Shown here: positions 1-64,000 of the stretch, one piece after another
Layout of the letters: each line of letters starts with the position of its first letter
How positions within the stretch are numbered: the first letter of the stretch is position 1
Source: Squalus acanthias
Taxonomy: Eukaryota
Length of the DNA: 64,000 bases
Direction of reading: 5' to 3'
NCBI GenBank assembly: GCA_030390025.1
Contig: CM059432.1
Location: 57,538,001 to 57,602,000 of the forward strand
The notes under the pieces: generated by a model
The model's input: the letters and a program-made list of their open reading frames with translations, nothing else
Databases searched by the model: none
What the model was told of the DNA's origin: nothing
Translations under genes and position numbers: made by a program

Positions 1-121
1 TGCCGGGGCAGCAGGCAAGCAGATGACCTGAGAGAGGACAGCAGGGGCCTCTCACATACAGCCAAGGCCACTTTTCTGGGACTCAAAACTCCTGCGGCTG
101 TACGCAAGAACAGAGTGAAAT

Positions 122-888
122 TTAGCAGATATGCTTTGCTTGGAAGGCATCAGTTGCATAGATGTTCAAGGCAGTGGTCACTGTGACAACGTCTGACAGA
201 GGTATCCCTGTCCTGGAATTTATTTGAAGCTCTGGTGCATTGGAGACAGCTATGTTTCCATAGTGAATTGTAGATAGTTCTCCTAAATGTCTAGGCAGGA
301 GCCTTGGTGTGTAGACATGGGTTAGGTAATGGTGGGGACAAAACTGCCTCACGTGCAAATATACCTTTCTTTCATGCCTAGTCAGACTCTCTTCTACTCG
401 ATAACCAAAAAATAGAGAAGTATATCCAGAAGGATGCCCAGCTTCAGAATTATGTTTGAGGCAAATTAAATTGCAGCTGGCAACAAGCCACATAGGAGGC
501 TGTAAATGAGTGTGAAAATTGCAGTAAGTACACCACAGGTGAAGCTAACAGCAAATATAATGAAAAAAATGCAAAGAAACTTAATTAACAAATATGGTAG
601 CGAAGAGAATTGTAAAGCTAATAATGAAATTCCTCTTTAAGACTACAATATCCAAAATAGATTAAAGTGCTGTAACTGCAGGGCCCATTTGAACAAGCGC
701 CCAACAACTTTAGTGTATTCTTGGCCAAAAAACATGGGGAATGGTGCCCAATTCATTAACATATCTTTCAAGAGATTAATGACAGTACCCCATGGTTTTT
801 CCTCTGCAATGTAAAGGTGGCTTTGCTGAATGGTGCATTTTGTAAATGGGGTGAACAAGAGGCCTAAGGCCTGTTTGCTAAATTTCAC
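122..888 (-). pseudogene. Degenerate Ty3/Gypsy pol relic (RNase H end and integrase C-terminal region)
   Basis: ORF 643..888 ends GRLFKWALQLQHFNL, resembling the Gypsy RNase H GRLARWALxLQEFDF motif. ORF 122..493 has SGYTSLFFG and RLLPRHLGEL, resembling integrase GYSPFxLxFG and KLxPRYxGP. Motif recognition by eye only. Confidence 0.45.
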
Positions 889-2181
889 AATCCCACTCGC
901 TTAATTGGTACCCGGTTACTACAGCAGACAACTATATAATTGGTTGTTTAAACCCATGTTTTCCTCTTTAATGGAAATTTGTGTCTGAAACCCAAAATTT
1001 TGGTGTGAATAATGTTTAACAACAGGAATATATTTTGCTCATGTTGTGTTCATCACTCACAAGTTCTTTCAACAAGCCTGCATGTCTGGCCATATTTCAT
1101 GGAAAGCTAAGTTCAGCAACTGGAATCTGGATGTCCTTGTGGATAATGTACTTGAGATGCAGAACTTTTTCTTTGGAGTGAGAGCCAACCTGCAATAAAA
1201 CTCGGGAGGCAGGCAGGGTGGGCAGTGATTTGAGCTTGCATCATTTCAAGGTTCAGGAACCAAAGGCTCTGGAATGATATGCGCAAAAGGTTCTGCAACA
1301 TGAAGTGGGTCGCCGCCATTACTTTTGAATATAACTTATTATACAGGCTCTTTCAGAAAAGAATACACTGGGCTGCAATCATCTGTATTAATGTGCAGCA
1401 ATTTATTTTCTCGACTAAGATAAAACAAGATACTGTTCTCTGCAGCCGAGAGAGTGAGTCCCGAAGGCTGTGTTGCCTGCCCGGTGCCAGGGTAAAGGAC
1501 ATCTCCTCTGGGCTGCAGACAAACTTAGAGTGGGAGGGGAAAGATCCAGTTGTCATGGTCCATGTAGGTACCAACGACATAGGTAGGACAAAGAAAGAGG
1601 TTCTGCTAAGGGAGTATGAGCAGCTAGGGGCTAAATTAAAAAGCAGAACCACAAAGGTAATTTACCCTGGATTACTACCTGAGCCAAGTGCAAATTGGCA
1701 TAGGGTAAATAAGATGAACGAGTGGCTCAAAGACTGGTGTGAGAGAAATGGGTTTCAATTCCTGGGGCACTGGCACCAGTACTGGGATAAGAGGGAGCTG
1801 TGCCGTCGAGTTGGGCTTCATTTGAACCAGGCTGGGGCCAGTGTCCTGGCGCATCGAATAACTAGGGCTGTAGATAGGGCTTTAAAGTAAATAGTGGGGG
1901 GGAGGGATACGCTGAGCGGAAATTAAAAAAGTCAAAGAAAAATGAGAAGGCAAAAGTGCAGGGTAACGATAGGGGTAATGATAACCAGAGTGTGACAGGA
2001 AGGGACAGAGCGTATACACATAAGAGTGCATCAGAAACAGGGGTCAGAGTAGGGAAAAATGGTAAAAAGACAACATTAAAAGCTCTATATCTGAACGCAC
2101 ACAGCATTCGTAACAAGATAGATGAGCTGACAGCCCAAATAGAAATAAATAGGTATGACCTGATAGTCATTACAGAGACGT

Positions 2182-2698
2182 GTTTTTTTAATTTGCTTAT
2201 GGGATCTGGGCGTCACTGGCAAGGCCAGCATTTATTGCCCATCCCTAGTTGCCCTTGAGAAGGTGGTGGTGAGCCGTCTTCTTGAACCGCTGCAGTCCGT
2301 GTGGTGAAGGTACTCCCACAGTGCTGTTAGGTAGGGAGTTTGACCCAGCGATGATGAAGGATCGGCGATATACTTCTAAGTCAGGATGGTGTGTGACTTG
2401 GAGGGGAACTTGGAGGTGGTGGTGTTCCCATGCGTCTGCTGCCCTTGTCCTTCTAGGTGGAAGAGGTCGTGGGTTTGGGAGGTGCTGCCGAAGAAGCCTT
2501 GGCGAGTTGCTGCAGTGCATCTTGTAGATGGTACACACTGCAGCCACAGTACGCCGGTGGTGGAGGGAGTGAATGTTTAAGGTGGTGGATGGGGTGCCAA
2601 TCAAACGGCTGCTTTGTCCTGGATGGTGTCGAGCTTCTTGAGTGTTGTTGGAGCTGCACTCATCCAGGCAAGTGGAGAGTATTCCATCACACTCCTTA
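2182..2698 (-). mobile_element. 3' fragment of a second non-LTR family (CR1/L2 superclade, Crack/Daphne-like) inserted in the CR1 endonuclease
   Basis: Interrupts ITET|WLQG. Encodes ...HSLHHRRTVAAVCTIYKMHC...HHHLLKGN and has an A-rich tail. Homologous to 15854-16356. Confidence 0.75.
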
Positions 2699-4181
2699 CT
2701 GGTTGCAAGGTGACCAAGGCTGGGAACTGAATATTCAGGGTATTTGCCATTTCGTAAGGATAGGCAGAAAGGAAAAGGAGGTGGTGTAGCTCTGTTAATA
2801 AGGGATGAGATCAGTGCAGTAATGAGAAATTATATTGGCCTAGAAGGTCAAGATGTAGAATCAGTTTGGGTGGAGATAAGAAATAATAAGGGTAAAAAGT
2901 CACTGGTGGTAGTGGTCTACAGGCCCCCAAACAGTAGCCACACTGTAGGGCAGAGAATAAATCAAGAAATAATTGAGGCTTGTAAGAAAGTTACGGCTAT
3001 AATCATGGGAGATTTTAATCTTCATATTGATTAAACAAAGCAAATTGGCAAAGGTTGACTTGAGGAAGAGATCTTAGAGTGTATACGGGATGGTTTCTTG
3101 GAACAATATGTTGTGGAGAAGACTATTTTAGATCTGGTAATGTGTAACGAGGCTGGATTAATTAATGATCTCGAAGTGAAGGATCCTCTTGGGAAGAGTG
3201 ATAATAGCATGGTAGAATTTCAAATTCAGTTTGAGGGTGAGAAAGCTAGGTCTCCAACTAGTGTCCTGAACTTAAACCAAGGTAATTACAAAAGTATGAA
3301 GGCAGACTTGGTTAAAGTGGACTGGGAAAATATATTACAAGGTAAGACTGTAGAAAAGCAGTGGCAAACACTTAAGGAGATATTTCATAACTCTCAGCAA
3401 AGATATATTCCAGTGAGAAAGAGAGACTCTAAGAGAAGGATGAACCATCCGTGGCTAACTAAGGAAGTAAAGGATGGTATCAAATTGAAAACAAAAGCAT
3501 ACAATGTTGCGAAGAATAGTGAATGGCCAGAGGATTGGGAAACTTTTAAAAACCAGCAAAGAACGACTAAAGAAATTATAAAGAGAGAGAAGATAGCTTA
3601 TGAGAGTAAGCTAGCAAGAAATATAAAAACAGACAGTAAGAGCTTCTACAGGTATATAAAAAGGAAGAGAGTAGCTAAAGTAAACGTTGGTCTCCTAGAG
3701 GATGAGTCTGGGGAATTAATAATGTGGAACAGGGAAATGGTGGAGACTTTGAACAAATATTTTGTATCGGTCTTCACGGTAGAAGACACTAAAAGCATCC
3801 CAATAATGGATAATCAAGGGGCTATTGTGGTGGGGTGGGGGGGAGGAACTTAAAACAATCACTATCACTAGAGAGAAAGTACTGGGCAAACTAATGGAAC
3901 TAAAGGTGGACAAGTCCCCTGGACCCAATGGCCTGCATCCTAGAGTCTTAAAAGAGGTGGCTGCAGAGATAGTGAATGCATTGGCTGTAATCTACCAAAA
4001 TTCCCTGGATTCTGGAGAGGTCCCAGTGGACTGGAAAACCGCAAATGTAACGCCCCTATTTAAGAAAGGAGGGAGACAGAGAGCAGGCAACTATCGACCA
4101 GTTAGCCTAACATCTGTCATTGCGAAAATGCTGGAGTCCATCATGAAGGAAGTGATAGCAGGACATTTAGAAAATCATAAT

Positions 4182-4946
4182 GGCCCGAAAATTAAACCTA
4201 ATACGCGAGAGTACGCACTGTGTACTCTCGCGTATTAGATCCCAAATTGCCGGTTTCCTGCATGCACTGCGCATGCGCGGGAAACCGGCACTTCGTGAAT
4301 TGAAAAGGGGGCAGTTCCTAAGTGCACTGCGTGCGCGCTACAGGCTGTGCGCACGCAGTGCACTTAGTTTCTTTTTCAGCTTTGAACGCACAGGTAAGTG
4401 GTGAAGATTTTACACACAGAGAAAGCAGGCGTAGGACCCCCTTTTAACAAGGTAAGTAGTTAATTAAGTGTTATTTTAAATTGTTTTCAACAGGTTTATC
4501 TTTTTTAGAGACTTTAAAGAAAGGTAAGTTTATTTTTATAACTTTTAAAAAGATTTTAAATTTTTTCAAAAATTTAAATTTTTTGTTTAAAGTGGTTAAT
4601 TTATTTAACTATACTTATTTTATTAATGTGATGGCTTTTAAAAAAATTTAATTGAGGTTTAGCTGTTCTTTTGGGGGTTTGTAGTATTCATAGCTTTGAC
4701 AGCTCTTGCCGTCAAAACTATAAATGAAAGATGGTGTGCTGCCATTGGCTCTAACTGAATCACGTGATCCCAGAGCTCGCACGAACTAATTGCGCCTCTG
4801 GGTCACGCAAGCACTGCATGGTTCCAACAGAGAGAGCCTTTGAAACTAAAGTTCGTGTGGGCCCGGAGCAAAAAGGTAGGCGCGGAGTGCGATATCACGT
4901 GGAATCCTTACCCCCGCGGGAACCATCCATGTTTAATTTCTGGGCC
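4182..4946. mobile_element. Harbinger-type MITE (family A)
   Basis: TIRs ggcccgaaaattaaa / tttaatttctgggcc. Splits CR1 at HLENHN|..KQSQHGF with flanks aat/att. Homologous to 25241-25982. Confidence 0.85.
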
Positions 4947-6231
4947 ATTATAGTCAAGCAGAGTCAGCATGGTTTTATGAAAGGTTAATCATGTTTGACA
5001 AATTTGCTGGAGTTCTTTGAGGATGTAACGAGCAGGGTGGATAAAGGGGAACCAGTAGATGTCATGTATTTGGATTTCCAGAAGGCATTAGATAAGGTGC
5101 CACATAAAAGGTTACTGCACAAGATAAGAACTCACTGTGTTGGGATAATATATCAGCATGGATAGAGGATTGGCTAATTAACAGAAAACAGAGAGTCGGG
5201 ATAAATGGGTCATTTTCAGGTTGGCAAACTGTAACTAGTTGGGTGCCGCAGGGATCAGTGCTGGGGGCCTCAACTATTTACAATCTATATTAATGACTTG
5301 GATGAAGGGACTGAGTGTAATGTAGCCAAATTTTCTGATGATACAAAGATAGGTGGGAAAGCAAAGGGATATCGATAGGCTAATTGAGTGGGCAAAAATC
5401 TGGGAAATGGAGTTTAATGTGGGAAAATGCGAGGTTATCCACTTTGGTAGGAAAAATAGAAAAGCAAATTATTATTTAAATGGGGAGAAATTACAAAATG
5501 CTGAGGTACAGAGGGATCTGGGGGTCCGTGTACATGAATCACAAAAAGTTAGCATGCAGGTACAGAAAGTAATTAGGAAGGCAAATGGAGTGTTGGCCTT
5601 TATTGCAAAGGGAATGGAATATAAAAGTAGGGAAGTCCTGTTACAACTGTACAGGGTATTGGTGAGACCACACCTGGAGTACTGCGTACAGTTTTGGTCT
5701 CCTTATTTAAGGAAGGATATACTTGCATTGGAGGCAGTTCAGAGAAGGTTCACGAGGTTGACTCCTGGGATGGAAGGGTTGTCTTATGAGGAAAGGTTGA
5801 GCAGGTTGGGCCTATACTCATTGAGTTTAGAAGAATGAGAGGGGATTTTATTGAAACATATAAGATTCTGAAGGGGCTTGACAGGGTAGATGTTGAGAGG
5901 ATGTTTCCCCTCGTGGGGGAATCTAGAACTGGGGCATAATTTCAGAGTAAGGGGGCACCCTTTTAAATCAGAAATGAGGAAGAATTTCTTCCCTCAGAGG
6001 GTCGTGAATCTTTGGAATTCTCTTCCCCAGAGAGCTGTGGAGGCTGGGTCATTGAATATATTTAAGGTGGAGATAGACAGATTTTTGAACGATAAGGGAG
6101 TCAAGGTTTATGGGGAGCGGGCAGGAAAGTGGAGTTGACGCCAAGATCAGATCAGTCATGATCTTATTGAATGGCGGAGCAGGCTCGAGGGGCCAAATGA
6201 CCTACTCCTACTCCTACGTCTTATGTTCTTA

Positions 6232-6630
6232 ATTTAAGAGAGTAGCACAAGTGGAGGTCCTAGTAACAAGAAAATCCTAACAGAAAGGCACTTGTCCATT
6301 GAGACAGTATAAGGAGCTCCACTTGAGGAGGTGCAAGAGGGAATCAAATGAGCTGAAATGTAACCAAAAGTATTCCATTTTCTCTGAGGAAAATAAAATG
6401 TAATAGCTATGTTTGTATACTTACAGATAGTGCACAACTGCTCTGCTCTTGTATTACCAATGCAGAAGTGAAATATTTACACAGACCTATAGACTAATCA
6501 CTGTCTCACAGACACTGGAGAATCCCAAGGGTTCAAAGACAAGAAGACCACCAATCACCAGAAACCTTATTACACTCACACTACCACTTAGCACAGCCCA
6601 AAAAGAGTTACCTTGAAGGACACAGACAAT
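6232..6630 (-). pseudogene. Degenerate Gypsy RT relic, probably contiguous with 122-1427 before the CR1 inserted
   Basis: Frame-broken motifs in the expected order: SFKVTLFGL (~FKVMPFGL), FPQRKWNTFGYISA (~FxQxxVxYLGHIIS), AFLLGFSCY (~SFLGLVNYY). Confidence 0.35.
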
Positions 6631-6950
6631 GAAAGGAATGAATCATAGAATGTTACAGCAGAGAAACAGGCAACTTGTCCCACCAAGTCTGCATGGGTGT
6701 TTATTTTCCACACGTTACTAGTCTAATCCCTGCTGGCTCCCTATAACCTTTAATATTCCTCTCCTTAAAGCAACTAATTCTCTTTTTTTTAAATGGTAGA
6801 CTCTGCTTCAACAACGGTTTGTGGCAGAGAATTCTGCATTCTAACTCCCCCGCTCCCCACACTGTGTAAATACATCAGGGCAGAGAATTTGTGTGATGTC
6901 CATGCTGGCTGTTATAAATTTGGGTTTGCCATAGTTACCTTCTTGGGTCT

Positions 6951-7660
6951 CCTCTACAGTGGGGAGACCAAACGCAGATTGGGTGACCGCTTTGCGGAAC
7001 ACCTCCGTTCAGTCCGTAAGGGGGACCCCGAGCTCCCGGTGGCCTGTCACTTTAATTCTCCGCTCCACTCCCACTCTGACCTCACCGTCCTCGGCCTCTT
7101 GCATTGTTCCACGGAAGCTCAGCGTAAGCTCGAGGAACAGCACCTCATCTTTCGTTTAGGCACACTACAGCCCTCTGGACTCAACATCGAGTTCAACAAT
7201 TTCAGATCATAACCCCGGCCCCCATCACATATATATATTTTTTTATTTTATTTTTTCATCCACCCTTTTGTTTGGCCTTTTTTTCTTCCCTCCCAGAAGC
7301 TGGCAGCTGTCCTTCATTCTGCCAGCGCATTTCCCACTTCATCTAGCCTCAACCTGTCACATTACCACCTCCTCTTGCCTTGAATATCTCTTAATGTCTC
7401 TCAATGTCTCTTAATCTCTCCTGCTTTCTATCCTACCACTGACCTTCCCTTTTGTTCTTTCACCCCCTCCCCCTTTTCCCAGCATTATACTTGCTTTAAA
7501 TCTATTTCATTTCCTGCTTTTTTCCAATTCTGATGAAAGGTCTTCGACCTGAAACGTTAACTCTGTTTCTCTCTCCACGGATGATGCCTGGCCTACTGAG
7601 GTTTTCCAGCGTTTTCTGTTGTTATTTCGGATTTCCAGCATCCGCAGTAATTTGCTATCG
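6951..7660 (+). mobile_element. Penelope-like element, 5'-truncated: GIY-YIG endonuclease C-part plus terminal repeat
   Basis: LYSGETKRRLGDRFAEHLRSV...HFN...GLNIEF (YIG half and PLE C-terminus). 15-bp TSD taccttcttgggtct at 6936-6950 and 7661-7675. Confidence 0.92.
7526..7562 (+). ncRNA. Minimal type I hammerhead ribozyme motif in the Penelope terminal repeat
   Basis: CTGATGA-A-AGGTC-ttc-GACCT-GAAAC-GTT: catalytic core boxes, 5-bp stem II and palindromic ACGT stem III, as known for Penelope-associated hammerheads. Confidence 0.75.
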
Positions 7661-7962
7661 TACCTTCTTGGGTCTGCTGGTGTCAATCGCTTCTGTAAGT
7701 GGTCTTACGGGAGTTGATCACACTGCTCTATATCTACGTGCACGATAGTGTAACCCAGGGGCATAACAAAGCATCCCCTTGGGACCGGGACTGAATATTT
7801 GTGTCTTTCGCACGAATGCTTCTTCAATCCCTCTGGAGGTGGGCCAAGCAACTATTTGGTGAACAAGGCCTGATATGAATCGATTTGAACAAGGTGTCTC
7901 CTAACTGTTCCTCTAGCAGTTCTGACCTATTTGCCCTTGCAGCTTACTGTTTAAAAACCTGA

Positions 7963-8187
7963 AATAACAACAGAAAATGCTGGAAACACTCAGCAGGTCA
8001 GGCAGCATTGAGGAGAGAGAAAAACAGAGTCAACGTTTCGGGTCGAGGACCATTCGTCAGAACATTCGGGTCTTTGGCTCGAAACGTTGACTCTGTTTCT
8101 CTCTCCTCGATGCTGCCTGACCTGCTGAGTGTTTCCAGCATTTTCTGTTGTTATTTCAGATTTCCAGCATCCGCAGTATTTTGCTAT
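7963..8187. mobile_element. Fold-back insertion of two inverted Penelope terminal repeats
   Basis: Approximately 7959-8040 is the reverse complement of 8080-8160. 15-bp TSD tgtttaaaaacctga at 7948-7962 and 8188-8202. The minus arm carries CTGACGA-at-GGTC-ctc-GACC-c-GAAACGTT. Confidence 0.85.
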
Positions 8188-10789
8188 TGTTTAAAAACCT
8201 GAGTACCTAACACTGCATCCTATTTCGAAAAGCCTCTCTGCCAGTCTGTGTCTCAGTATCTATCTCTTTGTTTGCAGCTAACAAGAAAGGATCAAAGACT
8301 TTCCAATGAAGTGTTTTGAATTACCCAGATAGGCTAAATGTGTGCTTATTTACAGTTTACGGGGAAACAACATCAAAGCTAGCTCATTAGCATTTTAAAT
8401 ACCAATCGTCCCAGCCTTTTTCTTAAACTTATCTGAATACACAATAATTTAAAGACCCAACATTAAAAAGTAACTCTTTTTTCCAAATCTTTTCTTGTGA
8501 AAAATGGCCAGAAAAATCCCTGAAACATGTCACTGGTGTAAGTGCCTATCAGCGATCTCTGGCACTGACCCCACCAATGCATGTGGGGGCAGAGGGAGAT
8601 CACCCTATTTGCTTAATCCCAACAGGCACCCACGCCATTAAGGGTCTACTTCCCAAAATGCATCTCCAAGGCTTGTGTAGCTCCAATGTAGTTTAACACA
8701 CCCAAAAAATAACTCATCTTTAAGGGAAAGCAACCTCCTTTTAAATGCAGCTGGCTGCCCTAATCTTGCAGTTGAAAGGTAATCAGCTTGAAGGCCTGAC
8801 TCCCTGAACACGTTTTCCATGTGCAGAGAGCCAAGGCAAATAAGAAATGGGCCTTATATTGCAAAAAATCAGCACAACCCGTCCAGAGCCGGATTAATGC
8901 ATGAACCCACGGGACCCTTGCCCAGGGGCCACAGCCAAATATGGGAACCCCACCAGGAGCCCCATGCAAATATGGGGCCTTCGGTAAAACTCATCATAAT
9001 GCAGAAAAACTGCATACAACTGCTGTGTCAAAGTATTCCAGCATTTAAAAATCCTGCTTGATTATTAATGCAGTGTGTAAACATTCTACAGGCCTATTTC
9101 TTCATGCCTTTTATTACATGTTTGTGTTTTAATGGGCGGTGGGGGTGTGAGTGAGGTTGTGTGGGTGATGAAGAGGGGCCTAAGTGTTCTGGGTGTCCAG
9201 AGCACCAAGAATTCTTAATTCGGCTCTGAGCCCAGTCCCCCTGCTCCCCCTCCCCCACCCCACCCCACTGTGGGCGCATCTGCATCATGGGCATGTTTGT
9301 AAGGTCTCACAAAATTGCTGCTAAAATTATTTTTTTAGGTTCTGACCTCTGTTCCTCCGTACATTTAGATCAAGACCACTGGCACTAAATTCTCTTGCAA
9401 TTATTCATTGGAATCTGTAAATAAACAAGATATTTAGCAATTGCTTGTCTATCCTAAGAGAGATCAATTCAATATGATTATATTGCTACTTTTTGTCAGA
9501 CTGAAAATTGTGATTCTGCTGGTGCTAACATTGATCTCTCATACAATGGATGGTCAGCCACACAACAGCAACGAATTTATAACTGGTCTATTTCTCAACT
9601 GTGGTAGCAACAAGAGGTCAAAGTAGAAATTGATGCTGGCTCACCATTATCACTTTTAGAAAAACCTGCTCCCTTTCTCTATAGTTATGTAAAAGAACAG
9701 TTAATCTCTCACTGATGCTCACCATCACCTTGATAGGTCCAAGAAAAATGAAACGTTGATTAACAGATAGCAGTCAGAGACTAGCTTAATTTCCTTTTCT
9801 GAAGCTGAATTCAAACTCCTATCTTCCATGGTGAAAGCATTGTCACAAGCAACATACATACATCCTTGATTGCTTTAAACTCGCTGTCTACATTTTTTAT
9901 TCTGAGCTTGTATTAACCTACAGTGTCATCTCTATTCAGTCCTTTGGTGATTTTACTGAAATTCTCAAGGAAACAAAAATAGCAGCACTATCATTAAAAA
10001 AATCAGCTTTTACCTGTGAAGTTATTGTCATTGAATGTTCAATCTACTGTCAACAAGATATGCACTTTAGTTTTCTAAGAAGGCCAAGTAAACTGAAAAT
10101 CTATATCTATTGATGTTTCTGATTGACATTCCATTATACGTGTTCTACCCTTAATGTTCTGTTAAAAATTATATGATGGGCATTAAATTCAAATTGACAG
10201 TTTAAGGTCATATGTATCTGTTTCAGAGCATCGTATATATCTATTGGTAAATCTGATAGCAGGGACCGCAGTTTCTGCTTGGGCGGAAACCCCAAGGGGA
10301 ATAATGGCACGCACCTTTCGTGCCTGCGCAAAGTCAAGTCAACCTGCTGCAGTTTCTGAGGTTAGCCTAATTTTAATAATTGTGGCAAGCTCCTAGTCAT
10401 AGTGACACCTTTGTTTGCAAGCTCACCATTCGACGGGCAGGATGTTATGAGCTGCTGCAGTTTAAAGGAGCCAGCATATGAGAAATTCTGGAGGAAGCAA
10501 ATTAGAAAAGTTAGATTGCAAGCAATGTCTTCCCGATCTGTTGGAGGGCACAGTGCCCACCAGTTTACTGGTGATGTTGTAAAAGCATTTCTGTCAGAAG
10601 TTAGACAGTGGAGGAGTAGCACAAGCCCCAAAGGAGGGCAGTGCCTGCAAATGAAACAACCCCACTTATGGCAACATAGTGCCAGAATTCTTTTTAATGA
10701 TCTCAGCAGGTCAGTCAAAATAAGAGTCAGCAACACTTTTCAAGAATGCATTGTTCCAAATATCTCAAGCATATACAGTCTCCTTTTAG

Positions 10790-11425
10790 CACCCCGAAAA
10801 AGTTAGTGCCCCCGCACCCGAAATTCACTGGTAGCGCCCCAAGAGGGAGGAAGACTGGAAGCGCCCCGCCTCCCTCTTGGGACGCTGCAAGTGAATATCA
10901 CCGATTCATGCCGTAGCACCATGCACTGCGGCACATCGCGCCGTGGTACTGCAGGCCTTCCTCCCCTTAGTAAAGGGGAGGGGACTTGCACAGCGCAACC
11001 CGGGGCCCAGCTGGGCCACCAGGGATCGGAGTGCTGGCAAAAGAGCCCGGCACTCAAGAGAAGTGCCGGGCTCACGGAGCGTAGCCGGCATCCCGTGGGG
11101 GGGCTGCACAGGAGGCCGGGGACAGCATCGGGGACAGGTGCTGGCAGGCGGCCAGCAACAAAAATGGCCACCCGGCACCTCTCCTTTAATTTGCGTCACC
11201 CCAGCCGCAGGTAGGCCCTCCATACCCTGTCGGACATAGCGTCCGGCGGTAAGTGAGGGGGCGCTACCAAAGATCACAGCCGGGGCATGAGCGGAGCGCA
11301 GCGCCGTGGGGCGCTAACAGTTACCGCCGCCGCTAACCTCCCGCTGAGGCGCTAGTTGCTTTGCGCCCCGTTAGCGCCCTCTTAGGGCGCTAACAGGAGG
11401 CACAAATCAACCAAATTTTTCCCCC
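10790..11425. mobile_element. Harbinger-type MITE (family B), left end lost; abuts the truncated 3' end of a CR1
   Basis: Homologous to 39750-40454; right terminus aatttttccccc followed by aaa. Confidence 0.8.
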
Positions 11426-14281
11426 AAAGACTCAGCACTCACAGCCCTCTGGGGCAGAGAATTCCAAAGATTCACAACCCTCTGAGTGAAGAAATTCCTC
11501 CTCATCTCAGTCTTAAATGACCTACCCCTTATCCTGAGACTATGCCCCCGCGTTCGAGACACTCCAGCCAGGGGAAACAACCTCTCAGCATCTACCCTGT
11601 CAATCCCCTTCAGAATTTTGTATGTTTCAATGAGATCACCTCTCATTCTTCTAAACTCCAGAGAGTATAGGCCCATTCTACACAATCTCTCATCATAGGA
11701 CAGCCCTTTCATCCCAGGAATCAATCTAGTGAACCTTCGTTGCACCGCCTCCAAGGCAAGTATATCCTTCCTTAGATAAGGAGACCAAAACTGTGCACAG
11801 TACTCCAGGTGTGGTCTCACCAAGGCCCTGTACAATTGTAGCAAGACTTCCTTACTCTTATACTCCAACCCCCTTGCAATAAAGGTCAACATGACATTTG
11901 CCTTCCTTATTGCTTGCTGTACCTGCATGCTAGCTGTCTGTGTTTTTTGCACGAGGACCCCCAAATCTCTCTGAACACCAACATTTGAAAGTTTCTCAAC
12001 ATTTTAAAAAAATTCTCTTTTTCCAATCTTCCTACCAAAGTGAATAACCTCACATTTCCCTACATTATACTCCATCTGCCACCTTACTGCCCACTCACTT
12101 AACCTGTCTATATCCCTTTGCAGATTCTTTGTGTTCTCCTCACAGCTTACTCTCCCACCTAGCTATGTATCATCAGCAAACTTGGATACATTACATTCGG
12201 CCCCTTCATCTAGGTCATTAATATAGATTGTAAATAACTGAGGCCCCAACACTGATCCTTGCGGCACCCCACTAGTTACAGGCTGTCAACTTGAAAAAGA
12301 TGTGTTTTCTGTCCATTAAGTAATCCTCTATCCATGCTACTATATTACCCCCAACCCCATGAGCCCTAATCTTGTGTAATAACCTTTTATGTGGCACCTT
12401 ATCGAATGCCTTTTGGAAATCCAAATATACTACATCCACTGGTTCCCCTTTATCTACCCTGTTAGTTACATCCTCAAAAAACTCTAATAAATTTGTCAAA
12501 CACGTGTTCCCTTTCATAAAACCATGTTGACTCTGCCTAATCATGTTATGATTTTCTAAGTGCCCTGATACTACTTCCTTAACAATGGATTCCAGCATTT
12601 TCCTGACGACTGATGTCAGTCTAACTGGCCTGTAGTTCCCTGTTTTTTCTCTCACTCCTTTCTTGAATAGCAGTGTTACATTTACGACCTTCCAATCCGC
12701 TGGGACCATTCCAGAATCTAGGGAATTTTGGAAGATCAAAACTAATGCATCCACTATCTCTTCAGCCACCTCTTTTAGAACCCTAGGATGTAGGCCGTCA
12801 GGTCCAGGGGATTTGTCAGCTTTTAGTCGCATTAGTTTCTCTAGTAGTTTTTCTCTACTTATAATGATTACGTAAAGTTCCTCACCCTCATTAGACCCTT
12901 AGTTCCCCACCATTTTTGGTATACTTTTTGTGTCTGTGAAGACAGATACAAAATATTTGTTTAACGTTTCTGCCATTTCCTTATTCCCCATAATAATTTC
13001 TCCTGTCTCAGCTTCTAAGGGACCAACGTTTACTTTTGCTATTCTCTTCCTTTTCACATACTTGTAGAAACTCTTACAATCTGCTTTTATATTTCTTGCT
13101 AGTTTACTCTCATTCTATTTTTCCCTTTTTATCAATTTTTTGGTCAACCTTTGCTGGTTCTGAAACTCTCCCAATCCTCAGTCTTACTATTATTTTTTGC
13201 AACATTATAAGCTTCTTCTTTCAATCTAATGCTATCCTTAACTTATTTAGTTAGCCACGGTTGGATCACTTTTCCCGTGGAGTTTTTGTTTCTCAATGGA
13301 ATGTACTTTTGTTAAGAATTATGAAATATTTCTTTAAATGCTAGCCACTGCTTATCTACCGCCATACCTTTTAATCTATTTTTCCAATCTACCTTAGCCA
13401 ACTCCCTCATACCTATGTAATTGGCTTTATTTAAGTTTAAGACTCTAGTTTCGGACTTAGGCAAGTCACTCTCAAAATGATAGTGAAATTCTATCATATT
13501 ATGATCACTGTCCCAGAGGATCCTTTACTATGAGATTGCTAATTAACCCTGTCTCATTACACAATGCAAGATCTAAAATAGCCTGTTCCCTGGTTGGTTC
13601 CATGACATGTTGTTCTAGGAAACTGTCCCAAATGCATTCCATGAACTCGTCCTCTAGACTACCTTTGCCAATTTGATTTGTCCTGTCTATATGAAGATTA
13701 AAGTCCCCCAAGATTATTGCATTACCTTTGTTGCAAGCTCCTACTATTTCTTGATTAATATTCTGTCCAACGGTATAGCTACTGTTAGGGGGCCTTTATA
13801 CTACTCCTACCAGTGTTTTCTGCCCCTTGTTATTCCTTATCTCCACCCATACTGATTCTACTTCCTGATCTTCCGAGCCGAGATCCTTTCTCGCTACTGT
13901 CCTTATGTCATCCTTTATTATCAGGGCTACTCCCCTTCCTTTTCCATTCTGTCTGTCTTTTCGATACGTCAAGTACCATGGAACATTTAGTACTCAACCT
14001 TGGCCACCTTGCAACCATGTCTCTGTAATGGCTATTAGATCAAACCCATTTATCTCTATTTGCGCCATTAGTTCGTCTATCTTGTTACGAATGCTTTGTG
14101 CATTCAGATAAAGAACCTTTAATTAAACATTTTTACCATTATTCCCTGCTTTGACCTATTTCTCTGCTGCACTGCTACCATTAAACTTTCTGTTCCTACC
14201 CAAATTGCTACACTGCTCTATTGCCTTGACCTTTCTCTTTAGATTTCTAAGTTTCCCTCACCTGACCCCTCCCCTCCTTTT

Positions 14282-15238
14282 TTAGTTTAAAGCCCTATCT
14301 ACAGCCCTAGTTATTCGATTCACCAGGACGCTGGTCCCAGCCCGCTTTAAGTGGAGCCCGTCCCGACGGAACAGCTCCCTCTTTCCCCAGTACTGGTGCC
14401 AGTGCCCCATGAATTGAAACCCCTTTTTCCCACACCACTCTTTGAGCCACGCATTTAACTCTCTGATCTGCTTGACCCTATGCCAATTTGCGCGTGGCTC
14501 AGGTAGTAATCCAGAGATTATTACCTTTGTGGTTCTGCGTATTAATTTAGACCCTAGCTCCTCAAACTCCCTCAGCAGAACCTCATTTTTAGTTCTACCT
14601 ATGTCGTTGGTTCCTACATGGACCATGACAACTGGATCCTCCCCCTCCCACTCCAAGTTATTCTCTAGCCAGGAGGAGATATCCTTAACCCTGGCACCGG
14701 GCAGGCAACACAGCCTTCGGGACTCCCTTTCGCAGCTGCAGAGAACAGTATCTATCCCCCTGACTATACTGTCCCCTACTACTACCACATTCCTTCCTTC
14801 TCCCCCCAATTGGATGGCCCCCTGTACCACAGTGTCGTGGTCAGTTTGCCCATCCTCCTTGCAGTCCTTTTCCTTATCCATACAGGTAGAAAGTACCTCG
14901 TACCTGTTGGACAAGGTCCAGGGCTGAGGCTCCTCCATCACTACATCCTGGGTCCCCATACCTTCCTGACTCGCAGTCACACCCTCCTGTCCCTGACCAC
15001 TGACAAACTCTACAGTACTACTTAACCTAAAGGGTGTGACTGCCTCCTGGAACAAAGTGTCCAGAAAACTCTCCCCCTCCCTAATGCAGCGCAATGTCTG
15101 CAGCTCGTACTCCAGCTCAACAATTCTGAGCCGAAGTTCCTCGAGTTGCAGACACTTACTGCAGATGTGGTTGCTCGGGATCTCGATGCTCTCCACAGAC
15201 TCCCACATGCTGCAGTTACGACACACCTGCCCTGCCAT
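14282..15238 (-). CDS. CR1 ORF1p: zinc finger / leucine zipper plus SGNH (GDSL) esterase domain, 318 aa, uninterrupted
   Basis: CRNC...CSKC followed by heptad leucines; esterase blocks VVGDSIVR, LPGA, VGTND and DGLH. Confidence 0.9.
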   Translation of the reverse strand: MAGQVCRNCSMWESVESIEIPSNHICSKCLQLEELRLRIVELEYELQTLRCIREGESFLDTLFQEAVTPFRLSSTVEFVSGQGQEGVTASQEGMGTQDVVMEEPQPWTLSNRYEVLSTCMDKEKDCKEDGQTDHDTVVQGAIQLGGEGRNVVVVGDSIVRGIDTVLCSCERESRRLCCLPGARVKDISSWLENNLEWEGEDPVVMVHVGTNDIGRTKNEVLLREFEELGSKLIRRTTKVIISGLLPEPRANWHRVKQIRELNAWLKEWCGKKGFQFMGHWHQYWGKRELFRRDGLHLKRAGTSVLVNRITRAVDRALN

Positions 15239-15493
15239 CTCTAACCTTGTTTTATTTATTAATTAATTAGTTAAATATTTTATTCAATCGATATTTTAGG
15301 TTTATTGTTTGATTATTTTATTCAGTTTAAGTTATTAATTTAATAAGTACTAGCAAGTTACAGTTTTTCAGCTCTTAATTTAACCCCCTTCCCTAATTTA
15401 GGGAGCAAAATGAGCTGTAATACTCACCAACCAATCACCTACCTGCTCTCCTGTGACATCACACTTTGATGTTGTTTTTGAATCGGAGCCTTG

Positions 15494-15853
15494 CGCTGCC
15501 GCTGCTTTAATTCAGGTTCACTCTCGGGCCGCTCTTTATCCTCTCGCCGCTGCCGCTGCTTTAATTCAGGTCCGCTCTCGGGCCGCTCTTTATCCTCTCG
15601 CCGCTGCCACTGCTTTAATTCAGGTCCGCTCTCGGGCCTGCTCTTTATCCTCTCGCCGCTGCCGCTGCTTTAATTCAGGTCCGCTCTCGGGCCGCTCTTT
15701 ATCCTCTTGCTGCTGCTTTAATTCATGTCCCCTCTCAGGCCTCCCTTTATCCTCTCCCCACTGCCGCTGCTTTAATTCAGCTCCGCTCTTGGGCCTCCCT
15801 TTATCCTCTCGCCACTGCCACTGCTTTAATTCAGGTCTGCTCTCGGGCCGCTC
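15494..15853. repeat. Tandem ~54-bp repeats in the CR1 5' UTR (6-7 units)
   Basis: Unit cgctgccgctgctttaattcaggtccgctctcgggccgctctttatcctctcgc with small variants. Confidence 0.9.
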
Positions 15854-16356
15854 ATGGGCGTGATGGAATACTTTCCACTTGCCTGGATGAGTGCAGCTCC
15901 AACAACACTCAAGAAGCTCGACACCATCCAGGACAAAGCAGCCCGCTTGATTGGCACCCCATCCACCACCTTGAACATTCACTCCCTCCACCACTGGTGC
16001 ACCGTGGCTGCAGTGTACACCATCTACAAGATGCACTGCAGCAACTCGCCAAGGCTTCTTCGGCAGCACCTCCCAAACCCATGACCTCTTCCACCTAGAA
16101 GGACAAGGGCAGCAGGCGCATGGGAACACCACCACCTGCAAGTTCTCCAAGTCACACACCATCCAGACTTTTCTTCATCATCCCTGAGTCAAAATCATAT
16201 AACTCTCTCCCTAACAGCACTGTGGGAGTACCTTCACCACATAGACTGCAGCCGTTCAAGAAGGTGGCTCACCACCACCTTCTCAAGGGCAATTATGGAT
16301 GGGCAATAAATGCTGGCCTTGCAAGCGATGCCCACATCCCAGGAACGAATAAAAAG
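15854..16356 (+). mobile_element. 3' fragment of the same non-LTR family as 2182-2698
   Basis: MEYFPLAWMSAAPTTLKKLDTIQDKAARLIG...; ends gggcaataaatgctggcc...gaataaaaa. Confidence 0.75.
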
Positions 16357-16884
16357 CATATGTGTTCACCCCACTAATAGCTTCACATTGTATGTAATTG
16401 CTTGTTGCGTGCACTTGTCATCACCCCATTATGGTCTGCCTGCTGACACTATCATGTTACTACTTATATTGAAAGTGACATGTGAACTCTGTCCCTCAGC
16501 AATGGTTTCTAACCTCTGTTCCTCTTTTCCTTTTCTAGATCTATATCTTCACTTCCTCAAATCAGCGGGATGTAAGGTTGTGCCTACCTGGCACACAATT
16601 GTGTTAATCAATCATTGCCAGAACTATCATGCCTTCATTTCCACAGCCAACACCCTTTACCATGACTATCCTGGAGAGCAAGCACAATCCAAGGCCCCTT
16701 TTCTCCATGAGTAACCCACTTCCTTAAATATATTTTCTCATCTCCTCCATGATTACCTCAAAGGCCAAGTGCAAAGAGCTCTAAGGCTGAGACCAACCAT
16801 GCTGTTGTATCCCGTCCTTCCTCTCCCCTAGCTCCCCCAGACCCCAGTCTAGCACCCATTCTAACTCTGATCCTTGCCATTGTC

Positions 16885-17346
16885 AGATATAGCTCAGTAG
16901 GTAGCACATTTGCCTCTGAGTCAGAAGGTTGTGGGTTCAAGTCCCACTCCAGGGACTTGAGCACATAAAGCTAGGCTGACACTCTAGTGCAGTGCTGAGG
17001 GTGTGCTGCACTGTCTGAGGTGCCGTCTTTCGGATGAGATGTTAAACTGAGGTCACGTCTACTCTCTCAGGTGGATGTAAAAGATCCCATGGCACTATTT
17101 CGAAGAAGAGTAGGGGAGTTATCCCCGGTGTCCTGGCCAATATTTATCCCTCAACCAACATCACTAAAACAGATTATCTGGTCATTATCGCATTGCTGTT
17201 TGTGGGACCTTGCTATGAGCAAATTGACTGCCGTGTTTCCCACATTACAACAGTGACTATACTCCAAAAGTACTTCATTGACTGTAAAGTGTTTGAGACG
17301 TCCGGTGGTCGTGAAAGGCGCTATATAAATGCAAGTCTTTCTTTCT
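16885..17346 (+). mobile_element. tRNA-derived SINE with Deu domain (SacSINE1/AmnSINE1-like DeuSINE)
   Basis: A box tagctcagtagg and B box ggttcaagtcc. Central gatgtaaaagatcccatggcact...ggtgtcctggccaatattt is recognised as Deu-domain-like. L2-type tail aaggcgctatataaatgcaagtctttc. Confidence 0.8.
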
Positions 17347-17349
17347 GCA

Positions 17350-20170
17350 GTTTCTGTCTCATGTCTCCCTTCCTCCTCCAACCTTATCTCTTTCATGAAA
17401 TCTATCTCCTGCTTGGTTGAAGCCTTACCCATTCGTCTCCTTACTGTTCAACTGTGCCCTTTGGCCTCCTTGCTAGCTGACAATGTTAATGGATCCCTTT
17501 GCTCAGGCACCCTTCTCCCTTTCAAAACTGCCATCATCACCATTTACCTCAAAAAACCCACCCCTCCAATTTTCACCTCATCTCCAACCTCCTTTTGCTC
17601 TCCAAAATTCTTACACAGGGCATTCCATGTTCCCCCTAAGATGCGCAGCCGCAATTGTGAAGTCCCATGCAGGCCACACACCAGCTGCTGCTGCTTGAAG
17701 AGATACCGCACATGTGCAGCTGCGCAGCAAATTTAAAGGGACTGTGCAGGGGAAAAAAATTAGAGGGAACATTGATGGCGTTGCCTCTCAGCTATTCAAT
17801 TCCATTCAGTCTTTCTCACTGCACTGAGATTGCCTTGGTCAAAAATTAGAATTACATTCTCTGTGTGTTTGACCATGGTGCATTGTCCCTTCTTGGCTTC
17901 CTCCTTCATTGCTTCTTCTCTGTTATCCAACCTTATGGAACTGCCCTGTAGAATTCGCAATATATCGCGATTTTATAAATAAGGAGAAAACACATAGTTT
18001 CGTTCAAACAGCTTTTATTTCAGCAGAATGCTGTCAGGTTTTCAAAGTGGACACAAGCAGCCTGTAAAATGGCCGCCGCACCTCGTGGCGGAACATTCTA
18101 GACTTTTCGACAGACAGACAAGATGGCGTTCCAATAAACATTTGTGCAAGATCGATTAAGATTCAGCACATTGAAGATAATACACGAGACATCATGGGTT
18201 TGCAGTATACACATAGATACTGAAATCGGTCTCCCGGGTACGAATAAAGGCTATTGTACCAAGTAATCAAGGGCCCATCCAAAGACATTAATATGTAAAA
18301 TCCCAACGACTCTACGATGAGAGAGCCGTTAGCGGGTAGTTACAGAAGACACTTGGAAGCCCCAAAACCCCTCCAGGGAGAACACCGACCGATTTAACAA
18401 TGGGAGAAATATTAACAGGTACTCAGACATTTACGAGTAGCCCCGAAACCCATTAAAAACGGAGATCACCTATACAAGACATTTGAGCGCCAAACCCAAA
18501 CAAAAGAAAAGGCATTAAGGTTGGGCGGGAAACGGAAGATTTTGTACTATAATTACAAGCTCCAACCGTCCATCTCTCTCTTATCCGATTGACTCTTATC
18601 CTCGTGGCTGCTCCTGTGTTCTTGACTCGCCGTCTTGTTCCTGCTTGCCTGGTGTCTCTTTTAAAAGGACTGTTGAACTTTGTGATCCGTTCGGATCTAC
18701 CTCGTGTCGTGTCACGAAGACCTATGTTGGTAACCGGCATCGGAACCAAAGGCCCGAGAAGAGATGAGATGAGATGAGAAGAGACGAAGACCATACTTAT
18801 CGCCACGGTCAGTAAGCCCCGACCGCGCCTGTAGGTCGAATAGACATTTCTCCTTGCCAGGAAGACTTCTTTGAACTTTAAAGAACGGACCCCGGAAGAT
18901 TCTCCTTTGAGATATTGACTGATCTGTGAAACCCATCAGGGCAGATCCTCATGACGGACACCGAGAGATTATTCTCTTAAGTGTTGACTGATATGTGAAA
19001 CCAACCAACACAGATCTTCATCACAACAGACGTTCCAGCCTGCTAGCCGGAGCAGAAGCAAGTAAACAAGTAGGGCCAGGAGACCCCCTGATCGACACGT
19101 GGGTGCTGCGGTGAAAACATCCGATCAGCTATTCGGAATTTCTCCGAGTTATCACGAGTGGTGAGCATGAGTCTCGAATCCTACGAATCTAGCTAGGACA
19201 GATATTGATAGGGGAGGGTTTAAGTATTAAGGATACTTGTAATGTGTGCCCCCATTTACGGTGTGTCGTTCGTTCCTCGTTTCCCTAGAATTAGCTACAT
19301 AACTGCGTGTAAGATTGTACTGTCATTAATCTGTGCTTATGACATGTATTTCGTAATCTTAAATATTATGCAATAAAGATTTTTCCATTTCGTACCATTC
19401 AACCGAGTCTACATGAGTTTCATCTCCATTACTGCTCTCGCATCTAAGTCCAGTGTCTAGAACCGTAAGGGCGAGTGATTCGAACCACTCACAGGTGTGT
19501 CTAGTGTTCCCAGACTGGCTGGAGACCAGAACAGGCAACAAGGCCTAAACCCGCACTGACATACAGGCTGCACAGAGCCGCGCGAATCTCACAGGCTGAG
19601 AGACACGCACGCAAACCCTTACAGCCCTTATGTGGCCCCTCTCCTACCTATCTGAATGCAGCTAGCACGTCTGCAGCAATGCTTTCTCTTCCTGGTCCTG
19701 CGCCATCACCTCTGGAATTCTCCAAGGAATTAACCTAGGCCCCTCCTCTTCCTACAACTGAAAATTGGGAAGAACAAAGCAATCATCTTCGGTCTCCACC
19801 ACAAACTCCATTCCCTTGCCACTGACTCCTTCCCCTTCTTGGCCTCCAGCTCAGGCTGAACCAGACTGTATGAAAGTATGATATCCTGTTTGACCCTGAG
19901 CTGAGGTTCAGACCCCATATCCTTTGCATTACTTACTCCCACATCTGCACCTCTAGAGTTGATTTCTCCAACGTCCTCCTTGCTGGCTTACCATCCTCCA
20001 TAAACTCCAACTTGTCCAAAACTCAGCCACCCGTATCCTATCCCACACTAAGTCCTCCCATCATCCCTGACCTTGGTGACAGTGGAATTGAACTTAAAAT
20101 CCTCATCCCTGTCTTCAAATCTCTTCAAGCTCTACTGCTTCCTACTGCTGTAACCTTCTCCAGCCTGGAA
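17350..20170 (+). mobile_element. Old L2-type LINE relic, interrupted by a solo LTR
   Basis: C/T-rich degraded RT, including HCTEIALVK (~HSTETALVK) near 17820; similar to 53990-55320. Confidence 0.55.
17947..19623. mobile_element. 1677-bp solo LTR
   Basis: TGTA...TACA termini with 4-bp TSD gccc (17943-46 and 19624-27). CpG-rich relative to flanks; aataaa near 19372; no long ORF. Confidence 0.8.
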
Positions 20171-20429
20171 TCTCCTCCCAAATCCTTTAGTCTTCTGACT
20201 GAATTAAATTGTACACTTCACCAAATAAGTCAGAAGTTGGAAATCAACACAACTGAGGTCAAAATGGATACACTATGGACTGGATTGTAGTTTGTCTGGA
20301 TTTGAATGTCCAAATCATGTCTTTGTGTAGTGGGGCCTCATAGCAGCATCTCATACTGTTGTTTTATTCATCCTGAACACTATGTAATGCCTAATGAAGG
20401 AGTCCTTCAATGCTCCATGCTCACAAGTC

Positions 20430-21180
20430 TGCCAGGCAGATTGGGAGGTGAATGGTCATTGGATGTGGATGTCAATAACATTAAAGTTAACTTCAAACTA
20501 AATTCGGGAGCACCTCTTCCTAACAAGATCTATAGAAGTCTGAACACGAATAATAGACTGTTTCCTGTAGTCTGTAATGGCAAAACTGAAGTACTAGAGT
20601 TAATGATCATTGCCATAGAAGTATGACTAAATGGAGGTTTAAAAGTATGTGACAAACTGTAGCTCATAATGTAACTGTTGAATGTTATTGGTTACTCAAA
20701 TGTGGTACAACAGTATGTATGCAGGGCAGGTTGAAGGATTAGGATCCCTACCAGCTAAGCACCATATAGCTGTTGAGGAAGGAGCTCAAGCTCAAGAAGG
20801 AGGAAGCATGCATTCAGAAATATACACTTTCCACTAAGAAATAAACTGAAAATCAAACTTAATCACATGGAAGAGATGGACATAATCAACAAAGTTGATC
20901 AACTGGGTTAACATGCTAGTTATAGATAATAATGTATTAAAAATGGCAAATTGCAAGTGTGCTTAGCTCCAAGAGACCTTAACAAAGTCATAAATTGATA
21001 GATTTTACATAACCTGGTTGGAGCTTTTAGTGCTGGGAACACAAAATCTTAAAATCTACCCTAACAAGGGAACATTTTAAGCTATCAACACAAGTGGAAA
21101 TCACAGTTCAGTTTCCTAATGCAAAAATCTGCAATAAGCTAGATGTATTGTTGGGATCTGAGAAATCAAATTAGGTGAAC
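20430..21180 (+). pseudogene. Degenerate Gypsy protease and RT N-terminus
   Basis: EWSLDVDVNNIKVNFKLNSGA (~FKLDTGA), KLNHMEEMDIINKV..WVNMLV..KNGKLQVCLAPRDLNKVI and FPNAKICNKLD, with frameshifts. Confidence 0.7.
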
Positions 21181-21780
21181 CCTCATATGTCAGGTTCTGT
21201 GGCTGCCCAAATCCGTTGGCTCAATGGGTAAGTGATTGCAGTTGAAAGCTTGTTCAGGAAAACAAAACAAAGTGGTCAAGAAGTGTGCAAATGTCTTCTG
21301 ATTTACAGGAGCTCACCGTTAGTGTGCAATAAGTAACCAAGGAACTGTTTGTGAATCGAAGAGTAGGGTCAAACAAATGAAGACCTGCTTCACTCAGAGG
21401 ATTCAAAATTCATTAGGAAGAAGCTAGTGCAGAAATACAACAGAAGCCAGCCCATGACCGCAAGGCATGCAGTTTAGCTCCGTTTCTGCCAATAATGTGG
21501 CCTCTGCATGAGGACCATATTAGCGGCCCATAGGCAGATCTTTGAATGATGGACCATTATGTAATTTTAATGTTTCATTTGACAACTTTAATTTGAACAA
21601 AATAGAATAGAGTTGTGTATTTTAATGTGTGAATTCTATCATTAGAATTTAAAATATTTATGAGTTTTTAGGAGATAGAATATTGATTTTGTAAAACATG
21701 TATTCCCTTCAACCTTTTATTAATAATGTTGTCAGAGTGGTCCATTGTTCTAATGATATCCTGAAGGCCAAAGTCACAGT

Positions 21781-23358
21781 TTGGTCTGCATCCCAGAGTA
21801 CTTAAGGAGGTGGCCTTGGAAATAGTGGATGCATTGACGATCATTTTCCAACATTCCTTAGACTCTGGATCAGTTCCGATGGAGTGGAGGGTGGCCAATG
21901 TAACCCCTCTTTTTAAAAAAGGAGGGAGGGAGAAAGCAGGGAATTATAGACCGGTCAGCCTGACATTGGTCGTGGGTAAAATGATGGAAGCAATTATTAA
22001 AGATGTCATAACAGACCATTTGGAAAGTGGCGACATGATAGGTCCAAGTCAGCATGGATTTGTGAAAGGGAAATCATGCTTGACAAATCTTCTGGAATTT
22101 TTTGAGGATGTTTCCAATAGGGTGGACAGGGGGGAACCAGTAGATGTGGTGTATTTGGACTTTCAGAAGGCCTTCGACAAGGTCCCACACAAGAGATTGG
22201 TGAGCAAAGTTAAAGCACATGGGATTGGGGGTAATGTGTTGACGTGGATTGAGAACTGGTTGGCACACAGGAAACAAAGAGTAGGAGTAAATGGGTACTT
22301 TTCAGAATGGCAGGCAGTGACCAGCGGGGTACCGCAGGGTTCGGTGCTGGGACCCCAGCTGTTTACATTATATATTAATGATTTGGACGAAGGGATTAAA
22401 TGTAATATCTCCAAATTTGCGGATGACACTAAATTGGGAGGCAGTGTGAACAATGAGGAGGATGTTAGGAGGCTACAGAGTGACTTGGACAGGTTGGGTG
22501 AATGGGCAAATGTATGGCAGATGAAGTACAATGTGGATAAATGTGAGGTTATCCACTTTGGTGGTAAAAATAGAGAGGCGGACTATTACCTGAATGGTGG
22601 CAGATTAGGGAAAGGGGAGGTGCAACGAGACCTGGGCGTCATGGTACATCAGTCACTGAAGGTGGGAATGCAAGTGCAGCAGGCAGTCAAGAAAGCAAAC
22701 GGAATGATGGCCTTCATAGTAAGGGGATTTGAGTACAGGAGTAGGGAGGTGATGCTGCAGTTGTACAGGGCCTTGGTGAGACCACACCTGGAGTATTGTG
22801 CGCAGTTTTGGTCTCCTAACTTAAGGAAGGACATTCTTGCTATTGAGGGAGTGCAGCGAAGGTTCACTAGATTGATTCCTGGGATGGCCGGTCTGACATA
22901 TCAAGAAAGATTGGGTCAACTGAACTTGTATCCTCTGGAGTTCAGAAGAATGAGGGGGGATCTTATAGAGACATTTAAAATCCTGACTGGTTTAGACAAA
23001 TTAGATGCGTGCAGAATGTTCCCAATGTTAGGGAAAACTAGAACCAGGGGTCACAGTCTAAGGATTAAGGGGAAGCCATTTAAGACTGAGCTGAGGAGGA
23101 ACTTCTTCACCCAGAGAGTGGTGAATCTATGGAATTCTCTTCCACAGAAGGTTGTTGAGGCCAGTTCGCTAAATATATTCAAAAGGGAGTTAGATATAAC
23201 ACTCACAACTAGGGGGATCAAGGGGTATGGCGAGAAAGCAGGAATGGGGTACTGAGGTAGCATGTTCAGCCATGAACGCATTGAATGGCGGTGCAGGCTC
23301 GAAGGACCGAATGGTCTACTCCTGTACCTATTTTCTATGTTTCTATGTTTCTATGTTT
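21781..23358 (+). mobile_element. 5'-truncated young CR1 with (ttctatgt)n tail
   Basis: Uninterrupted RT ORF followed by 3' UTR and three octamer tail repeats. Confidence 0.95.
21810..23255 (+). CDS. CR1 ORF2 reverse transcriptase and C-terminal domain (481 aa open; no endonuclease)
   Basis: [35 protein letters not shown]. Confidence 0.85.
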   Translation: MALEIVDALTIIFQHSLDSGSVPMEWRVANVTPLFKKGGREKAGNYRPVSLTLVVGKMMEAIIKDVITDHLESGDMIGPSQHGFVKGKSCLTNLLEFFEDVSNRVDRGEPVDVVYLDFQKAFDKVPHKRLVSKVKAHGIGGNVLTWIENWLAHRKQRVGVNGYFSEWQAVTSGVPQGSVLGPQLFTLYINDLDEGIKCNISKFADDTKLGGSVNNEEDVRRLQSDLDRLGEWANVWQMKYNVDKCEVIHFGGKNREADYYLNGGRLGKGEVQRDLGVMVHQSLKVGMQVQQAVKKANGMMAFIVRGFEYRSREVMLQLYRALVRPHLEYCAQFWSPNLRKDILAIEGVQRRFTRLIPGMAGLTYQERLGQLNLYPLEFRRMRGDLIETFKILTGLDKLDACRMFPMLGKTRTRGHSLRIKGKPFKTELRRNFFTQRVVNLWNSLPQKVVEASSLNIFKRELDITLTTRGIKGYGEKAGMGY

Positions 23359-24237
23359 CAACTACCGTTTTAAATTTACCTCCCCACTCTGGTGTGGTTT
23401 AATAAGTTGCTGGCCTGTCTGTTGGATGCAACATCTCATAGATTGGAGCACTTCATTTTTGGGGGAAAAGAAGGAAATAAGAGACAGGGAGACCAATTGC
23501 ACTGAGTCTAACTTGCTCACCTGACTGAGAGCAACAAAAGTAGATACAACAGGTGCTAAATTTGTGAATGCAATCAAAAATGTTGGAGGTTGTTTCATGA
23601 ATGCAAAAAGTAAGAAATTAATTTTGGATGATGCATCTCGTTTATATGCTGGGAAATAAATCAACATAATTAGACAGAATGGAATAAAAGCACTATAGTA
23701 TAATAAAAATACTATGTTTTCTTTTTTATAACTTAAAAATAAGACCTAATTAACATTCTATCAAATTCATATTGTATTATAACAGAAGGCTTGAGAAGGA
23801 AATCTTCAGAAGAATGAGCGCAAGGTTTTAGAAATAGAAGGATTTTGAGATAAGAATTCTGCTCCTGTGCGCCTGTGTGAAGTGGATTCAGGGTGTGGGC
23901 GCATTAGAGCAATGAGGAAAATCTGCTCTCTAATGTATTCCTGGCTTCGCAATGGTCGCATGAGGCATTGAGGACAGCTTTCTCCAATGAGTGGGAGAGG
24001 GGGAGAGCCAATGAACATCACTGGTCTACATCTGCACATTTCCGCACAGCTTGTTACAGAGTGGCATTGGTTACAGCTGGGAACAGGTCAGGAACAAACC
24101 ATTTGGTATCTAAAGAAGAGTAAACAAAACTAAAGGAAATAGATAAACAAAATATGTAGAAAGGGCTGAGAGGCAGCATACCATAGAATAAAACAGCAAA
24201 ACAAAAAGATCAAACATTACTAAGCACAATTTTACCC

Positions 24238-24645
24238 TTCTTCTTCTTAGGCAGTCCCTCAGAACCGAGGATGACTTGCTTCCACATTAAAAATGAGTTC
24301 GCAGGTGACTGATGAGTCCAATGCGGGACCTACAGTCTCTGTCACAGGTGGGGCAGACGGTGGTTGAAGGGGCGGGTGGGTGGGGTGCTTGGGTTGACGT
24401 GCACTCCTTGCGCTGCCTGCGCTTGGCTTCCGCTTGCTCCCGGCGAAGAGACTCGAGGTGTTCGGCGCCTTCCCGGATGCTTCTCCTCCACTTTGTGCGG
24501 TCTTGGGCCAGGGATTCCCAGGTGTTGGTGCGGATGTTACACTTTTTCAAGGAGGCTTTGAGGGTGTCCTTGAAGCGTTTCCTCTGCCCACCTGGGGCTC
24601 TCTTGCCGTGCTGGAGCTCTGAGTAGAGCGCTTGTTTTGGGAGTC
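24238..24645 (-). mobile_element. RTE-clade LINE 3' fragment
   Basis: RLPKQALYSEL...GGQRKRFKD...CPTCDRDCRSRIGLISHLRTH with (aag)n tail; same family as 60270-61471. Confidence 0.9.
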
Positions 24646-24798
24646 TATTATTTATAGGAAAATGGCCCAAGACTTTATGAGATGATTTACTATTTTGTTA
24701 TCAACTCCTTTTCTAAATGAAAACTTTTTAAATTTAGCATTCTGCAATTGTTTATCAAAGAAAGCTATCCTTATATACTCAACAAAACATATAAGAGA

Positions 24799-24892
24799 CT
24801 GATGAAAGGTCATCGACCTGAAACGTTAACTCTGTTTCTCTCTCCACAGATGCTGCCTAACCTGCTGAGTATTTCCAGCATTTTCTGTTTTT
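24799..24892 (+). mobile_element. 94-bp Penelope terminal fragment beginning at the hammerhead core
   Basis: CTGATGAaAGGTCatcGACCTGAAACGTT; 10-bp TSD atataagaga at 24789-98 and 24893-902. Confidence 0.85.
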
Positions 24893-25240
24893 ATATAAGA
24901 GAACGTGATTCTTGGAGCCATGCAATGTCCTTTTTATAGACTGACCTTACATTCATTGTACAGCCAGGAGATTAACAGCACTGCAGAGGAGAACAGTTTT
25001 GTCTCATAAGAACATTGTTTTTCTCCTCTCATTGGTGTGTATAGAGAAGCAGCAGGGATGGCAGAAGATTGCATTCCCCTTTGAGATTATTAGCCTGCCT
25101 TCTTGTGACCAGGAGTCTTAAAAGCCACTGGCCTAGAAATTGGTTTGCCCCAGAAAATGGGCCTGGGGGGGTCGCAACCTGCGCCTGTTCAGAGGACTGC
25201 AGGTAGAACACAAACTTTGTGCTGCCTGCTCATTCATATG

Positions 25241-25982
25241 GGCCCAAAAATTCGTGAGGAGCCTTCGTGCGAGGGTAAGGCTTCCCCGCGATCTCTCACT
25301 GCGCGCTGGCTTTTTCAGTTCCAGCTCGCACGAACTTGATGTTCTGGACAGCTGCTGTGCTGGGCTTGCGTATCCCACAGGCGCAGTTAATTCGTGCGAG
25401 CTGTGGGATCACGTGACTCAGTTAGAGCCAATGGCAGCACACCATCTTCCATTCATAACTTTCACATAAGTGCTGTGAAAGCTATGAATACTATAGCCCC
25501 CCAAAAGAACAGCTAAACCTCAATTAAATTTTAAAAAAAACCATCACATTAATAAAATAAGTATAGTTAAATAAATTAACCATTTTAAATAAAAAATTAA
25601 ATTTTTGAAAAAATTTAAAATCTTTTAAAAAGTTATAAAAATAAACTTACCTGTCTTTAAAGTCTCTAAAAAAGATATACCTGTTAAAAAAAATTCAAAA
25701 TAATACTTAATTCACTACTTACCTTGTTAAAAGTGGGTCTTACTCCTCCTTTTTTTATGTGTAAAATCTTCCATACTTACCCGCGCGTTGAAACCACTAA
25801 GTGCACTGCATGCGCGCAGCCTGTAGCGCGCACGCGGTTCACCTAGGAACCGCCCCCTTTTCCATTCACCAAGTGCCGGTTTTCAGCGCATGCGCAGTGC
25901 ATGCAGAAAACCGGCAATTGGAGACAGAATACGCGAGAGTACACAGTGTGTACTCTCGCGTATCAACACAAATTTTTGGGCC
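25241..25982. mobile_element. Harbinger-type MITE (family A), inverted relative to 4182-4946
   Basis: Perfect 12-bp TIR ggcccaaaaatt / aatttttgggcc; TSD atg. Confidence 0.9.
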
Positions 25983-26188
25983 ATGATTGTGGCATTCAGC
26001 CCAGTGCTGAACGGGCTGCTGAGTGTCTGAACACTCAGCAGGGGGCCAAAATTCATGCAAGGCTAGCACCAATTAAAGCAAGCCTGTGCTACTTAAAGGT
26101 AGTCTGCACTTCTTAAAGGGGAGGTGCATTCTGCTTGCAGATCATCATTCAACTGGCTGAGGAAGACAGTGCAAAAACTCAAATCGTG

Positions 26189-26325
26189 ATGGCACAACAG
26201 GGGAGAGAGCATGCACCAAGGTTCTCCGATGCAGCACTGGAGGCCTCAGTTCAGGAGGTCAACTAGAGGAGAGAGGTCGTCTTTTCACCCGGGGGCCAGG
26301 AGACCCTCCAGGCAACAGACAAAAG
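26189..26325 (+). pseudogene. Exon 1 relic of the Myb/SANT gene of an older Harbinger
   Basis: Frameshifted ...EHAPRFSDAALEASVQEVN*RREVVF, homologous to RAQRFSERALDALVGAVERRRSILF at 39377. Confidence 0.7.
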
Positions 26326-26336
26326 TGCACTGGGAG

Positions 26337-27995
26337 CATAAGGACATAACAACATAAGAAATAGGAGCAGGAGTAGGCCATTCGGCCCATCGAGCCTGCT
26401 CCACCATTCAATGAGATCATGGCTGATCTTCGACCTCAACTCCACTTTTCCACACTATCCCCTGTTAGAGTTACGGGGTTCTGGCCAATTAAACCTTTCA
26501 CTCCTAAATTCCAAACAATTCAACTTGACCCGTATTTGTGACAGTGATTATATTTTATTCAGTGTGAGACTTGATACATTACAGCATCTGAGCAGTAGTC
26601 TAACAAGTTATAACATGAGTTATATTACCCGCTATGCCCTGGGTAGAAGTCGCGATCTCCACGAGTCCACCCGCCTCGGCCCTGGCCTCTAGGCTCCCTC
26701 GTCCACCCAGTGTGATGCGTGTGGGTCCTCCGCCAACCCGAATCCCTCCTCGGCTCAACTGGTGGATGTTCCCAAGCTCTTGGCCAAATGCCTCTACAAA
26801 CTAACTGTCTGAGAGACCCCTTCTTATACCCTTACTCTCATTCAAAACAGAGTCCCCCTGAACCAATCACTGGCCTACACCCAAAACCCAAAAGCCAATC
26901 ATAAAGATGCCACATTCGCAGCACCTTGGCTTACGCTGGTTTTAGTCTTATGACATCCTGACATCATCTCTATTTGACCATCAGGACTCATATCTGGGGT
27001 AGTAATGGCAACACAAACGGAACATGTCCCCATGTGTAGCGATATGGCGTCCTTGCTGTTTGCCTATGTTCTTAATTCACTGCTGACATCATAACATTCC
27101 AACACAGTGGCAGCTACACCTGACCTTGCTTCCCAGGCTAGCTGCCCTCTATTCGAGCATGGCAACCCTCTTTCTCACCCCATGCTGTCTGGTAACAGCT
27201 TACTCACAGCCTTTTAATTATAAGCAAAAGAGTTACATGTCATGTATAATTCAGGTTATCATTGCATACAGTTGATGATTACAAACTTCTGCATTTAATT
27301 CTTACACACGATTATAAATCCATTACTGATGATTATAAGATATTGATGGTTATAAGATATCAAAATACTATTCTAAAAATCAATTAATCCATGATAGTCT
27401 TCCAGTCCCTCTGCCTCTTATCTCAGTCCCTGGAATTCTATTAATTCTTTAGCCTTGTGTCCCACGAATTGGCTGCTGTCTTGTCTAATTTCTCCTTATG
27501 TGGCCCACGTCAAATTTTTTGTCTTATAACACTCCTGTGAAGAGCCTTGGGACGTTTTACTATGTTAAAGTTCCAAAAAAATACAAGTTGTTGTTGTTGT
27601 TGTTCTGCTAGGAAAGCTGTTGACTGCATCTTTAATTTGACCAAGCAATGCCCAGCACCTTGGTTTCTTCCATTTTAAATCTAATCATATCTACCCTGGG
27701 CATTTTACACTAGTTTAAAAGCATGATTATTCAAGAATCGCTGTACATCATGTAACAGTTACTTAATACAAACTTGAACCTATAACGAATAATACTTATT
27801 TAATTTAGCCCAAGTTAGTTAGTAGGCAGAATCTGAAATGAGGACTTCCCAGGATTCTCACACCCCATATCCTTAGGTTCCCTTAGTATCCAAAATCTCT
27901 GTCTTGAATATGCTTAACGACTGAGCATCCACAGCCCTCTGGGATAGAGAATTCCAAAGATTCACAACACTTTGAGTGAAGAAATTTCACCTACC
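26337..27995 (-). mobile_element. CR1 3' fragment split by a solo LTR
   Basis: Tail and 3' UTR at 26337-26462 resume at 27863 (ccccatatcc...agaattccaaagattcacaac). Confidence 0.8.
26463..27862 (-). mobile_element. 1400-bp solo LTR
   Basis: TGTTAGAG...TTCTCACA termini with 4-bp TSD cccc, cleanly interrupting a CR1. Minus-strand aataaa near 26555 suggests the orientation. Confidence 0.8.
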
Positions 27996-30716
27996 TCACC
28001 TCAGTCCCTTGCTGGCCATTCTTGGGAGGGGCATTGCTGAGGCCGAGGCCAGTGGCGGGCTGAAAGAGTGCAAGATGCCGGTATCCTCATACGTTATCCT
28101 CCTTTTACATAGGATTACATAGGATATACGGCAGAGAAACGGGCCATTCGGCCCAACCAATCCATGCCGGCGTTTATGCTCCACTCGAGCCTGCTCCCGT
28201 CTTTCCTTATCTAACTCTATCGGCATAACCCTCTATTCCCTTCTCCCTCATATCCTTAAATGCATCTATACTATTCGCTTCAACCACTCCCTGTAGTAGC
28301 GAGTTCCACATTCTCACCACTCTTTGGGTAAAGAAGCTTCTTCTGAATTCCCTATTGGATTTCTTGGTGACTATCTTATATTGATGGCCTCTAGTTATGC
28401 TCTTCCCCACAAATGGAAACATTCTCTCTGTATCCACTCTATCAAAACCTTTCATAATTTTAAAGACCTCAATTAGGTCACCCCTCAGCCTTCTTTTTTC
28501 AAGAGAAAAGCGACCCAGCCTGTTCATCTTTTCCTGATAGGTATACCCTCGCATTACTAGTATCATCCTTGTAAATCTTCTCTGCACCCTCTCCAGTGCC
28601 TCTATATCCTTTTTATAATATGGCGACCAGAATTGTAGGCAGTACCCCAAGTGTGGTCTAACCAAGGTTCGATACAAGTTTAGCATAACTTCACTGATTT
28701 TCAATTCTATCCCTCTAGAAATAAACCCTAGTGCCTGGTTTGCTTTTTTTAAGGCCTTGTTAACCTGTGTCGCTACTTTTAGTGATTTGTGTATTTGTAC
28801 TCCGAGATCCCTTTGTTCCTCTACCCCACCCAGACTTACACTCTCCAAGTAATAAGTGACCTCCCTATTCTTCCTACCAAAATGTAATACCTCACATTTA
28901 TCTGTGTTGAATTTCATTTGCCAATTATATGCCCATTCTGCAAGTTTATTAATGTCTTCCTGTAATTTGTTGCAGTCCTCCTGAGTGTTAACTAGGCCCC
29001 GCCCCCCAATTTGGTGTCATATCATCATAGAATCATAGAAATTTACAGCATAGAAGGAGGCCATTCAGCCCATCTTGTCCCTGCCAGCTGACAAAGAGCT
29101 ATCCAGCCTAATCCCACTTTTCAGCACTTGGTCCGTAGCCTTGTAGGTTACGGCACATCAAGTGCATATCCAAGTACTTTTTAAATGTGATGAGGGTTTC
29201 TGCCTCTACTACACTTTCAGGCAGTGAGTTCCAGACCACCACCACCCTCTGGGTGAAAAAATTTCTCCTCAAATCCCCTCTAAACCTCCAACCAATTACT
29301 TTAAATCTATGCCCCCTGGTTATCGACCCCTCTGCTAAGGGAAATAGGTCCTTCCTAACAACTCTATCTAGGCCCGTCATAATTTTATACACCTCAATTA
29401 GGTCTCCCCTCTGTTCCAAAGAAAACAACCCCAACCTATCCAATCTTTCCTCATAGCTAAAATTCCCCAGCCCAGGCAACATCCTCGTAAATCTCCTCTG
29501 CACCCTCTCCAGTGCAATCACATCCTTCCTGTAATGTGGTGACCAGAACTGCACGCAGTATTCTAGCTGCGGCCTAACTAGTGTTTTATACAGTTCAAGC
29601 ATAACTTCCCTGCTCTTATATTCTATGCCTCGGCTAATAAAGGAAAGTATCCCGTATGCCTTCTTAACCACCTTATCTACCTATCCTGCTACCTTCAGGA
29701 ATCTGTGGACATGCACTCCAAGGTCCCTCTGATCTTCTGCACTTCTCAGTGTCCTACCATTTATTGTGTATTCCCTTGCCTTGTTAGCCCTCCCTAAATG
29801 CATTACCTCACACTTCTCCGGATTGAATTCCATTTGCCACTGTTCTGCCCACCTGACCAGTCCAATGATATCTTCCTACAGTCTACAGTCTTCTTCATTA
29901 TCAACCACACGGCCAATTTTTGTATCATCTGCAAACTTCTTAATCATATTTCCTGTATTCAAGTCCAAATGATTGACATATACAAAGAAAGCAAAGGGTC
30001 CAGTACTGAGCCCTGTGGAACCCCACAGGAAACAGCCTTCCAGTCCCAAAAATACCCTCCGACCATTACCCTTTGTTTCCTGCCTCTGAGCCAATTTCGG
30101 ATCCAACTTGCCACTTTGCCTTGGATCCCATGGGCTTTTACTTTCGTGACCAGTCTGCCATGTGGGACCTTATCAAAAGCCTTGCTAAAATCCATATAGA
30201 CTATATCAAATGCACTACCCTCATCGACCCTCCTTGTTACCTCCTCAAAAATTCAATCAAGTTAGTCAGACACGACCTCCCCTTAACAAATCCACGCTGA
30301 CTGTCCCTGATTAATCCATGTCTTTCTAAATGAAGATTTATCCTGTCCCTCAGAATTTTTTCCAATAATTTTCCCACCACCAAGCTTAGGCTGACTGGCC
30401 TGTAATTACTCGGTCTATCCCTTTCTCCCTTTTTAAATAACGGTACCACATTAGCAGTCCTCCAGTCTTCCAGCACCACACCTGTAGCCAGAGAGGATTG
30501 GAAAATGATGGTCAGAGCCTCTGCTATTTCCTTTCTTGCTTCTCTTAACAGTCTGGGATATATTTTATCGGGGTCTAGGGATTTATCCACTTTCAAAGAT
30601 GCTAAGCCCCTTAATACTTTCTCTTTCACTATGCTTATTTCATCTAATATTTCACACTCCTCCTCCCTGATTACAATTTCTTCATTGTCCCTCTCTTTTG
30701 TGAAAACAGACACAAA

Positions 30717-31530
30717 GGGGGTGATTTTGCCACTGGGGAGCTTTTGGAGGCGGGACTCCCACTTGTCGGGTTTCAGTCCCGCCTCCATCCACTTCTGGCC
30801 AACCCATGCTATTTTCCCTTGATTGACCTTGTTAAGCCCGCCCAGTGGGCTTAGCAGGCCAATTAAGGGAAAGCCAGTTGCAGAGAATTTTTTGACAGAT
30901 GAATTGTCATCGTTTGACAGCTCTGTGAAGCTGTCAAACACTGACATTCTCTGTAGTTTGATGAGGTCTTGAATTCAAGACCTCATCAAACCTCTTTCTT
31001 TTGCAGAAATGAGATGGTTGTTGCATTGGAGAATGCAACGGCCATCTGTCATCTCTACCGCGGAGGTGCGAGACTCTCCGCATACCCACCGACTGAAGCC
31101 TGCAGGAAGAAACAAAGGTAAGTACACTTTTTCTAACACTTTGCACTTACCTCAGATACTCACCTCTTCACACTTGCACCCATCACTCACCTCCACAGCA
31201 CACTTTTGGACCCTTCCGACCCCCACAGACCCACTACTCGCCTCGGTGACCCTGGCGGGTTTCGGAGCCTTCGGGAAGCCCGCACTTGTGAGGGCAAAAA
31301 GGGGATAATCCTATTTTCTGCCTGTTAACTACCTGTTAACAGGCAGTTAAGTGGTTTTAATCCCTTTCCGCCGCCAAGGAGACGGGACCTGGCGCGGGAC
31401 AGCTACCCGCCTCCTGGCAAGATGGCATGGAGGCGGGTTGGGGCGGGTTGGCACCCACCCCCAAATTCTACCATTTTCTCAGCAGTCCCGCCTCCATACA
31501 CGCCTCCCCAGGGCTGGCAAAATTGCCCCC
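30717..31530. mobile_element. Harbinger-type non-autonomous element
   Basis: TIR gggggtgattttgcca / tggcaaaattgccccc (14/16); TSD aaa; splits a CR1 ORF2. Confidence 0.88.
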
Positions 31531-32186
31531 AAAGTATTCATTAAGAACCATACCCATGTCTTCCACCTCCACACACAGGTTACCTTTATGATCCCTAATA
31601 GGCCCTTTCTCTTACTTTAGTTATCCTCTTGCTCTTAATGTATTTATAAAACATCTTTGGGTTTTCCTTGATATTACTTGCCAATATTTTTTCATGCCCT
31701 CTCTTTGCTTTCCCAATTTTTTGCTTTTTAATTTCACCCCTGCACTTTCTATACTCCACTGGGGTTTCTGCAGTATTGAGCCCTTGGTATCTGTCATAAG
31801 CTTCCCTTTTTTTCTTTATCCTTCCCTGTATACCCCTTGACATACAGGGAGCTCTAGATTTGTTAGTCCCACCCTTTTTCTTTAAGGGAACATACTTGTG
31901 CTGAACCCTCACTATCTCCTCCTTCAATGCCTCCCACTGCTCTGACACTGATTCACCTTCAAGTTTCTGTCTCCAGTCCACTTTGGCTAAATCACATCTC
32001 AGCTTAGTAAATTTAGTTTTTCCCCAATTGAGAACTTTTATTCCTGGTCTATCCTTGTCCTTTTCCATAACTACGCTAACTCTAACTGAATTATGATCAC
32101 TACCACCAATATGCTCTCCCACTGATACCCTTTCCACCTGCCCAGCCTCATTCCCTAAAACTAGATCCAGAACCGCCCCCTCTCTT

Positions 32187-32306
32187 ACAATAGCAAAATA
32201 CTGCGGATGCTGGAAATCCGAAATAACAACAGAAAACGCTGGAAAAACTCAGCAGGCCAGGTAACATCCGTGGAGAGAGAAAGAGAGTTAACGTTTCAGG
32301 TCGAAA
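32187..32306 (-). mobile_element. Penelope terminal fragment, truncated inside hammerhead stem II
   Basis: Matches 7544-7660; 10-bp TSD cccctctctt at 32177-86 and 32307-16. Confidence 0.85.
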
Positions 32307-33159
32307 CCCCTCTCTTGTTGGGCTTACTACGTACTGGCTAAAAAAGTTCTCCTGAATGTATTTTAAGAATTCTGCTCCCTCTATGACTTTCACACTAATT
32401 TTATCCCAGTTAATATTAGGCAAGTTGAAATCCCCTACTATTACTGTCCTAAATTTTTGCATGTCTCAGAAATTTGCCTACATATTTGCTCTGCTATCCC
32501 CCTCTGACTGATTGTGGGTCTGTAGAACACTTTCAGCAGTGTGACTGCCCCTTTTTTGCTTTTCAGTTCAACCCATATGGCCTCGTTGGATGATTCTTCT
32601 AAGATATCATCCCTCCTCACAGCTGTAATTGTTTCTTTAATCAATATTGCGACTCTTTATCCTGCCTTTCTTTCAGCCATGTCTCAGTAATAGCTATAAT
32701 ATCATACTCCCATGTGTCTATCTGTGCCCTCAGCTCATCTGCTTTATTCCCTAGACTCCTTGCGTTGAAGTATATACCAATTAGCACTGCCAAACTCCCT
32801 TGTTGTCTATTTTCTAGCCTTTGTTTCCTCTGCCTTCCAAACTCGCTTACTAATTTTCTGCCTTCCATTTCCAGCTTTGCTTCTCTACCTTCTGAATCTA
32901 CTCTCAGGTTCCCATCCCCCTGCCAAGCTAGTTTAAACCCTCCCCAACAGCACTAGCATCCTCAAATTTAGAAATTGTGTTTTTGATTCCAATGTCTAAA
33001 TCATTAATATAAATTCTCACATCCCTGTTCTCACATCCCACTTCCCCCTCATCCCACAATCTCTTCTGATTTACAATCTGCACATGGTGTAAGCCTGCAC
33101 CTCTTGCTTTCTCCCCTCCCCTCACCACAACCCTACCCTTGTCCCTTTCTTATTTCAGA

Positions 33160-34496
33160 TACCCAAGAAATCCAACCTGCCCAGCCAGTGGTTGTAGAAG
33201 AAGCAGAAGAAAAAACACCATCACGCGATCTATCACTTGCAGCCACCAACTCAGATATTGGCACTGCGTGTAGTTTAGAGGGTAGCTTAGAGGCGTGATC
33301 TGCACATGGTGAGTCACCGGGCATGAGTGGGCTAAAGCCAGGGCAGGGGGAAAGGCTGGCGCAGGTGCAGACTCCCCGGAGTCAAGGTCGCATACAATTT
33401 CTGCTGTAGAGGACTCAGATGAGGACTTTGATGGGGCGGCCTAAAGAAGAGTGCTGATAGATATGCACAACAAAATGCTTAGTGCATTGGCAGATCTGCC
33501 AGAAAGCCTGAGTGAAATGTCAAGGAGCATGGAGGAGTCCAGCACCAACCATGCACAGGATTTTATGTAGAGCTTAGAGCCCATCCTTTCCAGCATGAAA
33601 GGGGTGGGCAGATCCATTAATGCACTTGTAGACCCAACCATCATGCAGCGTCTGATGGCCGATGTCTCAGCTTCCATTGCAGCATGAGCACAAGCCACCC
33701 TACATCTGAGTGCTGCAGTGGAAACTCAGACTGAAGTCATGCAAGCTCAGATTGCTGCCATCATGGCTGGGTTTACTATTGTGGAAAGGGGATTGCAGGG
33801 TGTCATAGCAGTCCAGCAATCTATTTAGGATTACATAGGAAATACAGCACCAAAACAGGCCCTTCGGCCCAACCAGTCCATGCCAGAGTTTATGCTCCAC
33901 ACGAGCCTCCTCCTGTCTTTCCTCATCTAACTCAGCATAACCCTCTATTCCCCTCTCCCTCATAGGCTTATCTAGCCTCCCCTTAAATGCACTATTCGCT
34001 TCAACCACTCCTTGTGGTAGCGAGTTCCACATTCTCACCACGCTCTGGGTAAAGAAGTTTCTTCTGTATTCCCTATTTGATTTCTTGGTGACTATCTTAA
34101 ATTGATGGTCTCTAGTTTTGCTCTTCCCTGTCCTCCAACAGTTTATTAGGATTGATGAGGTGCTGCCCCGGGTGAGTGGCAGTAGCTCTGTGGAGCATGA
34201 ACTTGCTGTCCTCTCTCAGCATTCGTCCCACTCCGACAGAGCCCTTGCTGTTACCTGTCAGCCAGCCAGCCCAGACTGATGCCACCCATTCTCAGATAGT
34301 GCAATCCGCAGCATGGCCTTCTAGGCCCAGAGCTGTTCGATGTCGTCTTCCAAGGCCATCTGCAGTCTCCTCCACTGAAAGTCAGCAACCTTCCACCAGC
34401 CATGCTGCAGCCACTGGGGTAGCACTGCGTAGGAGCACGAGGACAGGCAAAGGCACACAGAAGACAGGCACTAAGGGAATGCACAAGGGTGATTAG
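33160..34496 (+). pseudogene. Last exon relic of the older Harbinger Myb/SANT gene (CR1 3' fragment inserted at ~33826-34128)
   Basis: Acceptor ttatttcag at 33159. C-terminus IVQSAAWPSRPR...QQPSTSHAAATGVALRRSTR matches LVQSAAGPSRPR...QQPSTSFAAATEVPLRRSSR of 37402-37824. Confidence 0.75.
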
Positions 34497-34659
34497 TTTA
34501 CATTTGTATGTAAGATGGCATGATTTGATGTATACATTTGGTTTGTAATGTTTATTTTGTGTTGGCTTTTATTTTTACTTTGTGGTCAAGCGGAAGCTGT
34601 GATGTTCAGTGACCGAGGGAAGGTAAGGTGTGATGAATGGGGAATTGAGGTTGTGGTTA

Positions 34660-35265
34660 CTTGTATCGCACTCGGCTGAGTTCTTCATGGACACCCTGGC
34701 CAGAAAGGGGCTGTATAGGTTGCCTCTTCCCTCTTCCTCCTCCTCCTCTTCTTCCTCATCCTCCTACTCCTCCGTATAGCTGGTGGCAAGGGCCGTGCAC
34801 TGATGATGGTGCAGTTGTGCAGCATTCAACATACCACCACCCCAGAAGCCACCCTTTGGTTTGCCGTGGACAGCAAACTGTGCGATGTTGCAAATATCTC
34901 CAGCTCCAGCCTGTAAAGAGCCCGACGCATAAAAGTTCATCACCACGGTCACCTTCACAGCCACTGGCAATGCGGTCCTTGCCCTGCACTGAGGTTGCAG
35001 TTGTGGCTGCAGCAGGTGGCAGATTTCAGTGAGGACATCCTTACTGAAGCAAAAATATCTCACACATTGTTCGTCGCTGAGGTTCAGGTAGGAGAATTGT
35101 CCCTGAACACCCTGGGCAGATATGGTCTCCTGCTGAGAGCCCTTCTCCACCCCTCCTCCTCCCTCTTCCAGCAGCTTGTCTTGCTCTGTTTGTCCTCTGA
35201 TCATTCTCCAAGTTATGTTCTATTCCAAGGGGAATTCCTGCCAGTGCACCGATGTCTGGCAGCAA
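34660..35265 (-). pseudogene. Internally deleted Harbinger transposase of the older element
   Basis: SYLNLSDEQCVRYFCFSK...EICHLLQPQLQP...LPVAVKVTVVMNFYASGSLQ; the DDE core is missing. Confidence 0.85.
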
Positions 35266-35941
35266 GTCGATTGTGCAGAAGCCTTGAACTCAGGAAAAAG
35301 TCCTTCAGCACCTGCCACACCACTCTCTGTGGAGTTTGGCAACTTTAAACAACTATAGAAAGCACCAAACACTTGTAAACAAGTACCAATAGCCAAAAGA
35401 AATCAACCAGCAACTATCCTAGAGTCACAGGGGGAAAAATTCAGTTGGTTGCGCCTCCCGTTAGCGCCTTAAGAGGGCGCTAATGGGGCGCAAAGCAGCT
35501 AGCGCCTGGGCGCAGCGATGTTTGCGCCGCTCGCGAACTTAACTAGACATTGTGCGGCGGCGCTAAGCTTTACCGCCTGCGACCACCTGCGCACGCAGAT
35601 CTGTGACGTCATTCGATGGTGCAACGCCCTTGTGGCGCCCCGGAGCGGAAATTGAGTGGCGCCCCCTGCCTTACCGCCTGGCGCATCCAATGACCGGAAG
35701 ACTGGAACGCTATCAGTCGCTGTGGGGCTGGGGGGGCGCTATTTAAAGGGGGCCTCTTCCTGTCTTTCTCTGTGGTTGACATTTTTGCACCACTCGTTCT
35801 GAGAGAGAGAGAGAGATTCGGAGAGAGAGAAAGAGAGACTTCTGCATTGAGTCAACGCTTTGTGAGGTAGTTTTGGCTACTGATCATAACTTCGCTGGTA
35901 CTTTGGTTGCTGTCCTTCATAACTTTGCTTGCAAAGAGACT

Positions 35942-37102
35942 ATGGGGGCTGCACTGATTGGGGGCGTCGTCCTGCGCCAGCTGAATCGGAGGACACAGAG
36001 ACGCAGAGAGAGAGTGGCAATGATGGCCAGACGGAGGAGGGCCAACAGGCGTCTGTACAGGAGAGCTTACCCTCCCAGGGTATATCGTGAACAGCTCTCC
36101 TACATTCATATGTCTGAGGAGCAGTGTTTGCGAAGGCTGCGCTTCAGCAAGGAGGTGGTCACTGAGCTCTGCCACCTGCTGCAGCCAGATCTGCAGCCTC
36201 AACTGAGGTCCAGGACATCTCTGTCGGTGGCAGTGAAGATCACAGTGGCTCTAAACTTTTATGCTACTGGCTCATTTCAATCTGCTGCTGGGGACATCGC
36301 CAGTATCTCCCAGTTCGCGGTGCATTGCTGCATCCGTCAGGTCACAAATCCCTCTTTAAAAGGAGACGAGAGTACATCTCTTTCCCCATGACCCTAGACA
36401 AGCAGCAGTGAACGCGCTCTGGGCTTTGCGAGGATAGCGGGCTTCCCCATGGTGCAGGGCGCCATTGACTGCACGCATGGCTTTGCGTGCTCCGCATGAG
36501 AATGCTGAGGATTTCCGGAACAGAAAGGGGTTCCATTCCTTGAATGTTCAGTTGGTCTGTGACCACAGACAGCTGATACTCGCGGTCAATGCCCACTATC
36601 CTGGCAGCTGCCACGATGCTTTTATCCTGCGCCAGACTACTGTGGCAGAACTTTTCGAGGCACCGCATCAGCCAGTTGGTTGGCTTCTCGGGGACAAGAG
36701 GTATCCACTGAGCACCTGGCTGATGACACCGCTCCGTACGCCCAACACCCCTGCTGAGCTGCGGTACAACGAGAGCCATCAAGCTACCAGGAACATCGTT
36801 GAGCTGCACAATCGGCGTGCTGAAGCAACGGTTCCGCTGTCTCGACCATTCTGGAGGAGCCCTGCAGTACTCGCCTGAGCGAGTTTCCAACTTCGTAGTT
36901 GTCGTGCTGCATGCTGCATAACATGGCAATCGTCAGGACCCAGCCAATGCCACCAGGCCTTGGAGCACCACCAGAGGAGGAGGAGGAAGAGGAGGAAGAG
37001 GACGAGGAGGATGATCATCAGCAGCACCAAGGCGTGAGGGCGGCCCACAATGGTGAAACTGCAAGGGCCGTCCGTCAACGGCTGATAGCAAGCCGCTTCT
37101 AG
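35942..37102 (+). pseudogene. HARBI1-type DDE transposase with several frameshifts
   Basis: GAIDCTH (~36460), [49 protein letters not shown] and an acidic tail, spread over several frames. Confidence 0.92.
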
Positions 37103-37401
37103 GCCCCTGCTGTGGAAATGGCTTCTGCCATTGCTAACAACATCAATGAACCCAGCACGCAACCCCTAAGCCTGCCAAGGCACCGATGATTCCAAACACC
37201 AAACATGTACATTTTGAATACAAAAACTTATTTATTTCACAAACTCTGTGTGTGTCATTTCCTCATGACAAACTAATAGAAAGAAACACAAAAACACAGT
37301 CATTAACAGAACTGGTTCTCATAACCTGGAGATAATGTCCAAAAGTTTGACCACAAAACTTAGCCTTTAATAAAAAAAAGACCAACATTTTGTCACACCT
37401 C

Positions 37402-39377
37402 CTACTTTTTGCCCTTCGAGGGTGATCTCCTTCCCTTGCGCACTTCCCCCCTTCTTACCCTACTGCTCCTCCGTAATGGGACCTCAGTGGCTGCAGCAAA
37501 GCTGGTGGAAGGCTGCTGATTGTCAGAACCTGAGACTGCAGATGCCCTTGAAGGACGGCCTCGACCAGTTCTGGGCCTGGAGGGCCCGGCTGCAGACTGC
37601 ACCAACTCTGCATGGGCGGCAGCAGTCTGTCCTACAGGCGGTGGCAAGTGCAGTGCAGAAGTGACAGTGGTGGCAGCAGGAATGCTGTCATCTTGAGAGA
37701 GGACAGCAACTCCCTGCTCGACCGACACACTGGCACTCCCACGGATCAGCACTTCAGCATCCGGAGCAATCTGCTGGAGCACAGATTGCTGGCCTGCTGC
37801 GGCGCGGTGAGAGCCCGGGGACATGTGAACGAACCATCGAGGTTGGCACCAGTCAGTGCTCGCGTGGCCTCAATCTGAGTCTGCATGAGAGCAGTCAGAT
37901 GGGATCACGGCAGTCAGTGACTGAATTGCAGCACTAAGCTTTAGTGTGGCATCCGCCTGTGCTACAGCGAAGTGCTCCACACTCCTTGCCAGTGACTCAA
38001 TGCATTCGGGCACCCTTCCCACTGCACCCATGAGCTCAGTGTGCATGCCCACCGCCTGGGTGTTCATTTCTGCGATCAGCCGCTCCTCTGCGTCTATTGC
38101 AGTAGGAGTCAGCTGGCATACTCTCCCTCTGGGGAGAAGGCCCCCGTTCTTCCCTACCCCCATGGCGTTGCTGCAGCCCGCTGGGTCCTGGAGCTTCACC
38201 CTCATCAGAACCTTCCCCCCTGCTCCCCTCCAGGGAAGGCATGTTCCCAGTGTGGGCATGGGCTTCCTCGGGAGAGGGTGGCACTGATGCTCCACCTTCA
38301 TCTTCCTCCTGGCCTGCAGCTTCACTCCACTGGCAGCTTGAAGGCCCGTCTCCTCAGCTGGTGAATCACCATCTGAAAGCAGGGAGGTACAAGAGTGGCT
38401 TTAGCATGAGGACAGGGTGGCAGTAAGGGAGGAATAAGTGCAGCGAGTTAGTAAGTTGGATTGAAAGTGTCAAAGGCTGGTGTTGTGAGGGACAAGTGGA
38501 AGGACAGAGGACAAAAAGGTGATGACCTTACCATTGCTGTCCAGAACGGGGTCGGCGTCTCCAGTGGCGACGGGACCGATCACCCGGCTTGCCACAATCC
38601 TCTGGACGCGCTCCTCAAGATCGCTGAGGGGTTGCAGCTGAGGCCGCCCTCCACCTGTCCATTGCTGCTGTCTCCTATTATGAGATAGCTTGGCCTGCAA
38701 GAAAAAGGACGGCGTCTGAGTAAATATACAGCCATGGTCTTGCCTGATGTGCCTCCCATAGGTGAATAGCCCTTACTGTATGCAGCCATGGTCTTGCCTG
38801 ATGTGCCTCCCATAGGTGAATAGCCCTTACTGTATGCAGCCATGGTCTTGCCTGATGTGCCTCCCATAGGTGAATAGCCCTTACTGTATGCAGCCATGGT
38901 CTTGCCTGATGTGCCTCCCATAGGTGAATAGCCCTTACTGTATGCAGCCATGGTATTGCCTGATGTGCCTCCCATAGGTGAATAGCCCTTACTGTATGCA
39001 AAGTGTGGAATGTGTGTGTGTGTTTCATGAGAGGGCCATAGGTGTTGGATGAGTGTTGTGCATTGGGGTTTTAAGACCCTCTGGCCATAGAGTGAGGTTG
39101 AGATGGAGGGATGGAGAGGTATTGAAAAAAAGCCACTCACCCTGACGACCCGAGTGAGGTCGTTGAACTTTTTTCGACATTGTACATGGGTCCTGGGCAC
39201 CATGCTCCTGCAGGAGACGCTCTGAGCCACCTCCCTCCACACTCTTCTGTACTCGCGCGGCAAAGGCCTCCTGCCACTCTCAGGGAAGAGTATAGATCTT
39301 CTGCGCTCCACCGCGCCAACCAGAGCATCCAAGGCCCTCTCGCTGAAGCGCTGAGCTCGTTCTCTCACCCTCTCCAT
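37402..39377 (-). pseudogene. Three-exon Myb/SANT-like DNA-binding gene of the Harbinger; exon 3 frameshifted
   Basis: Exon 1 39377-39141 (RFSERALDAL...W..VA...RT..QCRKKFNDL; donor GTGAGT). Exon 2 38694-38532 (ttgcag acceptor, WTGGG, GTAAG donor), in phase with exon 1. Exon 3 from 38372 (tttcag). Confidence 0.88.
38729..38998. repeat. Minisatellite, 5 x 54 bp, in intron 1 of the Myb gene
   Basis: Unit cagccatggtcttgcctgatgtgcctcccataggtgaatagcccttactgtatg; one substitution in the last copy. Confidence 0.97.
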
Positions 39378-39749
39378 AGTCCTTGGCTGGAAGATTTAGG
39401 CACAGGTCTCTCCAGGCCGAGATTCAAGACTCCAATGAGCAGGGTGTGGCTGGAGTGCAAGATCGACCCTCCCCTTTAAGAACTGTCTGGCGCCAGTGTG
39501 TCTGTGTTCCATCGCTAACTGACAGCACCTGCGCTGCGCCCGTGCTCTGAGTTAACGCCTCGCTCCTCGGCCTTTGTGCCTTAAGACAGGTGTGTAGCGC
39601 CTGATTTGGCGCTCCAATCACCTCCAGGGGCGTTAAAAATCAAGTTTGCAGTCAGTGGCGATAATTAGCGCCAGGCGCTAATCTTTGCGCATGGCCGATA
39701 ATTGCGCCACAAATGGGGCGCGACTGAATTTCTCCCCCATAGAGTCATA

Positions 39750-40454
39750 GGGCTAAAAATTGAGTCGCGCCCCATTTGGGGCGCTAACCTCGCCGGGGCG
39801 CTAAAAGTAGCCACTGGAAGCACCCCGCATCCCTCTTGGGGCGCTGCGAGGGAATATCCTGGCGCTACGTGGCGCAGCGCCAGGCGCTGTGGCACGTCGC
39901 GCCGCGGTATTGCAGGCCTTCCTCCCCTTCTTAAAGGGGAGGGACCCTGCGCAGCGCGAACCGGGGCCCAGCTGGGCCCCCAGGGATCGGGAGTGCCGGC
40001 AAAAGAGCCCGGCACTCAAGAGAAGTGCCGGGCTCTTGGAGCGCAGCCGGCACTTCACGGTGGGGGGGCTTCACGGGGGCCGGGGACAGCAACAGGGGCA
40101 GGTGCTGGCAGGCGGCCAGCAACAAAAATGGCCGCCTGCCACCTCCCCTTTAAATATCGCCGCCCCGGCCGCACGTATGCCTCCCTGAACCCGTCGGACA
40201 TAGCGTCTGGCGGTAAATCAGGGGGCGCGACTGAAGATCGCGGCTGGAGCGCGAGCGGGGTGCTGCGCACGGCGATGACGTCATCGCCGGCGGCGCAGCG
40301 CCACAGGGCGCTACCGGCTGGCGCCGCCGCTAACCTCCCGCTGAATTTTACGTGAGGCGTGGGCGGCGCTGCGCCCGGGCGTTAGCTGCTTTACGCCCCA
40401 TTAGCGCCCTCTTAAGGCGCTAACGGGAGGCGCAAGCAGCTGAATTTTTCCCCC
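39750..40454. mobile_element. Harbinger MITE (family B), partner of the adjacent autonomous-type element
   Basis: Ends gggctaaaaatt / aatttttccccc with TSD ata; the right ~88 bp match the left end of 35430-39738 in inverted orientation. Confidence 0.9.
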
Positions 40455-43400
40455 ATAGAGTTATACAGCACAGAAAGAGGCCCTTCAGCACATCGTGTCT
40501 GCACTGGCCATCAAACCCTGTCTATTCCAATCCCATTTACCAGCACTTGGTCCGTAGCCTTGTATGCTATGGCGTTTCAACTGCTCATCTAAATGCTTCT
40601 TGAATGTTGTGAGGGTTCCTGCCTCTACCACCTTTTCAGGCAGTGAGTTCCAGATTCCAACCACCCTCTGGGTGAAAAAGTTTTTCCTCAAATCCCCTCT
40701 AAACCTCCTGCCCCTTACCTTGAAACTATGCCCCCTGGTTATTGACCCCTCTACTATGGGAAAAGTTCCTTTCTATCTACCCTATCTATGTCCCTCATAA
40801 TTTTGTACAGCTCAATCAGGTCCCCCCTCAGCCTTCTCTGCTCCAAGGAAAACAACCCCAGCCTGTCCAGTCTCTCTTCATAGCTGAAGCACTCCAGCCC
40901 AGGTAACATCCTGGTGAATCTCCTCTGCACCCTCTCCAATGCAATCACATCCTTCCTATAGTGTGGCGACCAGAACTGCACACAGTATTCCAGCTGTGGC
41001 CTAACTAGCGTTTTGTACAGTTCCATCATAACCTCCCTGCTCTTATATTCTATGCCTCGGCTAATGAAGGCAAGTATCCCATAAACCATTTTAAACACCT
41101 TATCTACCTGTCCTGCTGCCTTCAGGGATCTTTGTACATGCACACCAAGGTCCCTCTGATCCTCTGTCCTTCCTAGGATCCTACCATTCATTGTGTATTC
41201 CCTTGCCTTGTTAGTCCTCCCAAAATGCATCACCTCACACTTTTCAGGGTTAAATTCCATTTGCCACTGTTCTGCCCATCTAACCATCCCATCTATATTG
41301 TCCTGTAGCCTAAGGCTTCCCTCCTCGCTATTTACCACCCCACCAATTTTCATGTCATCTGCAAACTTACTGATCATACCTCCTACATTCATATCTAAAT
41401 CATTGATGGACACTATAAACAGCAAAGGACCCAGCACTGATCCCTGCGGTACACCACTGGACACAGGCTTCCAGTCACAAAAACAACCTTCGACCATCAC
41501 CCTCTGCCTCCTGCCACTAAGCCAATTTTGGATCCAATGTGCCAAATTGCCCTGGATCCCATGGGCTCTTACCTTCTTGACCAGTCTCCCATGTGGGACT
41601 TTGTCAAAAGCCTTACTGAAGTCCATGTAGACTACATCAACTGCACTACCCTCATCCACACACCTAGTCACCCCCTCGAAAAATTCAATCAAATTGGCCA
41701 GACATGATCTCCACCTGACAAAGCCATGCTGACTATCCCGGATTAATCCCTACCTCTCCAAGTGGAGACTAATTCTGTCCCTCAGAATTTTTTCCAATAA
41801 ATTCCCTACCACTGATGTTAGGCTCACTGGCCTGTAATTCCCTGGTTTATCCCTACTACCCTTCTTGAACAATGGTACTACATTAGCTGTTCTCCAGTCC
41901 TCTGGCACCTCCTCTGTGGCCAGAGAGGTTCTGAAAATTTGTGTCAGAGCCCCTGCAATCTCCTCCCTTGCCTCACACAGCAGCCTGGGATACATCCCGT
42001 CAGGGCCTGGGGATTTATCCACTTTTAAGCCCGCTAAAACCGTTAGTACCTCCTCCCTCTCAATACTAATTTGTTCAAGTCTATCACAATGCCCCTGCCT
42101 GATTTCTATGCCTACATCACCCTTCTCCATATTGAACACAGATGCAAAATATTCATTTAAAACCTCACCTACATCTTCCGGCTCTACAGACAGATTGCCA
42201 CTTTGGTCCCTAATGGGCCCTACTCTTTCTCTGGTTATCCTCTTGCCCTTAATATACTTATAAAACACCTTGGGATTTTCCTTTATTTTGCCCGCCAGTG
42301 TTTTTTCATGCCCCCTCTTCACTCTCCTAATTTCTTTTTTAAGTACCCCCCTGCACTTTCTATACTCCTCTAGGGCTTCCACTGTTTTTAGTCCTTTGTA
42401 TCTGCCAAAAGCCTCCCTTTTTTTCCTAATCCATTCTTGTATATCCCTTGACATCCAGGGTTCCCTGGGCTTGTTGGTCCCACCGTTGACCTTTACGGGA
42501 CCATGTTGGCGTTGTACTCTCTCTATTTCCTTTCTGAAAGACTCCCATTGCTCTGATGTGGATTTTCCTACAAGTAGCTGATCCCAGTCCATTTTGGCCA
42601 GATCCTGCCTTATCATATTAAAATCGCCCTTCTCCCAATTTAGAACCTTTATTTCCAGTCCATCTTTGTCCTTTTCCATGACTACCTTAACTTTCACCGA
42701 ATTATGGTCACTGTCACCAAAATGCTCTCCTACAGACACATCTACCACTTGCCTGGCTACATTCCCTAGAATTAGGTCCAGTACCACCCCCTCTCTTGTA
42801 GGACTTTCTACATGCTGGCTCAAAAAGCTCTCCTGGATGCACTTTAAGAATTCCACACCCTCTAAGCCTTTCACACTCTGACTATTCCAGTTAATATTGG
42901 GGAAGTTGAAATCCCCTACTATTATTACCCTATTATTTCTACACTTCTCTGAGATTTGCCTACATATCTGTGCCTCTATCTCCCCCTGACTGTTTGGGAG
43001 CCTATAGTACACTTCTAGCAAAGTGCTTGCCCCCTTTTTGTTTTTAAGTTCTACCCATATGACCTCATTAGAGGAACCTGCTAAGATATCATCCCTCCTT
43101 ACAGCAGTAATTGACTCCTTGATTAATATTGTGACACCCCCTCCTCTTTTACAACCCCCACTGTCTTGCCTGAAGATTCTATACCCCGGAATATTGAGCT
43201 GCCAGTCCTGCCCCTCCCTCAACCATGTCTCTGTGATAGCAACAATATCATACTCCCATGTGTTCATCAACACCTTCAATTCATCTGCCTTACTCGCAAG
43301 ACTCCTTGCATTAAAATAAATGCCATCCAGTCTTGCCATACTCCCTTGTGCCGTTACATATTTGCTCTGCCTTCCAGGCTGACTTGTTTTTCCCTCTATA

Positions 43401-44845
43401 TTTGGCTGTGCATCACCCCCTACTATAGCTCTACTCCGTACCCCAGCCCCCTGCCAAGTTAGTTTAAACCCCCTCCAACAGTACCAGCAAACCTCCCCGC
43501 AAGGATGTTGGTCCCGTTCCGGTTCAGGTGCAACGCGTCCGACTTGTACAGGTCCCACCTTCCCCAGAAGCAGTCCCAGTGATCCAGTAAACTAAAGCCA
43601 TCCCTCCTGCACCAACTCTTTAGCCACGCATTCATCTGCTCTATCCTCCTATTCCTATACTCACTAGCACGTGGCACCGGGAGTAATCCAGAGATTACAA
43701 CCTTTGAGGTCCTGCTTTTTAATCTGCTACCTAGCTCCCTAAATTCTTGTTGCAGGACCTCATCCCTCTTTCTACCTATGTCGTTGGTACCATTGTGAAC
43801 CACGACCTCTGACTGTTCGCCCTTCCCCTTCAGAATGCCCTGCAGCCGTTCAGTGACATCCTTGACCCTGGCTCCAGGGAGGCAACATACCATCCTGGAG
43901 TCACGTCTGCGGCCACAGAGACGTCTATCTGTTCCCCTTACGATAGAATCCCCTATCACTATTGCTCTCCCACTCTTTTTCCTCCCCTCCTGTGCAGCTG
44001 AGCCACTCGTACTACCATGGACTTGGCTCTTGCTGCATTCCCCTGAGAAACCATCTCCCCCAGCAGTATCCAAAATGGAAAATCTGTTGGAGAGGGAGAT
44101 GGACCCAGGGGACTCCTGCACTACCTTCCTAGTTCTTTTACTCTGTCTGGCGGTCACCCCTTTCCTGTCTGCCTGTGCACTCTTTACCTGCGTTAATCGT
44201 GCTATCCATGAAGATCTCAGCTTCGCGGATGCTCCACAGTGACTCCAGCTGCAGCTCCAGCTCTGAAACGCGGATTTCGAGTAGCTGCAGCTGGAGACAC
44301 TTCCTGCACATGTGTTCGCCCTGGACACCTAAAGTGTCCCTGACTTCCCACATAGCACAGGAAGAGCACTCCATGCTGCCGAGCTGCCCTGCCATGTCCT
44401 ACCCTTAATTTACTCCCTTTACTTCCTTTAAATTAAAAAATATTAAATACACTAGGGACCTTGCTTCACTTTACACACTACTTACTCTAAACTAGAGACC
44501 TTACTTTGACTTTAACGACTAGACTGTAGAAATACTCACCAGGTCCTACTTACCAATCAGCTCCTTCCCTGGTTGTGACATCACTTTAGCGGTTTCGCAG
44601 TTGTTGTTGTTTGCCTGCTCCCGCTCTCGGACTCTTTCCTTGGTGTAAAGTAAGAACCAATTCCCAACTCACAGCACTCTGTTTAAACCGCACTCAGTCT
44701 CTGCGCTCGGTCTCCACCCAGGGCCGCTCTCGCTGCTGCCGCCGGTGAGTCTGGGCCGCTCTCTCTCTCCCCCGCTCTTTAAATCCTCGGTCTCTGCGCT
44801 CAGTCTCCACCCAGGGCCGCTCTTGCTGCCTCTGCTGCCTGCAAT
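40455..44845 (-). mobile_element. Full-length CR1 (5' UTR repeats, ORF1 with a frameshift, ORF2 with few lesions)
   Basis: ORF1 44395-43459 (CSSC..CRKC; IGDSIVR, GTND, DALH); ORF2 pieces of 602, 312 and 68 aa; 5' UTR repeats 44690-44840. Confidence 0.96.
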
Positions 44846-45449
44846 TAGTTGATGATCCCTTTAAATAGCACTGGTGGGAAGTCCTTCCTGCTACTGAATG
44901 TGTGTTCAGCTGTGCGAGGTTAAGAGAGGGCGTTGGCTGGAGCATTGAGCTCAAAAATGGCAGCGCTGGTGTCAAATCAGCGTTGCATGCTGATTAATGT
45001 CAGGATCTGCTTACTCTGCATACCTCCGGTGGGCATTCACTGCGCACATGCTAATGCCCTCACCAATTTGGCATCCGGCGCGATTTGTTCCACAAGTGTG
45101 CGTGCGCCACACGGATGCCATTTTGGACCTCTAAGGACACTTGTGGCACCCAAAGAACAAGCGCTACGGATCTGAATTTTGCGCCATTAGAATCTAAAGA
45201 ACTATCTTCCCTTCCCAATCACTCACTAAAGCTAGAGCTGTAACCGTCAAGCAGTCTTAATTTGTACAAATGCATTGAAATTATAGGGCCGATTCAATGG
45301 GGTAGGCCGGTGCAAACTGTGAGCAGGAAATGATTGTGGTAGGTCTGAGACCCGTTCAATATTGTGTCTCGGACTTCATCTTAATAAGTGCAGAGAGCTG
45401 CGGATACCATGGGGTGCCAAAAGTTCATGGGCGTGGGATGGTGGAAGGG

Positions 45450-45545
45450 TTGGGGTGTCCTACAGTTCACCCCTGATGAAGTGCCAATGATTGTATTGGT
45501 GCACTGTGCATTACACAATTTCACCCTGTAGGCAGGGCTCAGCTT
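45450..45545 (+). pseudogene. Harbinger transposase C-terminal relic
   Basis: GVLQFTPDEVPMIVLVHCALHNF resembles [19 protein letters not shown] at ~36860-36920. Confidence 0.55.
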
Positions 45546-45764
45546 ACACTTGGCAGACAAGATGCCTGTGGAACCAGAGGATTCCGACCTGCATGCCCCG
45601 AGCTCAGCGGTGATGGCCCCGCGGAGGAATCGATGCTCACCGCCGCCAGGGCAGCCAGATAACAGCTGGTGGCTCAAGTGTTCGGCCAGTGATAGCCCCC
45701 CCAACCCTTGCTACCCCCACCCCCATATCAAACTCACCAAGTCAATCAGCGTATCAAAAACATG

Positions 45765-46509
45765 GGCCCGTATTTTCCGATCGGCGGCTTCCTGCGTGCG
45801 GAGGCCTCCGATCTGGAAAAAATCTACCGACTTATCTGAGGGCTCCCGAGGTGCGGACACTTCCGCTCCTGGGCCTCTCCAACTCGAAATGCGCAGGGCC
45901 CACATATCCCAGAGGCGCATGCGGTTCGCAAGCGTCCCTGGGATCACGTGGGCCATGGGGAGCCAATAGGAGAAGGGAATCTCCCTTCATTCACTTGGCA
46001 GATAGACCTGTCAAATATATGAATGGAGATCACCCCAAAAACACAGTAAAACATTAAATAATTTTTTTTAATCACATTTTTAAAATGAATTGAAATTACA
46101 ATAAATTAAATATTTTAATCAAAAATTTAATTTTTTGAAAAAAATAATTAAAGTATTTTACAGGACTAAAAATAAACTTAGCGTTTTTTTAAAGTATTTT
46201 GAAATGATAAATGAGTGAAAATTTTTTTTTTTTTTACTTTTTTCAGCTCTTATGCTGGCCTTATCTGCTTTTATTGGTGTAAGATTTCTAAGGGTTTTCA
46301 GGGGGCGGAGGTTCTCCAGAAAGCGGAACTCTCCCCCCGCAAAGGCCCTTCTCCAGGGCAGGTGCCCGATCTGTCAAGAGCATTCTTGACAGATCGGAAA
46401 TGCCGGTTTTCAGCGCATGCGCTTGGCATGCCTGAAACCGGCATTTCCGATGTCCCTACGGGTGTGTACACAGCTCGTACACACCCATAAGCATCAGAAT
46501 ATACGGCCC
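45765..46509. mobile_element. Harbinger-type MITE related to family A
   Basis: TIR ggcccgtattttc / gaatatacggccc; TSD atg; AT-rich core and ccggttttcagcgcatgcg motif shared with family A. Confidence 0.85.
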
Positions 46510-47213
46510 ATGATGTTTTGGACTAATCCTCATGAGGCTACAAATTCAAGGAACAACACACAAGAGAGCAAACAATAGAACTTTTATTCAGTACAAAATT
46601 GCAATTGATCTTACAGTCAGCAAACAATAAAAACCATGCTCAAAAATTAGCTTTATCAAGCTTTCAATCAACAGATGACATGACAAAACTTTTATTCAAC
46701 AAGCATTTATAATTGGCACTTGAAGGTCTTCGGGGCCCGCAATTGGCTTTGTGGCTTCTGAGGTCCCTGAATCGCGGCTATGCTCGCTGCGGCGTATTCA
46801 AATTACTTTCCCAGGAATTTTTGGAGTGAAATTCCAACGGGAAGATCGGCATGCAAAATGGTGTACATTGACGATTGTGCCATTCCAGGAAATTTTGCAC
46901 AAAGTCCCACAACTTCACTCAGGCACCTCACCTATATTAAGTGGGAATGTTAAGAATTCCAGTCCCTGCCTGTTGAAGTAGACTTTTTAAAAATTAAATT
47001 ACATTTTGATTTGCTCTTTGTTTCTCTTTGTCGTTGCAATTACATTTTGTTTCAGACAGACAGGAAAACATCAGCTGGTCCATCTAGCCTGTCCCATGCA
47101 GTCATGTTGCAATTAATCATCATAAGCCCCAATGCTCCTCACCAACCAGTAGCCATGTAATCCCCAGGGAGAGGTAAAAAAAAACCCTAGGCCAATTCAA
47201 GGATAAAAGAATT

Positions 47214-48535
47214 AAGAACATAAGAACATAAGAAATAAGAGCAGGAGTAGGCCATACGGCCCCTCGAGCCTGCTCCGCCATTCAGTAAGATCATGGCTGA
47301 TCATCGACCTCTACTCCACTTTCCCGCCCGATCTCCATATCCCTTGATTCCCCTAGAGTCCAAAAATCTATCTATCTCAGCCTTGAATATACTCAAAGAC
47401 TCAGCATTCACAGCCCTCTGGGGCAGAGAATTCCAATGATTCACAACTTTCTGAGTGAAGAAATTCCTCCTCATCTCAGTCTTAAATGACCTACCCCTTA
47501 TGCTGAGACTATGCCCGCTAGTTCTAGACACTCCAGCCAGGGGAAACAACCTCTTAGCATCTACCCTGTCAATCCCCTTCAGAATCTTGTATGTTTCAAT
47601 GAGATCACCTCTCATTCTTCTAAACTCCAGAGAGTATAGGCCCATTCTACACAATCTCTTATCATAGGACAGTCCCCTCATCCCAGGAATCAATCTAGTG
47701 AACTTTCATTGCACTGCCTCCAAGGCAAGTATATCCTTCCATAGATAAGGAGACCAAAACTGTGCACAGTACTCCAGGTGTGGTCTCACCAAGGCCCTGT
47801 ACAATTGTAGCAAGACTTCCTTACTCTTATACTCCAACCCCCTTGCAATAAAGGCCAACATGCCATTTGCCTTCCTTATTGCTTGCTGTACCTGCATGCT
47901 AACTTTCTGTGTTTGTTGCACAAGGACACCCAAATCTCTCTGAACACCAACATTTGAAAGTTTCTCACCATTTAAAAAATATTCTGTTTTTCTATTCTTC
48001 CTACCAAAGTGAATAACCTCACATTTCCCTACATTATACTCCATCTGCCACCTTACTGCCCACTCACTTAGTCTATCTATATCCCTTTGCAGATTCTTTG
48101 TGTTCTCCTCACAGCTTACTGTCCCACCTAGCTTTGTATCATCAGCAAACTTGGATACATTACACTCAGTCCCTTCATCTAGGTCATTAATATAGATTGT
48201 AAATAACTGAGGCCCCAACACTGATCCTTGTGGCACCCCACTAGTTACAGCCTGCCAAACTGAAAAAGATCCGTTTATCCCTATTCTCTGTTTTCTGTCT
48301 GTTAACCAATCCTCTATCCATGCTACTATATTACCCCCAACCCCATGAGCCCTTATCTTGTGTAATAACCTTTTATGTGGCACCTTATCGAATGTCTTTT
48401 GGAAATCCAAATATACTACATCCACTGGTTCCCCTCTATCTACCCTGCTAGTTCCATCCTCAAAAAACTCTAATAAATTTGACAAACATGATTTCCCTTT
48501 CATAAAACCATGTTGACTCTGCCTAATCATGTAAT
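47214..48535 (-). mobile_element. 5'-truncated CR1, same subfamily as 11426-15853
   Basis: ORFs 47706..48554 and 47301..47693; (taagaaca)n tail. Confidence 0.95.
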
Positions 48536-51117
48536 TCTGAGAAATTACTCTCAAATTCCAAAGTAATCAAAACAAGTTCCAGGAGATCACAGTGACCATG
48601 AGACACATCACCCAACATCCTACTTACCTTTTGTTCACAGTGATATCTGCCTCAGCCAGGAACTCGTCCAGCATTAGATTGTTTTCCTGGGCAATGTCTG
48701 ATTTTTGCAAATTTGTTGGGGAGGTTTCCAGCAAATGTTTTCCTTTATCATTCATGGTTGCTGCACCATTTGCATAGCACCAAATGAAGCGATGAGGTTG
48801 GGAATTCCTTTGGGAATTTCAATAGCATTGCCTGATTTAGATGAAGAAAATAAGTTTACGAGGCAACAACAAATGCAGATGTTACGATGCTGGAGGTGTT
48901 TTGTCCACATCCGTTCCTATCCTGGCATCTTTGTTTATAAACTCCTTACAAATGTACATGGGTATGTCTAAGGAAACCTGCCTTTACCGCCTCTGCACGT
49001 CAAGAAGCGTGTTCGTCCCTTCTCACTCGGTGTACTAGCCTCTAAAATTACGGTTCCTGTGAGGCCATGAATGGGGGAGTACCCAGTGTCGGGAATCTCC
49101 ACCCCGCTGATGCAGGCACCCTTACAGGTCCCCACCAATAGCGGCAGCGCAAGCCAAGATCCAACATATCTGGGCGTTGACCTCTTTTCCAGCCTTTCCC
49201 CCACACTCCCCCAGAATTACAGGGGGTGAGAATAACAAGGGCCGTGGTATTTCGGCCCACTTGAACTTACAAATCTTTTCCCCTCAGTAGCTGGAACGAG
49301 TTGATATTTTTTGTGACATTGCCAATGAAGGCTTTTATGAGCATATTAATCTGTTTAATTTATACATGCAATGCAGTCCTTGTACAATTGATCCTTGAAA
49401 AATAATATAACTAATAAAAGTAAGGCATATAATTGACTATGTCTAGTAGATTTATTTTGTTTTCAGTTAGTGCAATCTCAAGAGTTAGTTGATTCCAAGC
49501 TTCTGTCCTCAGGTTTAGAACGTTAGGGTTCTTGGGGCATCTGAGGCATCTTTTCAATTGCCTGTGTTTGCTCGAGGTCAACTTGTTAAAAAGAAGCTTC
49601 ATCTGCTCACTGTTTGAGCCAATCTGCCATTGGATTTCTCCATCTGTGAAAATTAAACTTTCTCACTTTAATCCAAAATCATCTGTACTGGATCCACTGG
49701 AATAATGGAAAACTGCTGTATTACTGATAACGCTGAACAGCTATCTCGCCAATAGACTCCACCAGGGATTCATATCATTCAGCATGTGTTAAAGACTAAT
49801 GTAAGTTTGCCTATCTCAAACAATTTCTTCTTCAATTCAGTCATCATCTATGTTCAACGGAATGGAAAAATACTGCACTCATTAAAATAGTGAAGGTGCT
49901 GTGCCATCTCATGCTGTCACCTCCTTTCTGTGGGGAAAAGGCTGAAAGTGTTTCCCCTGGCAAACAAGCCTTCTTTTGCTTGCTTTATCTGGTGAACTGA
50001 AGACTGATGCCAGGTCTCCAACCCCTTTACATTGACCAAGGATTACCTGGGCTTCTGTCAAGAGGGAGCAACATAGACAAACAGCAGTGATGGTAATGAG
50101 GGGGGAACGGGAATTCTTGGCTCTCTAACCTTGTTTTCATTCCTGAATGGCAGAGGGGCACCCAGTCCATGTGCTTGACTAGAAATCACGGGACACACTA
50201 TAATATTTCATGAAGATCTATGTCTATTTCATCCTCCAGCCTTCTCGCATAACAAACTATGCAATAAAGATGCTCTAGAAAAGAATATCTTAGCTCCATT
50301 CTACCTTTATTACTTCAAATGTTGTACTTTTTGTTTCTTGTAATTAATTGCTTCTGTGTGTTATCTTGCTTACAATTAAATCTGTACTAGCTTTAGCCTA
50401 TTTGTACTGGTCTTACAATATGGTATTCAGCAGCTTTTGAAGAGGACAGGTGGGCAACCCACGTGAATTTCTGGGGCTGCTATAAGAATAAAAGGGTAAT
50501 TGTTAATCCTGTGTGTGCCTTCAGTCACAACACATAGGAACATAATGTGAAAAATGTACTTTTGCAGGCTTTTCTGTATAATAGGCCTTTAGATTCAAAG
50601 TTGTTATTATCAGTAGTTTTTGAACTGTCCTTGATGAGAAAACATCATAAGATGCTGTCTCCATAGGTTATCTTATGGTTATGGGATCATGGCATTGGAA
50701 AATTGTTCGTTGTCTGTTTCTGCCTATTGTGGAATGTACGGGAGTTGACAGGTGGCTGCTTTGCTTGGGAAACATTGAAATTGATTGACATACAGGCACA
50801 AAGCAGGCTCAAGGTCCCATAATATAATGAGTGATTAATTTATATAAACTGGACTTAAAGGACAGAATGTTAGAATGTTTCTCGGAGCAGAACTGGACCC
50901 ACGCAGGTGAGTGAAAAGCAACTCAAGTTTGATCACCTTGTAGATGTTAAGCAGGTTGTATCTCAATGTCTTATTTACTATGTTATAAGTATAACCTTTG
51001 TATTTTAACATCTTTACTTCTTGTATTATAGCTTCTTTTCTAACTGCAATAAACTTTAGAACAAGGCTCCCTCTAGTTTCTGAGTATGAAAGACTGAATT
51101 TGATACTCAGAAACGAG

Positions 51118-52673
51118 GGGCTCGATTTTAATAGCCCTGAGGAGATGGATTTGGAGGCGGGTCAGCAACGAAAATCGGGAAAAATGGCTTCAGACTGCCA
51201 ACCCGCCTCCATCCCGCTCCCACGCGATTTTCGTGAGTGTCAGGTCAGCCGCTCCCAAACTGACCCGACGGGAACCGGTGGGACAGGTAGTTAAGGCAGT
51301 TAAGAGCCTGTTAACTGCCTTGCTAATCCTATGTTTTTATAGTGGTTTCCTATTTTCGTGCTTCTGGCTCCTGTTTCCCATCTTGTCAGAAACAGGCCAG
51401 GTTCAAGGAGACGAGTTTCTCGAGGACATGATTTGGAGTCATTGATGCAGTACTTTAAAAGTGCTCCTGTAACATGGCTGACATTCAAATGCGACAACTT
51501 TGTTGTTGGAGGTTTGGGATAAGATTTTGCAAATCTACTGACCTGTGACTGTTCAAGCTGACACCCATCTGAAGTGTTACCTGATTGGAATAATTTTAGG
51601 CCACTTCGACTGTGCGCTTGCAAGCTTCTTGTCTCAACTGAAATCTATAGCAACGTGATGGGAACCATTTACATCCTCTCATCCTGGTCGTCAGATTCGG
51701 AGGAAGAGCAGCCGTGGCAGCACCACAACCAGCCACAACAGTAGCACCAGCACCAGGAGCACCAACCTTCTCCTCACCCACCTGATGCTGCACTGGACAC
51801 AGGACATCAGCCCCTGATAAAATTGCTGGCCGGGAGGCCAGCAATGGCATCACCATGGCCAGATTTTCTTCACTTGATGCTGTAAACCCTGTCTGCCACA
51901 TGATATGCCAGGTTGACACCATCCCACACCAGCACCGTGAAGCATCCCTTTAATGTCCAAGCCATTCCATGCACACACATCACTATAGCGGGGTGGTGGT
52001 GGGGGGGAGGGGAGTTATGACTGAACCATCACTGGAACTCAGTAAGACACTTCTCAATGCGCGCTCAGATCTGTCCAATAAGGGGCACTTTTAGAAAAAG
52101 ATATTACACTGTATGACAACACATTACCAGCAACTTCACATGGACATTGGCTAAACCTCTCAAGTGCCTACCCTTGTCTGTTGTTAGTTGGTATGCTTGC
52201 AATAGGATGAGGGTGAGTGTCAGGGGTGGCTAGTGAGATGGGGAAGTGATAAAGTAGAGAGGGATGGGTGGAGGTTCAAGGTAAGTTGGTGGCCTGGGGA
52301 AGTCTCTTCCGCCCTTGGAAGGGAAGAGAACCTCCGTGTGTGCTGTGACTCCCTGCATAAGCATATGGAGGGAGTCATTGGAGAGTCTGGGTGCAAGTGT
52401 TCACCTTTGTGCAGTGATTGTCAGTGTTTGCAGTGCCTCAATGCTGTCAAACACTGACAGATCAACTGTCAAAATTGTGCATGGTCCCTTTAAGGAAACC
52501 GGCAGATGACACATCATCAAATGACGTCATCAGACCCGCTTCCTGTTAATTGGCCGGTAAGGCCAATCAAGGGAAAATCACGTCTGCAGCTGGGGACGGG
52601 ACTAGAATGCGGAATCCGGAACCCGGAAACTAGCTGACCCGCCCAATCCGCCTCCAGAATTAAATTCGCGGCC
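51118..52673. mobile_element. Old non-autonomous Harbinger derivative with a Myb exon-1 relic (minus strand, ~52290-52410)
   Basis: Imperfect TIR gggctcgattttaat / attaaattcgcggcc; LAPRLSNDSLHMLMQGVTAHTEVLFPSKG. Confidence 0.6.
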
Positions 52674-52675
52674 TA

Positions 52676-53712
52676 GGTGTTTTTGTGACTGGAAGGCTGT
52701 TTCGAGTGGGGTTCTGCAGGGCTCAGTACTAGGTCCCTTGCTTTTTGTGGTATATATCAATGATTTAGACTTCAACGCAGGGGCCATGATTAAGAAGTTT
52801 GCAGTTGATACAAAAATTGGCCGTGTGGTTGATAGTGAGGAAGAAAGCTGTAGGCTGCAGGAAGATATCAATGGACTGGTCAGGTGGGCAGAAAAGTGGC
52901 AAATGGAATTCAATCCGGAGAAGTGTGAGGTATTGCATTTGGGGAGGGATAACAAGGCAAGGGAATACACAATAAATGGTATGATACTGAGAAGTGTAGA
53001 GGAACAGAGGGACCTTGGAGTGCATGTCCACAGATCCCTGAAGGTAGCAGGACAGGTAAATAAGATGGTTAAGAAGGCAAACGGAATGCTTTCCTTTATT
53101 AGCTGAGGCATAGAATATAAAAGCAGGGAGGTTATGCTTGAACTGTATAAAACACTAGTTAGGCCACAGCTAGAGTACTGAGTACAGTTCTGGTCACCAC
53201 ATTACAGGAAAGATCTGACTGCACTAGAAAGGGTACTGAGGAGGTTTACAAGGATATTGCCAGAACTGGAGAATTTTAGCTATGAGGGAAGATTGGATAG
53301 GCTGAGGTTGCTTTCTTTGGAACAAAGGAGGCTGAGGGGAGACTTGATTGAGGTGTATAAAATTGTGAGGGCCCTAGATAGAGTAGATAGGAAGGACCTA
53401 TTTCCCTTAACAGAGAGGTCAATAACCAGGGGGCATAGATTTAAAGTAATTGTTGGAAGTATTAGAGGGGAATTGAGTGGAACTTTTTTCACCCAGATGG
53501 TGGTGGGGGGTCTGGAACTCACTGTTTGAAAGGATGGTAGAGGCAGAAACCCTCATCACATTTAAAAAGTACTTGGATCTGCACTTGAAGTGTCGTAATG
53601 TACAAGGCTGCGGAGCAAGAGCTGGAAAGTGGGATTAGGCTGGATAGCTCTTTCGGCCGACAGACACAATGGGCTGAATGGCCTCCTTCTGTGCCGTAAA
53701 TTTCTATGATAC
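52676..53712 (+). mobile_element. 5'-truncated decayed CR1
   Basis: YINDLD..KKFAVDTKIG, EFNPEKCEVLH; tail ttctatgat. Confidence 0.92.
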
Positions 53713-53989
53713 TACGATTCTAATATAATTTACTCACACATAGGAGCAGAAGTAGGCCATTCAACCCCTCAAGCCTGTTCCGCCATTCAATTAGATCATG
53801 TCTGATCAGTATCCTAAGTCTATTTATCAGCCTTGGTTCCGTAACCCTTAATACCTTTGCCTAACAAAAGTTTATCAATCTCAGTTTTGAAATTTTCAAT
53901 TGACCTAGCCTCACAGCTCTTTGAGGGAGAGGGTTTCCACTATCTTTACAAAGCACACCATTGATTCTGTCATCCTCTCAAAATACTGT

Positions 53990-55320
53990 GCTATTTCTAA
54001 CTTCCTTTTCTGCTTTAATGTCCTCAAACGTGTCATTGTCTAGTTCCATACCCACTTCTCCCATCAGTCCCTGTTCAAATTCCTTCAATCTGGTTTCCAC
54101 AATGCTCAGAGCACAGAAACAACCCTATTTAAAGTCACTAATGACATCTTTTGTGACTGTGACCATGGTAGCTATCCTTTTTTGTCCTCCTTGATCTCCA
54201 GTATGGTAGACCATTCCATTCTCCTCCACTGTTACCATTTCAACCTTTCCAACATGACCAGCACATCTCTTGCAATGGCCTCTCCTCCTACCCTGCACTA
54301 ACACCTCAGAAGTGCCCAATTCATTACTTGACACTCCTTTTCCCCTTATGCCCTTGGTGACATCACCCATAGGTATGGGGTGAGCTTCCATATGTAAACG
54401 AATGACACCCAGCTCTACCTCTCCGCCACTACCTTCAACTTCATAACTGCCACTGTGCTGTCTGACTGCTTGTCCAAAATTAAGTTATGGAGGCGCAAAT
54501 GCTTTCTCTATCAGCAAGATCAAGGCCATCCTGTTTGGTTTCCACCAAAATCTCTGCAAACTAGTCCCTGATTAAAATCCTCTCTGCAACTGGTCACTCA
54601 GGCTGAACTCTGTGGTGTGCAGCTTAGATGTTCTGTTTGATCCTGAGCTGACTTGAAGCAAATAGCCTATCAATTACCAAGACCCCCATTTGATAGCACC
54701 AACATCGCCCGCTTCCACCCTTACCTTACCCACATCTCTGCTGTAATTCTCATCCATATCTTTGTCACCTCCAGGCTTGACTTCGCCAACACGACTTTTC
54801 AGTTTCCTTGCGTTCCAAGTTATATAAACTCCAAGTGATCTAAAACTTCGCCGCCTGCATCTTACCCACACTAAGTCCACTTATTACTTTTCTCCTTGCC
54901 AACTCCGCTGGGTCCTGTCCCCCAATGCATTTGATTTAAAATTCTTGTTCCTATTACAGTCTCTCCATAGACTCATCCCTCCCTATCTCTGCAACTATCT
55001 CTAGCCTGATGTGCCAGATCAAACCCACTGTTCCAACTCTGGCCTCCTTTGCTTTCTCCCCTCCACTTTATCTTCCATGACAGAGCCTTAAGACTTCTTG
55101 GCCCCAACCTCTTAAGCAACCTCCCTCAACCCTTCCATCTTGCTATCTTTCTCCCCTCCATCAAAGTCTCTTCAAAACCTACATCTTTGACCATATCTTC
55201 CTTTGGCTCCCCTAACTCCTCTCCTACCACTACTCAGCATCCATTTTCATCTCTTTGAAATGCCGTAGAATATTTTACCATGTAAAGGTCCTATAAATAT
55301 GCAAGTTGTTTTGTTTTGTC
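53990..55320 (+). mobile_element. Old L2 LINE relic
   Basis: QSGFHNAQSTETTLFKVTNDI, DTQLYL-like segment and L2-type 3' end (taaagg...tataaatatgcaagttgttttg). Confidence 0.7.
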
Positions 55321-55389
55321 AATATTTTCCTAATTTCTCTCTTTCACCATAGGCACTGACAGCCCTCCAACCATGCATGAGGAAGCAAT

Positions 55390-55690
55390 GATGGTTTTCA
55401 GGCTATTTGACTATGGTGGGCAGGGTGGGGAGGTGGGGGTACCACAGCTGAGCCCAATCCTGCCCTTATCCAATGACCACACACTTGTCAGTAGGAGTTA
55501 CTGGAATGCTACCAGGATCACAACACTGGCTGATTTTTTTTCTTCTTATTTGAAGGGCACTGAGGCCAATTGTAGCATCACCTTGGCTGAGATCAGCTAA
55601 CTCAGCAAAGCCCAGGAATTAAACCTGGGACCTTTTGTTCTACTTGACACTACATTACACTGGACACTGCCTTTACCCATTAGGCCATTA
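55390..55690 (-). mobile_element. Degraded tRNA-derived SINE (LF-SINE-like head)
   Basis: Minus strand ggtcccaggtttaattcctggg (B-box-like) followed by gctgagttagctgatctcagcc. Confidence 0.5.
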
Positions 55691-56101
55691 AGGAAATTTT
55701 ATGCTTCCCACTGCATATGTCTTCCATTTTATGACAGGTAGTAAATGAATGAACAAATCTTTCACTGACATCACAAAGTTATATAAAAATATCAGTAGCT
55801 GGGCCTAGTAGGATTTATTTATTAGCAATCCCTGGTACTGTAATGTTGATGGGAGTTATGTTACTTCATGGTACTAGTCCATCTGTCTGAATACTGTCAG
55901 CATGTTGTGGAACATGATAAGACAGTCTTTTTTAAGCAGGGGCAGGGAGGAGGGGAGGAAAGAACAAAGGGAAGGTCTGTGATAGGATGGAAGGCAGGAG
56001 AGATTGACTGACAAAAGGGATGATGGTGCAAGGCAAAAGGAGAGGTAATGGGACAAGTTAAGAAACAAAAGATGGCTCAAGAGAAAAATATATATAAAGA
56101 T

Positions 56102-56150
56102 ATACAGGGGCCAATTTATAGTCTGCCAGACTATAAATTGGCCCCTGTAT
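56102..56150. repeat. Perfect 24-bp-arm palindrome with a 1-nt spacer
   Basis: atacaggggccaatttatagtctg-c-cagactataaattggcccctgtat. Confidence 0.97.
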
Positions 56151-56257
56151 TTCTTTATTTTTTTCCCTCTTGCTTCCTCACATGGTAGCTGTTAATGTTG
56201 CTGCCATCATCATTCACACCTCATTTAGAACCATCTTTTGTTTCTTAACTTGTCCCA

Positions 56258-57708
56258 ATCCGTGTCTTTCTAAATGAAGATTTATCCTGTCCCTCAGAAT
56301 TTTTTCCAATAATTTTCCCACCACCGAGGTTAGGCTGACTGGCTTGTAATTACTCGGTCTATCCCTTTCTCCCTTTTTAAACAACAGTACCACATTAACA
56401 GTCCTCAAGTTCTCTGGCACCACACCTGGAGCCAGAGAGGATTGGAAAATGATGGTCAGGGCCTCTGCTATTTCCTCTCTTACTTCTCTTAACAGCCTGG
56501 GATACATTTCATCCGGGCCTGGGGATTTATCCACTTTCAAAGGTGCTAAACCCCTTAATACTTCCTCTTTCACTATTTTTATTTCATCTAATATTTCACA
56601 CTCCTCCTCCCTGATTGCAATGTCTGCTTCATCCCTCTCTTTTGTGAAAACGGATGCAAAGTATTCATTAAGAACCATACCCATGTCTTCCACTTCCACA
56701 CACAGGTTACCTTTATGGTCCCTAATAGGCCCTACTCTTAAATAAAAACAGAAAATGCTGGAGATACTCAGCAGGTCAGGCAGCATCTGTGAAGAGAGAA
56801 ACAGAGTTAACATTTCAGGTCAATGACCTTTCATCAGAAATGGAAAAAAGCAGGAAATGGAACAGATTTTTAAGCAAGGGTAGGGGCTGGGAAATGGGGG
56901 AGGGGATGAAAGAACAAAAGGGAAGGTCTGTGATAGGATAGAAGGTAGGAGAAGTTAAGAGACATTAAGAGAATGATGTAAGCCCTACTCTTTCTTTAGT
57001 TATCCTCTTGCTCTTATTGTATTTATAAAACATCTTTGGGTTTTCCTTGATTTTACTTGCCAATATTTTTTCATGCCCTCTCTTTGCTTTCCTAATTTCC
57101 TTTTTGATTTCACCCCTGCACTTTCTATACTCCTCTCAGCTTTCTGCAGTATTGAGTCCTCGGTATCTGTCATAAGCTTCCCTTTTTTTCTTTATCCTAC
57201 CCTCTATGCCCCTTGACATCCAGGGGGCTCTAGATTTGTTAGTCCCACCCTTTTTCTTTAAGGGAACATACTTGCTCTGAACCTCATTATCTCCTTTTTG
57301 AATGCCTCCCACTGCTCTGACACTGATTCACCTTCAAGTTTCTGTCTCCAGTCCACTTTAGCTAAATCACCTCTCAGCTTAGTAAAATTAGCTTTTCCCC
57401 AATTGAGAACTTTTATTCCTGGTCCATCCTTGTCCTTTTTCATAACTACCCTAAATCTAACTGAATTATGATCACTAGCACCAATATGCTCTCCTACTGA
57501 TACCCTTTCCACCTGCCCAGCTTCATTCCCTAAAACTAGGTCCAGAATTGCCCCCTCTCTTGTTGGGCTTGCTACGTACTGGCTAAAAAAGTTCTCCTGA
57601 ATGCATTTTAAGAATTCTGCTCCTTCTATGCCTTTCACACTAATTTTATCCCAGTTAATATTAGGCAAGTTGAAATCCCCTACTATTACTGCCCTATTTT
57701 TGCACGTA
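56258..57708 (-). mobile_element. Internal CR1 ORF2 fragment
   Basis: ORFs 56214..56813 and 57258..57719; similar to 29021-32953. Confidence 0.9.
56740..56981 (-). mobile_element. Penelope terminal fragment with hammerhead core
   Basis: Minus strand CTGATGAaAGGTCattGACCTGAAATGTT; 11-bp TSD gccctactctt at 56729-39 and 56982-92. Confidence 0.85.
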
Positions 57709-58221
57709 TCATAAATCATTGTATGTGAATTCAGGGCAGGAAATAATTAAACATCACAGTTCTGTATCAAATCATCGTGTTGCAGATGACAATACTGAAC
57801 TAGAACCCACAATATTATTTAAACTTTTAATAAAAACTTAATAAAAAATTAAATGTATCAAGCAGATTTTGGATGATAAAGAACAGGATTGAAGATTCTG
57901 AGGACCGATATAAACATGGGTGATCAATATTGTATAGAATATTATGGACTTAATACACTGAGTTATGAACTAAAGACTCAACTTGTTTTCATTAGAGGAA
58001 AGAAGCCAATTTTCTAAATTCACACACCAAGTGTAGAATGAATGTAAAATCAGAAAAGCAGGCAAGGTTCTGCACTGGGAGCATGCATTCAGAAACTCAT
58101 CCCAATAGGACAAATATTCCAAAACGTGTACTGCACAGATAGGAATGTTGTGCAGCAGGACATCCACCTATCTGCACAGTTCCTGCATGAGCTTCCAAGT
58201 TGGATTATATTTATCTGAAGA

Positions 58222-58318
58222 GAAAAATATGCATTTATATAGCACCTTTCACAACCACAGTACGTCCTAACGCTTTGTACTGCCAATTAAGTACTTTTGC
58301 AGTGTAGTCACTGTTGTA
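58222..58318 (-). mobile_element. 3' part of a DeuSINE split by a CR1
   Basis: Matches the reverse complement of ~17247-17340; continues at 62302. Confidence 0.8.
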
Positions 58319-61300
58319 TTTGACAATTCGGAAAGATAGAGTATTTGACAATTCAGAAAGATAAACAGAAAGGAAAGGGAGGTGGGGTGGCTTTGTTGGT
58401 AAAGGATGGGATCAGTGCAGTGGTGAGAAGTGATATTGGCTCAGAAAATCAAGATGTAGAATCGGTTTGGGTGGAGATAAAAAATAATAAGGGGAAAAAG
58501 TCTCTGGTGGGCGTAGTCTACAGGCTCCCGAACAGTAGCAATACTGCTGAACAGAGTATAAATCAACAAATAATAGAGGCCTGTAAAAAAGGTACGGTAA
58601 TAATCATGGGTGATTTTAATCTCCATATTGATTGGACAAATCAAATTGGCCATTGTAGCCTTGAGGAGGAGTTCATAGAGTGCATCCAGGATGGTTTCCT
58701 AGAACAGTACATAATGGAACCAACCAGGGAGCAGGCTATCTTGGATCTGGTACTGTGTAATGAGACAGAATTAATAAATGATCTCATAGTAAAGGATCCT
58801 TTAGGAAAGAGTGATCATAGCATGGTTGAATTTCAAATTCAGTTGGAGGGTGAGAAAGTTGTATCTCAAACCAGTGTCCTGATCTTAAACAAAGGCAATT
58901 ACAATGGCATGAGGGCAGAACTGGCTAAAGTGTACTGGAAAAATAAATTAAAGGGTAAGACAGTTGAAATGCAGTGGCGGACATTTAAGGAGATATTTCA
59001 TAACTCTCAACAAAAATATTTTCCAGTGAGAAAGAAAGATTTTAAGAGAAGGGAGCACCATCCATGGCTAACTAAGGAAGTAAAAGATGGTATCAAATTG
59101 AAAATGAAGGCATACATTGTTGCCAAGATTGGTGGGAGGCCAGAGGATTGGGAAATTTTTAAAAACCAGCGGAGGATGACTAAAACAAAATAAAGAGAGA
59201 GAAGATTAATTATGAGAGTAAACTGGCAAGAAATATTAAAACAGAGAGTAAGAGCTTCTACAGGTATATAAAAAGGAAGAGAGTAGCTAAAGTAAACGTT
59301 GGTCCCTTAGAGGATGAAACTGGGGAATTAATAATGGGGAACGGGGAAATGGCAGAGACTCTGAACAAATATTTTGTATCTGTCTTCATGGTAGAAGACA
59401 CTAACAACATCCCAATAATGGATAATCAAGGGGCCACAGGGAGGGGGAACTAAAGACAATCACTATCACAAAAGAAAAAGTACTTGGTAAAATAATGGGA
59501 CTAAAAGACGACAAGTCCCCTGGACCAGATGGCCTGCATCCCAGGATCTTAAAAGAAGTGGCTGCAGAGATAGTAGATGCATTGGTTGCAATATACCAAA
59601 ATTCCCTGGACTCTGGAGAGGTCCCAGCAGATTGGAAAACCGCAAATGTAACACCCCTATTTAAGAAAGGAGCGAGACAGAAAGCAGGAAACTACAGGCC
59701 AGTTAGCCTAACATCTGTCATTGGGAAAATGCTGGAGTCCTTCATTAAGGAAGCAGTAGCAGGACATTTGGAAAATCATAATGCAGTCAAGCAGAGTCAG
59801 CATGGTTTTATGAAAGGGAAATCATGTTTAACAAATTTGCTGGAGTTCTTTGAGGATGTAACGAGCAGGGTGGACAAAGGTGAGCCAGTGGATATGGTGT
59901 ATTTGGATTTCCAGAAGGCATTCGATAAGGTGCCACATAAAAGGTTACTGCATAAGATAAGAGCTCACGGAGTTGGGGGTAATATATTAGCATGGATAGA
60001 GAATTGGCTAACTAACAGAAAGCAGAGAGTCGGAATAAATGGGTCATTTTCCAGTTGGCAAACGGTAACTAGTGGGGTGCCACAGGGATCGGTGCTGGGG
60101 CCTCATCTATTTACAATCTATATTAATGACTTGGATGAAGGGACTGAGTGTAATGTAGCCAAGTTTGCAGATGATACAAAGATGGGTGGGAAAGCAAGAG
60201 CACTCAAAGAATCTGCAAAGCGATATAGACAGGCTAAGTGAGTGGGCAAACATTCGGCAGATGGAGTATGAACTTCGTCGTCGACGTCTGCCCTTGTTGA
60301 CAGTAGGCTCCCGAGGTATGGAAAGTGGTCCATGTTGTCCAAGGCCTTGTCGTGGATTTTGATAATCGGGAGGCAGTACTGTGTGGCGGGGGCAGGTTGG
60401 TAGAGGACCTTTGTCTTACGGATGTTTAGTGTAAGGCCCATGTTCTCGTACGCTTCGGTGAAGGTGTTGACGATGGTTTGGAGTTCGACCTCCGAGTGAG
60501 CACAGACGCAAGCGTCGTCTGCATACTGTAATTCGACGACAGAGGATGGGACGACCTTGGATCTGGACTGGAGGCGACGGAGGTTGAACAGTTTCCCGTT
60601 TGTTCTGTAAATTAGCTCCACTCCAGTGGGGAGCTTACTGAGGGTGAGATGGAGCATTGCAGCAAGGAAGATCAAGAAGAGCATTGGTGCGATGACACAG
60701 CCTTTCTTGTCATCGCACAGTCCAACACCACCTTCAGTGTGCCAGTGCAGCCTTCGGTCACCTGAGGAAGAGAGTGTTTGAAGACCAGGACCTCAAACCC
60801 GGCACTAAGCTCATGGTCAACAGAGCAGCAGTGATACCCGCCCTGCTGTATGCCTCAGAGACATGGACCATGTACAGCAGGCACCTCAAAGCACTGGAGA
60901 CGTACCACCAACGCTGCCTCCGCAAGATCCTGCAAATCCATTGGCAGGATAGGCGCACCAACGTCAGTGTTCTTGCTCAGGCCAACATCCCCAGCATCGA
61001 AGCTTTGACCACGCTCGATCAGCTCCGATGGACGGGTCACATTGTCCGCATGCCCGATACGAGACTCCCAAAACAAGCGCTCTACTCGGAGCTCTGGCAC
61101 GGCAAGAGAGCCCCAGGTGGGCAGAGGAAATGCTTCAAGGACACCCTCAAAGCCTCCTTGAAAAAGTGTAACATTCCCACTGACACCTGGGAATCCCTGG
61201 CCCAAGACCGCACAAAGTGGAGGAGAAGCATCCTGGAAGGCGCCGAACACCTCGAGTCTCTTCGCCGGGAGCAAGCGGAAGCCAAGCGCAGGCAGCACAA

Positions 61301-62301
61301 GGAGCGCAAGTCAACCCAAGCACCCCACCCACCCGCCCCTTCAACCACCGTCTGCCCCACCTGTGACAGAGACTGTAGGTCCCGCATTGGACTCATCAGT
61401 CACTTGAGAACTCATTTTTAATGTGGAAGCAAGTCATCCTCGGTGCCGAGAGACTGCCTAAGAAGAAGAAAAGATGGAGTATAATGTGGGAAAGTGCGAG
61501 GTTATCAACTTTGGCAGGAAAAATAAAAACGCAAATTATTATTTAATGGAGAGAGATTACAAAATGTTACAGTTCAGAGGGACCTGGGGGTCCTTGTGCA
61601 TGAAACACAAAAAGTTAGCATGCAGGTACAGCAAGTAATCAAAAAGGCAAATGGAATGTTGGCCTTTATTGCAAGGGGGTTGGAGTATAAAAGCAGGGAA
61701 GTCCTGCTACAACTGTACAGGGCATTGGTAAGACTGCACCTTGAGTACTGCATACAGTTTTGGTCTCCTTATTTAAGGAAGGATATACTTGCATTGGAGG
61801 CAGTTCAAAGATGATTCACTAAGTTAATTCCAGAGATGAGGGGGTTGACTTATGAAGCAAGCTTGATCAGGTTGGGCCTATACTCATTGGAATTTAGATG
61901 AATGAGAGGTGATCTTATTGAAACATATAAGATACTGAGGGGGCACGACAAGGTAGATGCAGAGAGGATGTTTCCCCTTGTGGGAAAATCTAGAACTCGG
62001 GGCATAGTTTCAGAATACAGGGTCGCCCTTTTAGAACTGAGATGAGGAGGAATTTCTTCTCTCAGAGTGTCGTAAATCTGTGGAATTCTCTGCCCCAGAG
62101 AGCCATGGAGGCTGGGTCATTAAATACATTTAAGGTGGAGATAGACAAATTTTTGCAAGATAAGGGAATGAAGGGTTATGGGGAGTGGGCGGGGAAGTGG
62201 CTTTGAGCCCAAGATCAGCCATGATCTTATTGAATGGCGGAGCAGGCTCGAGGAGCCAAGTGGCCTATTCCTGCTCCTATTTCTTATGTTCTTATGTTCT
62301 T
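58319..62301 (+). mobile_element. 5'-truncated CR1 (endonuclease to tail), same subfamily as 1428-6231
   Basis: ORFs 58345..59193, 59495..60241 and 61596..61814; (ttcttatg)n tail; tgta repeated at both junctions. Confidence 0.95.
60270..61471 (+). mobile_element. RTE LINE with an inverted 5' segment
   Basis: Minus-strand RT (QYADD, FPYLGS..DDEV) at 60270-60708 plus plus-strand continuation from ~60720; (aag)n tail; 11-bp TSD agatggagtat. Confidence 0.93.
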
Positions 62302-62527
62302 CTGTAATGTAGGAAATGCAGCAGCCAATTTGCACACAGCAAGGTCCCACAAATAGCTATGTGATAATGACCAGATAATCTGTTTTACTGATGTTTGTTG
62401 AGGGATTAATATTGGCCAGGACACCGGGGAGAACTCCGCAGCTCTTCTTTGAATAATGCCAGGGAATCTTTTACATCCACCTGAGAGGGCAGCCAGGGCC
62501 CCGGTGTAACATCTCATCCAAAAGACT
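62302..62527 (-). mobile_element. Deu-domain part of the split SINE
   Basis: Reverse complement of ~17026-17250. Confidence 0.8.
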
Positions 62528-62654
62528 ATCTCATATAAATGACAAATTAGCACCAACACAGTGTGCTGCTTCTGGGAACTTACATAAATGGAGGAAGGAC
62601 GTATGAGCCTTGCTTCAACTGTTTAAATGACTACAGCAGCCATTTAAAGGTGAG

Positions 62655-62860
62655 CACAGCTAGTTCCGCAAAATTTTCTGTGGAAGAAACTGACTGTAAA
62701 GTTATAGAATTCCATAGCACAATAATTGCAATAAGTACTGATGCAGTGGAGGATAGCAATGAAGAATGTCTGGGAAGCATGGAGGCTAGAGTGAATGCTG
62801 TCTCTAATGCTGAAAGGACTTGGAAGCAAATGTGCAAGAAGGTATCAGACCTGAGTAAAG
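62655..62860 (+). pseudogene. Degenerate Myb/SANT exon, probably from an old Harbinger
   Basis: AKFSVEE...VNAVSNAERTWKQMCKKVSDL followed by the donor aag|gtaagg. Confidence 0.6.
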
Positions 62861-64000
62861 GTAAGGCTACCCGACTGTTCCCTATACCAAATAAATGCCT
62901 CAAGTTACATGCTATAAAGTCTTCCTCTAAACCTGCTGTCCCATTATACGCAACCAAATACTTAACATGAATGCCATACTGCAGTAACACACACATTCAA
63001 GCTGCAACTTGCACATGATACTCTCCTCACACTAACATTTTAAAACAAAAATCCTAACAAAACCTAGCAGTGGCCAATTTTCATTTTCCGGCGTAAGTCA
63101 GCTCTACTTTTGGCACTACTTTTACAACCATCTGAATCTCAAGTGTAAATTATACTTAAATCTTCAGTACTTAATTCACAACTCCAGGTGCAAACTCAGA
63201 TGTATCTAAGGATGACTCTGTAGTTGGAAAGAAAAATTGCATGTTTAGTGATATTTAAAGAGTGGGGACATTAACAGGGAGCTACACAATGGGGGTGGGG
63301 ACAAAAATTCAGAATGCATCGGGGAAGTTTTAAAAGATATCTCAATCCATCAACATCCTTTGCTGAGGCTGAGGGCAGAGAATTAAGAATTACCTGGCAA
63401 GAATGAAGGAAAAGGGAACCCCAGGTGCATGTATGGTTCTGCAGACAAATGACAGAGCAGTCAAGCTCCCAGTCCTCTGTTTGGAAGCTGCTGAAGTTGG
63501 GGTGATGTTGCGTGAGCTGCTTCTGATGAGGGTTGATCGCAGTGTTGCTCCAGAGCACCATCCATAGGTCAGCAGTGCACTACAGTATCGGTTTGACATT
63601 TTTCTCCTGCGTGGTTCAAGCTAAGGTACTGTCAGGGGTTAGGCTGAAGCCTGCTGTGCATTCCCTTTGTGTTAGTCTGCACATGTTTCTTTAAGGTTTG
63701 TGAATCACAGCAACAGTCCCAGAATCCTGAGGCAGGAATGACGTCCAATAGAGCTGTCCACACCTGCTCAGTGAGCAGGACGGGCCGGGTAGTAACAGAT
63801 AGGCTGCTCAGTACAATAACATTTGCAAACTGCAGGTAAACGTCACGTGATCAAATGTCACTTGATCAAACCTCCAGGAATACATCCAACCAGTGTAGAC
63901 AACCCTATCGCCAGCCGCATGCTAATACGGCTGGGCTGTAAAAATCGGCTGGGCCTCCCCACGGGCTGATCTCTCACTAGGCCACATTCCCACCTGGGAC

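Follow-up and report, generated by a model that had tools for sequence, protein, structure and literature searches.

A conserved slippery heptamer at the ORF1/ORF2 junction of CR1 retrotransposons in Squalus acanthias points to -1 ribosomal frameshifting as the likely route to ORF2

The window, the whole stretch of 64,000 nt of Squalus acanthias DNA that was analyzed (contig CM059432.1, positions 57,538,001 to 57,602,000), holds a decayed CR1 retrotransposon on its minus strand and three further sites of the same junction type. The features that concern us are as follows.

43459..44395, minus strand: CR1 ORF1, with a Cys-rich N-terminus and an SGNH/GDSL esterase, from the ATG at 44395 to ...GLN*
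43462..43468, minus strand: slippery heptamer U_UUA_AAC, X_XXY_YYZ in the ORF1 frame, the commonest form in 16/16 lineages
43459..43461, minus strand: ORF1 stop codon abutting the 3' side of the heptamer, TAA or TAG in 16/16 lineages
43442..43451, minus strand: G-run, 10 nt beyond the 3' end of the heptamer and a candidate for a stimulator or a pausing element, with GGG kept in 16/16 lineages
43319..43461, minus strand: -1-frame linker, 50 codons from the heptamer, rich in Lys, Arg, Gly, and Ser, unconserved in sequence and leading into the endonuclease
43337..43339, minus strand: in-frame AUG, a lineage-specific rival start that is absent or elsewhere in other lineages
40485..43468, minus strand: CR1 ORF2, APE endonuclease and reverse transcriptase (Pfam Exo_endo_phos and RVT_1), decayed
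1881..1890, plus strand: second junction, T TTA AAG TAA, with a copy-specific C>G change and a 207-nt open linker without AUG
14282..14291, minus strand: third junction, T TTA AAC TAA, with a decayed, out-of-frame linker of 181 nt
32928..32961, minus strand: fourth junction (T TTA AAC TAG) and 5' terminus of a truncated copy, with a 165-nt open linker

The focal ORF1 matches the Pfam family Lipase_GDSL_2 (E=4.8e-14), has its closest named homologues in sharks and rays and others in chimaera and frogs, and is interrupted by a single frame break near codon 65-70. ORF2 is interrupted twice, by a stop at 41752-41750 and by a frame break near 40755; the reverse transcriptase (RT) lies in the same frame beyond the internal stop, and the endonuclease matches L1 endonuclease structures weakly (E about 0.01). 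Both marks looked for in a LINE of the CR1 clade, an SGNH esterase in ORF1 and APE plus RT in ORF2, are present, the assignment to CR1 being by likeness to published CR1 consensus labels.

Re-reading of the sequence confirmed that ORF1 ends in slippery phase, with T TTA AAC at 43468-43462 and TAA at 43461-43459 of the minus strand. Frame 0 closes the ORF1 protein with ...GGGLN*, and the -1 frame reads FKLTWQG... through the heptamer and is open as far as GIYFNARS of the endonuclease. The original prediction gave the ORF2 frame a length of 602 aa; its openness held, but stop to stop it spans 613 aa (41750-43591), and counted from the heptamer it has 572 aa before the internal stop closes it. 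The AUG at 43339, in the context AGT-ATG-G and 7 codons before the Tyr of YxNARS, was absent from that account.

Three other junctions had been named in the window, T TTA AAG TAA at 1881, T TTA AAC TAA at 14291, and T TTA AAC TAG at 32937, and all were found in place. The distance from heptamer to endonuclease is 150 nt in the focal copy and 207, 181, and 165 nt, respectively, in these three. At 1881 the -1 frame is indeed open from the heptamer into the endonuclease, and AAG is a private change; TTTAAAC stands in 28 of 31 sampled copies of the lineage. The copy at 14291 had been described as damaged, and its linker proved to be out of frame. At 32937 the open -1 linker is as claimed; the copy is truncated ~24 nt upstream of the heptamer, keeps almost no ORF1, and is preceded by RT-like sequence from a different element. 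TTTAAA-N-TAA also occurs within the GHRFKV motif at the C-terminus of CR1 ORF2 (53440-53449, plus strand, and 29305-29296, minus strand, in the window), where it is probably driven by the protein and forms no junction. Chicken CR1-C consensus sequences have TTTAAACTAA and then GGAGGG at the ORF2 C-terminal motif.

Copies were gathered with anchors free of the heptamer (an ORF1 motif, the endonuclease start, ORF1 DNA, and ORF1 protein), except in one search that spanned the junction itself and supplied 30 copies of the focal lineage. Loci with an endonuclease start numbered 254, or 249 after removal of duplicates. Grouping placed 182 of these in 16 lineages, each with at least 4 copies, and 4 in pairs; the other 63 stood alone, many as truncated copies. 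The commonest letter in each column was taken as the state of a lineage. The lineages form two deep clades, with amino-acid identity in the ORF1 C-terminus as low as 43%, and they are kin rather than independent observations.

T TTA AAC followed by TAA or TAG was found in all 16 lineages, 26 codons past the D of DGLHL, and T TTA AAC TAA also closes ORF1 in all 20 copies that were collected through ORF1 protein alone. One lineage with intact heptamers in 0 of 4 copies was considered as a counter-example and rejected, TTTAAAC being present in 16 of 20 copies found via an upstream pattern (these 20 include four from the same or neighbouring places). The linkers measure 135, 150, 150, 156, 165, 174, 180, 192, 198, 198, 201, 207, 207, 207, 213, and 261 nt, every one a multiple of 3. 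Their -1 frame is free of stops (0 in 998 codons), compared with 76 in 934 and 123 in 982 codons for the other frames, and ORF2 is in the predicted -1 phase in 16/16 lineage consensuses.

Across lineages the linker sequences are unrelated, with 24% Lys plus Arg. Changes between related lineages are mostly non-synonymous (27 vs 2 in one example), so that only frame and openness are kept, as in a tether. Lineages 5 and 8 have near-identical linker halves on the endonuclease side and ORF1s from opposite deep clades, which suggests that they exchanged ORF1 through recombination within the linker. A second A/T run of the A_AAT_TTA_AAA type, in the ORF2 phase, lies ~40-45 nt 3' of the heptamer in lineages 1, 9, and 10.

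The constraint at the junction acts on nucleotides as well as on residues. Over the last 110 ORF1 codons, fourfold sites differ among lineages by a median of 43% (5-75%), with amino-acid identities of 43-98%; despite this divergence, the free synonymous variation that would speak against a slippery site is absent from the heptamer across the 16 lineages. A single codon is kept at 0 of 26 conserved four- or sixfold-degenerate ORF1 positions, and the terminal Leu is always TTA and the Asn always AAC. The longest invariant run across lineages in 383 nt is the heptamer plus TA (9 nt). The codon before TTA ends in T whichever residue it encodes (G, A, D, or H). By itself this wobble T is unexceptional, since 25 of 110 ORF1 codons have an invariant third base, as do 8 of 31 whose residue varies. 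In the protein test of the -3 residue, 1 of 51 residues cannot end in U, a result equalled by positions -7 and -9 and therefore not decisive.

Genome-wide, the pattern GNNTTTAAACTAR-N8-GGG-N3-G has 31,165 matches against 8 for the reversed control, and the junction pattern is not due to chance. Against these exact matches, a first base other than T was counted at 968 sites (3%; control 26), and variants with a CTN Leu codon occur at 455 sites (control 189). Among 15 CTN loci inspected, 2 were single-base variants of known lineages, 2 were offset matches near normal junctions, 2 were an RT motif, and 9 matched neither ORF1 nor ORF2. As possible counter-examples, two recurring families with CTA-AAY-TAR were examined and set aside, one being the RT motif FADDTKLGG and the other lacking any ORF1 or ORF2 match. 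Copies have decayed less in the heptamer (1.9% per site) than in its flanks (3.4%).

A search for a conserved ORF2 start codon, which would weaken the frameshift reading, found none. In 7/16 lineages there is no AUG between the nearest upstream stop in the ORF2 frame and the first conserved Asn of the endonuclease; in the other 9, AUGs are scattered from 1 to 71 codons ahead of the Tyr with no common position (6-7 codons ahead of the endonuclease in lineages 0, 3, and 4). No near-cognate start codon is common to the lineages. The upstream stop in the ORF2 frame lies only 2 or 6 codons ahead of the heptamer in 15/16 lineages, and this, together with the stretches that lack AUG, indicates that ORF2 is entered at or after the site. 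Two young lineages (99% agreement among copies) include copies whose -1 frame, counted from the heptamer, stays open for 551 and 558 codons; the first Met comes at codons 167 and 256, far inside the endonuclease, whose Asn is at codons 48 and 55. Initiation at either Met would cost the endonuclease its N-terminal part, and with it the stretch that weakly matches residues 15-150 of the L1 endonuclease.

Frameshift sites are commonly accompanied by a stem-loop or pseudoknot that begins 5-9 nt past the heptamer on its 3' side. Among local folds and partners up to about 1 kb away, no such stem-loop was found. For 16 representatives, stable local 3' structure was absent, with fold z-scores of -1.0 to +1.4 (+6..+75) and -2.1 to +1.3 (+4..+123). 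What is conserved is a G-run that begins 7-11 nt past the heptamer: positions +12..+14 are GGG in 16/16 lineages, while in the rest of the linkers GGG makes up 14 of 74 Gly codons, and the codon that follows the conserved GGG varies (GAT, GAG, AAT, GTT, GCT, or TGG). Two alligator-labelled consensus sequences have a G-run at the same 10-nt spacing. G4Hunter-type scores at the G-run range from 0.80 to 3.24 and exceed the element's own 95th percentile in 10/16 lineages. The G-run is a candidate stimulator or pausing element. Its best pairing partner, often ~420 nt upstream in a C-rich part of ORF1 (-11 to -21 kcal/mol), was discarded, as it was the best of about 900 positions and had no control. 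As of 2016, natural use of G-quadruplexes as frameshift stimulators was anticipated, with no known example (PMC5009743).

The junction also coincides with a hot spot of 5' truncation. In 143 endonuclease-anchored copies, alignment breaks peak near the heptamer, and in those broken no more than ~40 nt away from it (29 candidates inspected), tblastn detected no ORF1 immediately upstream. An interval of -40..+25 was then fixed beforehand for testing in 80 new copies. Six had no lineage match and were dropped, as were 11 in which sequence further upstream matched the ORF1 set; this upstream-ORF1 filter also removed some genuine truncations. Clean 5' ends from -450 to +130 numbered 31, and 11 of them fell inside the interval against 4.1 expected (P=0.0014, about 2.7-fold). 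The discovery set, for which the interval was chosen post hoc, gave 14/35 against 4.6 expected after 11 and 30 copies were dropped. The peak may arise from A/T microhomology with the target, from RT pausing at the G-run, or from RNA cleavage at paused ribosomes; microhomology joining is frequent among truncated L2-type inserts (PMC4245944). The CR1 copy whose 5' end lies at 32961 of the analyzed stretch is itself truncated near the slippery site, and a catshark-labelled published consensus starts exactly at the heptamer.

Beyond this genome, 55 homologous ORF1 proteins are complete at the C-terminus, and 51 of them, frog-labelled ones included, end in Leu-Asn. In Supplementary Table 2 of PMC13343379, within the first 400 letters of each sequence, 18 of 23 matches to TTTAAAC plus a stop lie by eye at an ORF1/ORF2 junction, in a search that is biased toward the motif; their labels, as we interpret them, are alligator, crocodile, bearded dragon, bullfrog, coelacanth, bowfin, halosaur, chimaera, sawfish, stingray, catshark, and dogfish. 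A search of the same portion with an upstream motif gave 4 matches, all followed by the heptamer. The codon before TTA in these published consensuses is GCT, CTT, TGT, TAT, GAT, or GGT. Four consensus linkers were counted by eye: those with catshark and chimaera labels are in frame, and those with alligator and lizard labels are off by one, the latter strings appearing frame-broken inside ORF1 too. The -1 phase is therefore established for this genome only. The predicted invariance of TTA, of the preceding wobble T, and of the phase is upheld in Squalus acanthias, less firmly for the wobble T.

No natural lineage with ORF1 and ORF2 in one frame was present among 5 longer homologues. Viral, plasmid, metagenome, and prokaryote collections contained no vertebrate CR1 junctions; they held 7 distant esterase loci, 2 of them bacterial-looking. 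At one of the distant loci, a metagenome contig (L186, ~1320-1330), the esterase ORF1 ends in TGA-CTA, which we take to be a stop-codon readthrough context, in frame with an endonuclease-like ORF (YYNINSLRNK); this is a single copy, and a Met also lies ahead of the endonuclease. Shark-type CR1 ORF1 proteins have been deposited as Pseudomonas aeruginosa and Proteus mirabilis (P0005 and P0073), likely through host contamination, and P0073 reads into the -1 frame.

Judged by its sequence, the junction is a real, conserved feature, and it appears to work like a -1 programmed frameshift site. The heptamer is in the 0 frame, the -1 ORF is open, conservation exceeds what the protein needs, and there is no conserved start; the 3' stem-loop is the one expected sequence element that was not found. 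U_UUA_AAC with an adjoining stop and an open -1 linker that often lacks AUG argues that ORF2 is reached by -1 programmed ribosomal frameshifting, giving an ORF1p-linker-ORF2p fusion, and we hold this to be likely. The frameshift interpretation of the original prediction is accordingly supported at this level, having withstood each of the sequence tests capable of refuting it.

On such a site, tRNA-Leu and tRNA-Asn would slip in tandem from UUA-AAC to UUU-AAA. The majority of ribosomes would terminate at the adjoining stop and release ORF1p, and the esterase-linker-endonuclease-RT fusion would be a minor product. The basic, fast-evolving linker may tie the catalytic domains to an ORF1p that enters the ORF1p multimer on the RNA, and slippage would set the ratio of ORF1p to ORF2p as it does that of Gag to Gag-Pol. 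More tentatively, the pause could come from the adjacent stop and the G-run, acting as a G-quadruplex or through a bound protein, instead of from a stem-loop.

Termination-reinitiation, in which ribosomes would restart independently of AUG on the -1 codon overlapping the ORF1 stop and yield a free ORF2p with the linker as its N-terminal tail, explains equally well why ORF2 is in the -1 phase, why the linker is open, and why an AUG is missing. It has precedents in the UAAUG coupling of SART1 (PMC3708506) and the unconventional initiation of L1 (PMC5009743), and a UAAUG stop-start overlap follows the heptamer in lineage 10 and in some lineage-8 copies. Lineage 10 (L064, L084, L126, L146, and L170) and L137, L224, and L238 carry frameshift and SART1-type restart signals together. 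As a conserved coupling signal, however, UAAUG is the commonest form in only 1/16 lineages, and the overlapping codon is free to vary (ACT, AAT, ATA, GCT, ATT, GTA, AAG, AAA, ATG, or GTT). SART1 coupling moreover requires a downstream structure (PMC3708506), which was not found at CR1 junctions, and a restart does not predict a fixed upstream X_XXY_YYZ; we regard it as unlikely.

Less probable still is that ORF2 starts inside the linker, at an AUG or near-cognate codon particular to the lineage, on a full, spliced, or shorter RNA, with the heptamer incidental. The AUG at 43339 is well placed in the focal lineage, but 7/16 lineages have no AUG, they share no near-cognate codon, and the linker ahead of such AUGs is still open and in phase. 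Several lineages show an acceptor-like CTAAC...CAG|G after the heptamer that would suit splicing, yet the CAG is absent from one entire clade, and among the joints listed (15 of 47, from four contig sets presumed to be RNA) none ends at the junction. At least 3 contigs bridge it unspliced, these also being presumed RNA and contigs being unable to show expression. A shorter RNA would leave 5' ends clustered at the junction, as they are. Equally improbable, in our estimate, is that the motif is fixed by a required Leu-Asn C-terminus combined with a nucleic-acid element, RNA or DNA, that serves packaging, protein binding, or reverse transcription. Leu-Asn does end 51/55 proteins, the truncation hot spot implies that the site matters at the nucleic-acid level, and a similar TTTAAA (read FK) lies near the ORF2 C-terminus, but this explanation leaves the translation of AUG-less ORF2s, the slippery phase, and the adjoining stop unaccounted for.

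Frameshifting into ORF2 has close parallels in viruses. U_UUA_AAC ranks with the most shift-prone heptamers on mammalian ribosomes, and the CR1 heptamer is identical, in the right phase, to that of coronaviruses such as IBV (PMC5009743). As in these viruses and in retroviral gag-pol, a structural ORF lies upstream of a -1-frame polymerase ORF without its own start. Unlike them, CR1 is a non-LTR retrotransposon in which no protease domain was seen; the usual stem-loop or pseudoknot 5-9 nt downstream did not show up in local folding, the 0-frame stop adjoins the heptamer, and a conserved G-run stands ~10 nt downstream instead. In the arterivirus PRRSV, a protein stimulates frameshifting through a C-rich motif that lies about 10 nt past the shift site on the 3' side. 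PRRSV resembles CR1 in having a short linear motif at a fixed distance and no structure, whereas the CR1 motif is G-rich and has no known binding protein, so that the comparison serves as a lead only.

Among LINEs, ORF2 of the APE-type Dictyostelium elements TRE5-A and TRE3-A is said to require a -1 frameshift (PMC5911963), and to describe frameshifting in CR1 as unlike all LINEs would be too strong. These are likewise two-ORF LINEs, but they belong to another clade with another ORF1 type, target tRNA genes, and live in an amoeba. SART1 shares with CR1 a bicistronic mRNA and an ORF2 in -1 phase at the ORF1 stop (PMC3708506), and L1 a bicistronic mRNA with unconventional ORF2 initiation (PMC5009743). 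Both make a free ORF2p, whereas the rule in CR1 is a slippery heptamer, with an AUG at the stop in 1/16 lineages. The canonical vertebrate CR1 described in PMC13343379 has the same esterase ORF1 and APE plus RT ORF2, and its shark consensus families resemble the lineages sampled here.

No report of CR1 frameshifting was found in the openly accessible literature searched, and an older mention in the early CR1 papers is possible. The main text of PMC13343379, as far as available, contains no 'frameshift', 'overlap', 'start codon', or 'slip', and the searched part of its supplement no 'frameshift'; 'frameshift' and 'overlap' are absent from the available text of PMC4120745, the accessible portions of PMC4255032 and PMC3905857 hold nothing on CR1 frameshifting, and the first 300,000 characters of PMC5009743 do not contain 'CR1'.

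ORF2 translation in two-ORF LINEs has been described as unclear (PMC3708506, PMC5009743), and CR1-group elements are the dominant retrotransposons of most vertebrates (PMC13343379). If the frameshift reading is true, this dominant family would have a retrovirus-like expression strategy, its ORF2p would be redefined as a fusion, and CR1 ORF2 annotations that begin at the first AUG would be wrong. The signal at the junction is compact (30 nt), and a fixed G-run standing in place of a stem-loop at a frameshift site would be a candidate for a natural G-quadruplex or protein-dependent stimulator. The truncation hot spot may connect translation or RNA structure with the shape of genomic copies. Taken to its full extent, and here we are tentative and would not yet favor it, the dominant LINE family of jawed vertebrates may have made its RT for >400 million years as a Gag-Pol-like fusion, through a structure-free signal whose pause or G-run leaves a footprint in the truncation of its copies.
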